A DNA stretch of 47,047 bases from a virus (lineage: Duplodnaviria > Heunggongvirae > Uroviricota > Caudoviricetes): the IMG/VR virus record IMGVR_UViG_2872703611_000004; one strand, written 5' to 3'. This document shows positions 1 to 47,047 of this stretch, one piece after another. The notes under the pieces are model-generated. The model did not search any database. It was given only the letters and a program-made list of their open reading frames with translations, and was not told where the DNA came from. The position numbers were made by a program, and so were the translations under genes. Numbering within the stretch: the first letter of the stretch is position 1; each line of letters begins with the position of its first letter.

Positions 1-1284
1 TTACTTCTTCGCCTCTGCAACCACTTTACTACCCACGCCGCGGTTATTGTATTCCCACATGCGGTTGTAGTTAGTGTCATTCAGATTGCGCTGTATTTCG
101 TCGTTATCATCTACGCTGCCGGTATTACCCGCAAACGGACGATTAGAGATCACCGCATCGGCCCACGGTTTAGCCGTGTTAAAACCTTCGTTGATGGCGC
201 TATCACGGATCACCACCTGACCGTTGGTATTGGCATCAACATCCAGCGAGCGGCCCAGTTGCGCCACACCATCACCGAAAGCATTGAAACGGCTGTTTAC
301 GGCGAGGAAACCGTAGTAAATGTTGGACAGCGTAGCCGGTGCAAACACATACGCTTCTTGCTGAGTACGTGAGTTCACCACGCGGAATTCGGTGTTATCG
401 AACACCACTGCGCCGCGACCAGAAACGATATCCACATCCCCTTCAATGTAGCTGTTGGTCACCAGCGTACGCGGCTGACGGTTGGTTTCCAGACGGTTCT
501 GCACACCGCTGTTGGTGACAAAGAAGGTGTTCTGACGACCGAGAATGTTAACGTTGTTAATCTGTACCTGGTCACCATCAGTACGCAGTGCCACCGCCGG
601 ATGGTTACCTGCATCTACGCTATCGCCCAGCGTGTTTTCGATGGTCAGATTTTGCAGTTGCAGGCCATTGTTTTGTGACCAGAAGACCGCAGAGCAGAGA
701 ACACCGATACTGTCGCTGCGTTTGCTCTGGCAGCTATCGTACATATACCACGCTGGTTTACCTGGCATATATTTGCCGCGCGGGTTGACGTCGTGACGCC
801 AGTCGGCAGGGCTCATGCCACCATCAAGGGAAAGCCCAATCTTCACATCAATCGGTTTTTCACCTGTACCGTACAGAGTAATTCCACCCGGAGCGGCAGG
901 GACATATACCGTTCCCTGATACTCACCAGGCATCACGGCAATATACTGGCGCTTGTTGGTACGCTTGATAATTGCCGCATCTACCGCCGCCTGAATCGTG
1001 GTATGCGTTACACCTTGAGTGCCCGCCGGGCCGACAACAAAGTCAGGTTGCGCAGGCAGGGTAATCGGGGAAGGATTCCACGCTGCAGCACCTGGTGTCA
1101 GGGATGCAAAATAGTGTTGAGCATCGAAATTCTGCGCTTCTTTTGCCGACAGAATCGGGCGAGAAGAGGTACCAGGCGCGGTTTGATCAGAAGGACGTTG
1201 ATCGGGCGGGGTTGAGCTACAGGCGGTCAGCGTCACGCCAAAAGCCAATGCCAGCGCCAGACGGGAAACTGAAAATGTGTTCAC
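1..1284 (-). CDS. ybhC: Host outer-membrane lipoprotein YbhC (pectinesterase-like), complete; flanks lambda attB on the gal side
   Basis: 427-aa ORF with lipoprotein signal (MNTFSVSRLALALAFGVTLTAC, lipobox LTAC); stop at 1-3; sits directly before the att core. Confidence 0.85.
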   Translation of the reverse strand: MNTFSVSRLALALAFGVTLTACSSTPPDQRPSDQTAPGTSSRPILSAKEAQNFDAQHYFASLTPGAAAWNPSPITLPAQPDFVVGPAGTQGVTHTTIQAAVDAAIIKRTNKRQYIAVMPGEYQGTVYVPAAPGGITLYGTGEKPIDVKIGLSLDGGMSPADWRHDVNPRGKYMPGKPAWYMYDSCQSKRSDSIGVLCSAVFWSQNNGLQLQNLTIENTLGDSVDAGNHPAVALRTDGDQVQINNVNILGRQNTFFVTNSGVQNRLETNRQPRTLVTNSYIEGDVDIVSGRGAVVFDNTEFRVVNSRTQQEAYVFAPATLSNIYYGFLAVNSRFNAFGDGVAQLGRSLDVDANTNGQVVIRDSAINEGFNTAKPWADAVISNRPFAGNTGSVDDNDEIQRNLNDTNYNRMWEYNNRGVGSKVVAEAKK

Positions 1285-1330
1285 AGGTTGCTCCGGGCTA
1301 TGAAATAGAAAAATGAATCCGTTGAAGCCT

Positions 1331-1345
1331 GCTTTTTTATACTAA
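1331..1345. other. attL core (B-O-P' junction) of lambda-type site-specific integration; P' arm continues to about 1420
   Basis: Exact 15-bp core GCTTTTTTATACTAA followed by GTTGGCATTATAAAAAAGCATTGCTTATCAATTTGTTGCAACGAACAGGTCACTATCAGTCAAAATAAAATCATTATTTG, which I recognise as the lambda attP P' arm. Confidence 0.9.
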
Positions 1346-1418
1346 GTTGGCATTATAAAAAAGCATTGCTTATCAATTTGTTGCAACGAACAGGTCACTA
1401 TCAGTCAAAATAAAATCA

Positions 1419-2489
1419 TTATTTGATTTCAATTTTGTCCCACTCCCTGCCTCTGTCATCACGATACTGTGATGCCATGGTGTCCGACTTATGCCCGAGA
1501 AGATGTTGAGCAAACTTATCGCTTATCTGCTTCTCATAGAGTCTTGCAGACAAACTGCGCAACTCGTGAAAGGTAGGCGGATCCCCTTCGAAGGAAAGAC
1601 CTGATGCTTTTCGTGCGCGCATAAAATACCTTGATACTGTGCCGGATGAAAGCGGTTCGCGACGAGTAGATGCAATTATGGTTTCTCCGCCAAGAATCTC
1701 TTTGCATTTATCAAGTGTTTCCTTCATTGATATTCCGAGAGCATCAACATGCAATGCTGTTGGGATGGCAATTTTTACGCCTGTTTTGCTTTGCTCGACA
1801 TAAAGATATCCATCTACGATATCAGACCACTTCATTTCGCATAAATCACCAACTCGTTGCCCGGTAACAACAGCCAGTTCCATTGCAAGTCTGAGCCAAC
1901 ATGGTGATGATTCTGCTGCTTGATAAATTTTCAGGTATTCGTCAGCCGTAAGTCTTGATCTCCTTACCTCTGATTTTGCTGCGCGAGTGGCAGCGACAGG
2001 GTTTGTTGTTATATGGCCTTCAGCTATTGCCTCTCGGAATGCATCGCTCAGTGTTGATCTGATTAACTTGGCTGACGCCGCCTTGCCCTCGTCTATGTAT
2101 CCATTGAGCATTGCCGCAATTTCTTTTGTGGTGATGTCTTCAAGTGGAGCATCAGGCAGACCCCTCCTTATTGCTTTAATTTTGCTCATGTAATTTATGA
2201 GTGTCTTCTGCTTGATTCCTCTGCTGGCCAGGATTTTTTCGTAGCGATCAAGCCATGAATGTAACGTAACGGAATTATCACTGTTGATTCTCGCTGTCAG
2301 AGGCTTGTGTTTGTGTCCTGAAAATAACTCAATGTTGGCCTGTATAGCTTCAGTGATTGCGATTCGCCTGTCTCGGCCTAATCCAAACTCTTTACCCGTC
2401 CTTGGGTCCCTGTAGCAGTAATATCCATTGTTTCTTATATAAAGGTTAGGGGGTAAATCCCGGCGCTCATGACTTCGCCTTCTTCCCAT
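1419..2489 (-). CDS. int: Lambda integrase (tyrosine recombinase)
   Basis: 356 aa, MGRRRSHERRDLPPNLYIRNNGYYCYRDPRTGKEFGLGRDRRIAITEAIQANIELF...; length and position adjacent to att match lambda Int. Confidence 0.97.
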   Translation of the reverse strand: MGRRRSHERRDLPPNLYIRNNGYYCYRDPRTGKEFGLGRDRRIAITEAIQANIELFSGHKHKPLTARINSDNSVTLHSWLDRYEKILASRGIKQKTLINYMSKIKAIRRGLPDAPLEDITTKEIAAMLNGYIDEGKAASAKLIRSTLSDAFREAIAEGHITTNPVAATRAAKSEVRRSRLTADEYLKIYQAAESSPCWLRLAMELAVVTGQRVGDLCEMKWSDIVDGYLYVEQSKTGVKIAIPTALHVDALGISMKETLDKCKEILGGETIIASTRREPLSSGTVSRYFMRARKASGLSFEGDPPTFHELRSLSARLYEKQISDKFAQHLLGHKSDTMASQYRDDRGREWDKIEIK

Positions 2490-2685
2490 TTCTGATCCTC
2501 TTCAAAAGGCTACCTGTTACTGGTCGATTTAAGTCAACCTTTACCGCTGATTCGTGGAACAGATATTCTCTTCCATCCTTAACCGGAGGAGGGAATATCC
2601 TGCATTCGCGCACCCATCGACGAACTGTTTCAAGGCTTCTTGGGCGTCGCTGGCGAGCGTTCCACTCCTGAAGTGTCAAGTACAT
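2467..2685 (-). CDS. xis: Lambda excisionase
   Basis: 72 aa MYLTLQEWNARQRRPRSLETVRRWVRECRIFPPPVKDGREYLFHESAVKV...; overlaps int start by 23 nt as in lambda. Confidence 0.95.
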   Translation of the reverse strand: MYLTLQEWNARQRRPRSLETVRRWVRECRIFPPPVKDGREYLFHESAVKVDLNRPVTGSLLKRIRNGKKAKS

Positions 2686-2724
2686 CGCAAAGTCTCCGCA
2701 ATTACACGCAAGAAAAAACCGCCA

Positions 2725-2892
2725 TCAGGCGGCTTGGTGTTCTTTCAGTTCTTCAATTCGAATATTGGTTACGTCTGCATGTGCTATCTGCGCCCACAGC
2801 ATCCAGTGGTCATAGCAGTCGCTGATGTTCTCGGCTTCGATAACTCTGTTGAATGGTTCTCCATTCCATTCACCTGTGACTCGGAAGTGCAT
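2725..2892 (-). CDS. Hypothetical 55-aa protein in the slot lambda uses for ea8.5 (not ea8.5 by sequence)
   Basis: ATG preceded by GGAG with 7-nt spacer (tatGGAGatgataaATG); translation MHFRVTGEWNGEPFNRVIEAENISDCYDHWMLWAQIAHADVTNIRIEELKEHQAA; below the 60-aa cutoff of the ORF track; a hairpin plus U-run follows immediately. Confidence 0.35.
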   Translation of the reverse strand: MHFRVTGEWNGEPFNRVIEAENISDCYDHWMLWAQIAHADVTNIRIEELKEHQAA

Positions 2893-2928
2893 TTATCATC
2901 TCCATAAAACAAAACCCGCCGTAGCGAG

Positions 2929-2962
2929 TTCAGATAAAAGAAATCCTCGTCAGTGCGAGGAT
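2929..2962 (-). terminator. Candidate rho-independent terminator on the leftward strand, upstream of the small ORF and xis
   Basis: 7-bp stem ATCCTCG / CGAGGAT with 6-nt loop; on the minus strand it is followed by UUUUCUUUUAUCUG. Confidence 0.3.
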
Positions 2963-3134
2963 GCTGTTCATTGCTGCTATACACTTTTTTGCTCTCAACG
3001 TAAGCGGTAGCCCATTCTGTTGGGTTGGTGCAGTTGCTTTTAGGAAATGCTATTTACCCCTTAAATGTCGGCTGAAAGAGCTAAAATCCATGCAAAAAAT
3101 TTACGCAATTTTGTGTATTATTGTGCAGTAAGTA

Positions 3135-3737
3135 ATGAGCTATTTTCTGCGCAAAAAATGGATGGTAAATTTGTCCGGGTCAGGAAAAATTTTATGGGCG
3201 CTAAACATGAAAAAAGATTCGTATCCTTATTTGATTTGCATGACAGTTTCAGGGCTGATCTTTATTTTCCTTTTCTTCTGGTGGCGGGCAGATATCTACA
3301 GGGTCACGTTTCTTAATCAGAGTATATCCCACTATTACATTCTGTTTAGCATGGGAATAGCTTTTCTGTTATCTCTGTTTTGGGTTAAGAAGGGGATAGT
3401 AAAACAAAGCGGCTGGAAGAGTCTGTCAGCATACCTTAAGGTTTATGCAGGGATGTGCATATTTGCTGGATTTTTTCTGATTATACCCCTTACGACACTA
3501 ACTTATTTTTTGCCTGGAGAGACATCGTCTTATGTTGCACCGTATCGGTATACTTCCGGTAGTTCAAAAAGTTGTTCTGGAGCTGAGGTGGATGACCCCG
3601 ATCTACATGAGAATATTCGCATTTGCTATCCGTATGGCAATTATGAGTACGATAATATTATCTATGTTGAAAAGAAAATTAATATATTAGGTGCGGTAGT
3701 GACATATGCACAGACCGCGCGTGATGATACTGAATGA
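3135..3737 (+). CDS. AT-rich hypothetical integral membrane protein (three or more predicted TM helices plus a ~70-aa C-terminal soluble tail); moron of unknown function; start may be internal (3162 or 3207)
   Basis: 200-aa ORF in markedly AT-rich DNA, opposite in orientation to flanking early genes; hydrophobic segments LICMTVSGLIFIFLFFWW, ILFSMGIAFLLSLFWV, VYAGMCIFAGFFLIIPLTTLTYF; no strong SD at any candidate start. Confidence 0.5.
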   Translation: MSYFLRKKWMVNLSGSGKILWALNMKKDSYPYLICMTVSGLIFIFLFFWWRADIYRVTFLNQSISHYYILFSMGIAFLLSLFWVKKGIVKQSGWKSLSAYLKVYAGMCIFAGFFLIIPLTTLTYFLPGETSSYVAPYRYTSGSSKSCSGAEVDDPDLHENIRICYPYGNYEYDNIIYVEKKINILGAVVTYAQTARDDTE

Positions 3738-3771
3738 TATAGTATATAGCGGGCAAGTTTTAGTTAATTTA

Positions 3772-3806
3772 TCGAGGTAATATAATTTACCTCGACTCGT
3801 TTGTTC
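3772..3806. terminator. Candidate bidirectional terminator after the membrane-protein gene
   Basis: Perfect 9-bp inverted repeat TCGAGGTAA / TTACCTCGA with loop TATAAT, flanked by A/T-rich sequence on both sides. Confidence 0.3.
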
Positions 3807-3947
3807 TGGTATTAATATTTCGCTTTACGACCGATTTTTATCTGATGATATCATGCGGTTTTCATATACTGACTTACTGTCTTTTCTCCGTTAGCGATTT
3901 TCTCCTGCTCAGCGATGATTTTATCTTTGGCTTCTAGTTAATTTCGC

Positions 3948-4169
3948 TCACTTCGAACCTCTCTGTTTACTGATAAGCTCCAGATCTTGCTGGCAACTGG
4001 CACAAGTCCGACAACCCTGAACGGCCAGTCGTCTTCGTTCATCTATCGGATCGCCACACTCACAACAATGAGTGGCAGATATAGCCTGGTGGTTCAGGCG
4101 GCGCATTTTTATTGCTGTGTTGCGCTGTAATTCTTCAATTTCTGATGCTGAATCAATTATGTCTGCCAT
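3948..4169 (-). CDS. TraR/DksA-family C4 zinc-finger protein (RNA polymerase secondary-channel binder type)
   Basis: 73 aa with CxxC...17...CxxC (CCECGDPIDERRRLAVQGCRTCASC), the size and motif of phage TraR-like proteins. Confidence 0.7.
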   Translation of the reverse strand: MADIIDSASEIEELQRNTAIKMRRLNHQAISATHCCECGDPIDERRRLAVQGCRTCASCQQDLELISKQRGSK

Positions 4170-4267
4170 CTTTCATTAATCCCTGAATTGTTGGTTAATA
4201 CGCTTGAGGGTGAATGCGAATAATAAAAAAGGAGCCTGTAGCTCCCTGATGATTTTGCTTTTCATGT

Positions 4268-4549
4268 TCACCGTTCCTTAAAGACGCCGTTCAACATGCC
4301 GATCGCCAGGCTTAAATGAGTCGGTGTGAATCCCATCAGCGTTACCGTTTCGCGGTGCTTCTTTAGTACGCTACGGCAAATGTCATCGACGTTTTTATCC
4401 GGAAACTGCTGTCTGGCTTTTTTGATTTCAGAATTAGCCTGACGGGCAATGCTGCGAAGGGCGTTTTCTTGCTGAGGTGTCATTGAACAAGCCCCATGTC
4501 GGCAAGCATAAGCACACAGAATATGAAGCCCGCTGCCAGAAAAATGCAT
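4268..4549 (-). CDS. Hypothetical early-left-operon protein in the lambda orf61 position; different length and overlap pattern from lambda orf61; internal start at 4483 possible
   Basis: 93-aa ORF in the leftward operon, 10 nt downstream of the orf63 stop. Confidence 0.55.
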   Translation of the reverse strand: MHFSGSGLHILCAYACRHGACSMTPQQENALRSIARQANSEIKKARQQFPDKNVDDICRSVLKKHRETVTLMGFTPTHLSLAIGMLNGVFKER

Positions 4550-4559
4550 TCAGTGGTTG

Positions 4560-4751
4560 TCATACCTGGTCTCTCTCATCTGCTTCTGCTTTCGCCACCA
4601 TCATTTCCAGCTTTTGTGAAAGGGATGCGGCTAACGTATGAAATTCTTCGTCTGTTTCTACTGGTATTGGCACAAACCTGACTCCAATTTGAGCGAGGCT
4701 ATGTGCCATCTCGATACTCGTTCTTAACTCAACGGGAGATGCTTTGTGCAT
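4560..4751 (-). CDS. Lambda orf63
   Basis: 63 aa [63 protein letters not shown]; same length and 28-nt overlap with orf60a as in lambda. Confidence 0.85.
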   Translation of the reverse strand: MHKASPVELRTSIEMAHSLAQIGVRFVPIPVETDEEFHTLAASLSQKLEMMVAKAEADERDQV

Positions 4752-4906
4752 ACAGCTCCCCGTTTATTATTTATCTCCTCAGCCAGCCGCTGTGCTTTCA
4801 GGGGATTTCTGATAACAGAAAGGCCGGGAAATACCCAGCCTCGCTTTGTAACGGAGTAGACGAAAGTGATCGCACCTACCCGGATATTATCGTGAGGATG
4901 CTTCAT
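4724..4906 (-). CDS. Lambda orf60a
   Basis: [60 protein letters not shown]; start chosen at the second in-frame Met to give the 4-nt overlap with exo seen in lambda. Confidence 0.8.
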
Positions 4907-5583
4907 CGCCATTGCTCCCCAAATACAAAACCAATTTCAGCCAGTGCCTCGTCCATTTTTTCGATGAACTCCGGCACCATCTCGTCAAAACTCGCCATGT
5001 ACTTTTCATCCCGCTCAACCACGACATAATGCAGGCCTTCACGCTTCATACGCGGGTCATAGTTGGCAAAGTACCAGGCATCTTTTCGCGTCACCCACAT
5101 GCTGTACTGCACCTGGGCCATGTAAGCCGACTTTATGGCCTCGAAACCACCGAGCCGGAACTTCATGAAATCCCGGGAGGTAAACGGGCATTTCAGCTCA
5201 AGGCCATTGCCGTCACTGCATAAACCATCGGGAGAGCAGGCGGTACGCATACTTTCGTCGCGATAGATGATCGGGGATTCAGTAACATTCACGCCGGAAG
5301 TGAATTCAAACAGAGTTCTGGCGTCGTTCTCGTACTGTTTTCCCCATGCCAGCGCCTTAGCATTAACTTCCGGAGCCACACCGGTGCAAACCTCAGCCAG
5401 CAGGGTGTGGAAGTAGGACATTTTCATGTCAGGCCACTTTTTTCCGGAGCGGGGTTTTGCTATCACATTGTGAACTTCTGAAGCGGTGATGACGCCGAGC
5501 CGTAATTTGTGCCACGCATCATCCCCCTGTTCGACAGCTCTCACGTCGATTCCGGTACGCTGCAGGATAATGTCCGGTGTCAT
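4903..5583 (-). CDS. exo: Lambda exonuclease (Red-alpha)
   Basis: 226 aa [65 protein letters not shown]...; near-identical to lambda Exo from memory. Confidence 0.97.
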
Positions 5584-6365
5584 GCAGCCACCTTCTGCTC
5601 AGTGGCTTTCTGTTTCAGGAATCCAAGAGCTTTCACTGCTTCGGCCTGTGTCAGTTCTGACGATGCGCGAATGTCGCGGCGAAATATCTGGGAACAGAGC
5701 GGCAATAAGTCGTCATCCCATGTTTTATCCAGGGCAATCAGCAGAGTGTTAATCTCCTGCATGGTTTCATCGTTAACCGGAGTGATGTCGCGTTCCGGCT
5801 GACGTTCTGCAGTGTATGCGGTATTTTCGACAATGCGCTCGGCTTCATCCTTGTCATAGATACCCGCAAATCCGAAGGCGAGACGGGCACACTGAATCAT
5901 GGCTTTATGCCGTAACATCCGTTTGGGATGCGACTGCCACGGTCCGGTGATTTCTCTGCCTTCGCGGGTTTTGAATGGTTCGCGGCGGCATTCATCCATC
6001 CACTCGGTAACGCAGATCGGATGATTGCGGTCCTTGCGGTAAATCCGGCATGTGCAGGATTCATTGTCCTGCTCAAAGTCCATGCCATCAAACTGCTGGT
6101 TTTCATTGATGATACGGGACCAGCCATCAACGCCCACCACCGGAACGATGCCGTTCTGCTTGTCAGGGAAGGCGTAAATTTCTTTCGTCCACGGATTAAG
6201 GCCGTACTGGTTGGCGACGATCAGCAATGCGATGAACTGCGCATCGCTGGCATCACCTTTAAATGCCGTCTGGCGAAGAGTGGTGATCAGTTCCTGTGGG
6301 TCGACAGAATCCATGCCGACGCGTTCAGCCAGCTTCCCAGCCAGCGTTGCGAGTGCTGTACTCAT
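5580..6365 (-). CDS. bet: Lambda Bet (Red-beta single-strand annealing protein)
   Basis: 261 aa [88 protein letters not shown]... Confidence 0.97.
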
Positions 6366-6370
6366 CCGTT

Positions 6371-6787
6371 TTATACCTCTGAATCAATATCAACCTGGTG
6401 GTGAGCAATGGTTTCAACCATGTACCGGATGTGTTCTGCCATGCGCTCCTGAAACTCAACATCGTCATCAAACGCACGGGTAATGGCTTTTTTGCTGGCC
6501 CCGTGGCGTTGTAAATGATCGATGCAGAGTGATTCAAACAGGTGCTGGGGCAGACCTTTTTCCATGTCGTCTGCCAGTTCTGCCTCTTTCTCTTCACGGG
6601 CGATCTGCTGGTAGTGACGCGTCCAGCTCTGAGCCTCAAGACGATCCTGAATGTAATAAGCGTTCATGGCTGAACTCCTGAAATAGCTGTGAAAATATCG
6701 CCCGCGAAATGCCGGGCTGATTAGGAAAACAGGAAAGGGGGTTAGTGAATGCTTTTGCTTGATCTCAGTTTCAGTATTAATATCCAT
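6371..6787 (-). CDS. gam: Lambda Gam (RecBCD inhibitor)
   Basis: 138 aa [78 protein letters not shown]... Confidence 0.97.
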
Positions 6788-6885
6788 TTTTTATAAGCGT
6801 CGACGGCCTCACGAAACATCTTTTCATCGCCAATAAAAGTGGCGATAGTGAATTTAGTCTGGATAGCCATAAGTGTTTGATCCAT
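6742..6885 (-). CDS. kil: Lambda Kil (FtsZ inhibitor, host-killing)
   Basis: 47 aa [47 protein letters not shown]; internal Met of the 89-aa track ORF; overlaps gam and cIII as in lambda. Confidence 0.85.
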
Positions 6886-7018
6886 TTTTTGGGACTCCTG
6901 GCTGATTAAGTATGTCGATAAGGCGTTTCCATCCGTCACGTAATTTACGGGTGATTCGTTCAAGTAAAGATTCGGAAGGGCAGCCAGCAACAGGCCACCC
7001 TGCAATGGCATATTGCAT
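6854..7018 (-). CDS. cIII: Lambda CIII (FtsH inhibitor, stabilises CII)
   Basis: 54 aa read from the reverse complement: [54 protein letters not shown]; missed by the track because it is under 60 aa. Confidence 0.9.
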   Translation of the reverse strand: MQYAIAGWPVAGCPSESLLERITRKLRDGWKRLIDILNQPGVPKNGSNTYGYPD

Positions 7019-7090
7019 GGTGTGCTCCTTATTTATACATAACGAAAAACGCCTCGAGTGAAGCGTTATTGGTATGCGGTAACGCCGCGC

Positions 7091-7459
7091 TCAGGCGGCT
7101 TTGATAGTCATATCATCTGAATCAAATATTCCTGATGTATCGATATCGGTAATTCTTATTCCTTCGCTACCATCCATTGGAGGCCATCCTTCCTGACCAT
7201 TTCCATCATTCCAGTCGAACTCACACACAACACCATATGCATTTAAGTCGCTTGAAATTGCTATAAGCAGAGCATGTTGCGCCAGCATGATTAATACAGC
7301 ATTTAATACAGAGCCGTGTTTATTGAGTCGGTATTCAGAGTCTGACCAGAAATTATTAATCTGGTGAAGTTTTTCCTCTGTCATTACGTCATGGTCGATT
7401 TCAATTTCTATTGATGCTTTCCAGTCGTAATCAATGATATATTTTTTGATGTTTGACAT
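7091..7459 (-). CDS. ea10: Lambda Ea10
   Basis: 122 aa MSNIKKYIIDYDWKASIEIEIDHDVMTEEKLHQINNFWSDSEYRLNKHGSVLNAVLIMLAQHALL...; 72-nt gap from cIII as in lambda. Confidence 0.9.
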   Translation of the reverse strand: MSNIKKYIIDYDWKASIEIEIDHDVMTEEKLHQINNFWSDSEYRLNKHGSVLNAVLIMLAQHALLIAISSDLNAYGVVCEFDWNDGNGQEGWPPMDGSEGIRITDIDTSGIFDSDDMTIKAA

Positions 7460-7473
7460 CTATTCATATCCTC

Positions 7474-7505
7474 ACAGATAAAAAATCGCCCTCACATTGG
7501 AGGGC
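7474..7505 (-). terminator. Candidate rho-independent terminator in the pL transcript just upstream of ea10 (tL2-like position)
   Basis: Stem GCCCTC / GAGGGC with 6-nt loop; on the minus strand followed by GAUUUUUUAUCUG. Confidence 0.4.
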
Positions 7506-7719
7506 AAAGAAGATTTCCAATAATCAGAACAAGTCGGCTCCTGTTTAGTTACGAGCGACATTGCTCAGTGTATTCACTCGTTGGAATGAATACACAGTGC
7601 AGTGTTTATTAGTATGCCTGTCTTTTAACCACATCAGGCTCGGTGGTTCTCGTGTACCCCTACAGCGAGAAATCGGATAAACTCTATTCACCCCTACAGA
7701 GAGCAAAAGAGAAACGCCG

Positions 7720-8301
7720 ATGAACAACTCATGGTGGCAGGAACTAATGCATTTTTTCCTGCAAGGAATGACACTTAAACAGTTGATTCATATGCTAATC
7801 ATCCTGATCATATTGATTATTGTTATGCCTGTAAGCGTAAAAGAATGGATAAACCTGCATAATCCAGAAATCCTTCCTCATTACTGGATGTATTACATCC
7901 TGTTGTTTTGCGTTAGCTATGTGCTTAACGGCGTTGTTAATTCCGCTTATCACGCTGTGACTGAAAGAATTGAGATATTCGCTGCTCAGAAGCGCAAATC
8001 TAAAGAAGAGAAATACGTGCAAGATTTGTTTGATTCGTTAACTCTTGGAGAAAGAGCGTATTTGGCATTCGCTGTAGCCGCTAATAACCAGCTAAAGACA
8101 GAAAAGGGAAGCCCTGAAGCAATCTCATTGCTCGAAAAAGGGCTTCTTATTCGGGTACCTTCTGCTACTGGATATCCTGAAATCGACCGTTTTGTTATCC
8201 CGGAACGCTATAGAAATGAGTGCTACATTAGGTTTGCTGGGAAGAAAGACAGTCTTATGGATGAACTTATCGCTCAGGATAAGCATGGCAAAAACAAGTA
8301 A
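7720..8301 (+). CDS. sieB: Superinfection exclusion protein SieB (membrane, abortive-infection type)
   Basis: 193 aa MNNSWWQELMHFFLQGMTLKQLIHMLIILIILIIVMPVSVKEWINLHNPEILPHYWMYYILLFCVSYVL...; hydrophobic N-terminal half; rightward gene between the early operon and N as in lambda/P22. Confidence 0.85.
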   Translation: MNNSWWQELMHFFLQGMTLKQLIHMLIILIILIIVMPVSVKEWINLHNPEILPHYWMYYILLFCVSYVLNGVVNSAYHAVTERIEIFAAQKRKSKEEKYVQDLFDSLTLGERAYLAFAVAANNQLKTEKGSPEAISLLEKGLLIRVPSATGYPEIDRFVIPERYRNECYIRFAGKKDSLMDELIAQDKHGKNK

Positions 8302-8317
8302 TTAGCAAATTAATTTA

Positions 8318-8590
8318 TCATCTCGCCGTCAGTTGTTTTGATTTCCGGTAGCCTGCCGCGTAAATGGCTACGTTTGGCAGGCAAATACTTCCACTGCATT
8401 CATCTGCCTTCTTGCAGCGAAGGCTTCCGAGTGATGCTGCTTTGTCTGCTCTGACGCAACCAGAGAGCTTTAGCGCAATTTTTCGCGCCAGTCGCTGTTC
8501 TTGCATTGCCTGCTCACGTTGAGCCTGTCTGCGTGCTCTGCGGCGATTTCTGGCGTTATTGTCAGCCAGATATGTAATGACTACTGCCAT
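8318..8590 (-). CDS. N-like transcription antiterminator (P22 gene 24 type, not lambda N)
   Basis: 90 aa with an N-terminal arginine-rich motif NARNRRRARRQAQREQ and C-terminus ...AIYAAGYRKSKQLTAR resembling P22 gp24; first gene downstream of pL/nutL. Confidence 0.8.
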   Translation of the reverse strand: MAVVITYLADNNARNRRRARRQAQREQAMQEQRLARKIALKLSGCVRADKAASLGSLRCKKADECSGSICLPNVAIYAAGYRKSKQLTAR

Positions 8591-8697
8591 GTTGACCTCC
8601 GATGATTAACTTTGGCGGTGACGCGCCGGGTGCTTATCTTCCGGTTGCCGTCGTGCAGCTGCACTTCACGTCACCCCAAAGCCAACTACTCTTTGGT

Positions 8698-8740
8698 TCC
8701 CGCATTTCGGCGGGACAATCCCATCAATGTTAAAGAGCCT
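8698..8740 (-). promoter_or_regulatory. nutL: boxB hairpin (8698-8715) and boxA (8729-8740)
   Basis: Leftward RNA reads GCTCTTTAACA (boxA-like; compare rrn boxA TGCTCTTTAACA) then UCCCGC-CGAAAU-GCGGGA stem-loop; the identical boxB occurs at nutR. Confidence 0.65.
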
Positions 8741-8769
8741 GCCAATCTGTTCCGTTTGGCTACCAGCGT

Positions 8770-8860
8770 CCTGCCGATGACTTAAATTTAAGATTTCTTT
8801 AACTATTGGTCAAGAGTGTTTTTGAAGAAAACTTAAATTTTGTTGCGAAGCTTAAGTTTT
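8770..8860 (-). promoter_or_regulatory. OL operators and pL promoter of the P22-type immunity region
   Basis: Several ANTTAAG-containing operator-like sites (CTTAAATTTAAGATTTCTTTAACT, AACTTAAATTTTG..CTTAAG); leftward -35 TTGACC / -10 TAAATT spaced 17 nt. Confidence 0.55.
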
Positions 8861-8902
8861 GCTTTGATTTTTAAAGGAAAGAAAAAAAGGGGCGAATGCC
8901 CC

Positions 8903-9553
8903 TTATGGAAGGTTTGCTATTTTTGCATCGACAACTACACCGATGATTTTGCAGTTCCCGTTGATCTCAATCATCGGATATTGTGGGTTAAGTGGTTTTA
9001 GAAACCTTCTGCCAGCATCAATAACTAACTTCTTGAAAGTTGCCTCGTTTTCTCCTTCGAGCTTTGCCACTACCAGCTTCCCATTACGAGGTTCTACTTC
9101 AGGATCGACTAGTATTATCATCCCTTCCGGGATGCTAAGACCGGCTGGAGCCGTCATCGAATCACCCTTTACGTCCAGCCAAAACGAATCTTCTGAACAA
9201 TCTACGGTTGTATCGTACCAGTTATCTATTGCACGCTTATGATATGGCTCTACAGCTTCCATCCAACATCCTGCGCTTACCCAACTAATTAGAGGATACG
9301 AACCTCTTGGATCATGCCTGCTGTGATAGGCAATGTTTGAAAGACTATCTTCTCCTTTCAACAAGTAATCAGGGGAGCACTGTAAAGCCTTGGCTAAAGC
9401 CAATAGGTTTTCGCCATTGGGCTCAGTTTCAGAACGCTCCCATTGGGAAATAGCAACATTAGACACGCCAACCATCTTGCCAAGGGCAGCCTGCCTAATC
9501 TTAAGTTCTTTTCTGCGAGCGCGAATACGCTCACCCATCAGTTGTGTATTCAT
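8903..9553 (-). CDS. c2: Phage repressor, P22 C2 type (N-terminal HTH, C-terminal LexA-like S24 autopeptidase domain)
   Basis: 216 aa MNTQLMGERIRARRKELKIRQAALGKMVGVSNVAISQWERSETEPNGENLLALAKALQCSPDYLLKG...; near-identical to P22 C2 from memory; Ala-Gly site and GDSM...K motif present. Confidence 0.93.
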   Translation of the reverse strand: MNTQLMGERIRARRKELKIRQAALGKMVGVSNVAISQWERSETEPNGENLLALAKALQCSPDYLLKGEDSLSNIAYHSRHDPRGSYPLISWVSAGCWMEAVEPYHKRAIDNWYDTTVDCSEDSFWLDVKGDSMTAPAGLSIPEGMIILVDPEVEPRNGKLVVAKLEGENEATFKKLVIDAGRRFLKPLNPQYPMIEINGNCKIIGVVVDAKIANLP

Positions 9554-9633
9554 AGTTAAGACATCTTAAATAAACTTGACTTAAGATTCCTTTGATAGAT
9601 AATTTAAGTGTTCTTTAATTTCGGGGCGAGTCT
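9554..9633. promoter_or_regulatory. OR operators with divergent PRM and PR promoters
   Basis: Operator-like 18-mers AGTTAAGACATCTTAAAT (9554-9571) and ATTTAAGTGTTCTTTAAT (9602-9619) with a third site between; PR -35 TTGACT (9576-9581) and -10 GATAAT. Confidence 0.7.
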
Positions 9634-9819
9634 ATGTACAAGAAAGATGTTATCGACCACTTCGGAACCCAGCGTGCGGTAGCTAAAGCGTTAGGCATTA
9701 GCGATGCAGCAGTCTCTCAGTGGAAGGAAGTCATCCCAGAGAAAGACGCCTATCGACTGGAAGTCGTTACAGCTGGCGCCCTGAAGTATCAAGAAAGTGC
9801 TTATCGCAAAGCGGCATAA
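9634..9819 (+). CDS. cro: Cro, P22 type
   Basis: 61 aa MYKKDVIDHFGTQRAVAKALGISDAAVSQWKEVIPEKDAYRLEVVTAGALKYQESAYRKAA. Confidence 0.93.
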   Translation: MYKKDVIDHFGTQRAVAKALGISDAAVSQWKEVIPEKDAYRLEVVTAGALKYQESAYRKAA

Positions 9820-9826
9820 GCAAATT

Positions 9827-9869
9827 GCTCTTTAACAGTCATGGTCCTTATTCCCGCCGAAATGCGGGA
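9827..9869 (+). promoter_or_regulatory. nutR: boxA (9827-9838) and boxB hairpin (9852-9869)
   Basis: TGCTCTTTAACA followed 13 nt later by TCCCGCCGAAATGCGGGA, just after the cro stop. Confidence 0.7.
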
Positions 9870-9927
9870 ATACAACGCGCATCAGTTGGTGCGTATAACT
9901 TCTTATTTGTTAAGGAAATACTTACAT

Positions 9928-10206
9928 ATGCAACTTACAAGTACTCGCAAGAAAGCGAATGCAATCACAAGCAACATCCTGAATCGAATTGCTGTACGTG
10001 GTCAGCGAAAGGTTGCTGATGCATTAGGGATTAATGAATCGCAAATTTCGCGATGGAAAGACAGCTTTATCCCAAAGATGGCCATGCTTCTGGCTGTGCT
10101 GGAGTGGGGTGTTGAAGACGAGGAATTAGCAAAGCTAGCAAAGAAAGTAGCCATGGTGCTGACAAAAGAAAAGCCTCAAGACTGCTGCAACAGTTTTGAG
10201 GCCTGA
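9928..10206 (+). CDS. c1: CII-type lysogeny establishment activator (P22 C1 type)
   Basis: 92 aa from internal ATG with SD AAGGA: MQLTSTRKKANAITSNILNRIAVRGQRKVADALGINESQISRWKDSFIPKMAMLLAVLEWGVEDEELAKLAKK... Confidence 0.85.
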   Translation: MQLTSTRKKANAITSNILNRIAVRGQRKVADALGINESQISRWKDSFIPKMAMLLAVLEWGVEDEELAKLAKKVAMVLTKEKPQDCCNSFEA

Positions 10207-10240
10207 TGTAGAAAGACTGGATCAATCCACAGGAGTCATT

Positions 10241-11140
10241 ATGACAAATACAGCAAAAATACTCAACTTCGGCAGAGGTAACTTTGCCGGACAGGAGCGT
10301 AATGTGGCAGATCTCGATGATGGTTACGCCAGACTATCAAATATGCTGCTTGAGGCTTATTCAGGCGCAGATCTGACCAAGCGACAGTTTAAAGTGCTGC
10401 TTGCCATTCTGCGTAAAACCTATGGGTGGAATAAACCAATGGACAGAATCACCGATTCTCAACTTAGCGAGATTACAAAGTTACCTGTCAAACGGTGCAA
10501 TGAAGCCAAGTTAGAACTCGTCAGAATGAATATTATCAAGCAGCAAGGCGGCATGTTTGGACCAAATAAAAACATCTCAGAATGGTGTATCCCTCAAAAC
10601 GAGGGAAAATCCCCTAAAACGAGGGATAAAACATCCCTCAAATTGGGGGATTGCTATCCCTCAAAACAGGGGGACACAAAAGACACTATTACAAAAGAAA
10701 AAAGAAAAGATTATTCGTCCGAGAATTCTGGCGAATCCTCTGACCAGCCAGAAAACGATCTTTCTGTGGTTAAACCGGATGCTGCAATTCAGAGCGGCAG
10801 TAAGTGGGGAACAGCAGAAGACCTGACCGCCGCAGAGTGGATGTTTGACATGGTGAAGACCATCGCGCCATCAGCCAGAAAACCGAATTTTGCTGGGTGG
10901 GCTAACGATATCCGCCTGATGCGTGAACGTGACGGACGTAACCACCGCGATATGTGTGTGCTTTTCCGCTGGGCCTGCCAGGACAACTTCTGGTCCGGTA
11001 ACGTGCTGAGTCCGGCCAAACTCCGCGACAAGTGGACCCAGCTCGAAATCAACCGTAACAAGCAACAGGCTGGCGTGACAGCCGGAAAACCAAAACTCGA
11101 CCTGACAAACACTGACTGGATTTACGGGGTGGATCTATGA
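10241..11140 (+). CDS. O: Lambda replication initiator O
   Basis: 299 aa from ATG with SD AGGAGT: MTNTAKILNFGRGNFAGQERNVADLDDGYARLSNMLLEAYSGADLTKRQFKVLLAILRKTYGWNKPMDRITDSQL... Confidence 0.95.
   Translation: MTNTAKILNFGRGNFAGQERNVADLDDGYARLSNMLLEAYSGADLTKRQFKVLLAILRKTYGWNKPMDRITDSQLSEITKLPVKRCNEAKLELVRMNIIKQQGGMFGPNKNISEWCIPQNEGKSPKTRDKTSLKLGDCYPSKQGDTKDTITKEKRKDYSSENSGESSDQPENDLSVVKPDAAIQSGSKWGTAEDLTAAEWMFDMVKTIAPSARKPNFAGWANDIRLMRERDGRNHRDMCVLFRWACQDNFWSGNVLSPAKLRDKWTQLEINRNKQQAGVTAGKPKLDLTNTDWIYGVDL
10589..10715. repeat. ori-lambda: four ~18-bp iterons plus adjacent A/T-rich region inside O
   Basis: ATCCCTCAAAACGAGGGA, ATCCCCTAAAACGAGGGA, ATCCCTCAAATTGGGGGA, ATCCCTCAAAACAGGGGGA followed by ACAAAAGAAAAAAGAAAAGATTATT. 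Confidence 0.9.
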
Positions 11141-11838
11141 AAAACATCGCCGCACAGATGGTTAACTTTGACCGTGAGCAGATGCGTCGGATCGCCAACA
11201 ACATGCCGGAACAGTACGACGAAAAGCCACAGGTACAGCAGGTAGCGCAGATCATCAACGGTGTGTTCAGCCAGTTACTGGCAACTTTCCCGGCGAGTCT
11301 GGCTAACCGTGACCAGAACGAACTGAACGAAATCCGCCGCCAGTGGGTTCTGGCTTTCCGGGAAAACGGGATCACCACAATGGAACAGGTTAACGCAGGA
11401 ATGCGCGTAGCCCGTCGGCAGAACCGACCATTCCTGCCATCACCCGGGCAGTTTGTTGCATGGTGCCGGGAAGAAGCATCCGTTATCGCCGGACTGCCAA
11501 ACGTCAGCGAGCTGGTTGATATGGTTTACGAGTATTGCCGGAAGCGAGGCCTGTATCCGGATGCGGAGTCTTATCCGTGGAAATCAAACGCGCACTACTG
11601 GCTGGTTACCAACCTGTATCAGAACATGCGGGCCAATGCGCTTACTGATGCGGAATTACGCCGTAAGGCCGCAGATGAGCTTGTCCATATGACTGCGAGA
11701 ATTAACCGTGGTGAGGCGATCCCTGAACCAGTAAAACAACTTCCTGTCATGGGCGGTAGACCTCTAAATCGTGCACAGGCTCTGGCGAAGATCGCAGAAA
11801 TTAAAGCTAAGTTCGGACTGAAAGGAGCAAGTGTATGA
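11137..11838 (+). CDS. P: Lambda replication protein P (DnaB helicase loader)
   Basis: 233 aa MKNIAAQMVNFDREQMRRIANNMPEQYDEKPQVQQVAQIINGVFSQLLATFPASLANRDQNELNEIRRQWVLAFRENG... Confidence 0.95.
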   Translation: MKNIAAQMVNFDREQMRRIANNMPEQYDEKPQVQQVAQIINGVFSQLLATFPASLANRDQNELNEIRRQWVLAFRENGITTMEQVNAGMRVARRQNRPFLPSPGQFVAWCREEASVIAGLPNVSELVDMVYEYCRKRGLYPDAESYPWKSNAHYWLVTNLYQNMRANALTDAELRRKAADELVHMTARINRGEAIPEPVKQLPVMGGRPLNRAQALAKIAEIKAKFGLKGASV

Positions 11839-12008
11839 TGGGCAAAGAGGCAATTATTCATTACCTGGGGACGCACAAGAGCTTCTGTGCGCCGGACGTT
11901 GCTGCGACAACAGGTGTGACATTAACCAGCATAAATCAGGCTGCGGCAAAAATGGCGCGGGCAGGAATCCTGGTCATTGATGGTAAGGTCTGGCGAACGT
12001 TTGTTTAA
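11835..12008 (+). pseudogene. ren: Truncated ren (57 codons instead of ~96); marks a module junction
   Basis: MMGKEAIIHYLGTHKSFCAPDVAATTGVTLTSINQAAAKMARAGILVIDGKVWRTFV then stop; start overlaps the P stop; sequence after the stop is unrelated. Confidence 0.55.
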
Positions 12009-12154
12009 CGGTTAGCTACTCAGGATGATAGGGCGGGGCAAGTGAGTATGAAGCGGATTTTCAGGAATGCCATCAGAGTTTGGAAATAAAGTGGGTTTTC
12101 TAGTGGCAAGAGACTTGATAATATTTAGTTCTTTGAATCCAAGGAGATAGGGTT

Positions 12155-12649
12155 ATGAGAAAATTTATTTTAGCCTTTGTTATAAGTGCCTCGTTTACAG
12201 CAAATGCTGGTGTAGAGAAGTTAGGGCCGTGGATAACAAAGTCTGAGATAAATAAAATGACTGACCAGACTGACTTTGTGGCCCTTAATTTATCACCAGA
12301 TTCATATAACAAAGCAGGTACTGATCGTGCAACTTCACTGGTGTTGCGTTGTAGTGATAACAAAACAGATGCCTATTTATCATTCAATGATTATATGGGT
12401 TCGGACAACCCAAGAATTACAGTGCGGTTAGATGGCGGAAAGCCGGTCAAGAGTGTTTGGGGAGGTGGGGAAGGCGGTGATTCTGCATTTGCTCCACAAC
12501 CAATACAATTTATAAAGACCTTGGCTAAGCATAAAAAAGCTATTTTTGGGTTTGAACCTTATGGATCAACTATGCAAGTAGTTGAGTTTGACTTGTCTGA
12601 GATTGATAAGGTTGTGGAAAAAATTTCACAGTCTTGCAATTGGAAATGA
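12155..12649 (+). CDS. Hypothetical secreted/periplasmic protein with cleavable signal peptide; moron of unknown function
   Basis: 164 aa; SD AAGGAG 8 nt before ATG; N-terminus MRKFILAFVISASFTANA-GVEK is a signal peptide; two Cys; AT-rich; followed by a terminator. Confidence 0.7.
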   Translation: MRKFILAFVISASFTANAGVEKLGPWITKSEINKMTDQTDFVALNLSPDSYNKAGTDRATSLVLRCSDNKTDAYLSFNDYMGSDNPRITVRLDGGKPVKSVWGGGEGGDSAFAPQPIQFIKTLAKHKKAIFGFEPYGSTMQVVEFDLSEIDKVVEKISQSCNWK

Positions 12650-12666
12650 CAAAAAAATTTCATATG

Positions 12667-12693
12667 AACCCAGTTTGCGCTGGGTTTTTTATT
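12667..12693 (+). terminator. Rho-independent terminator after the secreted-protein moron
   Basis: AACCCAG-TTTGCG-CTGGGTT followed by TTTTTTATTT. Confidence 0.75.
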
Positions 12694-13684
12694 TCAGTAG
12701 CCAATAATGCATTCAAAATCTCTTACTTGAGAAACGGCCTATTTGAGATTTCAGTCGTGGCAGGATGATCAGTTGATTCGAGTATTGACGCATTTGCGTT
12801 CGGAGCGATTACAGTAGATTGTAAATAATAATGAGAAACACATAGCCACCCCGTGGTATTGAAACCATATAATGTTGGATTTGAAAACAGATCTTTTCCC
12901 ATGTATTAATAACTACATCCCCGCGAGTGATTCAAAAAGGAGGGCCCAATTTTGTCCGAGTTTTTGTATTCCCCCGCATGCCGCTGCGGAGCACTACATC
13001 TGAGTGTCTGACTAGGGGATAAAATTAGACTGGATAGTGAGAAGAAAGTGGCGCGCTAGGCTGTGCCGAGTGCTACCAGTACACCTTGGGGGTGTGCAGC
13101 TTTCGCCGAGACTGTAGTGGGTATCGGTTAATGCACGAAAAACCGAGAGGTCAGACAACCAATTTGCCGTAGGATTGTTTCCGGTGCGATACCGGTCTAC
13201 TAACTGAAAGCAATGCGAAAAAGCATAAACTCGGTCCTTCAGTCGCCCTACACACTATTTACTAAGAAGGGCTGAAGCATGGATACAATTATTACATGGA
13301 TGGGAGATCGTCTGTTGGGGGGACACAAAAATCCGATCTGCGGCAGATGGCGATCACTGGATTAACTTCCGCGATTTGTTCAACAATTTTGTACACTGAA
13401 AAATTAAAACATGGTGAGCCTATTAACCCAAACGAAGAAGAAAAACTTTATAGGCTTTGGTATGAAGGAAACGCTTGAAAGAATAAAGCACAATTAAAAC
13501 CTTTGATTTGCGATAATCAACTTGCCATAATTAAGTAATCGGAGTCTGAACAACTCCGGTGACTTCTGCGCTAAACGGGGACGTTTATGCGCACATACAA
13601 TCCAAACTATCTTCTCCTTTCACAGATGCAGAAATGCACCTGCAATTCTTTGCATCTAGCGTTTGACCTCTGCGGAGGTGAAGC

Positions 13685-14140
13685 GTGAACCTCCCACAAG
13701 ACGGCATCAAATTACATCGCGGCAACTTCACCGCTATCGGCCAGCAGATCCAGCCTTATCTGGAGGAAGGCAAATGCTTTCGCATGGTGCTTAAACCGTG
13801 GTGCGAGAGACGCAGTCTTTCCCAGAATGCACTCAGCCACATGTGGTACAGCGAAATCAGTGAATACCTCATCAGCAGGGGTAAAACGTTCGCCACTCCA
13901 GCTTGGGTAAAAGATGCTCTCAAACACACATATCTCGGTTATGAAACCAAAGACCTGGTTGATGTCGTAACCGGTGATATCACCACTATCCAGTCGTTAC
14001 GCCATACCTCCGATCTTGATACCGGAGAGATGTATGTCTTCCTGTGTAAGGTTGAAGCCTGGGCGATGAATATTGGTTGCCACCTGACTATTCCACAGAG
14101 CTGCGAGTTCCAGCTGCTGCGCGACAAGCAGGAGGCGTAA
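13685..14140 (+). CDS. ybcN: DLP12-type YbcN (DNA base-flipping protein family)
   Basis: 151 aa [62 protein letters not shown]...; matches my memory of K-12 YbcN. Confidence 0.75.
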
Positions 14141-14310
14141 TGGCTACACCGCTTATTCGTGTCATGAACGGACACATCTACAGAGTACCAAATCGTCGTA
14201 AGCGTAAACCTGAGCTGAAGCCATCCGAAATACCAACACTGCTCGGATATACCGCCAGCCTGGTTGATAAAAAATGGTTGCGACTGGCAGCAAGGAGGAG
14301 TCATGGCTGA
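14140..14310 (+). CDS. ninE: NinE
   Basis: 56 aa [56 protein letters not shown]; start overlaps the ybcN stop (TAATG). Confidence 0.7.
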   Translation: MATPLIRVMNGHIYRVPNRRKRKPELKPSEIPTLLGYTASLVDKKWLRLAARRSHG

Positions 14311-14593
14311 TTTGAGAAAAGCAGCGCGTGGTCGGGAATGCCAGGTAAGAATCCCTGGCGTATGTAATGGCAACCCTGAAACGTCTGTACTGGCACATAT
14401 CCGGCTGACTGGATTGTGCGGCACCGGTACGAAACCGCCAGACCTGATTGCCACCATTGCATGTTCTGCCTGCCACGACGAAATCGACCGCCGCACTCAT
14501 TTTGTCGATGCTGCATATGCAAAAGAATGCGCGCTGGAAGGTATGGCGAGAACACAGGTTATCTGGCTGAAAGAGGGGGTTATTAAGGCGTGA
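14303..14593 (+). CDS. ybcO: YbcO-like (DUF1364 putative nuclease, Cys-rich)
   Basis: 96 aa [64 protein letters not shown]...; SD AAGGAGGAG upstream. Confidence 0.7.
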
Positions 14594-14952
14594 ATACCTA
14601 CAGCATCACATTACCCTGGCCTCCGAGCAATAATCGCTATTACCGCCATAATCGCGGGCGCACGCACGTCAGCGCAGAGGGGCAGGCATACCGCGATAAC
14701 GTCGCCCGAATCATTAAAAACGCAATGCTGGATATCGGCCTGGCTATGCCTGTGAAAATCCGCATTGAGTGCCACATGCCGGATCGCCGTCGCCGTGACC
14801 TGGATAATCTGCAAAAAGCCGCTTTTGACGCACTCACTAAAGCAGGTTTCTGGCTGGATGATGCTCAGGTCGTTGATTACCGCGTTGTGAAGATGCCTGT
14901 TACCAAAGGTGGGAGGCTGGAACTGACCATCACCGAAATGGGGAATGAATGA
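14590..14952 (+). CDS. rusA: RusA Holliday-junction resolvase
   Basis: 120 aa [98 protein letters not shown]... Confidence 0.9.
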
Positions 14953-15089
14953 TGTTTGAGTTTTATATGGCAGAACGTCTTCGCCACCGCTGGGGGCGTC
15001 TGCGCTTATATCGTTTCCCCGGTTCTGTTTTGACCGATTACCGAATACTGAAGAATTACGCCAAAACCCTGACAGGAGCAGGAGTATGA
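14949..15089 (+). CDS. ylcG: YlcG-like small protein
   Basis: 46 aa [46 protein letters not shown]; overlaps the rusA stop; under track cutoff. Confidence 0.5.
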
Positions 15090-15174
15090 AGTCAGAGATA
15101 ACAATCAACTAATACTGTTTTGTTGATTTTTGCTTGTAATTGGCGTTCTGGTCTGATTTTTGTGGAGTAAGTTG

Positions 15175-15558
15175 ATGCGTGATATTCAGATGGTTCTTGA
15201 GCGTTGGGGAGCGTGGGCGGCTAATAATCATGAAGATGTGACCTGGTCGTCCATTGCCGCCGGTTTTAAGGGATTAATTACTTCAAAAGTAAAATCTCGC
15301 CCGCAATGTTGTGACGATGACGCGATGATCATTTGCGGGTGCATGGCCCGTCTGAAAAAGAACAACAGCGATTTGCACGATTTATTAGTAGATTATTATG
15401 TAGTCGGTATGACATTCATGTCACTGGCAGGTAAGCATTGCTGCTCTGATGGTTATATCGGGAAAAGGTTACAGAAGGCTGAGGGCATAATTGAAGGGAT
15501 GTTAATGGCATTAGATATCCGGTTAGAGATGGATATCGTTGTTAATAACTCTAATTAA
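15175..15558 (+). CDS. quuD: Late-gene antiterminator Q (DLP12 QuuD type)
   Basis: 127 aa from internal ATG: [62 protein letters not shown]...; Cys-rich zinc-binding region. Confidence 0.8.
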
Positions 15559-15590
15559 TACGCCAATTATTTACTAAAAGTTATTAAAAA

Positions 15591-15746
15591 TGGGGCGTTG
15601 AAACGCCCCCAAAAATAAAGGGTAATATATAACAGAAGGTTTGTATAGTTAGAAGCAAGGTTGTGCTTCTAAAGGAAGTGGCTTGAGGGAGCCACTTATA
15701 TGTTGGGGAGGCAAAGCCTCCCACAACATATCTTTTAGTAATCAAA
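15591..15746 (-). ncRNA. Candidate IpeX-like sRNA / structured 3' region of nmpC: three stem-loops then a terminator hairpin with U-run on the minus strand
   Basis: Downstream of the nmpC stop on the minus strand: GC-rich hairpin 15701-15728, hairpins at 15676-15697 and 15651-15668, then GGGGCGTTGAAACGCCCC (15591-15608) followed by AUUUUUAAUAAC; a porin-regulating sRNA (IpeX) is described at the 3' end of nmpC in DLP12. Confidence 0.3.
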
Positions 15747-16829
15747 TTAGAACTGGTAAACCATACCTACAGCAACGATATCATCGGTAGCAACGCCAGA
15801 TGCTTTCGTGAAATCGCTCTTATCAATCAGGTTGATTTTGTAGTCAACAAAAGTGGACATATTTTTGTTGAAGTAATAGGTTGCACCTACATCAACATAT
15901 TCAACCAGGTCCTGATCACCCCAAACACCCAAGTCTTTTCCTTTAGAATGCAGGTAAGCAACGGATGGACGCAGGCCGAAGTCGAACTGATATTGTGCAA
16001 CAGCTTCGAAGTTTTGTGCTTTGTTGGCAATATGGTTATTACCAAAAACAGTCATGTTCTGGGTTTCAGAATAGGTGGTAGCCAGATAGATGTTGTTCGC
16101 ATCATATTTCAGACCAGCTGCCCATACTTCAGCATTTTGACCAGATGCATTCAGGCTGTTGTTACCGTAGATAACCTGATTATTAGTGCGGTCAGATTTA
16201 GCATAGGTTGCACCTACACCGAATCCTTCATACTCATAAGTAGTGGAGAAACCGAAACCATCACCATTAGCTTCAGTTACGTCAGTGCGGTCATTTTTAC
16301 CCTGATACTGAGCAGCAAAGTTCAGACCATCAACCAGACCAAAGAAGTCATTGTTACGATAAGTTGCAACACCTGTGGTGCGACCAGTCATGAATACATC
16401 TGTTTGGGTCCAGGTATCGCCACCGAATTCTGGCAGAACGTCGGTCCATGCACCAATATCGTATGCTACACCGTAGTTACGGCCATAATCGATGGAGCCG
16501 TAGTCACCGAATTTCAGGCCAGCGAAGGCAAGACGGGTTTTATCTTTGGAGGAACCTTGAGATTCAGCGCGGTTGCCTTTGAATTCATATTCCCACTGAC
16601 CGAAACCAGTCAGTTGATCGTTGATTTGGGTTTCACCTTTGAAGCCAAGACGGGCATAAGTAGTATCACCATCATCTGCATCATTAGAGGAGAAGTAGTG
16701 CTTAGCATTAACTTTCCCGTACAGATCCAGCTTGTTACTGTCTTTATTATAAATTTCAGCTGCCTGAGCAGACATCGCCATCAGTACTGATGCAGCTACA
16801 GCAGAAATTGCCACTGTTAATTTTTTCAT
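15747..16829 (-). CDS. nmpC: Intact general porin of the OmpC/OmpF/PhoE family (NmpC / Lc type), prophage-encoded
   Basis: Signal peptide [23 protein letters not shown], then AEIYNKD...; C-terminal VYQF; start taken at the Met with AGGG 8 nt upstream (track ORF extends to 16889). Confidence 0.9.
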
Positions 16830-17256
16830 CGTGAGCCCTTTTTTTGAACTATTATTAAAAAATGATGTCACTGCGCGATAAATATTCATCTAATCAATGT
16901 GATTATTTCAAGATGTAAGTTTTGGTTTCTCATTTGATTTGTGAAGTAGATCTCTATTTTTATCTGAACTTTTTCTATCGAATCCTATTCATGGCTCTTG
17001 GCTGAATAAAAATAAATCTATTAGCCAATTTATATTAATGGCTGTTATTTATAAGTGCTCTATAATTTGAAGATTCAATTTAAACCAGCTAAAAATAACG
17101 CTGGAAATTATTTGTTGGTTATTTGTTGAGATTTGCTTATGTATTTGTAGTGGTGTTTTCAATACTCGGTAGCATTCTCGCAAATATCATTTAGTGGTTT
17201 ACGTACGTAAAAAATTGGTTATGCTGTTAAGAGTGGTTACTTCGTCACACAGCTTA

Positions 17257-17287
17257 AACCCGCCGTCGAGCGGGTTTTTCCATTTTT
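17257..17287 (+). terminator. Rho-independent terminator upstream of the holin gene (candidate tR'-equivalent)
   Basis: AACCCGC-CGTCGA-GCGGGTT followed by TTTTCCATTTTTT. Confidence 0.5.
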
Positions 17288-17416
17288 TGAGTCTCGATAT
17301 TAGCTGATAACCCAATACCTGAGTTATTCACTGACTCCGAGTCTGTTACGTTTCTGCTTTTTTGCGATACGTTGTATTCCCTCAATTTACACCCGCTTTG
17401 TCTGCGAGGTGGGGTT

Positions 17417-17632
17417 ATGAAATCCATGGATAAGTTAACAACGGGTGTCGCCTATGGCACCTCAGCAGGTAGTGCCGGTTACTGGTTTTTACAGCTGCTC
17501 GATAAAGTCACGCCCTCACAGTGGGCAGCAATAGGTGTGCTGGGTAGCCTGGTATTTGGCCTGCTGACGTACCTGACAAACCTTTATTTCAAGATTAAAG
17601 AAGATAAGCGCAAGGCTGCGAGAGGTGAATAA
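17417..17632 (+). CDS. S: Class II holin of phage 21 type (pinholin) with dual start (antiholin/holin)
   Basis: 71 aa [71 protein letters not shown]; Met1-Lys-Ser-Met4 dual-start motif; two TM segments. Confidence 0.9.
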
Positions 17633-18129
17633 TGCCTCCATCATTACGAAAAGCCGTTGCTGCTGCTATTGGTGGCGGAGCAATTGCTATAGCATCAGTG
17701 TTAATTACTGGCCCAAGTGGTAACGATGGTCTGGAAGGTGTCAGCTACATACCATACAAAGATATTGTTGGTGTATGGACTGTATGTCACGGGCATACAG
17801 GAAAAGACATCATGCTCGGTAAAACGTATACCAAAGCAGAATGCAAAGCCCTCCTGAATAAAGACCTTGCCACGGTCGCCAGACAAATTAACCCGTACAT
17901 CAAAGTCGATATACCGGAAACAATGCGCGGCGCTCTTTACTCATTCGTTTACAACGTGGGTGCTGGCAATTTCAGAACATCGACGCTTCTTCGCAAAATA
18001 AACCAGGGCGATATCAAAGGCGCATGTGATCAGCTACGTCGCTGGACATATGCTGGCGGTAAGCAATGGAAAGGTCTCATGACTCGTCGTGAGATTGAGC
18101 GTGAAATCTGTTTGTGGGGTCAGCAATGA
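17632..18129 (+). CDS. R: SAR endolysin (phage 21 R type lysozyme with N-terminal signal-anchor-release domain)
   Basis: 165 aa [82 protein letters not shown]...; Gly/Ala-rich weakly hydrophobic N-terminal helix. Confidence 0.9.
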
Positions 18130-18593
18130 ACAGAGTAACCGCGATTATCTCCGCTCTGGTTATCTGCATCATCGTCTGCCTGTCATGGGCTGTTAATCAT
18201 TACCGTGATAACGCCATTACCTACAAAGCCCAGCGCGACAAAAATGTCAGAGAACTGAAGCTGGCGAACGCGGCAATTACTGACATGCAGATGCGTCAGC
18301 GTGATGTTGCTGCGCTCGATGCAAAATACACGAAGGAGTTAGCTGATGCGAAAGCTGAAAATGATGCTCTTCTGCGGAAGCTTGATAATGGTGGCAGGGT
18401 GCTCGTCAAAGGAAAATGCCCTGTGCCATCCTCTGCCGAAACCTCCAGCGCCTCCGGCATGGGCAATGATGCCACCGTCGAACTCTCTCCAGTTGCTGGA
18501 CGAAACGTTCTCGATATCCGGGACGGAATTATCCGCGACCAAACAGCACTGAGAACGCTTCAGGAATACATTAGGACGCAATGCCTTCGATGA
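18126..18593 (+). CDS. Rz: Rz i-spanin (N-terminal TM anchor, coiled-coil periplasmic domain)
   Basis: [80 protein letters not shown]...; start overlaps the R stop. Confidence 0.9.
18346..18552 (+). CDS. Rz1: Rz1 o-spanin, outer-membrane lipoprotein embedded in the +1 frame of Rz
   Basis: [44 protein letters not shown]...; lipobox MVAGC, proline-rich mature part, fully inside Rz. Confidence 0.85.
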
Positions 18594-18770
18594 TAGCGAT
18601 AATTTTACTCATCATCCTTCACATCTGGCTCTGTAGACAGGGTGGTGATCACTTCTGGAGTAAATCCAGATTAAACATCTCATTGCTGATGCTTGATATT
18701 GAGCATCTGGCGCGCAGTAAGGGGCTGCGTTGAGATAAGAGCCAGTTCATTACAAATACCAGGATTTAGC

Positions 18771-18797
18771 CTCGCATTCGCGGGGCTTTTTATATCT
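18771..18797 (+). terminator. Candidate terminator downstream of the lysis cassette
   Basis: GCCTCGC-ATTC-GCGGGGC stem (one G-U pair) followed by TTTTTATAT. Confidence 0.35.
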
Positions 18798-18935
18798 GAA
18801 TTTCACAGCGCATCTCACGCGCATATTAACGAGAGCCTTTCAGTAAGCGAGCCTGAGAAATGCCGTTATAGGTGGCGACCTCTCTCGGGCGGCTTTTCTG
18901 TGAGACAGGCTCACTTTCTAAAAGGTAAAGACGCT

Positions 18936-19460
18936 ATGAATAATCATTCAGTTATTCCAGCCTTCGACTTCCGAGAAATGGTGCAAGCCAAAAACGGAGA
19001 GGTCGTTACCACATCCAGAAAAATTGCCAAGTACTTCGGCAAGCGACACGGTGATGTTCTCAGGAAAATCGAGCAGGTTAAGGCTGATTGCTCGCGTGAG
19101 TTTAGCCAACGCAATTTTGCGTCGGCTGATTATATCGATGAGCAGGGCAAGGTTCGCCCGATGTACAGCCTGACGAAAGATGGCTGGATCATGGTTGTGA
19201 TGGGGTTCACCGGGAAAGCTGCTGCGGCAATCAAGGAGAGCTATATCGCAGCATTCAACTGGATGGCAGAACAACTGAGCCGCCGCATGGCAATTGGCGA
19301 AGAAATGCAGCACCGCTACGCCATCAAAGAAACACGCTCAAAGCTGAAAGGTACGATCGGCAGTCGGTTAATGAACGAACGGAAGAAAGAGAAGCGTGTC
19401 CTGGCTGTCGAGCATGAATACATCTTGCAGGTGACACAGCCTGAACTGCTGATTAATTGA
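18936..19460 (+). CDS. Rha-family phage regulatory protein (antirepressor-like)
   Basis: 174 aa from ATG with upstream AAAGG: MNNHSVIPAFDFREMVQAKNGEVVTTSRKIAKYFGKRHGDVLRKIEQ...; the 81 upstream codons of the track ORF lack coding character. Confidence 0.65.
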   Translation: MNNHSVIPAFDFREMVQAKNGEVVTTSRKIAKYFGKRHGDVLRKIEQVKADCSREFSQRNFASADYIDEQGKVRPMYSLTKDGWIMVVMGFTGKAAAAIKESYIAAFNWMAEQLSRRMAIGEEMQHRYAIKETRSKLKGTIGSRLMNERKKEKRVLAVEHEYILQVTQPELLIN

Positions 19461-19671
19461 AGATGTCATTACAAAGCCTATCTACGGGGGGCTTGATAAT
19501 GGCTTATACCCTGCACGGGATAACTTAACTGATATCCCTTTTAACGGATAAAGGTATTCAAGCCTGACACATCATGCGCTGTATCGTCGCCGTATTCCCG
19601 CATTAACCATGACCGTAGGTAACCGGCTCATTTAAACCGTCTGGTCTGTTTCCTCCGGCTCTACAAAAATA

Positions 19672-20349
19672 ATGTCCATCATTTTTAATGGACACTATCG
19701 TATGAAACACCGGACCTGGATCACTGAAGCTTTACGTCTTCACTTTGAAGAACATTTACCCCGGGTTGTGGCCGGGCGTCGCCTGGGTGTACCAAAATCA
19801 ACAGTTTGTAGTATGTTCGTGCGCTTTCGGAGAGCTGGCCTTTCGTGGCCTTTGCCCGCAGGCATGTCGGAGCAGGAACTTGATGCCTGCCTTTACGGAC
19901 AATTTTCCACGGTACCAGTCGTACGTCCTGAAAGCACCGTTATATCCGAAGCCCCCGTGGTAAAAAAACGTCCCCGGCGGCCCAACTTCCCTTATGAGTT
20001 TAAAATCGCCTTAGTGGAGCAGTCACTGCAGCCCGGAGCCTGTGTGGCGCAGATCGCCCGGGAAAACGGAATCAACGATAACCTGCTCTTCAACTGGCGC
20101 CATCAATACCGGAAAGGTGGCCTGCTGCCTTCCGGAAAAAATATGCCGGCACTGCTTCCCGTGACGTTAACGCCGGAGCCGGATAATAAAATCCCGGCCC
20201 CCGCACAGGAACCAGAGCAGATAAATACACCGCCCGACAGTCTGTGTTGTGAGCTGGTTCTGCCGGCCGGAACTCTCAGGCTTAAAGGTAAACTGACGCC
20301 GGCGTTATTACAGACACTTATCCGCGAAATAAAAGGGAGCAGCCACTGA
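19672..20349 (+). CDS. IS66-family accessory protein (orf1/TnpA-like); true start may be Met11
   Basis: 225-aa first ORF of the element; last codons abut the second ORF start (ATGA junction). Confidence 0.6.
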   Translation: MSIIFNGHYRMKHRTWITEALRLHFEEHLPRVVAGRRLGVPKSTVCSMFVRFRRAGLSWPLPAGMSEQELDACLYGQFSTVPVVRPESTVISEAPVVKKRPRRPNFPYEFKIALVEQSLQPGACVAQIARENGINDNLLFNWRHQYRKGGLLPSGKNMPALLPVTLTPEPDNKIPAPAQEPEQINTPPDSLCCELVLPAGTLRLKGKLTPALLQTLIREIKGSSH

Positions 20350-20696
20350 TGATATCTCTCCCTGCAGGTTCGCGTATCTGGCTGGTTGCAGGTATCACCG
20401 ATATGCGAAATGGCTTTAACGGCCTGGCATCAAAAGTTCAGAACGTCCTGAAGGATGACCCGTTCTCCGGACACCTGTTCATCTTCCGCGGACGCCGGGG
20501 TGACCAGATAAAAGTGTTGTGGGCTGACAGTGACGGACTGTGCCTCTTCACCAAACGCCTGGAGCGGGGCCGCTTCGTCTGGCCAGTCACCCGTGACGGC
20601 AAGGTGCACCTTACTCCGGCTCAGTTATCCATGCTTCTTGAAGGTATCAACTGGAAGCACCCGAAACGAACGGAACGCGCTGGAATCCGCATATAA
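20349..20696 (+). CDS. IS66-family Orf2 (TnpB-like)
   Basis: 115 aa MISLPAGSRIWLVAGITDMRNGFNGLASKVQNVLKDDPFSGHLFIFRGRRGDQIKVLWADSDGLCLFTKRLERGRF...; characteristic IS66 orf2 size and motifs. Confidence 0.8.
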   Translation: MISLPAGSRIWLVAGITDMRNGFNGLASKVQNVLKDDPFSGHLFIFRGRRGDQIKVLWADSDGLCLFTKRLERGRFVWPVTRDGKVHLTPAQLSMLLEGINWKHPKRTERAGIRI

Positions 20697-20715
20697 CCCG
20701 TTGTAAAGTGAGGAT

Positions 20716-22287
20716 ATGGACACCTCACTTGCTCATGAGAACGCCCGCCTGCGGGCACTGTTGCAGACGCAACAGGACACCATCCGCCAGATGGCTGAAT
20801 ACAACCGCCTGCTCTCACAGCGGGTGGCGGCTTATGCTTCCGAAATCAACCGGCTGAAGGCGCTGGTTGCGAAACTGCAACGTATGCAGTTCGGTAAAAG
20901 CTCAGAAAAACTTCGTGCAAAAACCGAACGGCAGATACAGGAAGCACAGGAGCGAATCAGCGCACTTCAGGAAGAAATGGCGGAAACGCTGGGTGAGCAA
21001 TATGACCCGGTACTGCCATCCGCCCTGCGCCAGTCTTCAGCCCGTAAACCGTTACCGGCCTCACTTCCCCGTGAAACCCGGGTTATCCGGCCGGAAGAGG
21101 AATGCTGTCCTGCCTGTGGTGGTGAACTCAGTTCTCTGGGATGTGATGTGTCAGAGCAACTGGAGCTTATCAGCAGCGCCTTTAAGGTTATCGAAACACA
21201 ACGTCCGAAACTGGCCTGTTGTCGGTGCGACCATATCGTGCAGGCACCAGTACCTTCAAAACCCATTGCACGCAGTTATGCCGGAGCGGGGCTCCTGGCC
21301 CATGTCGTCACCGGAAAATATGCAGACCATCTGCCGTTATACCGCCAGTCAGAGATATACCGCCGTCAGGGTGTGGAGCTGAGCCGTGCCACACTGGGGC
21401 GCTGGACAGGTGCCGTTGCTGAACTACTGGAGCCGCTGTATGACGTCCTGCGCCAGTATGTGCTGATGCCCGGTAAAGTCCATGCTGATGATATCCCCGT
21501 CCCGGTCCAGGAGCCGGGCAGCGGTAAAACCCGGACAGCCCGGCTGTGGGTCTACGTCCGTGATGACCGTAACGCCGGTTCACAGATGCCCCCGGCGGTC
21601 TGGTTCGCGTACAGTCCGGACCGGAAAGGTATCCATCCACAAAATCACCTGGCCGGTTACAGCGGTGTGCTTCAGGCCGATGCTTACGGTGGTTACCGGG
21701 CGTTATACGAATCCGGCAGAATAACGGAAGCCGCGTGTATGGCTCATGCCCGGAGAAAAATCCACGATGTGCATGCAAGAGCGCCCACCTACATCACCAC
21801 GGAAGCCCTGCAGCGTATCGGTGAACTGTATGCCATCGAGGCAGAGGTCCGGGGCTGTTCAGCAGAACAGCGTCTGGCGGCAAGAAAAGCCAGAGCCGCG
21901 CCACTGATGCAGTCACTGTATGACTGGATACAGCAACAGATGAAAACACTGTCGCGTCACTCAGATACGGCAAAAGCGTTCGCATACCTGCTGAAACAGT
22001 GGGATGCACTGAACGTGTACTGCAGTAATGGCTGGGTGGAAATCGACAACAACATCGCAGAGAACGCCTTACGGGGAGTGGCCGTAGGCCGGAAAAACTG
22101 GATGTTCGCGGGTTCCGACAGCGGTGGTGAACATGCGGCGGTGTTGTACTCGCTGATCGGCACATGCCGTCTGAACAATGTGGAGCCAGAAAAGTGGCTG
22201 CGTTACGTCATTGAACATATCCAGGACTGGCCGGCAAACCGGGTACGCGATCTGTTGCCCTGGAAAGTTGATCTGAGCTCTCAGTAA
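20716..22287 (+). CDS. IS66-family transposase (TnpC)
   Basis: 523 aa; N-terminal leucine-zipper-like region, CxxC...CxxC zinc finger (CCPACGG...CCRCDH), conserved C-terminal catalytic region. Confidence 0.85.
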
Positions 22288-22469
22288 ATATCAATACGGT
22301 TCTGACGAGTCGCTTACGACCGTAGCCCGACGGGGAATTCCTTCTGCGTGAGTGTGCGGGAATAATCAAAAACGATGCACACCGGGTTATTAACGCGTCA
22401 ACTGAACGCGGGGTTGCTCTTCATGTCAGCCAGTCCGGTGCAGGGGTAGAAGAAACCGGACGTTATGGT

Positions 22470-22880
22470 TTAGTGTGGAAACATTTGTGATGTGCTCTGT
22501 ATGTTTTCAGTAAAGAGTAATGAATTATCAAAGGCATAGTAATATCTTTTTTGTTCGTGGATATTTGTAACCCACCGAAAAACTCCTGCTTTAGCAAGGT
22601 TTCTTCTGTATTCCTGAAATGTGATCTCTCTGGATTTCAGCTTATTAGAGGTCGTTTCTATAAGATGCCTATCCTTTGAAAATTTGACAGACACAATGTT
22701 TTTTAGGCCCTTTAATAACACTGTATTATCATTTTTTAATACAATATGAACATTCTCTGTGGCTAAATAGTAAATGTAATGTGAGACATTATGACGTTTT
22801 AGCTCAGAATAAAACCATTGATAGTTTAAATCGTTTCGAACTTTATCAAATATTTGTTTAAAAATGACTACCTGATCCAT
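22470..22880 (-). CDS. ybcV: YbcV-like hypothetical protein (DLP12 pre-cos region type), AT-rich
   Basis: 136 aa from Met with GGAAGG SD: [52 protein letters not shown]...; identification from memory of DLP12 gene order. Confidence 0.55.
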
Positions 22881-22928
22881 AGATAAACCTTCCATGTGAT
22901 ATGAGGGGGGCGTAGTCTGCACGATTAT

Positions 22929-23114
22929 CTAAATTGCTTCAATCTGGTCTGATCTGTTTTCTGAGCACAGTCTCCGGCGGCAGGCTTCAATGACCCAGGC
23001 TGAGAAATTCCCGGACCCTTTTTGATCAAGAGCGATGTTAATTTGTTCAATCATTTGGTTAGGAAAGCGGATGTTGCGGGTTGTTGTTCTGCGGGTTCTG
23101 TTCTTCGTTGACAT
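22929..23114 (-). CDS. ylcI: YlcI-like small protein
   Basis: 61 aa MSTKNRTRRTTTRNIRFPNQMIEQINIALDQKGSGNFSAWVIEACRRRL... Confidence 0.5.
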   Translation of the reverse strand: MSTKNRTRRTTTRNIRFPNQMIEQINIALDQKGSGNFSAWVIEACRRRLCSENRSDQIEAI

Positions 23115-23269
23115 GAGGTTGCCCTGTATTCAGTGTCACTGATTTGTATTGTCTGAAGTTGTTTTTACGTTAAGTTGATGCAGATCAATTAATACGATAC
23201 CTGCGTCATAATTGATTATTTGACGTGGTTTGATGGCGTAGATGCACGTTGTGACATGCAGATGATAAT

Positions 23270-23502
23270 TATTATCATTTTGCGGGTCCTTTCCGGCGAT
23301 CCGACAGGTTACGGGGCGGCGACCTCGCGGGTTTTCGCTATTTATGAAAATTTTCCGGTTTAAGGTGTTTCCGTTCTTCTTCGTCGTAACTTAATGTTTT
23401 TATTTAAAATACCCCCTGAAAAGAAAGGAAACGACAGGTGCTGAAAGCGAGCTTTTTGGCCTCTGTCGTTTCCTTTCTCTGTTTTTGTCCGTGGAATGAA
23501 CA
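23270..23502. other. cos site: cosQ, cosN (12-nt cohesive end GGGCGGCGACCT at 23314-23325) and cosB
   Basis: ...GCGGGTCCTTTCCGGCGATCCGACAGGTTACG | GGGCGGCGACCTCGCGGGTTTTCGCTATTTATGAAAATTTTCCGGTTTAAGG... matches the lambda genome ends; nu1 starts at 23503. Confidence 0.92.
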
Positions 23503-24022
23503 ATGGAAGTCAACAAAAAGCAGCTGGCTGACATTTTCGGTGCGAGTATCCGTACCATTCAGAACTGGCAGGAACAGGGAATGCCCGTTCTGCGAGGCGG
23601 TGGCAAGGGTAATGAGGTGCTTTATGACTCTGCCGCCGTCATAAAATGGTATGCCGAAAGGGATGCTGAAATTGAGAACGAAAAGCTGCGCCGGGAGGTT
23701 GAAGAACTGCGGCAGGCCAGCGAGGCAGATCTCCAGCCAGGGACTATTGAGTACGAACGCCATCGACTTACGCGTGCGCAGGCCGACGCACAGGAACTGA
23801 AGAATGCCAGAGACTCCGCTGAAGTGGTGGAAACCGCATTCTGTACTTTCGTGTTGTCGCGGATCGCAGGTGAAATTGCCAGTATTCTCGACGGGATCCC
23901 CCTGTCGGTGCAGCGGCGTTTTCCGGAACTGGAAAACCGACATGTTGATTTCCTGAAACGGGATATCATCAAAGCCATGAACAAAGCAGCCGCGCTGGAT
24001 GAACTGATACCGGGGTTGCTGA

Positions 24023-24048
<26 letters not shown>
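23503..24048 (+). CDS. nu1: Terminase small subunit Nu1
   Basis: 181 aa MEVNKKQLADIFGASIRTIQNWQEQGMPVLRGGGKGNEVLYDSAAVIKWYAERD... Confidence 0.97.
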
Positions 24049-27729
<3,681 letters not shown>

Positions 27730-27749
<20 letters not shown>

Positions 27750-29049
27750 TCTCCCGCATATTGCCAGCATGGCCTTTAATGAGCCGCTGATGCTTGAACC
27801 CGCCTATGCGCGGGTTTTCTTTTGTGCGCTTGCAGGCCAGCTTGGGATCAGCCGCCTGACGGATGCGGTGTCCGGCGACAGCCTGACTGCCCAGGAGGCA
27901 CTCGCGACGCTGGCATTATCCGGTGATGATGACGGACCACGACAGGCCCGCAGTTATCAGGTCATGAACGGCATCGCCGTGCTGCCGGTGTCCGGCACGC
28001 TGGTCAGCCGGACGCGGGCGCTGCAGCCGTACTCGGGGATGACCGGTTACAACGGCATTATCGCCCGTCTGCAACAGGCTGCCAGCGACCCGATGGTGGA
28101 CGGCATTCTGCTCGATATGGACACGCCAGGCGGAATGGTGGCGGGGGCATTTGACTGCGCTGACATCATCGCCCGTGTGCGAGACATAAAACCGGTATGG
28201 GCGCTGGCCAACGACATGAACTGCAGTGCAGGTCAGCTGCTTGCCAGTGCCGCCTCCCGGCGTCTGGTCACGCAGACCGCCCGGACAGGCTCCATCGGCG
28301 TCATGATGGCTCACAGTAATTACGGTGCTGCCCTGGAGAAACAGGGTGTGGAAATCACGCTGATTTACAGCGGCAGCCATAAGGTGGATGGCAATCCCTA
28401 CAGCCATCTTCCGGATGACGTCCGGGAGACACTGCAGTCCCGGATGGACGCAACCCGCCAGATGTTTGCGCAGAAGGTGTCGGCATATACCGGCCTGTCT
28501 GTGCAGGCTGTGCTGGATACCGAGGCTGCAGTGTACAGCGGTCAGGAGGCCATTGATGCCGGACTGGCTGATGAACTTGTTAACAGCACCGATGCGATCA
28601 CCGTCATGCGTGATGCACTGGATGCGCGTAAATCCCGTCTCTCAGGAGGGCGAATGACCAAAGAGACTCAATCAACAACTGTTTCAGCCACTGCTTCGCA
28701 GACTGACGTTACTGACGTGGTGCCAGCGACGGAGGGCGAAAACGCCAGCGCGGCGCAGCCGGACGTGAACGCGCAGATCACCGCTGCGGTTGCGGCAGAA
28801 AACAGCCGCATTATGGGGATCCTCAACTGTGAGGAGGCTCACGGACGCGAAGAACAGGCCCGCGTGCTGGCAGAAACCCCCGGTATGACCGTGGAAACGG
28901 CCCGCCGCATTCTGGCAGCTGCACCACAGAGTGCACAGGCGCGCAGTGACACTGCGCTGGATCGTCTGATGCAGGGGGCACCGGCACCGCTGGCTACAGG
29001 TAACCCGGCATCTGATGCCGTTAACGATTTGCTGAACACACCAGTGTAA
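27730..29049 (+). CDS. C: Head maturation protease C (GTG start 20 nt before the B stop)
   Basis: 439 aa (V)TAELRNLPHIASMAFNEPLMLEPAYARVFFCALAGQLGISRLTDAVSGDSLTAQEALATLALSGDDDGPRQARSYQVMNG...; same length as lambda C. Confidence 0.93.
28444..29049 (+). CDS. nu3: Scaffolding protein Nu3, in-frame internal start within C
   Basis: ATG at the position equivalent to lambda nu3 (714 nt into C); MDATRQMFAQKVSAYTGLSVQ... Confidence 0.75.
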   Translation: MDATRQMFAQKVSAYTGLSVQAVLDTEAAVYSGQEAIDAGLADELVNSTDAITVMRDALDARKSRLSGGRMTKETQSTTVSATASQTDVTDVVPATEGENASAAQPDVNAQITAAVAAENSRIMGILNCEEAHGREEQARVLAETPGMTVETARRILAAAPQSAQARSDTALDRLMQGAPAPLATGNPASDAVNDLLNTPV

Positions 29050-29058
29050 GGGATGTTT

Positions 29059-29391
29059 ATGACGAGCAAAGAAACCTTTACCCATTACCAGCCGCTGGGC
29101 AACAGTGACCCGGCACATACGGCAACCGCGCCCGGCGGATTGAGTGCGAAAGCGCCTGCAATGACCCCGCTGATGCTGGACACCTCCACCCGTAAGCTGG
29201 TTGCGTGGGATGGCACCACCGACGGTACTGCCGTTGGCATTCTGGCGGTTGATGCTGACCAGACCAGCACCACGCTGACGTTCTACAAGTCCGGCACGTT
29301 CCGTTATGAGGATGTGCTCTGGCCGGAGGCTGCCAGCGACGAGACGAAAAAACGGACCGCGTTTGCCGGAACGGCAATCAGCATCGTTTAA
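29059..29391 (+). CDS. D: Capsid decoration protein D
   Basis: 110 aa [56 protein letters not shown]... Confidence 0.95.
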
Positions 29392-29446
29392 CCTTACCCT
29401 TCATCACTAAAGGCCGCCTGTGCGGCTTTTTTTACGGGATTTTTTT

Positions 29447-30472
29447 ATGTCGATGTACACAACCGCCCAGCTGCTGGCGGCAAATGAGAAGAAATTTAAG
29501 TTTGATCCGCTGTTTCTGCGTCTCTTTTTCCGTGAGAGCTATCCCTTCACCACGGAGAAAGTCTATCTCTCACAAATTCCGGGACTGGTAAACATGGCGC
29601 TGTACGTTTCGCCGATTGTTTCCGGTGAGGTTATCCGCTCCCGTGGCGGCTCCACCTCTGAATTTACACCGGGATATGTCAAGCCGAAGCATGAGGTGAA
29701 TCCGCAGATGACCCTGCGTCGCCTGCCGGATGAAGATCCGCAGAATCTGGCGGACCCGGCTTACCGCCGCCGTCGCATCATCATGCAGAACATGCGAGAC
29801 GAAGAGCTGGCCATTGCTCAGGTCGAAGAGATGCAGGCAGTTTCTGCTGTGCTTAAGGGCAAATACACCATGACCGGTGAAGCCTTCGATCCGGTTGAGG
29901 TGGATATGGGCCGCAGTGCGGCGAACAACATCACACAGTCCGGTGGTACGGAGTGGAGCAAGCGTGACAAGTCCACGTATGACCCGACCGACGATATCGA
30001 AGCCTATGCGCTGAACGCCAGCGGAGTGGTGAATATCATCGTGTTTGATCCGAAAGGCTGGGCGCTGTTCCGTTCCTTCAAAGCCGTCAAGGAGAAGCTG
30101 GATACCCGTCGCGGCTCTAATTCCGAGCTGGAGACAGCGGTAAAAGACCTGGGCGAAGCGGTGTCCTATAAGGGGATGTATGGCGATACGGCGATCGTCG
30201 TGTATTCCGGACAGTACGTGGAAAACGACGTCAAAAAGAACTTCCTTCCGGACAACACGATGGTGCTGGGGAACACTCAGGCACGCGGTCTGCGCACCTA
30301 TGGCTGCATTCAGGATGCGGACGCACAGCGCGAAGGTATTAACGCCTCTGCCCGCTACCCGAAAAACTGGGTGACCACCGGCGATCCGGCGCGTGAGTTC
30401 ACCATGATTCAGTCAGCACCGCTGATGCTGCTGGCTGACCCTGATGCGTTCGTGTCCGTACAACTGGCGTAA
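29447..30472 (+). CDS. E: Major capsid protein E
   Basis: 341 aa MSMYTTAQLLAANEKKFKFDPLFLRLFFRESYPFTTEKVYLSQIPGLVNMALYVSPIVSGEVIRSRGG... Confidence 0.97.
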   Translation: MSMYTTAQLLAANEKKFKFDPLFLRLFFRESYPFTTEKVYLSQIPGLVNMALYVSPIVSGEVIRSRGGSTSEFTPGYVKPKHEVNPQMTLRRLPDEDPQNLADPAYRRRRIIMQNMRDEELAIAQVEEMQAVSAVLKGKYTMTGEAFDPVEVDMGRSAANNITQSGGTEWSKRDKSTYDPTDDIEAYALNASGVVNIIVFDPKGWALFRSFKAVKEKLDTRRGSNSELETAVKDLGEAVSYKGMYGDTAIVVYSGQYVENDVKKNFLPDNTMVLGNTQARGLRTYGCIQDADAQREGINASARYPKNWVTTGDPAREFTMIQSAPLMLLADPDAFVSVQLA

Positions 30473-30513
30473 TCATGGCCCTTCGGGGCCATTTTCTCTC
30501 TGTGGAGGAGTCT

Positions 30514-30909
30514 ATGACGAAAGATGAACTGATTGCCCGTCTTCAGGTGCTGGGTGAGCAACTGAACCGTGATGTCAGCCTGACGGGGACGAAAGAAGAA
30601 CTGGTGCTCCGTGTGGCAGAGCTGGAAGAGGAGCTTGATGACACGGATGACGCTGCCGGTCAGGACACATCTGTCAGCCCGGAAAATGCGCTGACCGGAC
30701 ATGAAAATGAGGTGGTATCAGCGCAGCCGGATACCGTGATTGATACGGCTGCTCTGGTCACGGTCGTGGCACTGGTGACGCTGCATACTGATGCACTTCA
30801 CGCCACGCGGGATGAGCCTGTGGCATTTGTGCTGCCGGGAACGGCGTTTCGTGTCTCTGCCGGTGTGGCAGCCGAAATGACAGAACATGGCCTGGCCAGA
30901 ATGCAATAA
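30514..30909 (+). CDS. FI: Head assembly protein FI
   Basis: MTKDELIARLQVLGEQLNRDVSLTGTKEELVLRVAELEEELDDTDDAAGQDTS... Confidence 0.93.
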   Translation: MTKDELIARLQVLGEQLNRDVSLTGTKEELVLRVAELEEELDDTDDAAGQDTSVSPENALTGHENEVVSAQPDTVIDTAALVTVVALVTLHTDALHATRDEPVAFVLPGTAFRVSAGVAAEMTEHGLARMQ

Positions 30910-30920
30910 CGGGAGGCGCT

Positions 30921-31274
30921 GTGGCTGATTCCGATAACCTGTTCGATGCTGCCATTGCCCGCGCCGATGAAACGATACGCGGGTACATGGGAACGTCAGC
31001 CACCATGACATCCGGTGAGCTGTCCGGTGCTGTGATACGTGGTGTTTTTGATGACCCTGAAAATATCAGCTATGCCGGACAGGGGGTGCGCGTTGAAGGC
31101 TCCAGCCCGTCCCTGTTTGTCCGGACTGATGATGTGCGGCAGCTGCGGCGTGGAGACACACTGACCATCGGCGAGGAAAACTTCTGGGTGGACCGGATTT
31201 CGCCGGATGATGGCGGAAGCTGTCATCTCTGGCTTGGGCGTGGCGTGCCGCCTGCCGTTAACCGTCGCCGCTGA
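30921..31274 (+). CDS. FII: Head-tail connector FII
   Basis: 117 aa MADSDNLFDAAIARADETIRGYMGTSATMTSGELSGAVIRGVFDDPENISYAGQGVRVEG... Confidence 0.95.
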   Translation: MADSDNLFDAAIARADETIRGYMGTSATMTSGELSGAVIRGVFDDPENISYAGQGVRVEGSSPSLFVRTDDVRQLRRGDTLTIGEENFWVDRISPDDGGSCHLWLGRGVPPAVNRRR

Positions 31275-31285
31275 AAGGGGGATGT

Positions 31286-31864
31286 ATGGCCATAAAAGGT
31301 CTTGAGCAGGCCGTTGAAAACCTCAGCCGTATCAGCAAAACGGCGGTGCCTGGTGCCGCCGCAATGACCATTAACCGCGTTGCGTCATCCGCGATATCGC
31401 AGTCTGCGTCACAGGTTGCCCGTGAGACAAAGGTACGCCGGAAACTGGTAAAGGAAAGGGCCAGGCTGAAAAGGGCCACGGTCAAAAATCCGCAGGCCAG
31501 AATCAGGGTTAACCGGGGGGATTTGCCCGTAATCAAGCTGGGTAACGCGCGGGTTGTCCTTTCCCGCCGCAGACGTCGTAAAAAGGGGCAGCGTTCATCC
31601 CTGAAAGGTGGCGGCAGCGTGCTTGTGGTGGGAAACCGTCGTATTCCCGGCGCGTTTATTCAGCAACTGAAAAATGGCCGGTGGCATGTCATGCAGCGTG
31701 TGGCCGGGAAAAACCGTTACCCCATTGATGTGGTGAAAATCCCGATGGCGGTGCCGCTTACCACGGCGTTTAAACAGAATATTGAACGGATACGGCGTGA
31801 ACGTCTTCCGAAAGAGCTGGGCTATGCGCTGCAGCATCAACTGAGAATGGTAATAAAGCGATGA
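31286..31864 (+). CDS. Z: Tail assembly protein Z
   Basis: 192 aa MAIKGLEQAVENLSRISKTAVPGAAAMTINRVASSAISQSASQVARETKVRRKLVKERARLK... Confidence 0.95.
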   Translation: MAIKGLEQAVENLSRISKTAVPGAAAMTINRVASSAISQSASQVARETKVRRKLVKERARLKRATVKNPQARIRVNRGDLPVIKLGNARVVLSRRRRRKKGQRSSLKGGGSVLVVGNRRIPGAFIQQLKNGRWHVMQRVAGKNRYPIDVVKIPMAVPLTTAFKQNIERIRRERLPKELGYALQHQLRMVIKR

Positions 31865-32256
31865 AACATACTGAACTCCGTGCAGCCGTACTGGATGCAC
31901 TGGAGAAGCATGACACCGGGGCGACGCTTTTTGATGGTCGCCCCGCTGTTTTTGATGAGGCGGATTTTCCGGCAATTGCCGTTTATCTCACCGGCGCTGA
32001 ATACACGGGCGAAGAGCTGGACAGTGATACCTGGCAGGCGGAGCTGCATATTGAAGTTTTCCTGCCTGCTCAGGTGCCGGATTCAGAGCTGGATTCGTGG
32101 ATGGAGTCCCGGATTTATCCGGTGATGAGCGATGTCCCGGCACTGTCAGATTTGATCACCAGTATGGTGGCCAGTGGCTATGACTACCGGCGCGACGATG
32201 ATGCGGGCCTGTGGAGTTCAGCCGATCTGACTTATGTCATTACCTATGAAATGTGA
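31861..32256 (+). CDS. U: Tail terminator U
   Basis: 131 aa [67 protein letters not shown]... Confidence 0.95.
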
Positions 32257-32263
32257 GGACGAT

Positions 32264-33004
32264 ATGCCTGTACCAAATCCAGTAATGCCGGTGAAAGGGG
32301 CCGGGACCACACTGTGGGTTTATAAGGGGAACGGTGACCCTTATGCGAACCCGCTTTCAGACGTTGACTGGTCGCGTCTGGCTAAAGTTAAAGACCTGAC
32401 GCCCGGCGAACTGACCGCTGAGTCCTATGACGACAGCTATCTCGATGATGAAGATGCGGACTGGACTGCGACCGGGCAGGGGCAGAAATCTGCCGGAGAT
32501 ACCAGCTTCACGCTGGCGTGGATGCCCGGAGAGCAGGGGCAGCAGGCGCTGCTGGCGTGGTTTAATGAAGGGGATACCCGTGCCTATAAAATCCGCTTCC
32601 CGAACGGCACGGTCGATGTGTTCCGCGGCTGGGTCAGCAGTATCGGTAAGGCGGTGACGGCGAAGGAAGTGATCACCCGCACGGTGAAAGTCACCAACGT
32701 GGGACGTCCGTCGATGGCAGAAGATCGCAGCACGGTAACAGCGGCAACCGGCATGACCGTGACGCCTGCCAGCACTTCGGTGGTGAAAGGGCAGAGCACC
32801 ACGCTGACCGTGGCATTCCAGCCGGAAGGCGCAACCGACAAGAGCTTCCGTGCGGTGTCTGCGGATAAAACAAAAGTCACCGTGTCGGTCAGTGGTATGA
32901 CCATCACCGTGAAAGGTGTTGCTGCAGGCAAGGTCAACATTCCGGTTGTATCCGGTAATGGTGAACTTGCTGTGGTTGCAGAAATCACCGTCACCGACAG
33001 TTAA
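32264..33004 (+). CDS. V: Major tail tube protein V (with C-terminal Ig-like domain)
   Basis: 246 aa [73 protein letters not shown]... Confidence 0.97.
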
Positions 33005-33019
33005 TCCGGAGAGTCAGCG

Positions 33020-33442
33020 ATGTTCCTGAAAACCGAATCATTTGAATATAACGGTGTGAGCGTCACGCTTTCTGAACTGTCAGCCCTGCAGCGAATTGAG
33101 CATCTCGCCCTGCTGAAACGACAGGCAGAACAGGCGGGATCCAGTCTCAATCGACAGGTGAGCGTGGAAGATCTCGTCAGAACCGGTGCTTTTCTGGTGG
33201 CGATGTCCCTGTGGCATAGCCATCCGCAGAAGACAAAGATGCCGTCCATGAATGAAGCCGTTAAACAAATTGAGCAGGAAGTGCTTACCACCTGGCCCAC
33301 AGAGGCAATTGCTCAGGCTGAAAATGTGGTAATGCGTCTGTCCGGTATGTCTGAGTTTGTTGTGAATGATGCACCTGAACAGGCAGATGACGCCGGGCCA
33401 GCAGAGCCTGTTTCTGCGGGAAAGTGTTCGACGGTGAGCTGA
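33020..33442 (+). CDS. G: Tail assembly chaperone G
   Basis: 140 aa MFLKTESFEYNGVSVTLSELSALQRIEHLALLKRQAEQAGSSLNRQVSVEDLVRTGAFLVAMSLWHSHPQKTKMPSMNEAVKQIEQE... Confidence 0.95.
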   Translation: MFLKTESFEYNGVSVTLSELSALQRIEHLALLKRQAEQAGSSLNRQVSVEDLVRTGAFLVAMSLWHSHPQKTKMPSMNEAVKQIEQEVLTTWPTEAIAQAENVVMRLSGMSEFVVNDAPEQADDAGPAEPVSAGKCSTVS

Positions 33443-33858
33443 GTTTTGCCCTGAAACTGGCGCGTGAGATGGGGCGACCCGACTGGCGCGCCATGCTTGC
33501 CGGGATGTCATCCACGGAGTATGCCGACTGGCACCGCTTTTACAGTACCCATTATTTTCATGATGTTCTGCTGGATATGCACTTTTCCGGGCTGACGTAC
33601 ACCGTACTCAGCCTGTTTTTCAGCGATCCGGATATGCATCCGCTGGATTTCAGTCTGCTGAACCGGCGCGAGGCTGACGAAGAGCCTGAAGATGATGTGC
33701 TGATGCAGAAAGCGGCAGGGCTTGCCGGAGGCGTCCGCTTTGGCCCGGACGGGAATGAAGTTATCCCCGCTTCCCCGGATGTGGCGGACATGACGGAGGA
33801 TGACGTAATGCTGATGACAGTATCAGAAGGGATCGCAGGAGGAGTCCGGTATGGCTGA
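33020..33858 (+). CDS. T: G-T fusion tail assembly chaperone made by programmed -1 ribosomal frameshift at G GGA AAG (33418-33424)
   Basis: Slippery heptamer GGGAAAG at the G 3' end; the -1 frame continues open to 33858 encoding ...FDGELSFALKLAREMGRPDWRAMLAGMSSTEYADWHRFYSTHYFHDVLL... (lambda T). Confidence 0.88.
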
Positions 33859-36430
33859 ACCGGTAGGCGATCTGGTCGTTGATTTGAGTCTGGATGCGGC
33901 CAGATTTGACGAGCAGATGGCCAGAGTCAGGCGTCATTTTTCCGGTACGGAAAGTGATGCGAAAAAAACAGCGGCAGTCGTTGAACAGTCAATGAACCGG
34001 CAGGCGCTGGCTGCACAGAAAGCGGGGATTTCCGTCGGACAGTATAAAGCCGCCATGCGTATGCTGCCTGCACAGTTCACCGACGTGGCCACGCAGCTTG
34101 CAGGCGGGCAAAGTCCGTGGCTGATCCTGCTGCAACAGGGGGGTCAGGTTAAGGACTCCTTCGGCGGGATGATCCCCATGTTCAGGGGGCTTGCCGGTGC
34201 GATCACCCTGCCGATGGTGGGGGCCACCTCGCTGGCGGTGGCGACCGGTGCGCTGGCGTATGCCTGGTATCAGGGCAACTCAACCCTGTCCGATTTCAAC
34301 AAAACGCTGGTCCTTTCCGGCAATCAGGCGGGACTGACGGCAGATCGTATGCTGGTCCTGTCCAGAGCCGGGCAGGCGGCAGGGCTGACGTTTAACCAGA
34401 CCAGCGAGTCACTGACGGCGCTGGTGAATGCCGGTGTGCGTGGTGGTGAGCAGTTTGAGGCGATCAGCCAGAGTGTGGCGCGTTTCTCCTCTGCATCCGG
34501 CGTGGAGGTGGACAAGGTCGCTGAAGCCTTCGGGAAGCTGACCACAGACCCGACGTCGGGACTGACAGCGATGGCACGTCAGTTCCATAACGTGACGGCG
34601 GAGCAGATTGCGTATGTTGCTCAGTTGCAGCGTTCCGGAGATGAAGCCGGGGCATTGCAGGCGGCGAACGAGGCCGCAACGAAAGGGTTTGATGACCAGA
34701 CCCGCCGCCTGAAAGAGAACATGGGCACGCTGGAAACCTGGGCAGACAGGACAGCACGGGCATTCAAATCCATGTGGGATTCGGTGCTGGATATTGGTCG
34801 CCCGGACACTGCCCAGGGAATGCTGGAGAAAGCAGAAAAGGCTTTTGATGAGGCGGACAAAAAATGGCAGTGGTATCAGAGCCGGAGCCACCGGCGCGGT
34901 AAAACCTCAGCATTTCTTGCCAATCTCCGGGGAGCATGGGAGGACAGAGCGAATGCGCAACTTGGGCTTTCAGCCGCCACGTTGCAGGCCGATCTTGAAA
35001 AGGCCAGAGAGATGGCAGCAAAGGACTGGGCCGAGTCTGAGGCATCACGGCTGAAATATACCGAAGAGGCGCAGAAGGCTTACGAACGGCTGCAGACGCC
35101 GCTGGAGAAATATACCGCCCGTCAGGAAGAACTGAACAAGGCACTGAAAGACGGGAGAATCCTGCAGGCAGATTACAACACGCTGATGGCGGCGGCGAAA
35201 AAGGATTATGAAGCGACGCTGAAAAAGCCGAAACAGTCCGGCGTGAAGGTGTCTGCGGGCGATCGTCAGGAAGACAGTGCTCATGCTGCCCTGCTGACGC
35301 TTCAGGCAGAACTCCGGACGCTGGAGAAGCATGCCGGAGCGAATGAGAAAATCAGCCAGCAGCGCCGGGATTTGTGGAAGGCTGAAAATCAGTTCGCGGT
35401 ACTGGAGGAGGCGGCACAACGTCGCCAGCTATCCGCACAGGAGAAATCCCTGCTGGCGCATAAAGATGAGACGCTGGAGTACAAACGCCAGCTGGCTGCA
35501 CTTGGCGACAAGGTTACGTATCAGGAGCGCCTGAACGCGCTGGCGCAGCAGGCGGATAAATTCGCACAGCGGCAACGGGCAAAACGGGCCGCCATTGATG
35601 CGAAAAGCCGGGGGCTGACTGACCGGCAGGCAGCGCGGGAAGCCACAGAACAGCGCCTGAAGGAACAGTATGGCGATAATCCTCTGGCGCTGAATAACGT
35701 CATGTCAGAGCAGAAAAAGACCTGGGCGGCTGAAGACCAGCTTCGCGGGAGCTGGATGGCAGGCCTGAAGTCCGGCTGGAGTGAGTGGGAAGAGAGCGCC
35801 ACGGACAGTATGTCGCAGGTTAAAAGTGCAGCCGCGCAGACCTTTGATGGTATTGCGCAGAATATGGCGGCGATGCTGACCGGCAGTGAGCAGAACTGGC
35901 GCAGCTTCACCCGTTCCGTGCTGTCCATGATGACAGAAATTCTGCTTAAGCAGGCAATGGTGGGGATTGTCGGGAGTATCGGCAGCGCCATTGGCGGTGC
36001 TGCCAGTGGTGGAGCATCCGCGTCAGGCGGTACAGCCATTCAGGCCGCTGCGGCGAAATTCCATTTTGCGACCGGGGGATTTACGGGAACCGGCGGCAAA
36101 TATGAGCCAGCGGGGATTGTTCACCGTGGTGAATTTGTCTTCACGAAGGAGGCAACCAGCCGGATTGGTGTCGGCAACCTGTACCGCCTGATGCGCGGCT
36201 ATGCCACCGGCGGTTATGTCGGTACACCGGGCAGCATGGCAGACAGCCGGTCGCAGGCGTCCGGGACGTTTGAGCAGAATAACCATGTGGTGATTAACAA
36301 CGACGGCACGAACGGGCAGATAGGTCCGGCTGCTCTGAAGGCGGTGTATGACATGGCCCGCAAGGGTGCCCGTGATGAAATTCAGACACAGATGCGTGAT
36401 GGTGGCCTGTTCTCCGGAGGTGGACGATGA
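33851..36430 (+). CDS. H: Tail tape-measure protein H
   Basis: 859 aa MAEPVGDLVVDLSLDAARFDEQMARVRRHFSGTESDAKKTAAVVEQSMNRQALAAQKAGISVGQYKAAMRMLPAQFTDVATQ... Confidence 0.97.
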   Translation: MAEPVGDLVVDLSLDAARFDEQMARVRRHFSGTESDAKKTAAVVEQSMNRQALAAQKAGISVGQYKAAMRMLPAQFTDVATQLAGGQSPWLILLQQGGQVKDSFGGMIPMFRGLAGAITLPMVGATSLAVATGALAYAWYQGNSTLSDFNKTLVLSGNQAGLTADRMLVLSRAGQAAGLTFNQTSESLTALVNAGVRGGEQFEAISQSVARFSSASGVEVDKVAEAFGKLTTDPTSGLTAMARQFHNVTAEQIAYVAQLQRSGDEAGALQAANEAATKGFDDQTRRLKENMGTLETWADRTARAFKSMWDSVLDIGRPDTAQGMLEKAEKAFDEADKKWQWYQSRSHRRGKTSAFLANLRGAWEDRANAQLGLSAATLQADLEKAREMAAKDWAESEASRLKYTEEAQKAYERLQTPLEKYTARQEELNKALKDGRILQADYNTLMAAAKKDYEATLKKPKQSGVKVSAGDRQEDSAHAALLTLQAELRTLEKHAGANEKISQQRRDLWKAENQFAVLEEAAQRRQLSAQEKSLLAHKDETLEYKRQLAALGDKVTYQERLNALAQQADKFAQRQRAKRAAIDAKSRGLTDRQAAREATEQRLKEQYGDNPLALNNVMSEQKKTWAAEDQLRGSWMAGLKSGWSEWEESATDSMSQVKSAAAQTFDGIAQNMAAMLTGSEQNWRSFTRSVLSMMTEILLKQAMVGIVGSIGSAIGGAASGGASASGGTAIQAAAAKFHFATGGFTGTGGKYEPAGIVHRGEFVFTKEATSRIGVGNLYRLMRGYATGGYVGTPGSMADSRSQASGTFEQNNHVVINNDGTNGQIGPAALKAVYDMARKGARDEIQTQMRDGGLFSGGGR

Positions 36431-36756
36431 AGACCTTCCGCTGGAAAGTGAAACCCGGTATGGATGTGGCTTCGGTCCCTTCTGTAAGAAAGGTGCGCTT
36501 TGGTGATGGCTATTCCCAGCGAGCGCCTGCCGGGCTGAATGCCAACCTGAAAACGTACAGCGTGACGCTTTCTGTCCCCCGTGAGGAGGCCACGGTACTG
36601 GAGTCGTTTCTGGAAGAGCACGGGGGCTGGAAATCCTTTCTGTGGACGCCGCCTTATGAGTGGCGGCAGATAAAGGTGACCTGCGCAAAATGGTCGTCGC
36701 GGGTCAGTATGCTGCGTGTTGAGTTCAGCGCAGAGTTTGAACAGGTGGTGAACTGA
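36427..36756 (+). CDS. M: Tail tip protein M
   Basis: 109 aa MKTFRWKVKPGMDVASVPSVRKVRFGDGYSQRAPAGLNANLKTYSVTLSVPREEATVLESFLEEHGGWKSFLWTPPYEW... Confidence 0.95.
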   Translation: MKTFRWKVKPGMDVASVPSVRKVRFGDGYSQRAPAGLNANLKTYSVTLSVPREEATVLESFLEEHGGWKSFLWTPPYEWRQIKVTCAKWSSRVSMLRVEFSAEFEQVVN

Positions 36757-37454
36757 TGCAGGATATCCGGCAGGAAACACTGAATGAATGCACCCGTGCG
36801 GAGCAGTCGGCCAGCGTGGTGCTCTGGGAAATCGACCTGACAGAGGTCGGTGGAGAACGTTATTTTTTCTGTAATGAGCAGAACGAAAAAGGTGAGCCGG
36901 TCACCTGGCAGGGGCGACAGTATCAGCCGTATCCCATTCAGGGGAGCGGTTTTGAACTGAATGGCAAAGGCACCAGTACGCGCCCCACGCTGACGGTTTC
37001 TAACCTGTACGGTATGGTCACCGGGATGGCGGAAGATATGCAGAGTCTGGTCGGCGGAACGGTGGTCCGGCGTAAGGTTTACGCCCGTTTTCTGGATGCG
37101 GTGAACTTCGTCAACGGAAACAGTTATGCCGATCCGGAGCAGGAGGTGATCAGCCGCTGGCGCATTGAGCAGTGCAGCGAACTGAGCGCGGTGAGTGCCT
37201 CCTTTGTACTGTCCACGCCGACGGAAACGGATGGCGCTGTTTTTCCGGGACGTATCATGCTGGCCAACACCTGCACCTGGACCTATCGCGGTGACGAGTG
37301 CGGTTATAGCGGTCCGGCTGTCGCGGATGAATATGACCAGCCAACGTCCGATATCACGAAGGATAAATGCAGCAAATGCCTGAGCGGTTGTAAGTTCCGC
37401 AATAACGTCGGCAACTTTGGCGGCTTCCTTTCCATTAACAAACTTTCGCAGTAA
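36756..37454 (+). CDS. L: Tail tip protein L
   Basis: 232 aa MQDIRQETLNECTRAEQSASVVLWEIDLTEVGGERYFFCNEQNEKGEPVTWQGRQYQPYPIQGSGFELNGKGTSTRPT... Confidence 0.95.
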   Translation: MQDIRQETLNECTRAEQSASVVLWEIDLTEVGGERYFFCNEQNEKGEPVTWQGRQYQPYPIQGSGFELNGKGTSTRPTLTVSNLYGMVTGMAEDMQSLVGGTVVRRKVYARFLDAVNFVNGNSYADPEQEVISRWRIEQCSELSAVSASFVLSTPTETDGAVFPGRIMLANTCTWTYRGDECGYSGPAVADEYDQPTSDITKDKCSKCLSGCKFRNNVGNFGGFLSINKLSQ

Positions 37455-37459
37455 ATCCC

Positions 37460-38203
37460 ATGACAGAGACAGAATCAGCGATTCTGGCGCACGCCCGGCG
37501 ATGTGCGCCAGCGGAGTCGTGCGGCTTCGTGGTGAGAACGCCGGAGGAGGAAAGATATTTTCCCTGCGTGAATATCTCCGGTGAGCCGGAGGCGTATTTC
37601 CGGATGTCGCCGGAGGACTGGCTGAGTGCAGAAATGCAGGGAGAGATTGTGGCGCTGGTCCACAGCCACCCCGGTGGTCTGCCCTGGCTGAGTGAGGCCG
37701 ACCGGCGGCTGCAGGTACAGAGTGATTTGCCGTGGTGGCTGGTCTGCCGGGGGGCGATTCATAAATTCCGCTGTGTGCCGCATCTCACCGGGCGGCGCTT
37801 TGAGCACGGGGTGACGGACTGTTACACGCTGTTCCGGGACGCTTACCATCTGGCGGGAATTGAGATGCCGGATTTTCATCGCGGGGATAACTGGTGGCGT
37901 CACGGTCAGAATCTCTATCTGGATAATCTGGAGGCCACAGGGCTGTATCAGGTGCCGTTGTCAGCGGCGCAGCCGGGCGATGTGCTGCTGTGCTGTTTTG
38001 GTTCATCGGTGCCGAATCATGCCGCCATTTACTGTGGTGATGGCGAGCTGCTGCACCATATTCCTGAACAACTGAGCAAACGAGAGAGGTATACCGACAA
38101 ATGGCAGCGACGCACACACTCCCTCTGGCGTCACCGGGCATGGCGCGCATCTGCCTTTACGGGGATTTGCAACGATTTGGCCGCCGCATCGACCTTCGTG
38201 TGA
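37460..38203 (+). CDS. K: Tail tip assembly protein K (MPN/JAMM-like HSHPGG motif plus NlpC/P60-like C-terminal domain); lambda annotation starts at the internal Met equivalent to 37604
   Basis: 247-aa ORF beginning 6 nt after the L stop: MTETESAILAHARRCAPAESCGFVV...VHSHPGGLPWLSEADRRLQ...DCYTLFRDAYHLAGIEMP... Confidence 0.85.
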   Translation: MTETESAILAHARRCAPAESCGFVVRTPEEERYFPCVNISGEPEAYFRMSPEDWLSAEMQGEIVALVHSHPGGLPWLSEADRRLQVQSDLPWWLVCRGAIHKFRCVPHLTGRRFEHGVTDCYTLFRDAYHLAGIEMPDFHRGDNWWRHGQNLYLDNLEATGLYQVPLSAAQPGDVLLCCFGSSVPNHAAIYCGDGELLHHIPEQLSKRERYTDKWQRRTHSLWRHRAWRASAFTGICNDLAAASTFV

Positions 38204-38772
38204 AAACGGGGGCTGAAGCCATCCGCGCACTGGCCACACAGCTCCCGGTGTTTCGTCAGAAACTGAGCGACGGCTGGTATCAGGTACGGATTGCCGGGCG
38301 GGACGTCAGCACGTCCGGGTTAACGGCGCAGTTACATGAGACTCTGCCTGATGGCGCTGTGATTCATATTGTTCCCAGAGTCGCCGGGGCCAAGTCAGGT
38401 GGCGTATTCCAGATTGTCCTGGGGGCTGCCGCCATTGCCGGATCATTCTTTACCGCCGGAGCCACCCTTGCAGCATGGGGGGCAGCCATTGGGGCCGGTG
38501 GTATGACCGGCATCCTGTTTTCTCTCGGTGCCAGTATGGTGCTCGGTGGTGTGGCGCAGATGCTGGCACCGAAAGCCAGAACTCCCCGTACACAGACAAC
38601 GGATAACGGCAAACAGAACACCTATTTCTCCTCACTGGATAACATGGTTGCCCAGGGCAATGTTCTGCCGGTTCTGTACGGTGAAATGCGCGTGGGGTCA
38701 CGCGTGGTTTCTCAGGAGATCAGCACGGCAGACGAAGGGGACGGTGGTCAGGTTGTGGTGATTGGTCGCTGA
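38101..38772 (+). CDS. I: Tail tip protein I
   Basis: 223 aa MAATHTLPLASPGMARICLYGDLQRFGRRIDLRVKTGAEAIRALATQLPVFRQKLSDGWYQVRIAGRDVSTSG...; overlaps K by ~100 nt as in lambda. Confidence 0.95.
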   Translation: MAATHTLPLASPGMARICLYGDLQRFGRRIDLRVKTGAEAIRALATQLPVFRQKLSDGWYQVRIAGRDVSTSGLTAQLHETLPDGAVIHIVPRVAGAKSGGVFQIVLGAAAIAGSFFTAGATLAAWGAAIGAGGMTGILFSLGASMVLGGVAQMLAPKARTPRTQTTDNGKQNTYFSSLDNMVAQGNVLPVLYGEMRVGSRVVSQEISTADEGDGGQVVVIGR

Positions 38773-38832
38773 TGCAAAATGTTTTATGTGAAACCGCCTC
38801 CGGGCGGTTTTATCGTTTATGGAGCATGACGA

Positions 38833-41800
38833 ATGGGTAAAGGCAGCAGTAAGGGGCATACCCCGCGCGAAGCGAAAGATAACCTGAAGTCCACGCAGCT
38901 GCTGAGTGTGATCGATGCCATCAGCGAAGGGCCGGTTGAAGGTCCGGTGGATGGATTAAAAAGCGTGCTGCTGAACAGTACGCCGGTGCTGGACAGTGAG
39001 GGGAATACCAATATATCCGGCGTCACGGTGGTGTTCCGGGCCGGTGAGCAGGAGCAGACACCGCCGGAGGGATTTGAATCCTCCGGCTCCGAGACGGTGC
39101 TCGGTACAGAAGTGAAATATGACACGCCGATCACCCGGACCATCACGTCGGCAAACATTGACCGTCTGCGTTTTACTTTCGGCGTGCAGGCACTGGTGGA
39201 AACCACCTCAAAGGGGGACAGGAATCCATCGGAAGTCCGCCTGCTGGTTCAGATACAACGTAACGGTGGCTGGGTGACGGAAAAAGACATCACCATTAAG
39301 GGTAAAACCACTTCACAGTATCTGGCCTCGGTGGTGGTGGATAACCTGCCGCCGCGCCCGTTTAATATCCGGATGCGCAGGATGACGCCGGACAGCACCA
39401 CAGACCAGCTGCAGAACAAAACGCTCTGGTCGTCATACACCGAAATTATCGATGTGAAACAGTGCTACCCGAACACGGCACTGGTCGGCGTGCAGGTGGA
39501 CTCGGAGCAGTTCGGCAGCCAGCAGGTGAGCCGTAATTATCATCTGCGCGGGCGTATTCTGCAGGTGCCGTCGAATTATAACCCGCAGACGCGGCAATAC
39601 AGCGGTATCTGGGACGGAACGTTTAAACCGGCATACAGCAACAACCCGGCCTGGTGTCTGTGGGATATGCTGACCCATCCGCGCTACGGCATGGGGAAAC
39701 GTCTTGGTGCGGTGGATGTGGATAAATGGGCGCTGTATCTTATCGGCCAGTACTGCGACCAGTCAGTGCCGGACGGCTTTGGCGGCACGGAGCCGCGCAT
39801 CACCTGTAATGCCTGGCTGACCACACAGCGTAAGGCGTGGGATGTGCTCAGTGATTTCTGCTCTGCGATGCGCTGTATGCCGGTATGGAACGGGCAGACG
39901 CTGACGTTCGTGCAGGACCGACCGTCGGATAAGGTGTGGACCTATAACCGCAGTAATGTGGTGATGCCGGATGATGGTGCGCCGTTCCGCTACAGCTTCA
40001 GCGCCCTGAAGGACCGCCATAATGCCGTTGAGGTGAACTGGATTGACCCGAATAACGGCTGGGAGACGGCGACAGAGCTTGTGGAGGACACGCAGGCCAT
40101 TGCCCGTTACGGTCGTAACGTCACGAAGATGGATGCTTTTGGCTGTACCAGCCGGGGGCAGGCACACCGCGCCGGGCTGTGGCTGATTAAAACAGAACTG
40201 CTGGAAACGCAGACCGTGGACTTCAGCGTGGGTGCCGAAGGGCTTCGCCATGTACCGGGCGATGTCATTGAAATCTGCGATGATGACTATGCCGGTATCC
40301 GCACCGGCGGGCGCGTGCTGGCGGTAAACAGCCAGACCCGGACGCTGACGCTCGACCGTGAAATCACGCTGCCATCTTCCGGCACCACGCTGATAAGCCT
40401 GGTTGACGGGCAGGGGAGTCCGGTCAGCGTGGAGGTTCAGTCCGTCACCGACGGCGTGAAGGTGAAAGTGAGCCGTGTTCCTGACGGCGTTGCTGAATAC
40501 AGCGTATGGGGGCTGAAGCTGCCGACGTTGCGCCAGCGCCTGTTCCGCTGCGTGAGTATCCGTGAGAACGACGACGGCACGTATGCCATCACCGCCGTGC
40601 AGCATGTACCGGAAAAAGAGGCCATCGTGGATAACGGGGCGCACTTTGACGGCGACCAGAGCGGCACGGTAAATGGTGTCACGCCGCCAGCGGTGCAGCA
40701 CCTGACCGCAGAAGTCACCGCAGACAGCGGGGAGTATCAGGTGCTGGCGCGCTGGGACACGCCGAAGGTGGTGAAGGGCGTGAGCTTCCTGCTTCGCCTG
40801 ACCGTGGCAGCGGATGACGGCCGTGAGCGGCTGGTCAGCACGGCCCGGACGACGGAAACCACTTACCGCTTCACACAACTGGCTCTGGGGAACTACAGGC
40901 TGACAGTCCGGGCAGTAAATGCGTGGGGGCAGCAGGGCGATCCGGCGTCGGTATCGTTCCGGATTGCCGCACCGGCAGCGCCGTCGCGGATTGAGCTGAC
41001 GCCGGGCTATTTTCAGATAACCGCCACGCCGCATCTTGCGGTTTATGACCCGACGGTACAGTTTGAGTTCTGGTTCTCGGAAAAACGGATTGCGGATATC
41101 AGGCAGGTTGAAACCAGCGCGCGTTATCTTGGTACGGCACTGTACTGGATAGCCGCCAGTATCAATATCAAACCGGGCCATGATTATTATTTTTACGTTC
41201 GCAGTGTGAACACCGTTGGCAAATCGGCATTCGTGGAGGCTGTCGATCAGCCGAGTGATGATGCATCAGGCTATCTGGATTTTTTCAAAGGCGAGATAGG
41301 GAAAACCCATCTGGCTCAGGAGCTGTGGACGCAGATTGATAACGGTCAGCTTGCGCCTGACCTGACTGAAATCAGGACGTCCATAACGGATGTCAGCAAT
41401 GAAATAACACAGACCGTCAATAAGAAACTGGAAGACCAGAGTGCAGCGATCCAGCAGATACAGAAGGTTCAGGTTGATACAAATAATAACCTGAACAGCA
41501 TGTGGGCAGTGAAGCTGCAGCAGATGCAGGACGGACGCCTTTATATTGCGGGTATCGGTGCCGGTATTGAGAACACCCCTGACGGCATGCAGAGTCAGGT
41601 GCTGCTGGCAGCAGACAGGATTGCGATGATTAATCCTGCGAATGGCAACACAAAGCCGATGTTTGTTGGTCAGGGCGATCAGATATTCATGAATGAAGTG
41701 TTCCTGAAACGCCTGACGGCCCCCACCATTACCAGCGGCGGTAATCCTCCGGCATTTTCCCTGACATCAGACGGGAGACTGACGGCGAAAAATGCGGATA

Positions 41801-42330
41801 TCAGTGGCAGTGTGAATGCGAACTCAGGAACGCTCAACAATGTCACGATTAACCAGAACTGTACGATTAAGGGCATGCTGGAGGCGACCCAGGTCAGAGG
41901 AGATTTCGTTAAAGCTGTATCAAAAGCCTTCCCGAAAAAAGTCGGTACGTGGGGTAACACGGAAACACCAAACGGTACGGTTACAGTCACCATCAGCGAT
42001 GATCATAACTTTGACCGCCAGATTATTATTCCGCCCATTATTTTTAACGGTATAGCGTATGACGATCCGGGGAGCGGAAATAACCCAGGAGGCACGCGAT
42101 ACACGGGTTATGGTTTTGAAGTTCGCAAAAACGGCGTATTAATCGCATCCAGAGAAACTAAAGGGGCCATTCCCGGTAGTTACAGTGCAGTTATTGATAT
42201 GCCGAGTGGCAGGGGAAGCGTCACTCTGGAGTTTAAGATTTTCCAGAAAGGCAATCAGGGGGCAGGCAATATCACCGACTGTACGGTGATTGTGACCAAA
42301 AAAGCCGCTTCCGGCATCAGTATTCGTTGA
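38833..42330 (+). CDS. J: Central tail fibre / host-specificity protein J; N-terminal ~800 aa lambda-like, C-terminal receptor-binding region divergent from lambda J
   Basis: 1165 aa [80 protein letters not shown]...; C-terminus ...[38 protein letters not shown] differs from lambda as I remember it. Confidence 0.95.
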
Positions 42331-42352
42331 CATATTTATAACCCCAATAAAG

Positions 42353-42378
42353 GGCGTCAGGAATGACGCCTTTTTTAT
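42353..42378 (+). terminator. Rho-independent terminator after J
   Basis: GGCGTCA-GGAA-TGACGCC followed by TTTTTTATTG. Confidence 0.8.
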
Positions 42379-42400
42379 TGCAGAAAAGCGAGAGGTAATT

Positions 42401-43000
42401 ATGCGTAAAGTTTGTGCAGCAATTTTGTCCGCAGCCATTTGTCTGGCCGTATCCGGTGCGCCTGCATGGGCGTCTGAACATCAGTCCACGCTGAGCGCGG
42501 GGTATCTTCATGCCTCGACGAACGTTCCCGGCAGTGATGATCTGAACGGGATTAACGTGAAATACCGTTATGAGTTTACGGACACACTGGGGCTGGAGAC
42601 GTCGTTCAGCTATGCAGGAGACAAGAATCGCCAGCTGACCCGTTACAGCGATACCCGCTGGCATGAAGATTCCGTTCGTAACCGCTGGTTCAGCGTAATG
42701 GCGGGGCCGTCTGTGCGCGTGAATGAATGGTTCAGCGCGTATGCGATGGCGGGTGTGGCTTACAGCCGTGTGTCGACTTTCTCCGGGGATTATCTTCGCG
42801 TAACTGACAACAAGGGGAAAAAGCACGATGTGCTGACCGGAAGTGATGACGGTCGCCACAGCAACACGTCTCTGGCGTGGGGGGCTGGCGTGCAGTTTAA
42901 CCCGACCGAATCCGTGGCCATTGATATTGCTTATGAAGGCTCCGGCAGTGGTGACTGGCGCACTGACGGTTTCATCGTGGGTGTCGGTTATAAATTCTGA
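42401..43000 (+). CDS. lom: Lom-family outer-membrane beta-barrel protein (Ail/PagC/Lom family), lysogenic-conversion type
   Basis: 199 aa with signal peptide MRKVCAAILSAAICLAVSGAPAWA; C-terminus ...DIAYEGSGSGDWRTDGFIVGVGYKF as in lambda Lom; central part diverges. Confidence 0.9.
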   Translation: MRKVCAAILSAAICLAVSGAPAWASEHQSTLSAGYLHASTNVPGSDDLNGINVKYRYEFTDTLGLETSFSYAGDKNRQLTRYSDTRWHEDSVRNRWFSVMAGPSVRVNEWFSAYAMAGVAYSRVSTFSGDYLRVTDNKGKKHDVLTGSDDGRHSNTSLAWGAGVQFNPTESVAIDIAYEGSGSGDWRTDGFIVGVGYKF

Positions 43001-43026
43001 TTAGCCAGGTAACACAGTGTTATGAC

Positions 43027-43055
43027 AGCCCGCCGGTTCAGGCGGGCTTTTTTGT
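43027..43055 (+). terminator. Rho-independent terminator after lom
   Basis: AGCCCGCC-GGTTCA-GGCGGGCT followed by TTTTTTGTGGGG. Confidence 0.8.
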
Positions 43056-43064
43056 GGGGTGAAT

Positions 43065-46000
43065 ATGGCAGTAAAGATTTCAGGTGTACTGAAAGACGGC
43101 ACAGGAAAACCGGTACAGAACTGCACAATCCAGCTGAAAGCAAAACGTAACAGCACCACGGTGGTGGTGAACACGCTGGCCTCAGAAAATCCGGATGAAG
43201 CCGGGCGTTACAGCATGGACGTTGAGTACGGGCAGTACAGCGTTATTCTGTTGGTGGAGGGATTCCCGCCGTCACATGCCGGGACCATCACCGTGTATGA
43301 AGATTCCAGACCAGGTACGCTGAATGATTTTCTCGGTGCCATGACGGAGGATGATGCCCGTCCTGAGGCACTGCGCCGTTTTGAACTGATGGTGGAAGAG
43401 GTGGCGCGTAACGCGTCCGCGGTGGCACAGAACACGGCAGCCGCGAAGAAGTCAGCCAGCGATGCCGGCACATCAGCCCGTGAGGCGGCAACCCATGCGA
43501 CTGATGCTGCAGGCTCAGCACGCGCAGCCAGCACGTCAGCCGGACAGGCCGCGTCGTCGGCTCAGTCAGCATCTTCCAGCGCAGGAACGGCATCAACAAA
43601 GGCCAGTGAAGCATCGAAAAGTGCTGCTGCTGCAGAGTCCTCAAAAAGCGCGGCAGCTACCAGTGCCGCTGCGGCGAAAACGTCAGAAACGAATGCGGCA
43701 GCGTCACAACAATCAGCAGCCACTTCTGCATCCGCCGCGACCACGAAGGCGTCAGAAGCAGCCACCTCAGCCCGGGATGCGGCGGCCTCAAAAGAGGCAG
43801 CGAAATCATCAGAAACGAACGCATCATCAAGCGCCAGTAGTGCCGCTTCCTCGGCAACGGCGGCAGCAAATTCCGCGAAGGCGGCAAAAACGTCCGAGAC
43901 GAACGCCAGGTCTTCTGAAACGGCAGCGGGACAGAGCGCCTCAGCTGCGGCAGGCTCAAAAACAGCGGCTGCGTCGTCTGCCAGTGCCGCGTCAACAAGT
44001 GCCGGGCAGGCCTCAGCCAGTGCCACCGCCGCCGGAAAATCGGCAGAAAGTGCCGCATCGTCTGCTTCAACAGCCACAACGAAGGCTGGCGAAGCCACTG
44101 AACAGGCCAGCGCAGCAGCGAGGTCTGCTTCCGCAGCGAAGACATCCGAGACGAACGCGAAAGCGTCGGAAACCAGCGCAGAATCCTCAAAAACGGCTGC
44201 CGCATCGTCCGCCAGTTCGGCGGCGTCATCGGCATCATCGGCGTCTGCTTCAAAAGATGAGGCGACCAGACAAGCGTCCGCAGCGAAGGGCAGCGCCACG
44301 ACAGCATCCACGAAGGCGACAGAGGCAGCTGGCAGTGCGACGGCGGCAGCACAGAGCAAAAGTACGGCGGAATCCGCGGCAACGCGCGCCGAGACAGCGG
44401 CAAAACGGGCAGAGGATATTGCATCCGCCGTGGCGCTTGAGGATGCAAGTACGACGAAAAAGGGGATAGTACAGCTCAGCAGTGCGACCAACAGTACGTC
44501 TGAAACGCTGGCGGCAACGCCAAAGGCAGTAAAATCAGCCTATGACAATGCAGAGAAACGTCTGCAGAAAGACCAGAACGGCGCTGATATACCCGATAAG
44601 GGACGCTTCCTGAACAACATTAACGCGGTCAGTAAAACAGACTTTGCTGATAAGCGTGGTATGCGTTATGTGCGGGTTAACGCTCCTGCAGGTGCAACAT
44701 CTGGAAAATATTACCCTGTTGTTGTTATGCGTTCTGCTGGCTCAGTAAGCGAACTGGCATCAAGGGTCATTATCACCACGGCAACGCGAACCGCAGGCGA
44801 TCCGATGAATAACTGCGAGTTTAACGGATTTGTTATGCCTGGTGGCTGGACTGACAGGGGGCGTTATGCTTATGGAATGTTCTGGCAATATCAAAACAAT
44901 GAACGAGCCATCCACTCAATAATGATGAGTAATAAGGGCGATGATTTGCGCTCTGTGTTCTATGTTGATGGCGCTGCTTTCCCTGTTTTTGCGTTTATCG
45001 AAGATGGCCTGTCAATATCCGCACCTGGTGCTGATCTCGTTGTTAATGATACGACCTATAAGTTTGGGGCAACAAATCCGGCGACTGAATGTATCGCGGC
45101 GGACGTTATCCTTGATTTTAAGAGTGGGCGTGGTTTTTATGAGTCTCATTCGTTAATCGTTAACGATAACTTGTCGTGCAAAAAACTTTTTGCCACAGAC
45201 GAAATTGTAGCGCGTGGTGGTAATCAGATTCGAATGATAGGTGGGGAGTATGGGGCATTATGGCGTAATGATGGCGCTAAAACTTACCTGCTGCTTACCA
45301 ATCAAGGTGATGTTTATGGTGGCTGGAATACATTAAGACCGTTTGCTATTGATAACGCAACCGGCGAACTGGTTATTGGAACCAAACTGTCCGCAAGTCT
45401 GAACGGTAATGCATTAACAGCAACAAAGCTGCAAACGCCAAGACGGGTTTCTGGTGTTGAGTTTGATGGTTCCAAAGATATTACTTTAACCGCCGCGCAT
45501 GTGGCTGCTTTTGCCAGAAGGGCAACGGATACATATGCCGATGCGGATGGTGGCGTTCCCTGGAATGCCGAATCAGGCGCTTATAATGTCACCCGCTCTG
45601 GCGACAGCTATATTCTGGTTAACTTCTATACCGGAGTCGGAAGTTGCCGGACCTTGCAGATGAAGGCGCATTACAGAAATGGTGGTCTGTTCTACCGTTC
45701 TTCAAGAGACGGTTATGGTTTTGAGGAAGACTGGGCAGAAGTTTATACCTCGAAAAATCTTCCACCAGAAAGCTACCCAGTCGGCGCACCAATCCCGTGG
45801 CCATCAGATACCGTTCCGTCTGGTTATGCCCTGATGCAGGGGCAGACTTTTGACAAATCTGCCTACCCGAAACTTGCAGCCGCTTATCCGTCAGGCGTGA
45901 TCCCTGATATGCGTGGCTGGACGATTAAGGGCAAGCCCGCCAGTGGTCGTGCCGTATTGTCTCAGGAACAGGACGGCATAAAATCGCATACCCACAGCGC

Positions 46001-46463
46001 CAGCGCATCCAGTACTGATTTGGGGACGAAAACCACATCGTCGTTTGATTACGGCACTAAATCCACGAATAACACTGGTGCGCATACCCATAGTTTAAGT
46101 GGCAGCACGAATGCAGCTGGTAATCACAGCCATAGAGATGGCCGTCGATTTAACCCCAGTGTTTTTAAAGATACTTATCAATATGGTTATACAAGCTCAG
46201 GTCAAAATACCTGGGGTGTACAAGGCTCAGTAGGTATGTCTACGGGGGCGTTAGCTAATACCAGTACAGATGGTAACCATAGCCACTCACTGTCCGGCAC
46301 AGCAGCATCTGCAGGTGCACACGCACATACTGTCGGTATTGGTGCACACACGCACTCCGTTGCGATTGGTTCACATGGACACACCATCACCGTTAACGCT
46401 GCTGGTAACGCGGAAAACACCGTCAAAAACATCGCATTTAACTATATTGTGAGGCTTGCATAA
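43065..46463 (+). CDS. stf: Side tail fibre Stf with expanded Ala/Ser/Thr-rich repeat region and His-x-His-rich C-terminal tip
   Basis: [81 protein letters not shown]...; reiterated KTSETNA / [10 protein letters not shown] units; C-terminal GNHSHS...[26 protein letters not shown]. Confidence 0.93.
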
Positions 46464-47047
46464 TGGCATTCAGAATGAGTGAACAACCACGGACCATAAA
46501 AATTTATAATCTGCTGGCCGGAACTAATGAATTTATTGGTGAAGGTGACGCATATATTCCGCCTCATACAGGTCTGCCAGCAAACAGTACCGATATTGCA
46601 CCGCCAGATATTCCGGCTGGCTTTGTGGCTGTTTTCAACAGTGATGAGGCATCGTGGCATCTCGTTGAAGATCATCGGGGAAAAACCGTCTATGACGTGG
46701 CTTCCGGCGACGCGTTATTTATTTCTGAACTTGGCTCGTTACCGGAAAATGTCACCTGGTTATCGCCGGAAGGGGAATATCAGAAGTGGAACGGCACAGC
46801 CTGGGTGAAGGATACGGAAGCAGAAAAACTGTTCCGGATCCGGGAGGCGGAAGAAACAAAAAACAGCCTGATGCAGGTAGCCAGTGAGCATATAGCGCCA
46901 CTTCAGGATGCTGTAGATCTGGAGATCGCAACGGAGGAAGAAACCTCATTGCTGGAAGCCTGGAAAAAATATCGGGTGTTGCTGAACCGTGTTAATACAA
47001 CAACTGCACCGGATATTGAATGGCCAACAGTACCCATTATCGAATAG
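46463..47047 (+). CDS. tfa: Tail fibre assembly protein Tfa (complete, stop at window end)
   Basis: 194 aa [82 protein letters not shown]...; ATG overlaps the stf stop (TAATGG). Confidence 0.92.

Follow-up and report, generated by a model that had tools for sequence, protein, structure and literature searches.

Introduction

HK97 gp15, T4 Imm and T4 Sp are small phage proteins, located in the inner membrane or facing the periplasm, that block the entry of genomes, and HK97 gp15 is the textbook 'moron' exclusion gene. SieB, known from lambda and P22, acts by abortive infection from the cytoplasmic side. P22 SieA, an inner-membrane protein of 162-164 amino acids expressed from the prophage, is predicted to cross the membrane three times (Leavitt et al. 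2024, PMC10883804). It blocks DNA delivery alone, and it carries a conserved motif, FxRYPxEAxxFNK, that is predicted to be cytoplasmic (PMC10883804).

Accessory genes of this kind have also been catalogued by position. In P2-like prophages, the genes gpQ and gpA bound the cos-proximal old/tin locus, shown to be a hotspot for systems that act against phages (Rousset et al. 2022, PMC9122126). Besides old, tin and many validated defence systems, among which anti-phage cargo predominates, its listing contains the established exclusion protein SieB (Table S5B), and the non-defence cargo includes plasmid-partition genes and a cytolethal distending toxin (PMC9122126). One entry of the same Table S5B, system #4, is a 181-amino-acid protein described as '3 TM', with no Pfam family and present in 470 of 18,150 loci (PMC9122126).

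In this work, we describe a lambdoid relative of that protein. The window (the whole stretch of DNA analysed, 47,047 nucleotides) is a lambdoid prophage integrated beside ybhC. A sequence-only reading of it had singled out an open reading frame (ORF) of 200 codons between xis and the early-left operon as a membrane-protein moron, AT-rich and opposite in orientation to its surroundings. We follow this ORF through its carriage in phages and bacteria, its coding sequence, its predicted structure and its regulatory DNA, and weigh what its product may do.

The locus and its carriage

The left end of the window carries ybhC (1-1284), int (1419-2489), xis (2467-2685) and a 55-amino-acid frame, ORF55 (2725-2892), all on the minus strand. 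The ORF under study, 200 amino acids from its first ATG, occupies 3135-3737 on the plus strand and is followed by a TraR/DksA zinc-finger gene (3948-4169, minus strand). Beyond the latter come, in order, genes for DUF1382 and DUF1317 proteins, exo, bet, gam and kil. The ORF is the sole long plus-strand frame among the leftward int, xis, ORF55, TraR-like gene and exo. Its reading as an independent accessory gene in the xis-exo slot holds for both position and reversed orientation. Its AT-richness is real, though modest: GC content across 3000-3900 is 0.34-0.42, against 0.43-0.50 in int/xis and 0.52-0.54 in exo/bet, which gives this segment the base composition, unlike neighbouring DNA, that is looked for in a moron.

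Morons are also looked for as genes present or absent between close relatives at the same position, and this is the pattern found. Over 2900-3950 the window matches phage mEp332 at 99.9% identity and phages 2B8 and 434 at about 99%. The gene itself is 99-100% identical to the copies in these three, the only carriers among 50,697 phage records. In Stx phages and other lambdoid phages the match is confined to the flanking ORF55 region. Lambda and most lambdoid phages lack the gene, which is therefore dispensable. CPT_434_36 of 434 (a 'putative membrane protein'), XSB40999 of mEp332 and ECs_0804 of E. coli O157:H7 Sakai are the same gene, with 98.8-100% DNA identity and at the same position, annotated with different starts and with no function attached. 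The gene is thus already in databases, in the 434 annotation and in a supplementary table of Rousset et al. 2022, without a name or a family; searching the literature with its accessions, locus tags and phage names, we came across no study devoted to it.

In bacteria, the lambdoid version is present in 914 of 5426 complete E. coli genomes (17%, about one in six), nearly always as a single copy on the chromosome (median 1, maximum 2). Copies persist in decayed prophages. ECs_0804 is intact in Sp3/CP-933K of Sakai, where int is frameshifted and bet truncated, and the gene is likewise intact in a prophage remnant that has no int and xis.

The coding sequence and its start codon

An ORF of this length is improbable by chance, as had been argued: 200 open codons at 39% GC are expected about 0.15 times per window, counting both strands. 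The 200-codon frame exists and contains a real gene; its length needs correction, since the conserved protein has 176 amino acids and starts at ATG 3207. The segment 3207-3737 (plus strand, 176 codons and a stop) codes for a protein under strong purifying selection. Its dN/dS against closer homologues is 0.09-0.16. Among 38 natural haplotypes of the lambdoid version, third codon positions hold 15 of the 26 columns with single-nucleotide polymorphisms (SNPs), and a single haplotype has a disrupting indel inside the 176-codon coding sequence.

The start is fixed by the homologues. Every homologue from other genera begins with MKK(D/Y)SYPYL, which corresponds to Met25 of the 200-codon frame. The 24-codon 'N-terminal extension' (3135-3206, plus strand) shows no protein-level conservation. 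Two Salmonella P2-like copies (L004 and L005) have an ATG aligned to 3135 that is followed at once by TAG, and an E. coli P2-like copy (L016) has no ATG at the aligned bases. Within the extension, some natural haplotypes have lost a single nucleotide, at 3153 or at 3180, and one such variant is recorded on at least 45 contigs. The extension is most likely non-coding promoter and leader DNA.

Because of the shared MKK start, the frameshifts in the extension, the SNP pattern and the dN/dS, we take the gene to be real and its coding sequence to be 3207-3737, and we are highly confident of ATG 3207 as the start. Public records use three start codons, TTG 3171 (434), ATG 3135 (PGAP records) and ATG 3207 (few records), which should resolve to ATG 3207. 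PHROG 1416, which has no functional annotation, matches the C-terminal 88 residues (E=7e-51). This profile probably derives from truncated gene calls, because it covers nothing upstream of an internal Met.

A small and isolated protein family

The sequence-only reading did not recognize the protein, and neither did our searches of Pfam, NCBIfam, PADLOC and PDB sequences. Pfam matched none of 22 family members, NCBIfam had no match with the single protein, PADLOC-DB 2.0 (5027 models) returned no family at E<=1, and a profile search of PDB sequences gave no hit below E=0.2. A word-indexed search of 5.8 billion proteins recovered 74 relatives, all from Enterobacteriaceae and annotated throughout as hypothetical or as 'transmembrane protein'. 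The divergent relatives (E. coli, Salmonella, Enterobacter, Klebsiella and Cedecea) have 169-180 amino acids and 42-78% identity. An HMM search run exhaustively over 1.84 billion representative proteins yielded only 61 clusters, mostly of about 170 amino acids or fragments thereof, and no link to any larger family; one giant repetitive hit (P0124) looked spurious. The family is small, isolated and confined to Enterobacteriaceae.

Predicted structure and topology

We modelled the 176-amino-acid protein with AlphaFold2 from an alignment of 22 family sequences, which gave a pLDDT of 85.7 (90.5 for the C-terminal domain modelled alone). Hydropathy and the model agree on what had been read from the sequence, three hydrophobic helices and a tail of about 70 residues. 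In the model, residues 5-101 form three helices and two short loops, and everything beyond 103 is beta-barrel. The transmembrane helices (aa 5-29, 38-61 and 70-101; 3219-3509, plus strand) coincide with hydropathy peaks. Loop 1 is short and carries a conserved IYRxTFL (aa 30-36), with a short strand at 34-36 in the model. The remainder of the model is an OB-like beta-barrel domain (aa 103-176; 3513-3734, plus strand), predicted to be periplasmic, whose five strands span aa 105-171. It contains two invariant cysteines, Cys123 in a CSGA motif (3573-3575, plus strand) and Cys140 in an ICYPxGxY motif (3624-3626, plus strand). A Foldseek comparison with the viral structures of BFVD gave no match below E=0.01.

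Charge distribution suggests how the protein is oriented. Loop 2, between helices 2 and 3, has five K+R and no acidic residue and is therefore placed in the cytoplasm by the positive-inside rule, and the C-terminal domain is net acidic (12 D+E vs 6 K+R). We consider it likely, on the model and these charges, that this is an inner-membrane protein with N-in/C-out topology. Such a topology would place both loop 1 and the beta domain in the periplasm, with the two invariant cysteines where a disulfide can form. The barrel is predicted to pack against the conserved loop 1, and a Cys123-Cys140 disulfide probably staples it. The predicted cytoplasmic parts amount to only about 5 N-terminal residues and a loop of about 10-20 residues. 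A protein built in this way would lend itself to acting on whatever passes through the envelope.

A second position in P2-like prophages

Homologues recur outside lambdoid phages. Most of those examined sit in P2-like prophages, flanked by gpQ (portal) and gpA (replication), with identities to the window copy of 78% (E. coli), 71% and 59% (Salmonella) and 56% (Klebsiella). The 176-amino-acid protein is homologous over its full length to the '3 TM' family catalogued there as system #4 (52% identity over 168 residues, E=5e-57). The two are alike in length, in their three helices, in the CSGA and ICYPYG motifs and in forming a single-gene cassette; they differ in location, the former at gpQ-gpA of P2-like prophages and the window copy at xis-exo of a lambdoid prophage. 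The sequence of system #4 is absent from the tested and cloned systems in Tables S2A and S2B, so that the family was catalogued by Rousset et al. without a test (PMC9122126).

When lambdoid and P2-like copies are aligned, similarity runs from about 115 bp upstream of ATG 3207 to about 40 bp past the stop, and the cassette therefore brings its own 5' region. The gene and its ~115 bp of upstream DNA very probably form a mobile autonomous cassette that has moved between the xis-exo slot of lambdoid phages and the gpQ-gpA slot of P2-like phages. A 56-amino-acid ORF at 2961-3131, annotated in 434 and mEp332, was considered as a further part of the system and rejected: it lies outside the conserved cassette and has frameshifts at 3014 and 3030 in natural haplotypes. 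The repeated placement of the gene in accessory hotspots of two unrelated temperate phage families is the work of natural selection, and so is its upkeep in dead prophages.

Putative promoter, repeats and terminators

Conservation between lambdoid and P2-like copies points to a sigma-70 promoter at 3143-3171 (plus strand). The stretch 3140-3175 has 92% identity to its counterpart in the E. coli P2-like copy, as compared with 78% for the coding sequence and 61% for third codon positions. The putative promoter consists of a -35-like TTTTCT (3143-3148), a 17-nt spacer, TGG (3163-3165) and a -10 element TAAATT (3166-3171). A consensus promoter scan made no call at 3143-3171, where the hexamers match at 3 of 6 and 4 of 6 positions. 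The lambdoid copy and the P2-like copies from E. coli and Salmonella all keep the -10 block TG(G/A)TAA(A/T)TT; the Klebsiella copy has TACAAT at this place. We infer an extended -10-type promoter with transcription starting near 3178, and such a start is a further argument against translation from ATG 3135.

Upstream of this candidate promoter lies an array of direct repeats (3098-3127, plus strand) with the consensus ATTGTGCA and a period of 10-11 bp. The repeats occur in 2-4 copies in the phage-borne E. coli and Salmonella homologues examined, are weak in two homologues (L012 and L014), are absent from a Klebsiella copy (L017) and were not found in chromosomal copies. The array may link expression to a host regulator or to a regulator of an incoming phage. 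Rfam detected no RNA family in 2500-4400.

The gene had been described as bracketed by hairpin terminators, and this can hold only on its downstream side. The upstream pair (2912-2962; stems 2962-2943 and 2931-2912) consists of intrinsic terminators for leftward transcription, arranged in tandem, whose U-rich tails belong to the minus strand, at the position where the 434 record (M60848) annotates t-L4. These terminators are outside the transcription unit of the gene. Downstream, a terminator-like hairpin at 3772-3795 (plus strand) begins 35 nt past the stop, with a 9-bp stem, a loop of 6 and the tail CTCGTTTGTT. Its orientation is right for the gene and its T-tract is weak; the fold of 3738-3812 has -17.6 kcal/mol (z = -2.4), and the hairpin is only partly common to the E. 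coli P2-like copy. As to the promoter and terminator of its own that a moron is expected to have, the locus thus offers an extended -10-like element (3163-3171) uncalled by the scan and a hairpin with a weak T-tract. The moron reading as a whole stands on architecture and on comparative genomics (recurrence at the P2 hotspot and retention in decayed prophages). The 200-amino-acid length, the upstream hairpins as terminators of the gene and any specific function find no support in the form first given.

This arrangement suggests how the gene may be expressed. Rightward transcription would start at its own extended -10 promoter, which would need no phage regulator, so that a lysogen would express the gene. 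In the lytic cycle, leftward transcripts from pL, being antiterminated, would run antisense across the gene, up to tL4. As far as can be judged from the layout, the gene would be free for expression as long as the lysogen keeps pL repressed, and would face convergent transcription once the prophage is induced.

What the protein may do

The likeliest role is, in our opinion, anti-phage superinfection exclusion at the envelope, to which we give a probability of roughly 0.4. The periplasm-facing domain would protect the lysogen at the envelope, and the most plausible mechanism is that it would get in the way of an incoming phage genome as it crosses the periplasm and the inner membrane. In favour of this reading are the family's location in a defence hotspot that also lists SieB (itself present in the window), the retention in decayed prophages, the prevalence in E. 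coli and the predicted structure, in which no sizeable domain is cytoplasmic; against it stand the negative searches of PADLOC, Pfam and NCBIfam, the non-defence cargo of the P2 hotspot and the copies outside prophages. Tentatively, and with slightly less conviction, we regard the protein as a possible founder of a new single-gene, envelope-acting exclusion/defence family, spread as a cassette common to lambdoid and P2-like phages.

The main rival to exclusion, which we judge somewhat unlikely, places the protein on the host side, either as an envelope component or competition factor or as an orphan immunity protein directed at a toxin active in the periplasm or inner membrane, such as a bacteriocin or an effector of T6SS or CDI. 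Prophages would then carry it as lysogenic conversion, for some other benefit to the lysogen. This reading draws on copies outside prophages. The Enterobacter cloacae complex has a syntenic chromosomal orthologue outside any prophage, found in at least six Enterobacter species, which adjoins genes for GGDEF-HAMP and AI-2E transporter proteins and lies directly downstream of a LysR gene where that gene is intact. These orthologues are 63-97% identical, the adjacent GGDEF gene 79-98% and the other flanking gene 93-99%, a divergence in step with the neighbours and only moderately faster that indicates vertical inheritance. The copies examined in Citrobacter, Pseudescherichia and other Klebsiella sit in varied contexts, with no P2 or lambdoid marker gene found within 6 kb and with flanking ORFs that do not look phage-like. 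Such copies argue for a cellular envelope role independent of any prophage. The architecture would suit it too, because the product is a single small membrane protein with a predicted periplasmic disulfide-type domain, an architecture also seen in the colicin M immunity protein, and non-defence cargo is known from the P2 hotspot. Against it, no toxin gene is consistently adjacent in the loci examined, no Pfam immunity family matched, and the phage-borne copies examined occupy just two positions, xis-exo and gpQ-gpA, and at gpQ-gpA anti-phage genes prevail.

Quite unlikely is an abortive-infection membrane effector, inactive in the lysogen, that would depolarize or permeabilize the inner membrane on infection and so kill the cell ahead of phage release, as RexB or SieB do. 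In known systems, the membrane-spanning proteins of defence hotspots are generally regarded as suicide effectors (PMC9122126), and location in the old/tin hotspot fits this role. However, the gene stands alone, with no partner conserved across contexts, and the three helices are few for a regulated pore. Having almost no cytoplasmic mass, and with its conserved soluble domain predicted to be periplasmic, the protein would be poorly equipped to detect signs of infection inside the cell, and this speaks against a classical abortive-infection sensor. Its stable carriage in E. coli and the rarity of disrupting indels, given above, also speak against a suicide effector.

A role in the phage's own life cycle, either as a CII-controlled product at the establishment of lysogeny or as a helper of injection or lysis, is very improbable. 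In the 434 record, 3111-3124 is labelled with the CII-site consensus (TTGT-N6-TTGT), and the repeat array that contains it is conserved in most phage-borne copies examined. On the other hand, the consensus occurs in the window at chance frequency (11 found vs 10.4 expected), and the same repeats are found in P2-like prophages; we know of no CII in P2-like phages. The array does not straddle a -35 but is placed some 45-80 bp ahead of the best-conserved -10, and the gene is dispensable and is kept in defective prophages. CII control was therefore rejected on the frequency of the consensus and the conservation of the repeats in P2-like phages. The reading of 3135-3737 as a chance ORF in AT-rich spacer DNA, with no gene, has next to no probability and is already refuted for 3207-3737, given that only the first 24 codons behave in such a way and that it runs against a dN/dS of ~0.1, homologues in five genera at 42-80% identity with 30 invariant residues, and a confident AlphaFold model.

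If superinfection exclusion through an entry block is true, the gene would be a new and very common exclusion determinant for E. coli and Salmonella, with a bearing on the prediction of phage host range and on phage therapy. It is carried by 17% of complete E. coli genomes, O157:H7 among them, and ranks fourth in frequency among the cargoes of the P2 hotspot. Phage 434 would then be a tractable case in which a single cassette serves two temperate phage lineages that are unrelated to each other, and the Enterobacter chromosomal orthologues could reveal the origin of such genes. If its role is not anti-phage, this would still be among the most widespread prophage-borne membrane proteins without a known role.

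Comparison with known systems

SieB of lambda and P22, a membrane protein expressed in the lysogen, resembles the window protein in being encoded on the opposite strand within the early-left region and in occurring in the P2 hotspot as well. It differs in family, since SieB belongs to PF14163, a model that matches none of the 22 family members, and the window has its true sieB elsewhere (7720-8301, plus strand), where the PF14163 model does match.

With P22 SieA the window protein shares, by prediction only, the ~160-amino-acid class, the inner-membrane location and the three transmembrane segments. SieA has no beta-barrel, and its gene sits between genes 16 and 9 in P22-like phages. Homology to SieA of types A-C was rejected (hhalign probability 0.2%), and reading the window protein by eye we did not see the motif FxRYPxEAxxFNK.

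HK97 gp15, T4 Imm and T4 Sp are, to our knowledge, smaller and have no OB-like periplasmic domain; Pfam and PHROGs gave no characterized family for the window protein. The window gene specifies a prophage accessory membrane protein of an unrelated fold family that may well be exclusion-like. If so, it would fall into the same functional class as P22 SieA, HK97 gp15 and T4 Imm/Sp, reached from an unrelated protein family.

Regulatory context of the target gene

Upstream of the target gene, on the plus strand, lies a direct-repeat array (3098-3127) made up of two to four copies of ATTGTGCA with a period of 10-11 bp, placed approximately 45-80 bp 5' of the inferred transcription start of the gene. 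The array is conserved among lambdoid copies and among most of the P2-like ones, though not in that of Klebsiella, and it also precedes the homologues at loci L005, L109, L112 and L117. Repeat number differs among copies, and the chromosomal copies of Enterobacter and Citrobacter lack such an array. The repeats resemble a putative array of binding sites for a response-regulator-type or CII-type protein.

Further upstream, a tandem pair of intrinsic terminators, both directed leftward and with U-rich tails (2912-2962, minus strand), corresponds to the tL4 region of phage 434 and separates the target gene from ORF55/xis. An ORF of 56 aa (2961-3131, plus strand) is annotated in phage 434 as a ‘putative membrane protein’ and in mEp332 as a hypothetical protein. 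This ORF falls outside the conserved cassette, overlaps the tL4 hairpin and has 1-nt deletions in natural haplotypes (at 3014 and 3030); it probably does not represent a gene.

Downstream, a convergent intergenic spacer of 210 bp (3738-3947) runs from the target gene to the TraR-like gene. With a GC content of 0.34, it has the highest AT content in the first 9 kb of the window. Because no leftward terminator was detected within this spacer, pL transcripts probably run antisense across the target gene.

Genomic neighbourhoods of the homologues

In four Salmonella P2-like prophages (L004, L007, L012 and L013; 5100-5890), the homologue is preceded by two small ORFs in the same orientation, one of 81 or 123 aa and the other of 119 aa. 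Neither has a Pfam match, and the pair is not present beside the E. coli and Klebsiella copies; these ORFs could be partners of the homologue or independent cargo. In the Klebsiella P2-like prophage (L017-L019; 2281-5623), the homologue is adjoined in the same hotspot by a 790-aa AAA_16-like protein and a 279-aa protein, which look like a separate candidate defence pair.

The chromosomal orthologue in Enterobacter (L008-L011, L029-L032, L036 and L037) is syntenic in at least six species, where its neighbours include GGDEF-HAMP and AI-2E transporter genes. The LysR-family gene ahead of it is degraded in some species; in those that retain it intact, the orthologue begins 16 nt past its end. This locus may be where the family originated, or may reflect domestication.

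One apparent copy lies on a 3.5-kb GTDB contig (JARKOR010000073.1, L027) assigned to a Saccharibacteria MAG (‘Candidatus Nanosynbacter’). Its proteins are 97-99% identical to those encoded by the E. coli lambdoid prophage in this window (target gene, TraR and exo), and the assignment is almost certainly binning contamination. As for protein families, PHROG 1416 (90 positions) spans only 3471-3737, that is, residues 113-200 of the 200-aa ORF, 3' of an internal Met. The membrane half of the protein is not covered, and the family probably derives from truncated gene calls.

Cargo common to lambdoid and P2-like phages

The window also encodes a genuine sieB (7720-8301, plus strand; Pfam SieB, E=1.1e-25) at its canonical position inside the early-left region. 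Cargo of the P2 gpQ-gpA hotspot likewise includes SieB (supplementary tables of Rousset 2022, PMC9122126), making SieB a second cargo type common to both phage families.

Follow-up and report, generated by a model that had tools for sequence, protein, structure and literature searches.

The question raised by this locus is what kind of gene lies in a lambdoid prophage between the replication genes and the nin block, and what its product may do for the host cell. The window, i.e. the whole 47,047-nucleotide stretch of Caudoviricetes DNA that was analysed (IMG/VR record IMGVR_UViG_2872703611_000004), holds there a short gene which the first-pass annotation, made from the sequence alone, described as a secreted-protein moron that could not be assigned to any family. 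The 164-aa ORF and the strong Shine-Dalgarno sequence in front of it were found as described (Table 1), and a family can be given after all: the protein belongs to PHROG 1848, matches the Pfam VasI domain and is present in RefSeq under the name TagO. It is an already catalogued gene of a known kind, a moron for a predicted exported protein, with a misleading database name.

Table 1. Positions in the window of the exported-protein gene, its signals and the elements on either side
Feature	Position	Strand	Basis or remark
ren pseudogene, left border of the cargo slot	11835-12092	+	in-frame TAA stop at 12006-12008
Candidate extended -10 element TGATAATAT (TGnTAnnnT)	12116-12124	+	motif; 31 nt upstream of the ATG
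Shine-Dalgarno sequence AAGGAG	12141-12146	+	direct reading of the sequence; 8 nt before the ATG
164-aa exported-protein gene (VasI/IalB fold, PHROG 1848; identical to RefSeq WP_001224618.1)	12155-12649	+	ATG start
Predicted Sec (signal peptidase I) signal peptide, codons 1-18, ANA|G	12155-12208	+	n/h/c architecture
Intrinsic terminator	12666-12693	+	9-bp stem, 4-nt loop, T-run
Structured RNA candidate, ~329 nt	12917-13245	+	covariation

A strict scan for sigma-70 -35/-10 pairs found no promoter upstream of the ATG, and extended -10 motifs were therefore sought across the loci. The motif TGnTAnnnT, a feature absent from the first-pass annotation, occurs in the window and in four of five distinct upstream sequences from other phages, each time 39-46 nt before the ATG, at an expectation of about 0.013 per 25-nt zone; the upstream regions that share it are otherwise dissimilar. 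The terminator at the other end, described as clean, consists of a hairpin stem (12666-12687) and a T-run reaching to about 12693. An equivalent hairpin with a U-run follows the gene at all other loci examined, in some relatives even directly before the ribosome-binding site of the tape-measure gene. The AT-richness relative to the neighbours was also borne out, the G+C content being 0.37-0.41 over positions 12000-12900 versus 0.51-0.56 in the O/P genes and 0.48-0.55 in the nin genes (0.48-0.56 taken together).

A chance or hitch-hiking ORF is rejected, because the full-length relatives (55-81% identity) have 49 invariant positions across genera and the cassette is conserved with them; the comparison argues for a real gene. 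Three of the features by which morons are recognised (Juhala/Hendrix) are present: the gene is an addition that related phages lack at this position, it has a transcription terminator of its own, and its base composition is unlike that of the neighbours. The moron reading of the first-pass annotation thus holds, as cargo slot, deviant composition, own terminator, recurrent promoter motif and mobility all agree, and the locus is an autonomous moron cassette made up of a candidate promoter, a Shine-Dalgarno sequence, an ORF and a terminator, placed in the cargo hot-spot between ren and ninB in a lambdoid prophage. The label of a lysogenic-conversion candidate is reasonable, with the weight on candidate.

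The left border of the slot had been described as a truncated ren, and this part has to be corrected. The ren frame meets a stop at codon 58, yet it remains 71% identical to lambda Ren over 78 codons, to about 12070, and homology to renD of DLP12 extends to 12079. Since the frame runs on past the TAA at this identity, ren is a nonsense pseudogene that was not cut by the insertion; the RefSeq entry for it reads 'protein ren, frameshifted; internal stop'. Lambda has 73 bp and no gene between ren and ninB, while DLP12 of E. coli K-12 carries emrE-ylcJ-ybcK-ybcL-ybcM between renD and ylcH/ybcN, and positions 12080-13501 of the window stand in place of this DLP12 block. The slot empty in lambda, filled by other cargo in DLP12 and by a replacement of that cargo in the window is thus a cargo hot-spot.

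Among 5426 complete E. coli genomes, 83 have the gene, always adjoining the ren pseudogene, and the carriers come from soil, wastewater, frogs, crayfish and humans. Phage IdasGreatGrand encodes an identical protein in the same slot. In this phage (L002), 1.84 kb of extra small genes annotated as 'hypothetical' (4573-6411) separate the moron from the RNA candidate; these genes are absent from the window, where the junction lies at about 12727/12729. The hot-spot therefore varies between phages that are otherwise ~95% identical.

Two further observations concern the surroundings of the slot. Positions 13503-13531 of the window (+) form a promoter-like sequence (TTGATT-17-CATAAT, with an upstream TG) before a 33-codon ylcH-like ORF and ninB/ybcN. 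This sequence lies within a stretch whose counterpart in the phage 82 record X92588 carries annotated -35/-10 signals and a 'possible regulator-binding site'. Further downstream there is another cargo gene, which encodes a porin of the OmpC/NmpC(Lc) type (380 aa; 15747-16889). It has the opposite orientation (-) and stands between the gene for the Q-like antiterminator and the lysis genes; the window copy is intact, whereas nmpC of DLP12 in K-12 is broken by IS5.

Some 220 bp downstream of the moron terminator begins an element of another kind, a candidate structured RNA. It contains no ORF, as there are stops in all six frames and the variable columns of its alignment show no three-base periodicity (43/47/45). 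Of the 5426 complete E. coli genomes, 158 have a single copy of the element, in no case annotated; about 66 copies were collected from IMG/VR prophage contigs and the other loci examined, among them roughly a dozen variants at 73-78% identity. An alignment of 16 sequences gave a consensus of 84 pairs in 18 helices, 13 of the pairs with compensatory double changes. In this alignment, from which the structure itself had been derived and on which pairing and covariation were then scored, 97.5% of the cells are paired versus 33-49% with slid partners, there are 71 double-change cells versus 3-11, and the covariation score was reached by none of 500 shuffles. Invariant G-U pairs place the RNA on the plus strand. 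Single-sequence folding gave unremarkable z-scores (-0.28 and -0.54). Rfam 15 had no match for this interval even at E<=10, two pattern scans of species-representative genomes returned no match to the RNA, and a full-text literature search for its core sequences returned nothing relevant.

Promoter-like hexamers precede the RNA in the window (TTGAAA at 12882-12887 and TATTAA at 12905-12910). Among the variants, TTGAAA, TTGAAT or TTGTAT is followed after 17 nt by TATTAA, TTTAAT or TTAAAT, which ends 6-7 nt before the conserved 5' end. The pair is present in nearly all variants; in one copy (L093) the sequence upstream is unrelated. About half of the divergent variants have an intrinsic terminator after the 3' end of the RNA. 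Taken together, the interval resembles a gene for a structured RNA, so far undescribed, in lambdoid prophages. Judged from the distribution of the sequences, it is independent of the moron: Klebsiella phage Kp4856-1 has the RNA and no match to the moron protein, and in IdasGreatGrand the two are 1.84 kb apart. Immediately after the RNA, the window has a small ORF (13280-13478, +) that is split by a frameshift at a G-run (13313-13319) into a piece of 28 aa starting at 13280 and a 60-aa ORF at 13296-13478, while relatives such as that in L087 (157 aa) are uninterrupted and encode a single small protein.

The assignment of the moron protein rests on an end-to-end match to PHROG 1848 (E 2.7e-70), a family of unknown function, and on a match to Pfam VasI (PF11319) that is marginal (26.7 bits against a cut-off of 26.5) and covers only residues 56-163 of the protein and positions 78-184 of the profile. 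The short relatives match PF11319 in 26 of 30 cases, with a best E value of 2.4e-18. A profile built from 18 close relatives retrieved 3833 cluster representatives at E<=1e-3, many of them longer proteins that carry the domain at the C-terminus. The name under which RefSeq lists WP_001224618.1 in full is 'type VI secretion system-associated protein TagO', and PADLOC gave no match for the window protein.

Whether the name is justified was examined with a genuine TagO as a control, the 247-aa protein ECs_0222 of the T6SS-2 of E. coli O157 Sakai; its gene adjoins the ClpV/tssH gene. The equivalog model TIGR03360, with a cut-off of 124.2 bits, gave 257.4 bits for ECs_0222 and 14.4 bits for the window protein, whose match was limited to profile positions 84-187 and left the N-terminal positions 1-83 unmatched. 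A profile-to-sequence comparison with ECs_0222 by hhalign showed a genuine homology (probability 96.8%, E 2.8e-10) over 107 columns at 18% identity, which takes in both cysteines and the C-terminal C-x-W motif. Because of the low bit score (14.4 versus 257), the partial profile match and the distance of the homology over these 107 columns, the window protein is, on profile comparison, a distant and shortened member of the VasI-domain family and not an orthologue of TagO. TagO/VasI proteins (TIGR03360; ECs_0222 and VCA0118 of V. cholerae) share with it a homologous C-terminal domain of ~110 residues, an N-terminal hydrophobic segment, a mid-chain cysteine and the C-terminal C-x-W. The window protein differs in being 164 instead of 247 aa long, without the ~80-residue N-terminal region of the model, and its gene occupies a prophage cargo slot, whereas that of TagO stands next to tssH in a T6SS cluster.

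It might still be supposed that the protein is an accessory TagO/VasI subunit that supplements or modulates the T6SS of the host itself. The Pfam match, the hhalign probability and the 26 short relatives that match PF11319 are in line with this, and a phage homologue has been given as 'T6SS VasI family' cargo (PMC6456863). The score far below the TIGR03360 cut-off and the unmatched N-terminal part of that profile speak against it. No T6SS cluster was found at the window locus or at any of the relatives' loci examined, and the close relatives all lie in prophage accessory slots. Moreover, carrier phages are recorded on E. coli C, Brucella and Pasteurella, hosts that to our knowledge have no T6SS. 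Such a role is improbable, and the RefSeq name is an over-annotation for the phage-borne subfamily, which could inflate the counts of T6SS and virulence genes in prophage surveys. As the function of TagO/VasI was still given as unknown in a 2026 review (PMC13584744), the homology offers no mechanistic handle.

The Sec signal peptide that had been described, with cleavage after ANA, agrees with the aligned relatives. The N-terminus reads M-R-K, a hydrophobic FILAFVISASF and T-A-N-A|G, so that cleavage after A18 (A16-N17-A18) would leave a mature protein starting at G19. The positively charged n-region, the hydrophobic h-region and small residues at -3/-1, which are the features of a Sec/signal peptidase I substrate, are all there by manual rules checked on 30 aligned sequences. 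The basic residues, a hydrophobic 9-mer and the small-x-small site are kept in 29 of the 30 short relatives despite drift of the sequence itself. In the AlphaFold2 model, residues 1-17 have a pLDDT below 50 and are unstructured. A lipoprotein was also considered and ruled out, there being no lipobox cysteine.

Structure prediction with a fold search had been proposed as a check. AlphaFold2 gives the predicted mature protein (146 aa) an IalB/VasI-type fold, a beta-sandwich plus two helices; the closest fold is that of IalB of Bartonella. The model matches the PDB chains 3dtd_A and 8z5n_A, and its fold neighbours, IalB and a flagellar LPHT-ring chain, are periplasmic or envelope-associated. A sequence search of the PDB with the family profile gave no match even at E<=10. 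Structure matches in BFVD were to uncharacterised phage proteins only, including those of virulent T4-like phages, from varied hosts. Across the 30 short relatives C66, D93, F145 and C161 are invariant and W26, D37, R65, R91, W102, P135 and W163 nearly so; C66 and C161 probably form a disulfide.

The likeness to IalB raises the possibility of a host-interaction or virulence factor. IalB, the invasion-associated locus B protein (PDB 3DTD, PF06776), has the beta-sandwich fold in common with the window protein, at 10% identity, and Pfam IalB gave no match for the window protein; we know of no defined mechanism for IalB. This identity is low, the same fold also occurs in phage proteins from varied hosts, and the E. 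coli carriers are not confined to humans but include some from soil, wastewater, frogs and crayfish, so a virulence role is very improbable.

The product, being small, predicted to be periplasmic and provided with a conserved cysteine pair, resembles known periplasmic inhibitors. It might accordingly be pictured as a decoy or inhibitor that protects the envelope against attack other than by phages, from T6SS effectors, colicins or peptidoglycan hydrolases. Its homology to a T6SS-linked domain and its place among prophage cargo would suit such a function. Searches of Pfam, NCBIfam, PADLOC and PDB, however, revealed no similarity to a known immunity or inhibitor family, nor is there a partner effector gene nearby, which makes this quite unlikely.

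Relatives of the gene in other, unrelated prophages occupy a different slot. They were found in siphovirus tail modules of Klebsiella (P0027, 55% identity), Serratia (P0022, 60%), Pantoea (P0019, 60%) and Salmonella (P0006, 74%), and in two further siphovirus tail modules (P0013, 67%, and P0032, 37%). The gene adjoins the tape-measure gene in all six lineages and is directly upstream of it in five; in the Klebsiella lineage, up to two small genes lie between. On the 5' side, the tail-module copies have a chaperone-like gene or immI-like cargo (Arc, Ant, KilA-N), and such cargo, with YafO as a further member, is often found alongside them. This slot, between the tail-chaperone and tape-measure genes, is the position of gene 15 in HK97.

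The tail-module copies are co-oriented with the late genes, and in the window no terminator separates the gene from the P/ren early transcript. Expression in an early or late operon could thus serve the phage's own lytic growth, for example in lysis timing or in the masking of receptors against loss of progeny on debris, and the occurrence of the fold in virulent T4-like phages suits such a role as well as it does exclusion expressed from a prophage. On the other hand, the gene has its own terminator at each locus and the promoter motif at most of them, a terminator-like hairpin also stands upstream of it at several tail-module loci (L004, L009 and L022), and this insulated layout is typical of prophage-expressed morons. 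A lytic role is therefore unlikely.

In P2-like phages, a VasI-domain gene is found at the end of the prophage. That of phage 500465-2 encodes a longer protein (297 aa) and comes after a zinc-ribbon gene, and that of Klebsiella phage 3LV2017 lies near attR. The arrangement of a ~110-aa zinc-ribbon gene followed by a gene for a VasI-domain protein of 217-297 aa (L026, phage 500465-2, 3235-4465; L015, 875-1888) is seen at the P2-like prophage end and again in metagenomic contigs, and the pair may be a two-gene cassette.

Weighing these readings, the most likely task of the protein is to protect the envelope of the host cell, not to take part in secretion. More specifically, it might act in the periplasmic exclusion of incoming phages, which is the favoured proposal and a tentative one. 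It is favoured because the slots and the cassette are those of known exclusion morons; because the fold neighbours are linked to the envelope and the closest relative by sequence belongs with a machine resembling a phage tail; and because SDIC4B, an exported-type protein of similar fold, reduces phage plating by itself. In the preprint that describes it (10.1101/2024.01.28.577318), SDIC4B is given a 'VasI-like fold' and is reported to confer on its own 10- to 200-fold protection against several coliphages.

According to the exclusion proposal, the gene would be transcribed from the repressed prophage via its own candidate promoter, and additionally as part of the pR early transcript. The product would be exported, lose its signal peptide by cleavage after A18 and form its disulfide in the periplasm, where, as a protein-binding module, it might disturb a machine that crosses the envelope. 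Incoming phages would be blocked at a periplasmic step of tail-tip insertion or DNA delivery, amounting to superinfection exclusion or anti-phage defence, and the protein would perform no service for the host's own T6SS. A broader idea, rather doubtful at present, is that the exported VasI-domain proteins of phages are a large and so far unrecognised group of exclusion factors, which act in the periplasm and jam injection machines of the tail type, phage tails and T6SS alike; if this were true, their target would also show what TagO/VasI does in the T6SS. Since the subfamily recurs in classic exclusion-gene slots in several host genera, it offers a cheap and well-defined candidate for anti-phage and envelope-protection assays, and a phenotype found here could provide the first functional handle on the TagO/VasI/IalB fold.

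Among the known systems, SDIC4B deserves a closer comparison. Its sequence, recovered from the map of the deposited plasmid, falls into the YfjT family (PF27224), which is found on CP4-57-type islands. Like the window protein, SDIC4B is small and starts with a sequence resembling a signal peptide, and two cysteines, one mid-chain and one C-terminal, are invariant in its family. The predicted order of secondary-structure elements is similar, and the SDIC4B/YfjT model matches the same two PDB chains, 3dtd_A and 8z5n_A. The genes of this family lie on mobile islands, in company with a WYL regulator gene and a gene for a 150-aa protein, presumably YfjS, whereas the window family is found in phage genomes. 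An alignment of the YfjT family with the window family by hhalign was not significant (probability 1.9%), nor was one made with the single SDIC4B sequence, and precomputed Pfam assignments differ (PF11319 for the window family, PF27224 for YfjT). Membership of the window protein in the SDIC4B/YfjT sequence family is thus ruled out and, in view of this lack of significant sequence relatedness, the link is regarded as an analogy of fold and architecture, with no homology claimed. A separate point concerns the SDIC4 system itself. SDIC4A and SDIC4B of the Serratia preprint, which we take to be the yfjS-yfjT gene pair, correspond to genes located downstream of the WYL regulator in CP4-57-type islands (L017, L019 and L020, genes at 3725-5474). 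Both products start with signal-peptide-like sequences, which suggests that the SDIC4 system may act in the envelope; signal peptides and the periplasm are not mentioned in the preprint (10.1101/2024.01.28.577318).

The DLP12 cargo (emrE, ybcK, ybcL and ybcM) is the nearest parallel in terms of position, as it occupies the same hot-spot beside a closely related nin region and includes another periplasmic protein, YbcL, although it has no sequence relationship to the window gene. The closest parallel for the relatives in the tail modules is gene 15 of HK97, the archetypal moron and the element that gave rise to the term, whose product acts in superinfection exclusion (PMC3594210). This product, gp15 (YebO-like), is a small inner-membrane protein unrelated to the window protein, a predicted soluble periplasmic beta-sandwich, but the two genes are built on one cassette plan (promoter, gene, terminator, deviant G+C content), and the slot of HK97 gene 15 is the same as that of the relatives of the window gene.

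Follow-up and report, generated by a model that had tools for sequence, protein, structure and literature searches.

A mobile gene for a structured 331-nt RNA probably occupies a seemingly empty kilobase in the nin region of lambda-like phages of Enterobacterales

Few genetic elements have been studied as thoroughly as the lambdoid prophages of Escherichia coli and Klebsiella, in whose accessory nin region defence and counter-defence cargo is carried. Phage morons are promoter-gene-terminator cassettes located between conserved lambdoid genes, and the DicF, AsxR/AgvB and Pas sRNAs are molecules of 50-150 nt with seed regions. Other phage RNAs have been described in connection with CRISPR or abortive infection: Racrs are small intact repeat units, whose inhibitory part lies upstream of the hairpin (PMC10651486), Cracrs are viral crRNA-like regulators (bioRxiv 10.1101/2024.10.29.618823), and in the RCd22/AbiF system a phage RNA located upstream of an Abi toxin exerts control over this toxin and neutralizes it (bioRxiv 10.1101/2025.04.15.648962).

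Here, we analyse a stretch of 47,047 nt from a Caudoviricetes virus (IMG/VR record IMGVR_UViG_2872703611_000004, hereafter the window), in which positions 12917-13247 (+ strand) very probably constitute a real structured RNA gene of 331 nt. Like morons, this RNA forms an autonomous module with a predicted sigma-70-type promoter and an intrinsic terminator, lies in the nin region, has mosaic borders and adjoins another moron; unlike in morons, the cargo is a 331-nt structured RNA instead of a protein gene. As with GOLLD, ROOL and other Rfam phage ncRNAs, it is phage- or prophage-borne, multi-helix and found by comparison, but it matches no Rfam family, is smaller, is confined to lambdoid phages of Enterobacterales, and has its own predicted promoter as well as an internal Shine-Dalgarno sequence (SD) with a short ORF. 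It shares with Racrs and Cracrs a phage or prophage origin, a position directly behind a promoter, and a reproduction of the stem and 3' flank of a host CRISPR repeat. In contrast to them, the repeat is here interrupted by an insert of 87 nt, neither a second repeat nor a spacer-like target match is present, the RNA is larger by several fold, its handle region lacks conservation and binding of Cas6e is putative. The succession of promoter, RNA, terminator and promoter-less protein gene, found in most lineages, recalls type III toxin-antitoxin systems and RCd22/AbiF. However, unlike in type III systems, the RNA lacks tandem repeats and the downstream proteins are mutually unrelated, with no match to a defence or toxin model, and, unlike in both, the RNA outlasts the destruction of the downstream gene. 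It also departs from riboswitch and leader classes, as its downstream genes share no single functional class. Finally, it resembles the base-pairing sRNAs of E. coli prophages in its prophage origin and its probable expression in the lysogen, whereas its multi-domain fold, for which no conserved target was found, distinguishes it from DicF, AsxR/AgvB and Pas, whose Rfam models it does not match (the Pas sRNAs are unrelated to it).

The RNA lies in an interval (12694-13684) which an initial annotation, made from the letters of the window, had described as devoid of ORFs longer than 60 aa. This description is accurate, the longest ORFs being of 60 aa (13296-13478, + strand), 59 aa (12723-12902, - strand) and 48 aa. 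The other features it listed were recovered as well, namely an ordinary GC content (0.37-0.48 over the interval), short inverted repeats, and a strong SD (AAAGGAGGG, 12936-12944) followed by a 19-codon ORF (MSEFLYSPACRCGALHLSV, with a TTG at 12952 and a TGA stop at 13009-13011). Its statement that the equivalent DLP12 interval carries emrE and ybcK-M was also right: between renD and ybcN, K-12 carries emrE, ylcJ, ybcK, ybcL, ybcM and ylcH. The early-right operon is otherwise tightly packed, and a kilobase without genes is unusual there. In RefSeq, nothing is annotated from the moron to a 33-aa ORF in strains identical to the window, and no direct repeat longer than 11 nt occurs in 12650-13690.

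Comparison with relatives resolves the interval into a mosaic consisting, in order, of a moron terminator, an antirepressor-like stump, a promoter, the 331-nt RNA, a decayed 118-aa gene, and a phage-82-type promoter/operator with ylcH. The moron is a VasI/TagO-like gene (12155-12649, + strand; annotated TagO and matching PF11319 and phrog_1848), which is followed by an intrinsic terminator detected by a scan (12666-12697, + strand; 9-bp stem and T run). Next comes the 3' stump of an antirepressor (ant)-like gene with a P22_AR_C domain (12729-12817, + strand; TAG stop at 12815-12817), recognized by alignment to positions 2900-3200 of L003. Phage Turner has an intact copy of 107 aa, whose product matches PF10548 at 1e-15, and BLAST homology to Turner begins at query position 80, i.e. 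at window position 12729. Downstream of the RNA, alignment with Turner and with another relative (GB089), ORF comparison and a PHROG match (phrog_12412) identify a pseudogene of a 118-aa four-helix protein (13279-13478, + strand), with a -1 frameshift in the G run at 13317-13322 and a 134-bp deletion after 13467; the 60-aa ORF mentioned above is its out-of-frame remainder. The 118-aa protein was modelled as a four-helix bundle (pLDDT 80) and has no significant PDB neighbour, Pfam match or PADLOC match. The interval ends with a promoter-like TTGATT-17-CATAAT matched by a scan (13503-13531, + strand) and an inverted repeat (13535-13563, + strand), both upstream of ylcH and ybcN. For phage 82, record X92588 labels the same elements as a putative -35, a putative -10 and a "possible regulator-binding site", and this piece (13503-13563) is found in about 2760 E. 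coli records. The 33-aa ORF (13587-13688, + strand) is the equivalent of ylcH (orf33 of phage 82) and overlaps the start of ybcN (13685-14140, + strand). Thus, the kilobase looks empty because truncation or frameshifting has affected the protein genes on either side of an RNA module that is itself intact.

Three possible contents had been proposed for the segment (structured RNA, micro-ORFs or decayed genes), with no choice between them and with neither the borders nor the promoter of an RNA being placed. The structured RNA is borne out by covariation, a predicted promoter and a terminator, and the decayed genes by the alignments of the two flanking remnants to relatives.

Relatives of the RNA were sought with an nhmmer profile. 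They are found in lambda-like phages and prophages of five genera (E. coli, Klebsiella, Enterobacter, Citrobacter and Obesumbacterium), and amount to 32 distinct variants, each of 329-331 nt and embedded in unrelated flanks. Klebsiella phages are 71-79% identical to the window over the block and have unrelated flanks, and prophages of Obesumbacterium, Enterobacter and Citrobacter supplied additional variants. Of 158 E. coli genomes with the RNA, 154 have it with at least 99% identity, whereas the adjacent gene decays; none of these 158 RefSeq complete genomes has it annotated. Two more degenerate scans of IMG/VR brought up no distant relatives but only the same ~64 contigs as before, and no match was found in plasmids. 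Among species-representative genomes, a gapped pattern gave no match and an 18-mer gave 10, all attributable to chance, as nhmmer aligned only 22-37 nt around the seed. ARAGORN detected no tRNA or tmRNA over 12000-14000. An Rfam search, suggested in the initial annotation, matched no family of Rfam 15 on either strand (at E<=1 over 11800-14500 and at E<=10 over 12900-13270). The literature, which we searched by sequence string, phage name and topic, yielded no account of the 331-nt RNA.

The identification of the RNA rests on its conservation between unrelated flanks, on structure counts and on strand asymmetry. Our fold model comprises 85 base pairs in 15 helices, including a long-range pseudoknot (nt 90-96 with 234-240, i.e. 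13006-13012 with 13150-13156) which links a 5' domain (nt 1-104) to a 3' domain (nt 112-328). Model pairing is maintained in 95.3% of cells across the variants, versus 31-46% with slid partners. Double (compensatory) changes affect 22 pairs, versus 2-8 in slid-partner controls, and are not all independent events since the variants form about six recombining clades. The covariation score is 0.205, versus 0.04-0.054 in controls, and none of 500 shuffles reached the observed values. For example, C96-G234 is replaced by U-A in the Citrobacter variant, in which the hairpin at nt 164-180 is completely rewritten. Model pairs include 262 G-U cells for only 6 A-C cells, so the + strand is the RNA strand. 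The single-sequence fold is not more stable than shuffles (z = -0.4). Covariation gives no verdict on the basal helices P1 and P2 and on most of the pseudoknot, because they are invariant or nearly so (P2 is identical in all 32 variants and P1 departs in two single variants). At the 3' end, nt 317-324 can pair with the SD (95% of cells paired, with only U/C changes opposite G), and nt 226-231 compete with the SD for this segment, an arrangement which could possibly act as a switch.

Immediately upstream lies a predicted sigma-70-type promoter (12881-12910, + strand), with a -35 TTGAAA (12881-12886), an 18-nt spacer and a TG-preceded -10 ATTAAT (12905-12910), from which transcription would start at about A12917. 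All 26 distinct upstream sequences carry a -10-like (A/T)T(T/A/G)AAT ending exactly 6 nt before the RNA, and 25 of them (the exception being L052) have a TTGnnn 17-18 nt further upstream, the spacers being divergent. A generic consensus scan missed this promoter for lack of an A at position 2 of the -10. Every lineage without a 118-aa gene downstream has a terminator hairpin (-11 to -18 kcal/mol) and a U run 5-9 nt past the RNA, the stem being of unrelated sequence in one lineage. No terminator follows the RNA in lineages with the 118-aa gene, where it is at least physically a 5' UTR.

What surrounds the RNA changes from one lineage to another. Upstream genes vary and downstream genes fall into five or more unrelated families (118 aa, 183 aa, a membrane protein of 178-191 aa, 93 aa, and DUF1367); both recurrent downstream families also occur without the RNA, which also occurs without them. 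The downstream proteins match no defence model and no Pfam or PADLOC toxin, none of the neighbours (ant-like stump, phrog_12412, phrog_27260 and similar) is annotated as Acr or Aca, and no reverse transcriptase (retron) was found among called or annotated neighbours in any context. In the 47-kb window, exact antisense complementarity is at chance level. The best duplex of the invariant loop is formed with the ybcN RBS region (13661-13675; -24.1 kcal/mol), which was rejected as a conserved target since this duplex ranks only 3rd-4th among about 6200 windows and is absent for other ninB alleles. The explanation we favor, with a probability of roughly 60%, is an autonomous gene for a mobile, highly structured ncRNA of ~331 nt, proposed to act in trans. 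Together with its promoter and, usually, a terminator, the RNA would travel as one module between nin regions of Enterobacterales lambda-like phages, and it would be transcribed in the lysogen from its own promoter. It would most likely bind a protein, as a decoy or within an RNP, rather than base-pair or control its neighbour, because neighbours change, long unpaired stretches are invariant and no conserved antisense target was found. Taken separately, we regard action in trans as an evenly balanced proposition.

Several other explanations have to be weighed against this autonomous RNA gene. That the segment is neutral recombination debris devoid of any functional element is what two true gene remnants flanking the block and an unremarkable single-sequence folding energy could suggest, but the comparative data contradict it: homologs have sharp borders in five genera, the length is constant, compensatory changes far exceed controls, and promoter and terminator co-occur with the block, which makes debris extremely improbable. 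A protein-coding nature of the block, on either strand, was rejected, as no frame is open in all variants, indels are of 1-2 nt and there is no codon periodicity (47, 41 and 47 variable columns at the three codon positions). Each frame is interrupted by stops in most variants, and the minus-strand frame is stop-free in only 8 of 28 variants, the other 20 having 1-4 stops. As to the micro-ORF of the initial annotation, the SD (12936-12944) and the UUG-started 19-codon ORF (12952-13011) are located inside the 5' domain, on the + strand. They could drive synthesis of a 19-aa peptide (MSEFLYSPACRC...) from a dual-function gene, the remainder of which would be a stabilizing or regulatory 3' part. 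A 7-nt anti-SD match is indeed kept in two forms (AAGGAGG or GGAGGUG) 6-8 nt from the UUG, frame and stop codon are retained in 25 of the 28 variants examined, and all indels fall outside the ORF. Against this reading, three E. coli variants are truncated by a stop at codon 13, and the freely varying residues 13-16 lie where the RNA forms a hairpin with compensatory changes (pair 73/84). In addition, third positions account for only two of the six variable positions in codons 2-12 (no synonymous excess), and the ORF covers 60 of 331 conserved nt. The last SD bases and the start codon are moreover partly sequestered in a covarying helix (nt 26-29 with 38-41; G.U to U-A in one clade). We consider a dual-function RNA or small-protein gene very unlikely. 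A cis-acting leader deserves somewhat more credit, even though we judge it unlikely. As an attenuator or riboregulator, the fold would set expression of the downstream cargo, perhaps via translation of the 19-codon ORF or a bound factor, and promoter, leader and terminator would together be a transferable control unit for cargo of a toxic or defence type. The RNA invariably shares its strand with the next gene, which follows at a distance of 30-80 nt, terminator-bearing lineages leave no room for a separate promoter before the next start codon, and the junction between RNA and 118-aa gene, which has no terminator, is conserved in three RNA clades. The alternative pairings of nt 317-324 and the RCd22/AbiF precedent point in the same direction. 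On the other hand, the diversity of downstream families, none of them matching a defence model, and the existence of both recurrent partners without the RNA are difficult to reconcile with a leader, as is the persistence in E. coli of an RNA that is 99-100% identical although the downstream gene is deleted or frameshifted, as in the window. Neither is there any conserved antiterminator alternative to the terminator stem, the sequence of which is unrelated in one lineage, and 331 nt with a pseudoknot far exceed known attenuators in size.

A more specific version of trans action is suggested by the base of the fold (12917-13024, + strand), where P1 (12917-12922 with 13015-13020), P2 (12923-12925 with 12975-12977) and the following AUAAA reconstitute the CCCCGC/GCGGGG stem and the 3' flank found in the type I-E CRISPR repeat. 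The K-12 repeat read from the genome is GAGTTCCCCGCGCCAGCGGGGATAAACCG, also given as GAGUUCCCCGCGCCAGCGGGGAUAAACCG; exact matches in the RNA are UCCCCGCG (nt 2-9) and GGGGAUAAA (nt 99-107), and the GC of the repeat 3' strand is supplied by nt 60-61, so that the six stem pairs are reproduced in order by two stacked helices. As many as 17 matched bases in a repeat-like arrangement occurred in 2 of 5000 dinucleotide shuffles. The stacked helices may mimic the repeat hairpin, so that Cas6e would bind, and perhaps cut after G102, and Cas6e and other Cascade subunits would be titrated away from crRNA. Cas6e/Cascade is the only concrete candidate partner, the 6-bp stem being rebuilt next to GGGG|AU, beginning 2 nt past the presumed transcription start and showing almost no change across the 32 variants. 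Publications on E. coli, Salmonella, Klebsiella and Cronobacter contain this K-12 repeat string as well, a host range which partly overlaps that of the RNA (Escherichia and Klebsiella). Nonetheless, the likeness was noticed post hoc, an 87-nt domain replaces the repeat loop, the 3' strand is discontinuous, and the handle-like 8 nt after GGGG differ by clade (AUAAAAUU, AUGAACCA, AUGAAUCA, AUGGAACA, AUAGAUUA, AUUAAUAG). A pure decoy also leaves unexplained 230 nt of conserved structure, as well as the strongly conserved SD, start codon and ORF, which hint at ribosome involvement. Unlike in Racrs, with their upstream inhibitory part, almost no RNA sequence precedes the hairpin, no recognizable acr or aca gene lies nearby, and the type I-E CRISPR of E. 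coli is usually silent. Comparison of the would-be spacer with the K-12 cas locus yielded matches of only 9-10 nt, as expected by chance. Altogether, we find a Cas6e decoy doubtful. The same degree of doubt applies to a counter-defence scaffold, in which the base would capture Cas6e/Cascade by repeat mimicry and the pseudoknot-tied 230-nt 3' domain would add a second activity; the latter may, for instance, consist in holding further host factors.

Whatever its partner, a pseudoknotted fold, long invariant single strands and a predicted promoter have been kept in five genera amid gene turnover, and the RNA therefore appears to have a function selected in the lysogen or during infection. As judged from the sequence comparisons, it is a family absent from the annotation of the 158 E. 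coli genomes and from Rfam, and we claim newness for this RNA family, not for a mechanism. Perhaps it is the first example of a class of "RNA morons" with which temperate Enterobacterales phages would sequester proteins, and it is a tractable target because lysogens and free phages (Turner, IdasGreatGrand and Kp4856-1) are available. If its likeness to the CRISPR repeat proves functional, RNA anti-CRISPRs would gain a new architecture and clinically important hosts; if not, the RNA would still be a well-defined new target for studies of structure and function.

The ORF-poor segment at 12694-13684 lies in a DLP12-like lambdoid prophage (gene order O, P, ren pseudogene, VasI/TagO-like moron, gap, ybcN, ninE, ybcO, rusA, ylcG, quuD, porin gene). 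The initial annotation holds: the longest ORFs are short (60 aa at 13296-13478, + strand; 59 aa at 12723-12902, - strand; and 48 aa), the GC content is ordinary (0.37-0.48), and the K-12 DLP12 equivalent carries emrE, ylcJ, ybcK, ybcL, ybcM, and ylcH. Two of the explanations then offered both apply, each to a different part. Comparison with relatives resolves the flanks into gene remnants, so that decayed remains at a recombination junction is the right reading there, and the middle (12917-13247, + strand) is a conserved block with a fold backed by compensatory changes, in line with the structured RNA option.

On the left, the moron terminator (12666-12697, signal scan) is followed by the final ~90 nt of an antirepressor-like gene (P22_AR_C; 12729-12817), which is intact in phage Turner, downstream of emrE and of a gene for a ybcK-like serine recombinase. 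On the right lies the remnant of a 118-aa gene (phrog_12412; 13279-13478), recognized by comparison with relatives and inactivated twice: the G run at 13317-13322 has six G instead of the seven of close relatives, and 134 bp were deleted between 9-bp direct repeats (GGTATGAAG, 13459-13467). Because of these two changes, the 60-aa ORF, initially described as weak, is an out-of-frame leftover of this gene. Beyond it are a putative promoter and "possible regulator-binding site" (13503-13563), matching the phage 82 annotation upstream of orf33/orf151, and the ylcH/orf33 ORF (13587-13688).

The protein of the upstream moron (12155-12697) is 164 aa long, has a hydrophobic N-terminal segment resembling a signal peptide, and is annotated TagO, with weak likeness to VasI (type VI secretion associated); the gene is a classical moron of lower GC (0.37-0.41) with a terminator of its own. 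The ren region (11835-12103), in which RefSeq annotation of identical strains gives a frameshift and an internal stop, is decaying, yet the RNA block is intact. In Turner (L003:539-2654), emrE (annotated QacE) and a ybcK-like large serine recombinase gene are positioned as in the cryptic DLP12 of K-12; as Turner is a free-living temperate phage, an active phage lineage carries these "K-12 prophage" genes as cargo.

Klebsiella phages Kp4856-1 and Kp4862-1, along with many contigs from IMG/VR and metagenomes, match the conserved block at 71-79% identity; in these sequences the DNA on either side is unrelated. Additional copies, reached by tracing two recurrent downstream proteins into other assemblies, lie in prophages of Obesumbacterium proteus, Enterobacter bugandensis, and Citrobacter braakii (the most divergent). 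All 32 distinct variants, which form about six recombining clades, are 329-331 nt long. The distribution is narrow: the RNA occurs in 158 of 5,426 complete E. coli genomes (one copy each, with 154 copies reaching at least 99% identity and none annotated), in 4 of 50,697 phage records, and in about 64 of 2.9 million IMG/VR contigs, and it is absent from the plasmids and species-representative genomes searched.

The fold model, obtained with RNAalifold and manual refinement and scored on the 32-sequence alignment, has 85 pairs in 15 helices, arranged in a 5' domain (nt 1-104, counting from 12917) and a 3' domain (nt 112-328). Paired cells amount to 95.3%, versus 31-46% after shifting the 3' partners by 1-3 columns; changes on both sides are seen in 22 pairs (2-8 in the shifted controls), the covariation score is 0.205 (0.04-0.054), and none of 500 shuffles reached the observed structure values. 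Support is best for helices 128-133/183-188, 138-140/154-156, 164-169/175-180, 189-197/204-212, and 226-231/314-319. GUCUGAC (90-96) is exactly complementary to GUCAGAC (234-240); as the Citrobacter variant keeps this pairing (C96-G234 to U-A, G90-C240 to G-U), sequence comparison supports a pseudoknot that ties the two domains together, in place of the local hairpin of the initial prediction. The basal helices P1 (12917-12922/13015-13020) and P2 (12923-12925/12975-12977) and most of the pseudoknot are essentially invariant and thus beyond the reach of the covariation test. G-U cells outnumber A-C cells (262 versus 6), hence it is the + strand that folds. Taken alone, a single sequence has an unremarkable folding energy, and, as the clades recombine, not every compensatory change counts as a separate event. 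We put the probability that this is a real structured non-coding RNA gene at about 0.85.

The 26 distinct upstream sequences all share a -10-like hexamer, (A/T)T(T/A/G)AAT, whose end lies exactly 6 nt ahead of the conserved block, with TTGnnn 17-18 nt further upstream in all but one (TGGCCA in L052), while the spacer and all DNA beyond diverge. The putative promoter (TTGAAA at 12881-12886, TG-preceded ATTAAT at 12905-12910, + strand) would thus start transcription near A12917. A generic promoter scan did not call it because the second -10 base is not A; it is therefore predicted by phylogenetic footprinting only. Every lineage lacking the 118-aa gene behind the RNA has a 3' hairpin (-11 to -18 kcal/mol) with a U run, starting 5-9 nt after CAGUCGCC and unrelated in sequence in one lineage; lineages with that gene, including the window, have no terminator there.

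The genes behind the RNA are of at least five unrelated kinds (118-aa; 183-aa, phrog_27260; 178-191-aa with two hydrophobic ends; 93-aa; DUF1367), none matching a defence model, and upstream genes are likewise varied. Members of the 118-aa and 183-aa families are also found where the RNA is absent, Kp4856-1 carries the RNA but no 118-aa gene, and in E. coli the gene behind decays while the RNA remains intact. The RNA therefore behaves as a self-contained module that amounts to an RNA moron. A 176-183-aa protein behind the RNA terminator (L004:4385-4936, in Klebsiella phage Kp4856-1; L110:2501-3031) contains RHNLLH, an R-x4-H motif that recalls HEPN RNases, and has no Pfam or PADLOC match. Two RNA gene copies are disrupted (L066:3088-3400; L017, minus strand, near 14206-14300): in one, an insertion at nt ~303 brings in DNA whose first ORF (>270 aa) resembles an IS21-family transposase, and in the other unrelated sequence has taken the place of the entire 5' domain (nt 1-97), meeting the RNA immediately ahead of GGGGAU.

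Known RNA systems offer no clear counterpart. Rfam 15, the check initially suggested, yielded nothing for 371 nt even with the threshold relaxed to E<=10, ARAGORN found nothing in the region, a type III antitoxin is ruled out by the lack of tandem repeats, no reverse transcriptase lies nearby, and no paper with the sequence or description appeared in the literature searched. One likeness, spotted post hoc, is to the type I-E CRISPR repeat (GAGUUCCCCGCGCCAGCGGGGAUAAACCG in the K-12 genome). The RNA starts with AUCCCCGCG and has GGGGAUAAA at nt 99-107; with nt 59-61 (CGC) paired to G7-G9, stacked P1 and P2 rebuild all six repeat-stem pairs, beside the site of Cas6e cleavage. The 17 matched bases in repeat-like arrangement were reached by 2 of 5000 dinucleotide shuffles. 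Papers dealing with E. coli, Salmonella, Klebsiella, and Cronobacter contain the K-12 repeat string. Repeat-mimicking RNA anti-CRISPRs are already known (PMC10651486; bioRxiv 10.1101/2024.10.29.618823), but known Racrs are small, with the inhibitory part upstream of the hairpin (PMC10651486), which counts against membership. So do the 87 nt that replace the loop here, the differences between clades in the eight nt after GGGG, the lack of a match in the K-12 cas locus, and the post hoc nature of the likeness. Capture of Cas6e/Cascade, the only specific partner we can name, is rather doubtful.

Could the block instead encode protein? No frame is open across all variants, 1-2 nt indels occur, and variable columns show no codon periodicity (47/41/47 by position). 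A minus-strand frame, stop-free over all 109 codons in 8 of 28 variants and with 1-4 stops in the other 20, is taken as chance. The Shine-Dalgarno (SD) sequence AAAGGAGGG (12936-12944) and the 19-codon ORF behind it (TTG at 12952, end at 13011) sit where the initial annotation placed them; both fall within the 5' domain. A dual-function RNA encoding this putative peptide finds some favour in a 7-nt anti-SD match preserved as AAGGAGG or GGAGGUG 6-8 nt from UUG, and in a frame kept in 25 of 28 variants. Codon 13 is nevertheless a stop in three E. coli variants, residues 13-16 are free to vary, and the 28 variants show no excess of synonymous changes, making this improbable. The SD end and start codon pair in helix 26-29/38-41, with a G.U to U-A compensation, and nt 317-324 could serve as an alternative SD partner. 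Neutral debris, the lot of the flanks, is hardly credible for a block with this fold.

The main rival is a cis-acting leader for promoter-less cargo behind a terminator, by analogy with RCd22/AbiF, a phage RNA upstream of an Abi toxin that it controls and neutralises (bioRxiv 10.1101/2025.04.15.648962); the downstream cargo is, however, diverse and dispensable, and we consider this unlikely. Invariant CCGAGAGGUCAGAC (nt 227-240, 13143-13156) could pair (-24.1 kcal/mol) with GUUUGACCUCUGCGG (13661-13675), overlapping the first bases of the ybcN Shine-Dalgarno, probably by chance, since it comes only 3rd-4th when about 6200 windows are ranked, and other ninB alleles lack it. Separately, nt 45-59 (UUUUUGUAUUCCCCC, 12961-12975) are 14/15 complementary to the G-run region (13317-13331) at the start of the downstream pseudogene, only in the shortened-gene lineage and not in Turner. 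Action in trans, to which we give roughly even odds, is favoured because neighbours are interchangeable and because, within the prophage, no conserved target is complementary to the long invariant single strands (UGGAUAGUG, GAGAGGUCAGACAACCAA, GAAAGCAAUGCGAAAAAGCAUAAACUCGG). Having no detectable relative, this RNA family appears to be new; newness is shown for the family only, not for a mechanism. It would be made in the lysogen from its own promoter and then act in trans, most likely via a bound protein.

Follow-up and report, generated by a model that had tools for sequence, protein, structure and literature searches.

The porin locus of the lambda-like prophage analysed here very likely forms a lysogenic-conversion cassette, in which an intact NmpC/Lc-type porin gene carries an IpeX 3' UTR that is predicted to act as an antisense RNA on the host's ompC and ompF mRNAs and thereby to bring about a swap of porins; we give this reading a probability of roughly 0.8. 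The module of porin and IpeX as such is already known and is common in E. coli, since its 3' region matches the described ipeX and is present in 2510 of 5426 complete E. coli genomes (up to four copies each) and in 36 phage records. What is new here is the predicted complementarity of one unpaired segment of the RNA to ompC and ompF, together with an unrecognised homologue in phage P7, and both are directly testable.

In the mechanism that we propose, the unpaired segment would serve as a double antisense seed. One part of it would pair with the ompC leader across the Shine-Dalgarno sequence, overlapping the MicC site, and the adjacent part would pair with the Shine-Dalgarno/start region of ompF, which is the MicF site, so that both predicted duplexes would block translation initiation. 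The hairpins and the terminator would give the RNA stability and possibly Hfq binding. The leader of the phage porin, being without complementary sequence, would escape, and in the lysogen the phage porin would consequently take the place of the major host porins. Since the tail-tip protein J is of the 434 type, such a swap would make it harder for the phage's own kind, and for other phages that depend on OmpC, to adsorb.

The window, by which we mean the whole 47,047-nt stretch of DNA that was analysed, is a lambda-like prophage that lies at the lambda attachment site, next to ybhC. A prophage of strain 120899 matches it at 99.9-100% identity, the exceptions to the match in that comparison being the absence of IS100 and an IS66-family element at another place. 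The porin gene lies antisense in the lambdoid slot, flanked by Q and the S21-type lysis genes (Table 1), which is where the initial annotation had put it. A sequence identical to the Q gene is annotated quuD in RefSeq, and a consensus scan found a tR'-like terminator at 17256-17277, directly before the holin.

Table 1. Features of the porin/IpeX locus and of the surrounding prophage genes (window coordinates).
Feature	Position	Strand	Remarks
Q antiterminator gene (quuD-like)	15175-15558	+	Pfam PF06530 1-118/118, E 3.5e-53; convergent with the porin gene
IpeX-homologous 3' UTR RNA	15586-15746	-	runs from the first base past the porin stop through the U-tract; 161 nt, or 167 nt with 15580 as its end
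Rho-independent terminator	15586-15609	-	7-bp G+C stem 15609-15592, 4-nt loop, AUUUUU; U-tract 15590-15586; consensus scan and fold
Unpaired near-invariant segment with predicted antisense seeds	15610-15648	-	IpeX nt 99-137, ACUAUACAAACCUUCUGUUAUAUAUUACCCUUUAUUUUU; ~39 nt
Hairpin 3	15649-15672	-	9 bp; MFE structure
Hairpin 2	15676-15697	-	8 bp, CCCUCA loop; MFE structure
Hairpin 1	15698-15731	-	8 bp + bulge + 7 bp, UUU loop; MFE structure
NmpC/Lc-type general porin gene, intact	15747-16829	-	360 aa + stop; signal peptide 16761-16829
Porin upstream region	16830-17255	-	homologous to the PA-2 lc upstream region
S21-type holin, endolysin, Rz	17417-18593		lysis genes; far side of the porin from Q
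Tail-tip host-specificity protein J	38833-42330	+	C-terminal receptor-binding part 434-type

The gene had been described as complete, from the signal peptide through the C-terminal Phe, and as being of the nmpC/Lc type, and both points hold. Its product aligns with the whole of Pfam Porin_1 (PF00267; 1-337/337, E 1e-152), scores above the cutoff of the NCBIfam 'porin OmpC' subfamily model (515 bits, cutoff 484), ends in ...VYQF and comprises a full-length barrel with signal peptide and C-terminal Phe. At the protein level it is 92% identical to Lc of PA-2, with an N-terminus identical to the annotated Lc signal peptide, 95% identical to the allele of phage Perceval and 84% to NmpC of the P1-like phage P7, and stands at 64% and 62% to OmpC and OmpF. 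The RNA of the window follows an intact porin gene, whereas the DLP12 copy in K-12 is indeed disrupted by IS5, as the initial annotation had it: nmpC is cut there 58 nt before the stop. What does need correction is the start of the gene. The longest open reading frame covers 15747-16889 on the minus strand and had been taken from its first codon, at 16889; the start is almost certainly ATG 16829, because RefSeq gives a 1083-nt 'porin OmpC' CDS for the identical sequence (strain 120899 and others), a signal peptide of 23 residues is given for the homologous N-terminus in the lc record of PA-2, and an AAGGG Shine-Dalgarno sequence lies about 8 nt 5' of this ATG. The product then begins MKKLTVAIS and has its signal peptide junction at AQA/AEIYNK.

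Lambdoid phages carry at least three alleles of this porin, at 99%, 95% and 91% identity, and its IMG/VR relatives are nearly all 99-100% identical; some singleton variants among the latter look like sequencing errors. The upstream region shares a mean identity of 94% with its PA-2, K-12 and Perceval counterparts. Two CRP sites are annotated in the PA-2 record, and their equivalents lie roughly at 16938-16958 and 17234-17254; a consensus scan of the upstream region returned no consensus sigma-70 promoter. The 'porin' of Salmonella phage SPF_0923, considered as a further phage cassette, was rejected, as it is the ompN of the host and is flanked by host DNA.

The 3' UTR of the gene is, on the strength of its alignment, a homologue of the DLP12/PA-2 ipeX. 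It is about 96-97% identical to the 3' region of K-12 DLP12 nmpC, the site of the described ipeX (95.6% over 181 nt by blastn), and occupies the same place from stop to terminator, which bears out the match to the IpeX position proposed at the outset; a wider alignment of 275 columns with the ipeX region has a mean column identity of 93%. The K-12, PA-2 and 434B copies of the 3' region are identical to each other. At the species level the hairpin 3 motif was found only in E. coli and in one 442-bp contig of a Streptomyces assembly, the latter probably a contamination. A search of Rfam 15 gave no match at the gathering score and, at E<=10, only chance-level ones (e.g. traJ_5 and sau-19 on hairpin 1); an IpeX family appears to be absent from Rfam, and ipeX is not annotated in the K-12 RefSeq record. 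For DLP12 and PA-2 it has been published that the RNA is produced within the porin transcript and that it lowers OmpC and OmpF (PMC12197685, PMC5069750, PMC8065619, PMC7177473), its length being given as 167 nt (PMC12197685).

Four hairpins had been noted past the stop, the last of them a canonical terminator, and the fold agrees: three hairpins are followed by the terminator, which the consensus scan found independently of the fold and which lies on the same strand as the porin stop codon (15747-15749). The 3' end had been expected near 15591, close to the end predicted here at 15586-15590. Folded on the minus strand, the region reaches an MFE of -58.5 kcal/mol as compared to -28.9 +/- 3.3 in 200 shuffles, none of which was as good (z = -8.97). 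A 53-aa open reading frame within the UTR (15584-15745) was rejected as coding, its frame being broken by indels of 1-2 nt in the K-12 and Perceval variants.

Pairing with host mRNAs was scored by windowed ViennaRNA duplex energies (duplexfold) plus the opening energies of both RNAs, a home-made scheme that was applied to K-12 5' regions from -110 to +60. The background consisted of 78 genes from two 50-kb K-12 regions and of 24,984 windows on both strands of 100 kb (200 kb), a sample of the genome. An unrestricted duplexfold scan produced meaningless whole-length duplexes and was replaced by the windowed scans; likewise, counts of the longest runs that admitted G.U pairs mainly reflected stems rich in G and U, and energies were used instead.

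Among the 78 K-12 5' regions, the accessibility-corrected scan ranked ompC first (-16.3 kcal/mol) and ompF second (-14.1). The ompA leader, whose gene is reportedly unaffected by IpeX, was a weak candidate (rank 9-14), and the leader of the phage porin itself came out at rank 42-52. Across the 24,984 windows the unpaired segment paired best with the ompC ribosome-binding site, at -26.4 as against -20.1 for the next one (mean -6.5, sd 2.9), and ompF was only about tenth by raw hybridisation energy. Dinucleotide shuffles reached the observed energy once in 1000 for ompC, 16 times in 1000 for ompF and 104 times in 1000 for ompA. The predicted duplex with ompC joins IpeX nt 106-120 (15627-15641, AACCUUCUGUUAUAU) to positions -21 to -7 of the mRNA (AUAUAACAGAGGGUU) in 15 contiguous pairs, including one G.U, across the Shine-Dalgarno sequence, and a second block of six pairs joins IpeX nt 126-131 (15616-15621) to ompC -29 to -24. 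For ompF, the predicted duplex takes up 15617-15639, with the core AUUACCCUUU opposite GAGGGUAAUA, and covers -15 to +10 of the mRNA, reaching the start codon. The known pairs MicC-ompC and MicF-ompF, run as positive controls under the same scoring, gave -17.3 and -13.3, and the IpeX values lie in the same range. In the MFE structure of the dimer all four IpeX hairpins are kept and the intermolecular helix is added to them, with a ddG of about -21. The ompC leader is at least 99% identical in 5355 of the 5426 genomes. In these computations IpeX offers an accessible seed that can pair with the region of its target mRNAs where translation starts, as MicC and MicF do, and the result was replicated with the P7 homologue. 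As an observation in its own right, the plus strand of this segment reads like a porin leader, and the complementarity is possibly a relic of its origin.

The nmpC gene of P7 adjoins neither Q nor lysis genes. No similarity of its 3' UTR to IpeX was detected by blastn; folded alone, it shows the layout of IpeX, with three hairpins followed by a long unpaired segment and then a terminator. Hairpin 1 has a different inner sequence in the same place, hairpin 2 has its loop conserved and two double (compensatory) substitutions in its stem, from A-U to G-C and from U-A to A-U, and the inner stems of hairpins 1 and 3 and of the terminator are different in sequence with the pairing kept. The unpaired segment also differs in sequence (UCAAUUUAACUUCAUGUUAUUUAUUACCUUUUUAUU). 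When this segment was used as the query, the 78-gene scan placed ompF first and ompC second, with P7's own porin leader 33rd, and the two highest hits in the 200-kb scan were again ompF at -23.4 (22 pairs, -15 to +10) and ompC at -20.7 (-7 to +13). Shuffles matched the observed values in 0 of 500 cases for ompF, 1 of 500 for ompC and 247 of 500 for ompA. In the literature searched, no description of the P7 nmpC 3' UTR as an sRNA was found. If the models of pairing are right, the P7 and the lambdoid 3' UTRs are directed at the same pair of host mRNAs by means of different nucleotides, a coincidence that would be hard to explain by chance or as a relic. We put at even odds the broader proposal that IpeX is a canonical antisense sRNA whose adjacent MicC-like and MicF-like seeds cover the ribosome-binding sites of the two host mRNAs, that lambdoid and P1/P7 porin genes, which belong to unrelated types of phage, have each kept such an RNA with their own leaders escaping it, as a general design for replacing host porins, and that the P7 RNA is an unrecognised member of the family.

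A different view of the ompC effect goes back to Castillo-Keller, Vuong and Misra (J Bacteriol, 2006), who reportedly saw no complementarity between ipeX and the required region of the ompC leader; the effect on ompC, unlike that on ompF, is also said to be independent of Hfq. Paraphrases of this view are given in PMC12197685 and PMC8313858, the latter describing IpeX as Hfq-independent with one likely-direct target, and Hfq dependence has been reported for the effect on ompF, not for that on ompC (PMC5069750). IpeX could, on such grounds, lower OmpC and OmpF without any base pairing, either by titrating a protein (Hfq or another RNA-binding factor) through its hairpins or by way of envelope stress from the extra porin. 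On this view the complementarity would be an evolutionary relic, left over from an inverted porin-leader fragment, and the plus strand of the segment does resemble the ompC leader (AAAUAAAGG..AUAUAACAGARGGUU). We consider this explanation unlikely. A relic would have varied along with the loops and bulges that flank it, and it would not recur in the divergent P7 3' UTR with a different sequence and shifted target sites. The predicted IpeX energies, moreover, fall in the range of the validated MicC and MicF duplexes, and the Hfq pattern that has been reported would be accounted for if a long duplex of 15+6 bp with ompC could act without Hfq and the shorter one with ompF could not. No report of an IpeX pairing site on ompC or ompF was found in the literature searched, and a mention in a paper beyond it is possible. 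The single G.U breaks the exact match between IpeX and ompC into 10 + 4 nt, and a word-based search would for this reason miss it.

Antisense pairing by the unpaired segment also has to be weighed against a purely local role, in which the hairpins would be no more than cis elements of the porin mRNA, that is, 3' stabilisers and a terminator insulating the convergent Q, and this allele would have no role in trans. In its favour, mRNAs are often protected by stable hairpins at the 3' end, a distance of 34 nt separates the terminator from the stop codon of Q, and the lambdoid variants show no covariation (no compensatory pairs among 12 variants, which are 97% alike and for that reason uninformative in this respect). 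This explanation nevertheless appears highly improbable. According to published reports, expression of the near-identical K-12/PA-2 sequence by itself represses OmpC and OmpF (PMC12197685, PMC5069750, PMC8065619), and of the about six positions at which the window differs from it none lies inside the seed segment. It is also the unpaired segment, and not the stems, that is the most conserved part: in the alignment of the 12 variants it has no variable column from AAACC onward. Natural variation in the 3' UTR falls in loops and in one bulge, the bulged base and the loop of hairpin 1 varying with the stem kept, and variation in the terminator being restricted to its loop.

The location of this variation is one of three observations that point to the minus strand as the strand of the RNA. 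Both strands fold alike because of the hairpins (z = -8.1 for the plus strand); a T-run, however, was found by the consensus scan only after the minus-strand terminator, and a natural A-to-G variant in hairpin 3 (4 of the 12 variants) makes a G.U pair on the minus-strand RNA as opposed to an A.C mismatch on the other strand. That the conservation instead reflects a plus-strand function, such as a Q-dependent late promoter/qut site or a terminator of the early-right transcript, is suggested by the equally good fold and by the place of lambda pR' just downstream of Q, but is scarcely credible given that the consensus scan found no promoter-like site on the plus strand in 15559-15760, that the sole -35-like hexamer sits in the terminator loop and is variable among the variants, that no T-run follows any plus-strand hairpin, and that the tR'-like terminator before the holin puts the late promoter beyond the porin gene.

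With regard to the phage's own receptor, the C-terminal 249 aa of J are 91% identical to J of phage 434 and 53% identical to that of lambda. The J protein of phage 434 targets OmpC (PMC12502783), and from this likeness we infer OmpC to be the receptor of the window's prophage as well. Lowering OmpC with a replacement porin supplied would consequently be expected to reduce the adsorption of the phage's own kind. The reading of the locus as a module for lysogenic conversion and exclusion, which the initial annotation had called plausible, is essentially the published PA-2 story; its function would follow by homology, and the 434-type J adds local support. A link of porin/IpeX to a 434-type J, and with it to self-exclusion, is not general, as J of the porin/IpeX phages Chlobot, PhiR57_1, PhiR29_2 and Lambda_4C10 is only 57-61% identical to that of the window.

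The porin/IpeX cassette sits in almost half of the complete E. coli genomes and, by altering the porin composition of the outer membrane, bears on susceptibility to phages and on permeability to antibiotics. Intact copies are present in many clinical isolates, and IpeX may for this reason add to the natural variation of OmpC and OmpF. If the predicted pairing is true, it suggests that phages replace porins by an antisense principle that the host itself uses in MicC and MicF.

Compared with the systems already known, the porin of the window shares with Lc (PA-2) and NmpC (DLP12) the architecture of an OmpC-family general porin with 16 strands, the signal peptide and the genomic position, with Q on one side and S21-type lysis genes on the other. 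It differs from Lc of PA-2 in length (360 aa here, 365 aa there), with changes and indels in four blocks (approximately residues 180-190, 215-230, 262-266 and 335-348) that we take, from general porin topology, to be surface loops. Its RNA has in common with the IpeX of DLP12 and PA-2 that it forms the 3' UTR of a prophage porin from stop to terminator next to Q, folds into four stem-loops and contains the identical unpaired segment. The about six substitutions and indels that distinguish it are placed in the bulge and loop of hairpin 1, at one base ahead of the seed, in the terminator loop and, as a 1-nt deletion, past the stop. One of them, at IpeX nt 104, puts a C in the window where DLP12 and PA-2 have U; it destabilises a small A-U hairpin and is predicted to leave the seed more accessible (ED 6.7 vs 8.8 kcal/mol). 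In comparison to lambdoid IpeX, the P7 RNA has a longer unpaired segment, a stronger predicted pairing with ompF (22 bp) and an ompC site moved to -7..+13.

The predicted IpeX sites overlap those of MicC and MicF, and IpeX has GUUAUAU...CCUUUAU in common with the 5' end of MicC and UAUUACC in common with MicF. In contrast to these two host sRNAs, which have their seeds at the 5' end, IpeX is phage-encoded, borne by a 3' UTR and carries both predicted seeds in one unpaired segment near the terminator; its predicted ompC site covers the Shine-Dalgarno sequence itself (-21..-7), whereas MicC pairs at -34..-14. A further parallel is svsR of prophage NC-SV, which is likewise a prophage sRNA that lowers an outer-membrane phage receptor, in this case lamB (PMC12803456). 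It is unrelated in sequence, comes from the 3' end of cI, has another target and, unlike the cassette described here, brings no replacement porin.

The plus strand of 15610-15648, the complement of the unpaired seed segment of IpeX, the small RNA in the porin 3' UTR, is porin-leader-like (AAAUAAAGG..AUAUAACAGAAGGUU, compared with ompC -32..-7). Because the seed complement resembles a porin leader, the sequence suggests that the seed segment was derived from an inverted porin-leader fragment. The nmpC 3' UTR of phage P7 harbors a divergent IpeX-like RNA that has apparently gone undescribed (see table). Its unpaired segment shows complementarity to the initiation regions of ompF (-15..+10) and ompC (-7..+13), and a single-base change (ACCU -> ACCC) in comparison records L102, L103 and L111 results in a better ompF match than that of the P7 3' UTR.

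An ipeX feature is absent from the K-12 RefSeq record (DLP12, 4341-4529 of comparison record L001), in which micF and micC are annotated as ncRNAs, even though IpeX levels in K-12 have been quantified by RNA-seq (PMC12266141). The hairpin 3 motif of IpeX is also present on a 442-bp contig (NZ_VJYK02000722.1) of a Streptomyces alkaliterrae assembly; this contig probably stems from contamination with E. coli or phage DNA.

The lambdoid porin alleles are ~99%, 95% and 91% identical (porin of the window at 15750-16829, minus strand), and they differ chiefly in four short indel-bearing blocks at approximately residues 180-190, 215-230, 262-266 and 335-348. Judged by the general topology of porins, these blocks are likely surface loops, a location that would fit diversifying pressure by phages or immunity.

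The terminator-like hairpin upstream of the S21-type holin gene may represent the late operon's tR'. That assignment would put the Q-utilisation site and the late promoter between porin and holin, and the porin/IpeX cassette would then be placed between Q and Q's promoter. A weak Rfam Trp_leader match at 17161-17283 is this hairpin itself.

Coordinates of RNA features and the insertion element (window positions unless another record is named)
Feature	Position	Strand	Remarks
Terminator-like hairpin with T-run	17256-17277	+	~140 nt upstream of S21-type holin start (17417)
Lambda CIII thermoregulator	6973-7031	-	Rfam gathering-score match, 88.5 bits
IS009	46806-47004	+	Rfam gathering-score match, 225 bits
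IS66-family element, ISCro1-like	19619-22318		three ORFs at 19672-22287
IpeX-like RNA, P7 nmpC 3' UTR	2617-2798 of L090 (phage P7, AF503408)		four-hairpin layout as in IpeX

The insertion site of the IS66-family element lies downstream of both the lysis genes and the adjoining ORF 18693-19460. The prophage of strain 120899, identical in other respects, has the same element in a tail gene and carries an extra IS100 that the window lacks.

Follow-up and report, generated by a model that had tools for sequence, protein, structure and literature searches.

Structure of the inserted element

The window, i.e., the whole stretch of 47,047 bases that was analysed, contains a lambda-like prophage with a complete insertion sequence (IS) in the spacer between a rha-family gene and a convergent DUF1398 gene (Table 1). 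The stop codon of rha precedes the target by 150 bp, and that of the DUF1398 gene is found 145 bp beyond the right repeat. The element follows S, R, Rz and rha, with cos (23314) lying a further 997 bp downstream, which bears out its placement between the lysis genes and cos by an earlier, sequence-only reading of this DNA. Its G+C content is 55%, that of its flanks 46-48%.

Table 1. Features of the inserted element and of the surrounding prophage (window positions). L001 is a sequence with the empty site; L032 is a public contig described in the text.
Feature	Position	Strand	Evidence
attL core GCTTTTTTATACTAA, adjoining ybhC (lambda attachment site)	1331..1345	+	ybhC and int annotation in sister strain
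rha-family gene, last phage gene upstream	18936..19460	+	Pfam Phage_pRha; identical gene annotated in L001
Left target-site duplication copy, GACCGTAG, 8 bp	19611..19618	.	single copy at empty site in L001
Complete ISCro1-type IS66-family insertion sequence, 2,699 bp	19619..22317	+	99.9% identity to ISCro1-family copies; L032 collinear
Left terminal inverted repeat (IRL), begins GTAACCGG	19619..19640	+	repeat search; IS-free prophage homology ends at 19618
tnpA, 225 aa accessory protein, helix-turn-helix domain	19672..20349	+	Pfam HTH_Tnp_1, E 8.5e-15
tnpB, 115 aa IS66-type accessory protein	20349..20696	+	Pfam TnpB_IS66, E 4.7e-40
tnpC, 523 aa DDE transposase	20716..22287	+	Pfam DDE_Tnp_IS66, E 2.5e-103, profile positions 1-283 of 284
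Right terminal inverted repeat (IRR), inward reading GTAAGCGA	22296..22317	-	repeat search
Right target-site duplication copy, GACCGTAG, 8 bp	22318..22325	.	exact match to left copy
DUF1398 gene, convergent with element	22470..22880	-	Pfam DUF1398; annotated in L001
cos cohesive-end sequence GGGCGGCGACCT	23314..23325	+	exact match

The terminal inverted repeats are imperfect (22 nt, GTAA...TTAC), with 16 of 22 positions being complementary (73%). Inverted repeats that start with GTAA are reportedly a signature of the IS66 family. Directly outside of the termini, both flanks show the same 8-mer, and a target duplication of 8 bp is a reported IS66 hallmark (PMC6778807). Perfect 8-bp repeats also border four of the five other ISCro1 copies examined (GGGAATAA, GGGGTTAC, TGATGGCG, CTGGCTTT). 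When considering both strands of the window, GACCGTAG occurs only twice, i.e., at the two element flanks. Furthermore, only one of 44,332 window positions has an 8-mer that equals the one 2,707 bases away, namely this repeat. The probability that 8 bases abutting two defined termini are identical by chance is 4^-8, i.e., about 1.5e-5.

Homology to IS-free prophages ends exactly at 19618 and restarts at 22318. Beside this, L032, which is exactly 2,699 bp long, is collinear with the element from the first to the last base (12 substitutions, no indels). Both the breakpoints and the end-to-end collinearity confirm the element termini independently. The 2699-bp three-ORF element with imperfect inverted repeats and a perfect 8-bp direct repeat had already been delimited from the letters with exact coordinates.

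All three encoded proteins score above curated Pfam and NCBIfam cut-offs, which upholds the earlier assignment to the IS66 family. For NCBIfam, TnpA reaches 294 bits with IS66_access_TnpA (cut-off 150, residues 13-206), TnpB 129 bits with IS66_TnpB (cut-off 50), and TnpC 479.5 bits with transpos_IS66 (cut-off 180). Further domains of TnpC are zf-IS66 (zinc finger), LZ_Tnp_IS66 (leucine zipper) and DDE_Tnp_IS66_C. We thus find a TnpC-type DDE transposase, tnpA and tnpB preceding tnpC in the same direction, a tnpB start that overlaps the tnpA stop (TGATG), imperfect GTAA inverted repeats of 22 nt, and an 8-bp target-site duplication. Judged by these sequence features, the element is an IS66-family insertion sequence. 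None of the tnpA, tnpB and tnpC ORFs is truncated, and a fresh duplication borders the copy on either side. With an alternative start at codon 11, TnpA has 215 aa, and the gene is annotated in this way in one sister strain.

IS66 is the prototype of the family and IS679 its functionally studied member. With both, the element shares the tnpA-tnpB-tnpC layout including the translational overlap of tnpA and tnpB, the DDE transposase with zinc finger and leucine zipper, the GTAA inverted repeats, the 8-bp target duplication and a size of about 2.5-2.7 kb. Nevertheless, it is a different member, whose TnpA has an additional region at the N-terminus and is therefore long (215-225 aa).

Identity and distribution of the element

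On the DNA level, the element is 99.9% identical over its full length to RefSeq copies labelled "IS66-like element ISCro1 family", with which it also shares length, gene order and the 8-bp duplication. Relative to the RefSeq proteins of the ISCro1-family copy of APEC17, TnpB is fully identical (115/115, WP_000624622.1), while 522/523 residues agree for TnpC (WP_000381395.1, annotated 'ISCro1 family transposase') and 223/225 for TnpA (WP_001682408.1). Only 3 nucleotides differ between the window element and the copy in sister strain 120899. Compared to the nearest sister-strain copy, the window element shows two amino-acid differences, namely TnpA P188 and TnpC G380. A copy from Citrobacter sp. 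(L011) is 94.7% identical.

ISCro1 was named from Citrobacter rodentium ICC168 and is widespread on E. coli chromosomes and plasmids. Counting a copy when at least 80% of the element is covered, we find full-length copies in 1,492 of 5,426 complete E. coli genomes and in about 1,400 plasmids, and there are 14,163 ISCro1-matching places across the collection. The exact left-end 26-mer matched no Citrobacter rodentium contig in the species-representative collection, a BLAST of the first 50 kb of pCROD1 revealed no copy of the element, and the annotation table of pCROD2 holds no IS66-type gene. Since one paper gives a length of 2,824 bp for 'ISCro1' (PMC8764528), the isoform name is a probable one that rests on the RefSeq annotation. 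The element is a known one, present as an intact, ordinary copy in a new and probably recent insertion site. Only the site is new, and it is found in none of the complete RefSeq E. coli genomes.

Host prophage and empty site

The surrounding prophage has the cos site of lambda as well as terminase and head genes of the lambda type, and it is integrated at attB between ybhC and ybhB, with the attR core adjoining ybhB in the sister strain. Linear Lambdavirus records begin at window position 23313/23314, and the head genes are 98% identical to those of Lambdavirus phages with genomes of 44.6-48.2 kb. Because the right end is outside of the window, the prophage length was estimated via the sister strain (attL at 1331, attR from the sister strain), which gives about 47,762 bp including the IS and about 45,055 bp for an IS-free form. 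Within the window prophage, the ren gene is truncated and ynfO shows a 58-bp deletion. In sister strains, the same prophage carries IS100 in the replication gene, ISEc47 in ybcN, and both ISCro1 and a second IS66-family element in rha.

The same prophage is IS-free at this site in the enterotoxigenic E. coli (ETEC) strains 120899, 103605, 204446, ETEC-2265 and 602354. Compared to these sister prophages, the left 19.6 kb are 100.0% identical and the right 24.7 kb 99.6-99.7%. Their empty site is one continuous GACCGTAG within an unbroken CCATGACCGTAGCCCGACGG. The comparison with IS-free homologous prophages, which the sequence-only reading had proposed as a check, thus confirms the empty site and agrees with a simple transposition into an intergenic site. 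Around the target, a segment of 160 bp is continuous in 2,827 genomes. None of the 5,426 complete RefSeq E. coli genomes shows the exact occupied site, such that the insertion rests on a single assembly.

The longest stop-to-stop frame across the target has 49 codons, and IS-free relatives have no annotated CDS at this place. This is in accordance with the earlier view that no phage ORF is disrupted, and a hidden small ORF was rejected on the same grounds. We also rejected a hidden RNA gene, as Rfam was empty at the site (permissive E-value over 17000-24000, gathering thresholds over the whole window). At the empty site, there is a small stem (CCGT...ACGG), and TATTCCCGCA / TGCGGGAATA form an inverted repeat of about 10-11 bp. 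A hairpin or REP-like target structure was rejected since the fold of 161 nt is no better than that of shuffled sequences (z -0.15), and the idea of structure-directed targeting was dropped for this reason.

Mode of arrival and effect on the phage

We assign a probability of roughly 0.9 to a recent transposition of ISCro1 into non-coding DNA of the lambda-like prophage, in an E. coli closely related to the ETEC set and probably with neutral outcome. Here, an intact copy would have moved into the spacer between rha and the convergent DUF1398 gene, at a time that we infer to be recent. TnpC would have cut the two strands at GACCGTAG with a stagger of 8 bp, and repair of the gaps would have duplicated the 8-mer. 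From what is known of the family, TnpA and TnpB presumably helped. Several near-identical copies reside on the chromosome or plasmids of the lineage, and one of these is the most likely donor. The insertion matters little beyond bookkeeping. As a recent lineage-specific event, it could serve as a strain-typing marker within the ETEC-related lineage, and it adds one case to the accumulation of IS elements in prophages.

An insertion that cripples the phage, i.e., through polarity affecting the head and tail genes or through an over-long genome, with a prophage heading to decay, is improbable in our view. It is true that the single late transcription unit holds the element and is lengthened by 2,707 bp, that the sister-strain prophage is riddled with IS elements (see above), which suggests relaxed selection, and that both the truncated ren and the ynfO deletion of the window prophage count for decay. 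However, the estimated 47.8 kb are below the 48,502 bp of wild-type lambda and within the 44.6-48.2 kb Lambdavirus range, such that the genome is unlikely to be pushed toward the packaging limit, as had been suspected. The likewise suspected polarity on late transcription is unlikely, too, given that the + (sense) strand of the element showed no terminator-like site. Lambda-type late transcription is Q-antiterminated, and it is established for lambda that Q-modified polymerase ignores terminators. Since the element is oriented as the late genes, Q-antiterminated late transcription should read through it. Furthermore, no structural, lysis or packaging gene of the window is interrupted.

Lambdoid phages that carry IS elements have also been deposited as phage records, e.g., with ISEc8 in Stx2 phages and with ISCro1 in PPwrbA_EC3734. 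The ISEc8 copy in Stx2 phage 1717 is comparable in being an IS66-family element inside a lambdoid genome that is still recognised as a phage, but it is only about 71% identical to the window element, and this over part of tnpC only, and occupies other positions. Taken together, the insertion is probably neutral for the phage: no gene is interrupted, the orientation is that of the late genes, and the genome should still be packageable. As the packaging and polarity concerns probably do not apply, the prophage is not to be written off as defective over this element.

Possible target preference

A further reading, which we regard as doubtful, is that ISCro1 prefers the short spacer directly before cos in lambda-like prophages as a target, rather than this spacer being hit by chance and tolerating the insertion. 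Separate same-orientation insertions of ISCro1 into the spacer are found in four lineages. Beside the window, these are APEC17, with an independent insertion 40 bp downstream (repeat GGGAATAA), 64EVA, with one about 66 bp downstream (repeat GGGGTTAC), and the F5505-C1 group, with one about 290 bp upstream. On the other hand, the rha gene of strain 602354 holds a fifth copy close by, and this one shows the opposite orientation. The spacer segment is moreover very common (5,322 places in the collection). Combining these with the ISCro1-matching places given above, a rough, uniform expectation is about 0.4 hits in the collection compared to 2 observed, i.e., a weak enrichment that was noticed after the fact.

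Concerning sequence, C is found two bases outside of the duplication in 25 of 40 left-end flanks (binomial p 6e-7); this count refers to left-end flanks (n=40), with right-hand flanks amounting to n=5 only. The window target itself shows A and not C at this position (-10), and its local fold, being no better than shuffled sequence, does not point to a preferred target either. In addition, prophages gather IS elements generally because insertions are tolerated there (PMC3072379). It is only a slim prospect that the spacer of about 350 bp, from the post-lysis accessory gene (rha or kilA-N) to the DUF1398 gene, forms a regional ISCro1 hotspot, which might be linked to the weak sequence preference for C two bases outside of the duplicated 8-mer. 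If true, this would be the first target-choice rule for an IS66-family element.

Very improbable is that, instead of by simple transposition, the element arrived through a rearrangement or homologous recombination involving several IS copies, or that it is an assembly artefact: near-identical copies that could recombine or confuse assemblers are frequent in the lineage (6-11 places per sister-strain chromosome) and the related F5505-C1 copy is without matching duplication, but the flanks of the window element are collinear to the base with the sister-strain empty site, a perfect 8-bp duplication, seen nowhere else in the window, directly adjoins its two ends, recombination between two IS copies would leave flanking 8-mers that differ and rearrange the neighbourhood, as has been described for IS66 (PMC6778807), and a target duplication is not something that misassembly would create.

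Finally, every match to the empty site shows 58 extra bases. Their interpretation as a deletion at the insertion point was rejected, as they reflect an unrelated deletion of the window that is located about 630 bp rightward.

Identity and boundaries of the inserted element

The window carries a known ISCro1-type IS66-family element at a new, recent insertion site in a lambda-like prophage of ETEC-related E. coli. The 2,699 bases between the direct repeats start with GTAACCGGCTCATTTAAACCGT, end with ACGGTTCTGACGAGTCGCTTAC and are filled by three plus-strand ORFs, where tnpA and tnpB share one base in a TGATG stop/start overlap. The tnpA product matches Pfam HTH_Tnp_1, the tnpB product TnpB_IS66 (E 4.7e-40) and the tnpC product the full set of LZ_Tnp_IS66, zf-IS66, DDE_Tnp_IS66 (E 2.5e-103, profile 1-283 of 284) and DDE_Tnp_IS66_C. 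All three also score well over the cut-off of the NCBIfam equivalogs, i.e., IS66_access_TnpA, IS66_TnpB and transpos_IS66.

In nucleotide sequence, the element shares 99.9% identity over its entire length with many copies annotated in RefSeq as "IS66-like element ISCro1 family". From a copy in the sister strain 120899, it differs at three nucleotides, two of which are non-synonymous changes. Given its full-length ORFs, the element copy looks intact by sequence. ISCro1, a member of the IS66 family, has expanded in Citrobacter rodentium (PMC3072379) and is present in E. coli ST131 (PMC8764528). Copies with at least 80% coverage are found in 1,492 of 5,426 complete E. coli genomes (chromosomes and plasmids) as well as in about 1,400 plasmid records. 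RefSeq annotations start tnpA either at the first ATG or at the ATG of codon 11; the first ATG is enclosed by a 7-bp stem (TGTCCAT ... ATGGACA, 8-nt loop), predicted by eye.

Features of the prophage and the element (window coordinates unless a locus is named; protein identities refer to the RefSeq proteins annotated in the ISCro1 copy of strain APEC17)
Feature	Position	Strand	Remark
att core GCTTTTTTATACTAA (lambda)	1331-1345		followed by int, xis
cIII thermoregulator RNA (RF01804)	6973-7031	-	at cIII start
ren, truncated	11835-12008	+	57 aa
ORF-poor stretch	12650-13587		~940 bp
OmpC-type porin gene	15747-16889	-
rha stop codon	ends 19460		150 bp before element
8-bp direct repeat GACCGTAG	19611-19618 and 22318-22325		sequence reading of 19400-22500 and scripted coordinate check
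tnpA	19672-20349	+	225 aa; 223/225 identical to WP_001682408.1
Predicted stem at tnpA start	19673-19694
tnpB	20349-20696	+	115 aa; 115/115 identical to WP_000624622.1
tnpC	20716-22287	+	523 aa; 522/523 identical to WP_000381395.1
DUF1398 gene	22470-22880	-	convergent with element; stop 145 bp beyond it
YlcI/YnfO-family gene	22929-23114	-	61 aa
58-bp loss, junction	22956/22957		retained TTTTCTGAGCA copy at 22957-22967
Cohesive-end sequence GGGCGGCGACCT (lambda)	23314
IS009 (RF02111)	46806-47004	+	full-length match
IS insertions of strain 602354	L003 12241-14042, 17631-20056, 25569-30579

The element ends form 22-nt inverted arms with 73% complementarity (repeat finder). When searching both strands of the window, GACCGTAG occurs only twice, and no 8-mer match at a spacing of 2,707 bases is found in the window besides the element's flanks. 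The chance identity of two 8-mers abutting defined termini is about 1.5e-5. A scan of species-representative genomes with the 26-base left end yielded a contig from a Clostridiales MAG bin (L032) whose length is exactly 2,699 bp and which aligns collinearly with the whole element. L032 resembles a collapsed assembly repeat and backs the element termini independently. This contig (SFGJ01000083.1, 'Clostridiales bacterium' MAG) is just the element, and a contig of another gut MAG (L012, 'Segatella copri') holds the same Enterobacteriaceae IS; both MAGs are unrelated to Enterobacteriaceae, and both contigs are almost certainly mis-binned repeats.

Insertion site and its empty counterpart

The window starts within ybhC, and its gene order equals that of the annotated sister prophage. 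The genes exo-bet-gam-kil-cIII, cI-like repressor, cro, cII, O, P, nin region and Q are followed by an OmpC-like porin gene on the opposite strand and then by S, R, Rz and rha. Linear Lambdavirus records start at the first base of the cohesive-end sequence, after which Nu1 and A come next. The order of S-R-Rz-rha, element and cos thus places the insertion between the lysis genes and cos. No stop-to-stop frame spanning the target exceeds 49 codons, IS-free relatives show no CDS annotation at the target, and no Rfam family matches there.

For the empty-site query, we joined the flanks through one 8-mer copy; the two long flanks were searched as well. The matched ETEC strains (120899, 103605, 204446, ETEC-2265, 504237 and 602354) all carry the same prophage, with 100.0% identity to the left 19.6 kb and 99.6-99.7% to the right 24.7 kb of the window. 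In the alignment, the prophage of strain 120899 (L001) is uninterrupted at the target (...CATTAACCATGACCGTAGCCCGACGGGGAATTCC...) and shows GACCGTAG once, and homology to IS-free prophages breaks off exactly at 19618. The 160-bp target segment is intact in 2,827 genomes, and the exact occupied junction is found in 0 of the 5,426 complete E. coli genomes, which suggests that the insertion is recent and confined to the source strain or a small clade around it. ISCro1 is present at 6-11 places per sister-strain chromosome, plus plasmid copies, and these sister-lineage copies are plausible donors.

A sequence-only reading had proposed an IS66-family element between the lysis genes and cos, flanked by this 8-bp repeat and disrupting no phage ORF, and had suggested a comparison with IS-free homologous prophages. 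Family models, scripted repeat coordinates with an 8-mer unique to both ends, gene order, short target frames and the single-copy empty site agree with it throughout, i.e., its identification of the element was right.

Mode of insertion and target choice

An ordinary DDE-transposase insertion is the best-supported account. Here, the transposase would insert the element by an 8-bp staggered cut, and gap repair would duplicate the target 8-mer. An 8-bp duplication is a hallmark of the IS66 family (PMC6778807), and perfect ones are found for 4/5 other ISCro1 copies examined (GGGAATAA, GGGGTTAC, TGATGGCG, CTGGCTTT); the F5505-C1 copy shows no matching duplication (GAACTGAG vs. GACTGATG).

It is unlikely that the target spacer is a preferred ISCro1 site. 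In other lambda-like prophages, ISCro1 copies in the same orientation do lie 40 bp downstream of the window's site in APEC17 (L002 5461-8159), about 66 bp downstream in 64EVA (L006 2220-4918) and about 290 bp upstream in the F5505-C1 group of O25 ETEC (L005 2220-4918), but the copy within rha of strain 602354, in which a second IS66-family element is nested (L003 ~25.5-30.7 kb), has the opposite orientation. With the 160-bp segment at 5,322 places and 14,163 ISCro1-matching places in the same collection, a rough estimate gives about 0.4 hits expected by chance vs. 2 observed, i.e., a weak enrichment in a comparison drawn up only after the first case had been seen. Furthermore, the local fold at the target is unremarkable. 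Among 40 distinct left-end flanks (the window, L002-L006 and L007-L041, the latter mostly contig ends of Escherichia sp. MOD1-EC7003), 25 show C at -10, two bases outside the duplication (binomial p ~6e-7, mostly one genome). Weaker biases towards G at -8, T at -6 and A or T at -3 fall within the 8-mer. The window's own site, however, has A at -10. The C(-10) bias, seen in left flanks only, may reflect a target preference and is a lead rather than a finding.

Arrival through recombination between IS copies, or a misassembly, is highly improbable, since neither would produce a perfect, unique duplication between flanks that are still collinear.

Suggested consequences of the insertion for the phage

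On the prophage of strain 602354, the window ends where the tail-fibre assembly gene ends, and the attR core follows after another 2,046 bp, adjoining ybhB. Given the same right end, the prophage would measure 47,762 bp with and 45,055 bp without the element. Its head genes are 98% identical to those of Lambdavirus phages of 44.6-48.2 kb. Wild-type lambda has 48,502 bp and packages up to roughly 105% of its own length. At about 98.5% of lambda length, the genome is thus not near the limit, in contrast to the earlier suggestion that the element pushes it there. Polarity on late transcription, the other hedged consequence, likewise appears unlikely: the element genes run in the direction of the late genes, a consensus scan found no terminator-like site on the plus strand within the element, and Q antitermination makes late transcription of the lambda type pass through terminators. 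The insertion is probably neutral for the phage. As a side effect, late transcription should read tnpA, tnpB and tnpC in sense during lytic growth.

Further observations on the prophage

Strain 120899 and others carry IS100 upstream of rha (L001 1036-2837). In strain 602354 (L003), IS100 sits within the replication gene O and ISEc47 within ybcN, and rha contains the nested IS66-family pair. The window has none of these insertions, i.e., the IS pattern of the prophage differs strain by strain.

The cIII thermoregulator RNA (88.5 bits vs. 50) fits a close lambda relative. The IS009 match (225 bits vs. a gathering score of 117) sits within the tail-fibre assembly gene at the window end. For the truncated ren, the annotation of the sister strain gives a frameshift; the ORF-poor stretch downstream of it contains no ORF above 60 aa and is unannotated in relatives. 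The porin gene, located after the Q antiterminator gene and ahead of the lysis genes, is similar to nmpC of DLP12. Just past the window end, a diguanylate cyclase gene separates the tail-fibre genes from attR in the sister strain; both genes are likely cargo.

Finally, the window lacks 58 bp present in all close relatives (L001 ~4340-4397). The missing segment lies between two TTTTCTGAGCA copies, an arrangement that is the pattern of a putative slippage-type deletion. The loss shifts the reading frame and gives the YlcI/YnfO-family protein, which has 77 aa in relatives, a different C-terminus.

Follow-up and report, generated by a model that had tools for sequence, protein, structure and literature searches.

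Organization of the J locus

The window analysed here is the whole stretch of 47,047 nucleotides of Caudoviricetes DNA recorded as IMGVR_UViG_2872703611_000004, and it carries a lambdoid prophage of the type found in ETEC genomes. The tail operon around the J gene is ordered as in the lambda gpJ family, H-M-L-K-I-J-lom-stf-tfa, as judged from open reading frames (ORFs) and Pfam matches and in agreement with the L003 annotation, and from Z to J every tail gene is an intact ORF of about the size seen in lambda (Table 1). A hairpin scan likewise detected the probable terminator behind J, listing it on the minus strand, and the annotation of phage 434 has a terminator at the corresponding position after J. 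Further downstream, the stf gene is a second host-range determinant, the distal 230 aa of Stf being 71% identical to lambda Stf (orf-314).

The J gene ends with a stop codon at 42328-42330, and its product displays the domain order of the gpJ family, with a hub, two FNIII/Ig domains, a tail-tip fibre and a C-terminal Ig-like receptor-binding domain (RBD). The Pfam matches, all above the curated cut-offs, consist of FNIII-A_GpJ (aa 86-207), Phage-tail_3 (aa 330-498) and Ig_J (aa 610-714) in the first half, and Ig_J_second (aa 716-818), Phage_Tail_Tip (aa 872-1000) and Ig_GpJ_C (aa 1029-1164; 88.9 bits against a cut-off of 26.2) in the second. Identical copies of J in ETEC genomes are annotated as gpJ, and the sequence matches the solved lambda J chains 8iyk and 8xcj with E = 1e-95. 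A single-sequence AlphaFold2 model of aa 990-1165 reached a mean pLDDT of 48.9, which is too low to use, and the fold assigned to the RBD, the Ig-like one with four bottom loops solved for lambda, therefore rests on sequence homology.

Table 1 Features of the J locus and the porin locus in the window.
Feature	Position	Strand	Basis or remark
3'UTR of the porin gene up to a hairpin with T-run, equivalent to DLP12 ipeX / PA-2 lc 3'UTR	15587..15746	-	DNA identity
Prophage porin, Lc/NmpC type, 360 aa, between Q and the lysis genes	15747..16829	-	Pfam Porin_1, E = 1e-152
Gene J (tip attachment / central tail fibre protein), 1165 aa, intact	38833..42330	+	ORF list, translation, Pfam
J hub and FNIII part, lambda-like (aa 1-803)	38833..41240	+	95.6% nt, 98% aa identity to lambda J
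Divergent module 1: alpha-helical shaft and upper straight fibre, third allele (aa ~804-939)	41241..41650	+	49% nt identity to lambda and to 434
Conserved lower fibre block	41651..41810 (end approximate)	+	86% nt identity to lambda, 91% to 434 over 41651-41860
Divergent module 2: 434-type RBD (aa 1011-1165; Ig_GpJ_C aa 1029-1164)	41863..42327	+	150/155 aa identical to phage 434 J
Probable terminator after J: hairpin GGCGTCA-GGAA-TGACGCC, then TTTTTT	42353..42376	+	Read from the sequence
lom (Ail/Lom outer-membrane protein)	42401..43000	+	Pfam Ail_Lom, E = 6e-122
stf, intact side tail fibre gene, 1132 aa from this start	43065..46463	+	Pfam phage_tail_N, Gp34_trimer, Collar
tfa, tail fibre assembly protein	46463..47047	+	94% identical to lambda Tfa

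Mosaic structure of J

An initial annotation of this DNA described J as lambda-like through most of its length, and an alignment with lambda J (NC_001416, 15505-18903) bears this out, as 780 of the first 800 residues are identical. Divergence begins at aa ~804, corresponding to nt 41241. In a sliding-window profile, nt identity to lambda is 92-98% before this point, 83% for the interval that begins at 41233 and 10-12% at 41323-41412, so that the start of divergence previously placed at 41230 was accurate. Over aa 801-1165, only 178 of 326 aligned positions are identical, with 45 gap positions. The two peptides quoted in the initial annotation are present in this part of J, the first (25 residues) at aa 932-956 (nt 41626-41700) and the second (15 residues) at aa 1151-1165 (nt 42283-42327). 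It was also right that the last ~300 residues diverge from lambda, yet they do not form a single divergent block, but two independently shuffled modules around a conserved segment (nt 41651 to ~41810).

The first module is an allele of the shaft distinct from those of both reference phages. Lambda and 434 are 98% nt identical to each other across this region, 434 retaining the lambda-type helical shaft, whereas the shaft region of the present J (aa 801-960) has ~55-60% aa identity to both and contains an insertion of 28 aa (84 nt) relative to both. The same allele, at an identity of at least 95%, is combined with different RBD types elsewhere, as in the phages Lambda_ev087 and ev017. Next to it, aa 961-1010 match lambda and 434 alike at 90-94% identity, and this conserved fibre block is likely the recombination joint between J modules.

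The second module is the RBD itself. Divergence from lambda starts at ~41810, and nt 41861-42330 display 97.4% identity to 434 and 48% to lambda. As the same segment is this close to phage 434, the change at the C-terminus is a block replacement rather than scattered drift, and J is a recombinant of the usual lambdoid type, composed as a mosaic of modules. At the protein level, the RBD shares 97% of its residues with the domain of phage 434 (h434 allele; OL657226, also in 'Lambda h434 imm21', OM418627), has the same length and the same C-terminus, and differs from it by five substitutions (N1047D, R1127G, I1136V, Q1138H and G1143R). Four of the five are found within aa 1127-1143, a segment aligning with a lambda loop region known as a host-range hot spot, and such clustered substitutions could tune or change specificity. 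Compared to lambda J, the order of hub, two FNIII domains, helical shaft, beta-prism fibre and Ig-like RBD is the same, and the differences lie in the longer shaft, in the RBD and in the receptor, which is LamB for lambda and predicted to be OmpC here. The aa identity of the RBD to lambda J aa ~980-1132 is 41%, clearly below 90%, with 17 gap positions and one longer loop of 14 residues at aa 1074-1087 in place of the lambda SKRTVSG, which sets the domain apart from the lambda LamB-type RBD.

Distribution of RBD alleles

The RBD alleles are discrete. In a tblastn search against phages, 74 phage records are at least 90% identical to this RBD while all others are below 45%, and variation inside the 434-type cluster is only 0-5%. 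The DNA of this RBD is present in 39% of complete E. coli genomes. The lambda-type RBD, on the other hand, is found in only 21 of the 243 phage records of this RBD family, all 21 being at least 99% identical to lambda. A non-lambda J C-terminus is thus the norm among natural lambdoid alleles, and the LamB-binding tip of lambda is the exception.

Sequenced phages with a 100% identical RBD protein include mEp332, Kati, PhiR34_1 and ev243, and mEp460 has this RBD at 96% identity. For J of mEp332, Kati, PhiR34_1, PhiR42_1, PhiR68_2, ev243, phiSTEC1575-Stx2k and several long-tailed Stx2 phages, a segment of 1101 nt comprising the long shaft and the 434-type RBD is 98-99.9% identical to the present one, with 99.4-100% identity of the RBD protein. 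J of these phages is essentially the same as the present one, whereas their genomes differ in the immunity region, in stx and in the presence of a porin. Several ETEC genomes hold identical J-lom DNA. The J allele is already described and very common, making the finding real but ordinary.

The prophage porin and its 3'UTR

The prophage also encodes a porin, whose gene lies on the opposite strand with Q on one side and the lysis genes on the other, as in the PA-2 / DLP12 module. The protein is 91% identical to reconstructed K-12 NmpC, 90.7% to PA-2 Lc and 61% to OmpC. The locus is 92% nt collinear with the lc locus of PA-2, and the upstream region is conserved as well, including both CRP sites annotated in PA-2. 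Downstream, the 3'UTR region is identical to PA-2 at 217 of 226 positions and to the sequence following nmpC in DLP12 at 237 of 246, and it ends in the hairpin GGGGGCGTTTCAACGCCCC followed by T5. Overall, identity to the PA-2 lc / DLP12 nmpC-ipeX module is 92-96% across the regulatory region and the 3'UTR. No Rfam match at the gathering threshold was obtained for the ipeX-like region, and the assignment is consequently based on DNA identity to DLP12 and PA-2.

OmpC is the adsorption receptor of PA-2 and is lost in PA-2 lysogens. IpeX is reportedly encoded by the downstream (3'UTR) region of nmpC/lc, as Castillo-Keller and colleagues are said to have described in 2006. The function of IpeX is that of a repressor of ompC and ompF (PMC7177473, PMC3333887). 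By analogy with PA-2, a plausible effect of the Lc/NmpC-type porin and its ipeX-like 3'UTR is a decrease of OmpC in lysogens, which may in turn lead to less re-adsorption and superinfection. The prophage porin, which the initial annotation drew on in its speculation about host range, is thus of a type with a known OmpC link.

Receptor recognition

Phage 434 uses OmpC as its receptor, and the 434 J gene in lambda switches receptor use from LamB to OmpC, the 434 domain conferring OmpC use with loss of the lambda host range (PMC3509688, PMC11101478). Given the 97% identity between the RBD of the present J and the 434 domain, this phage most likely uses OmpC and not LamB as its receptor. Homology hence favours the earlier view that LamB is probably not used, and the porin-directed host range suggested at the same time appears to have named the right receptor class, with the 434 homology pointing to OmpC and to the classical h434 allele, which the initial annotation had missed.

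Phages using OmpC include members of the lambdoid mEp collection (PMC11893012), whose sequenced representatives mEp332 and mEp460 carry the present RBD, and phi330, which fails on an ompC deletion strain and is restored by complementation (PMC12502783), and a gpJ chimera with A8 delivers DNA via OmpC (PMC11338833). The A8 / phi330 gpJ RBD (PDB 9WCA, 'A8 gpJ 713') belongs to the same RBD family and is likewise OmpC-dependent, yet it is only 41% identical to the RBD described here and represents an allele of its own, in which binding to OmpC was acquired or retained with other loops. In addition, gpJ chimeras A8 and 1A2 distinguish one OmpC allele from another (PMC11338833), and since natural gpJ variants are sensitive to OmpC allelic variation, naming OmpC alone is insufficient to define host range. 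A search of the accessible literature found no receptor experiments on this phage or on phages with an identical RBD (mEp332, IdasGreatGrand and ECOR-derived PhiR), and the 434-type sequence is absent from the supplement of the base-editing paper by Brödel et al. (Nature 2024; PMC11338833).

The domain scheme and the triggering mechanism of lambda gpJ have been described (PMC11101478; structures 8IYK, 8XCJ and 8XCK). On the model of the solved complex between lambda gpJ and LamB, the RBD trimer would push its bottom loops into the mouth that a trimeric porin opens to the outside of the cell. Binding would then spread the RBD, whereupon the beta-prism fibre would twist, the helical shaft flip and the tail tip open for DNA to be ejected. 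The mosaic of J, the identity and frequency of its RBD allele and its domain membership are shown directly, and OmpC as receptor and the triggering mechanism are inferred from them and from the lambda and 434 work. Taken as a whole, we consider it very probable that this J, with a lambda-like body, a longer shaft allele and a 434 RBD, directs the phage to OmpC, and plausible that the porin lowers OmpC.

An unlikely alternative is that J is a silent passenger in a defective prophage, its receptor specificity being without present function in the strain. An IS66-family element is located inside the prophage at 19672-22287, and in near-identical prophages of other ETEC strains a tail gene is interrupted by IS insertions, while L and I carry frameshifts. 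The prophage nevertheless retains intact ORFs for int, cI, O, P, Q, lysis, the head genes, tail Z to J, stf and tfa, and the IS element sits between rha and a DUF1398 gene, neither of which is known from lambda.

It is less probable again that the loop substitutions redirect binding to a different porin, such as OmpF or a prophage porin, or only to particular OmpC alleles, with K-12 OmpC being no receptor. The substitutions relative to 434 do cluster in the RBD, and A8 and 1A2 show that gpJ chimeras can tell OmpC alleles apart. Lambda J, moreover, gains the use of OmpF through a few point mutations (alluded to in PMC11101478). However, mEp332 and PhiR34_1, with a 100% identical RBD, have E. 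coli K-12 MG1655 as their recorded host, and the narrow variation inside the 434-type cluster also argues against redirected binding. That LamB is still used, the C-terminal divergence being neutral variation of a LamB binder, is hardly credible, for although the domain family (Pfam Ig_GpJ_C) is shared and a conserved fibre block immediately precedes the RBD, the low identity to lambda, the gaps, the longer loop and the OmpC use conferred by the near-identical 434 domain (PMC3509688, PMC11101478) all weigh against it. OmpC recognition through the 434-type RBD thus remains the preferred reading.

Porin carriage and RBD type

All 35 porin-carrying lambdoid phage records, which are not independent of one another, encode an RBD from the 434, A8/phi330, ev017/4A7, D2 or 2G7b groups. 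The 434 type is found in 18 records and the A8/phi330 type, experimentally OmpC-dependent like the 434 type, in five, while nine records carry the ev017/4A7 RBD (81-82% identical to the A8/phi330 type), two the 2G7b RBD (58% identical to A8) and one the D2 hybrid J, whose first half is lambda-type and second half 4A7-type. A complete lambda (LamB) RBD is found in none of the 35. For the 434-type RBD alone, the association with porin presence has an odds ratio of 2.9 (Fisher p = 0.005, again on non-independent records). Strict linkage of porin and RBD was rejected, as 56 of the 74 records with a 434-type RBD are without a porin and the modules reassort. Phage 434 was likewise rejected as a natural porin carrier. 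Its copy is found in the mutant isolate 434B and is probably a DLP12 recombinant, as it contains a K-12 IS5 insertion and sits in a region annotated as non-434, and the 434 isolate OL657226 is absent from the porin matches in the phage collection. It could tentatively be speculated, although we lean against it, that lambdoid phages with an OmpC-targeting J preferentially retain the Lc/NmpC porin and its ipeX-like 3'UTR. If true, the two would constitute a dispersed two-part module, 'use OmpC, then replace OmpC', combining receptor down-regulation with a substitute porin.

Implications

Knowledge of the h434 host-range allele and of OmpC as its receptor dates back to the 1970s, and many deposited phages and genomes contain the exact J sequence. 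The finding therefore carries little weight as a discovery and is useful as annotation. It predicts that the ETEC prophage, if active, would need OmpC, a porin with good expression at the osmolarity of the gut (PMC11338833), and not LamB, which is regulated by maltose. Finally, the Lc-type porin and the ipeX-like RNA may remodel the porin set of the host, which bears on both phage susceptibility and antibiotic permeability.

Mosaic structure of the tail-tip protein

The J protein (gpJ), the lambda-type tail-tip and central tail fiber protein, was aligned with its counterparts from lambda and phage 434, and all gpJ Pfam domains were found present and in order. Residues 1-800 form a lambda-like body, identical at 780/800 positions to lambda and 783/800 to 434, after which identity drops to 60% against both phages over residues 801-870, including a 28-residue insertion in the window, and to 54% (lambda) and 56% (434) over residues 871-960. 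Across the whole stretch from residue 801 to 960, lambda and 434 share 99-100% identity. Then follow a conserved block (residues 961-1010; 90% to lambda, 94% to 434) and the receptor-binding domain (RBD; residues 1011-1165), which shares 150/155 residues with 434 and 41% with lambda, with 17 gap positions. The five substitutions relative to 434 are N1047D, R1127G, I1136V, Q1138H, and G1143R. In a sliding-window profile at the nucleotide level, the first break falls at ~41240 and the change to 434-like sequence at ~41810, from where identity up to the stop codon is 97.4% with 434 and 48% with lambda.

The initial annotation had described the last 300 residues of J, from position 41230, as unlike lambda. 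The start agrees with the profile, both peptides quoted from J are present (residues 932-956 and 1151-1165), and the RBD is far below 90% identity to that of lambda. The divergence thus stands, but not as a single domain, as two separate modules surround a conserved joint. A cryo-EM study of the lambda tail with LamB distinguishes an alpha-helical shaft, a beta-prism straight fiber, and an Ig-like RBD with bottom loops entering the porin (PMC11101478). In its terms, the first module (residues ~804-939) matches the shaft and upper straight fiber, while the second matches the RBD, recognized as family Ig_GpJ_C at residues 1029-1164. The 28 extra shaft residues relative to lambda and 434 correspond to four heptad lengths, and the long shaft may give the fiber a longer reach. 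Structures have been solved for lambda J and "A8 gpJ" (9WCA); among the structures matched, none of a 434-type RBD was found, and a single-sequence AlphaFold model of the RBD was of too poor quality for use.

Features of the prophage and its J region
Feature	Position	Strand	Remark
Lambda-type integrase	1419-2489	minus	adjoins pectinesterase-like flank gene
Lambda cIII thermoregulator element (Rfam)	6973-7031	minus	88.5 bits; expected location upstream of cIII
sieB	7720-8301		superinfection-exclusion gene beside immunity region
nin region ORF	12155-12649		VasI/TagO-like (type VI secretion-associated)
Porin locus with flanks	15587-17420	minus	PA-2-like upstream; ipeX-region-like 3'UTR
Outer-membrane porin gene	15747-16829	minus	between Q and lysis genes
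IS66-family element	19672-22287		accessory TnpA, TnpB, and 523-aa DDE transposase; inserted between rha and DUF1398 gene of the prophage
J	38833-42330	plus	1165 aa
Long-shaft allele of J	41241-41650
Shaft segment with 28 extra residues	41332-41430
stf and tfa	43065-47047		stf intact, 1132 aa
Rfam match to IS009 (RF02111)	46806-47004	plus	225 bits; within tfa coding sequence

Receptor of the phage

OmpC is the receptor of 434, and lambda equipped with the J gene of 434 switches from LamB to OmpC (PMC3509688, PMC11101478; Fuerst and Bingham 1978 is one of the sources cited there). With an RBD 97% identical to that of 434, the phage very probably uses OmpC, and homology thereby favors the earlier proposal of a porin-directed host range not involving LamB. 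In addition, OmpC users have been reported beside FhuA and LamB users in the Mexican mEp collection of lambdoid phages (PMC11893012), of which the sequenced members mEp332 and mEp460 carry the 434-type RBD. A literature search found no direct receptor test of a phage with an RBD identical to that of the window. Allele and receptor are not related one-to-one, since phi330 (PMC12502783) and an A8 chimera (PMC11338833) also use OmpC, with RBDs only ~41% identical to that of the window. As gpJ variants discriminate between OmpC alleles (PMC11338833), the five changes from the 434 sequence may adjust the range of OmpC variants recognized.

The distal region of the side tail fiber (Stf) shares 71% identity with lambda Stf; for Tfa, identity to the lambda protein is 94%. 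While stf is intact here, the lambda PaPa copy is frameshifted. OmpC binding has been ascribed to the Stf of Ur-lambda (PMC11338833), and the Stf of the window may, by analogy, also address OmpC.

The prophage and its porin

The window is a lambdoid prophage with cI, cro, O, P, Q, and a complete operon of lambda-like head and tail genes, followed by J, lom, stf, and tfa, and all its head and tail ORFs are of lambda-like size. Several human ETEC genomes carry identical J-lom DNA, including ETEC-2265, where the gene is annotated gpJ. Sister prophages of other ETEC strains show visible damage; in that of ETEC-2265, an IS66-family element interrupts a tail gene, IS100 follows the lysis genes, and both L and I are frameshifted.

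The porin shares 91% identity with K-12 NmpC (reconstructed with the IS5 removed), 90.7% with PA-2 Lc, and 61% with OmpC; the gene is intact in the window and disrupted by IS5 in K-12. The PA-2 lc locus is 92% collinear with the whole porin locus, with both annotated CRP sites and the upstream region conserved, and the 160-nt 3'UTR, which runs up to a hairpin with a T-run, matches the sequence downstream of PA-2 lc and DLP12 nmpC (ipeX) at 96% identity. According to Castillo-Keller et al. 2006, the lc/nmpC 3'UTR reportedly encodes IpeX, a repressor of ompC and ompF, and Schnaitman and colleagues are said to have found in the 1970s that PA-2 adsorbs to OmpC and that its lysogens lose OmpC. The link that the initial annotation loosely drew between porin and host range therefore has an old, concrete precedent in PA-2, namely entry through OmpC followed by OmpC lowering and a substitute porin in the lysogen. 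IpeX is also listed among repressors of ompC and ompF elsewhere (PMC7177473, PMC3333887).

An Lc/NmpC-type porin was found in 42 phage records, 35 of which are lambdoid siphophages, and the J RBD could be typed in all 35. The 434 type accounts for 18; the remainder are the A8/phi330 type (five, 98-100% identical: PhiR70_1, PhiR29_2, PhiR30_1, Chlobot, and Turner), the ev017/4A7 type (nine, 81-82% identical to A8, including the frameshifted PhiR63_2), the 2G7b type (two, 58% identical to A8), and D2, whose frameshifted hybrid J is lambda-type in its first half and 4A7-type in its second. None of the 35 has a complete lambda (LamB) type RBD. Porin presence is associated with the 434 type at an odds ratio of 2.9 (Fisher p = 0.005), although the records are not independent. 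The link is suggestive but weak and its significance uncertain: RefSeq duplicates, laboratory recombinants, and related isolates are counted among the records, the lambda type amounts to little more than a single lineage, the porin is missing from 56 of the 74 records whose RBD is of the 434 type, and in Stx phages the slot corresponding to that of the porin holds stx. As for 434 itself, isolate OL657226 was absent from the porin matches in the phage collection; isolate 434B (OL657227) carries an nmpC porin that shares the IS5 insertion of K-12 DLP12 and lies in sequence annotated as non-434, which indicates that its Q-lysis region was probably acquired from the K-12 cryptic prophage.

Allele frequency and shuffling

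When the RBD was compared by tblastn with 50,697 phage records, identities were bimodal, with 74 records at 90% or more and the remaining 169 all below 45%. The 434-type cluster includes 434, the laboratory hybrid "Lambda h434 imm21", mEp332, mEp460, the cdtI phage, Kati, and ev243, together with numerous PhiR and numerous long-tailed Stx1/Stx2 phages; in nine records the RBD is 100% identical to that of the window. Shaft and RBD reassort independently, as the long-shaft allele also occurs, at 95% identity or more, in phages with other RBD types (e.g., Lambda_ev087 and ev017), and 434 combines its RBD with a lambda shaft. The conserved block between the modules is a plausible crossover site. 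Among 5,426 complete E. coli genomes, 2,111 (39%) contain DNA of the 434-type RBD, while lambda's own RBD type occurs in only 21 phage records, most of them lambda derivatives and all at least 99% identical. J thus ordinarily ends in a C-terminus other than that of lambda, and the feature is textbook lambdoid tail-tip mosaicism, with an allele already known and very common.
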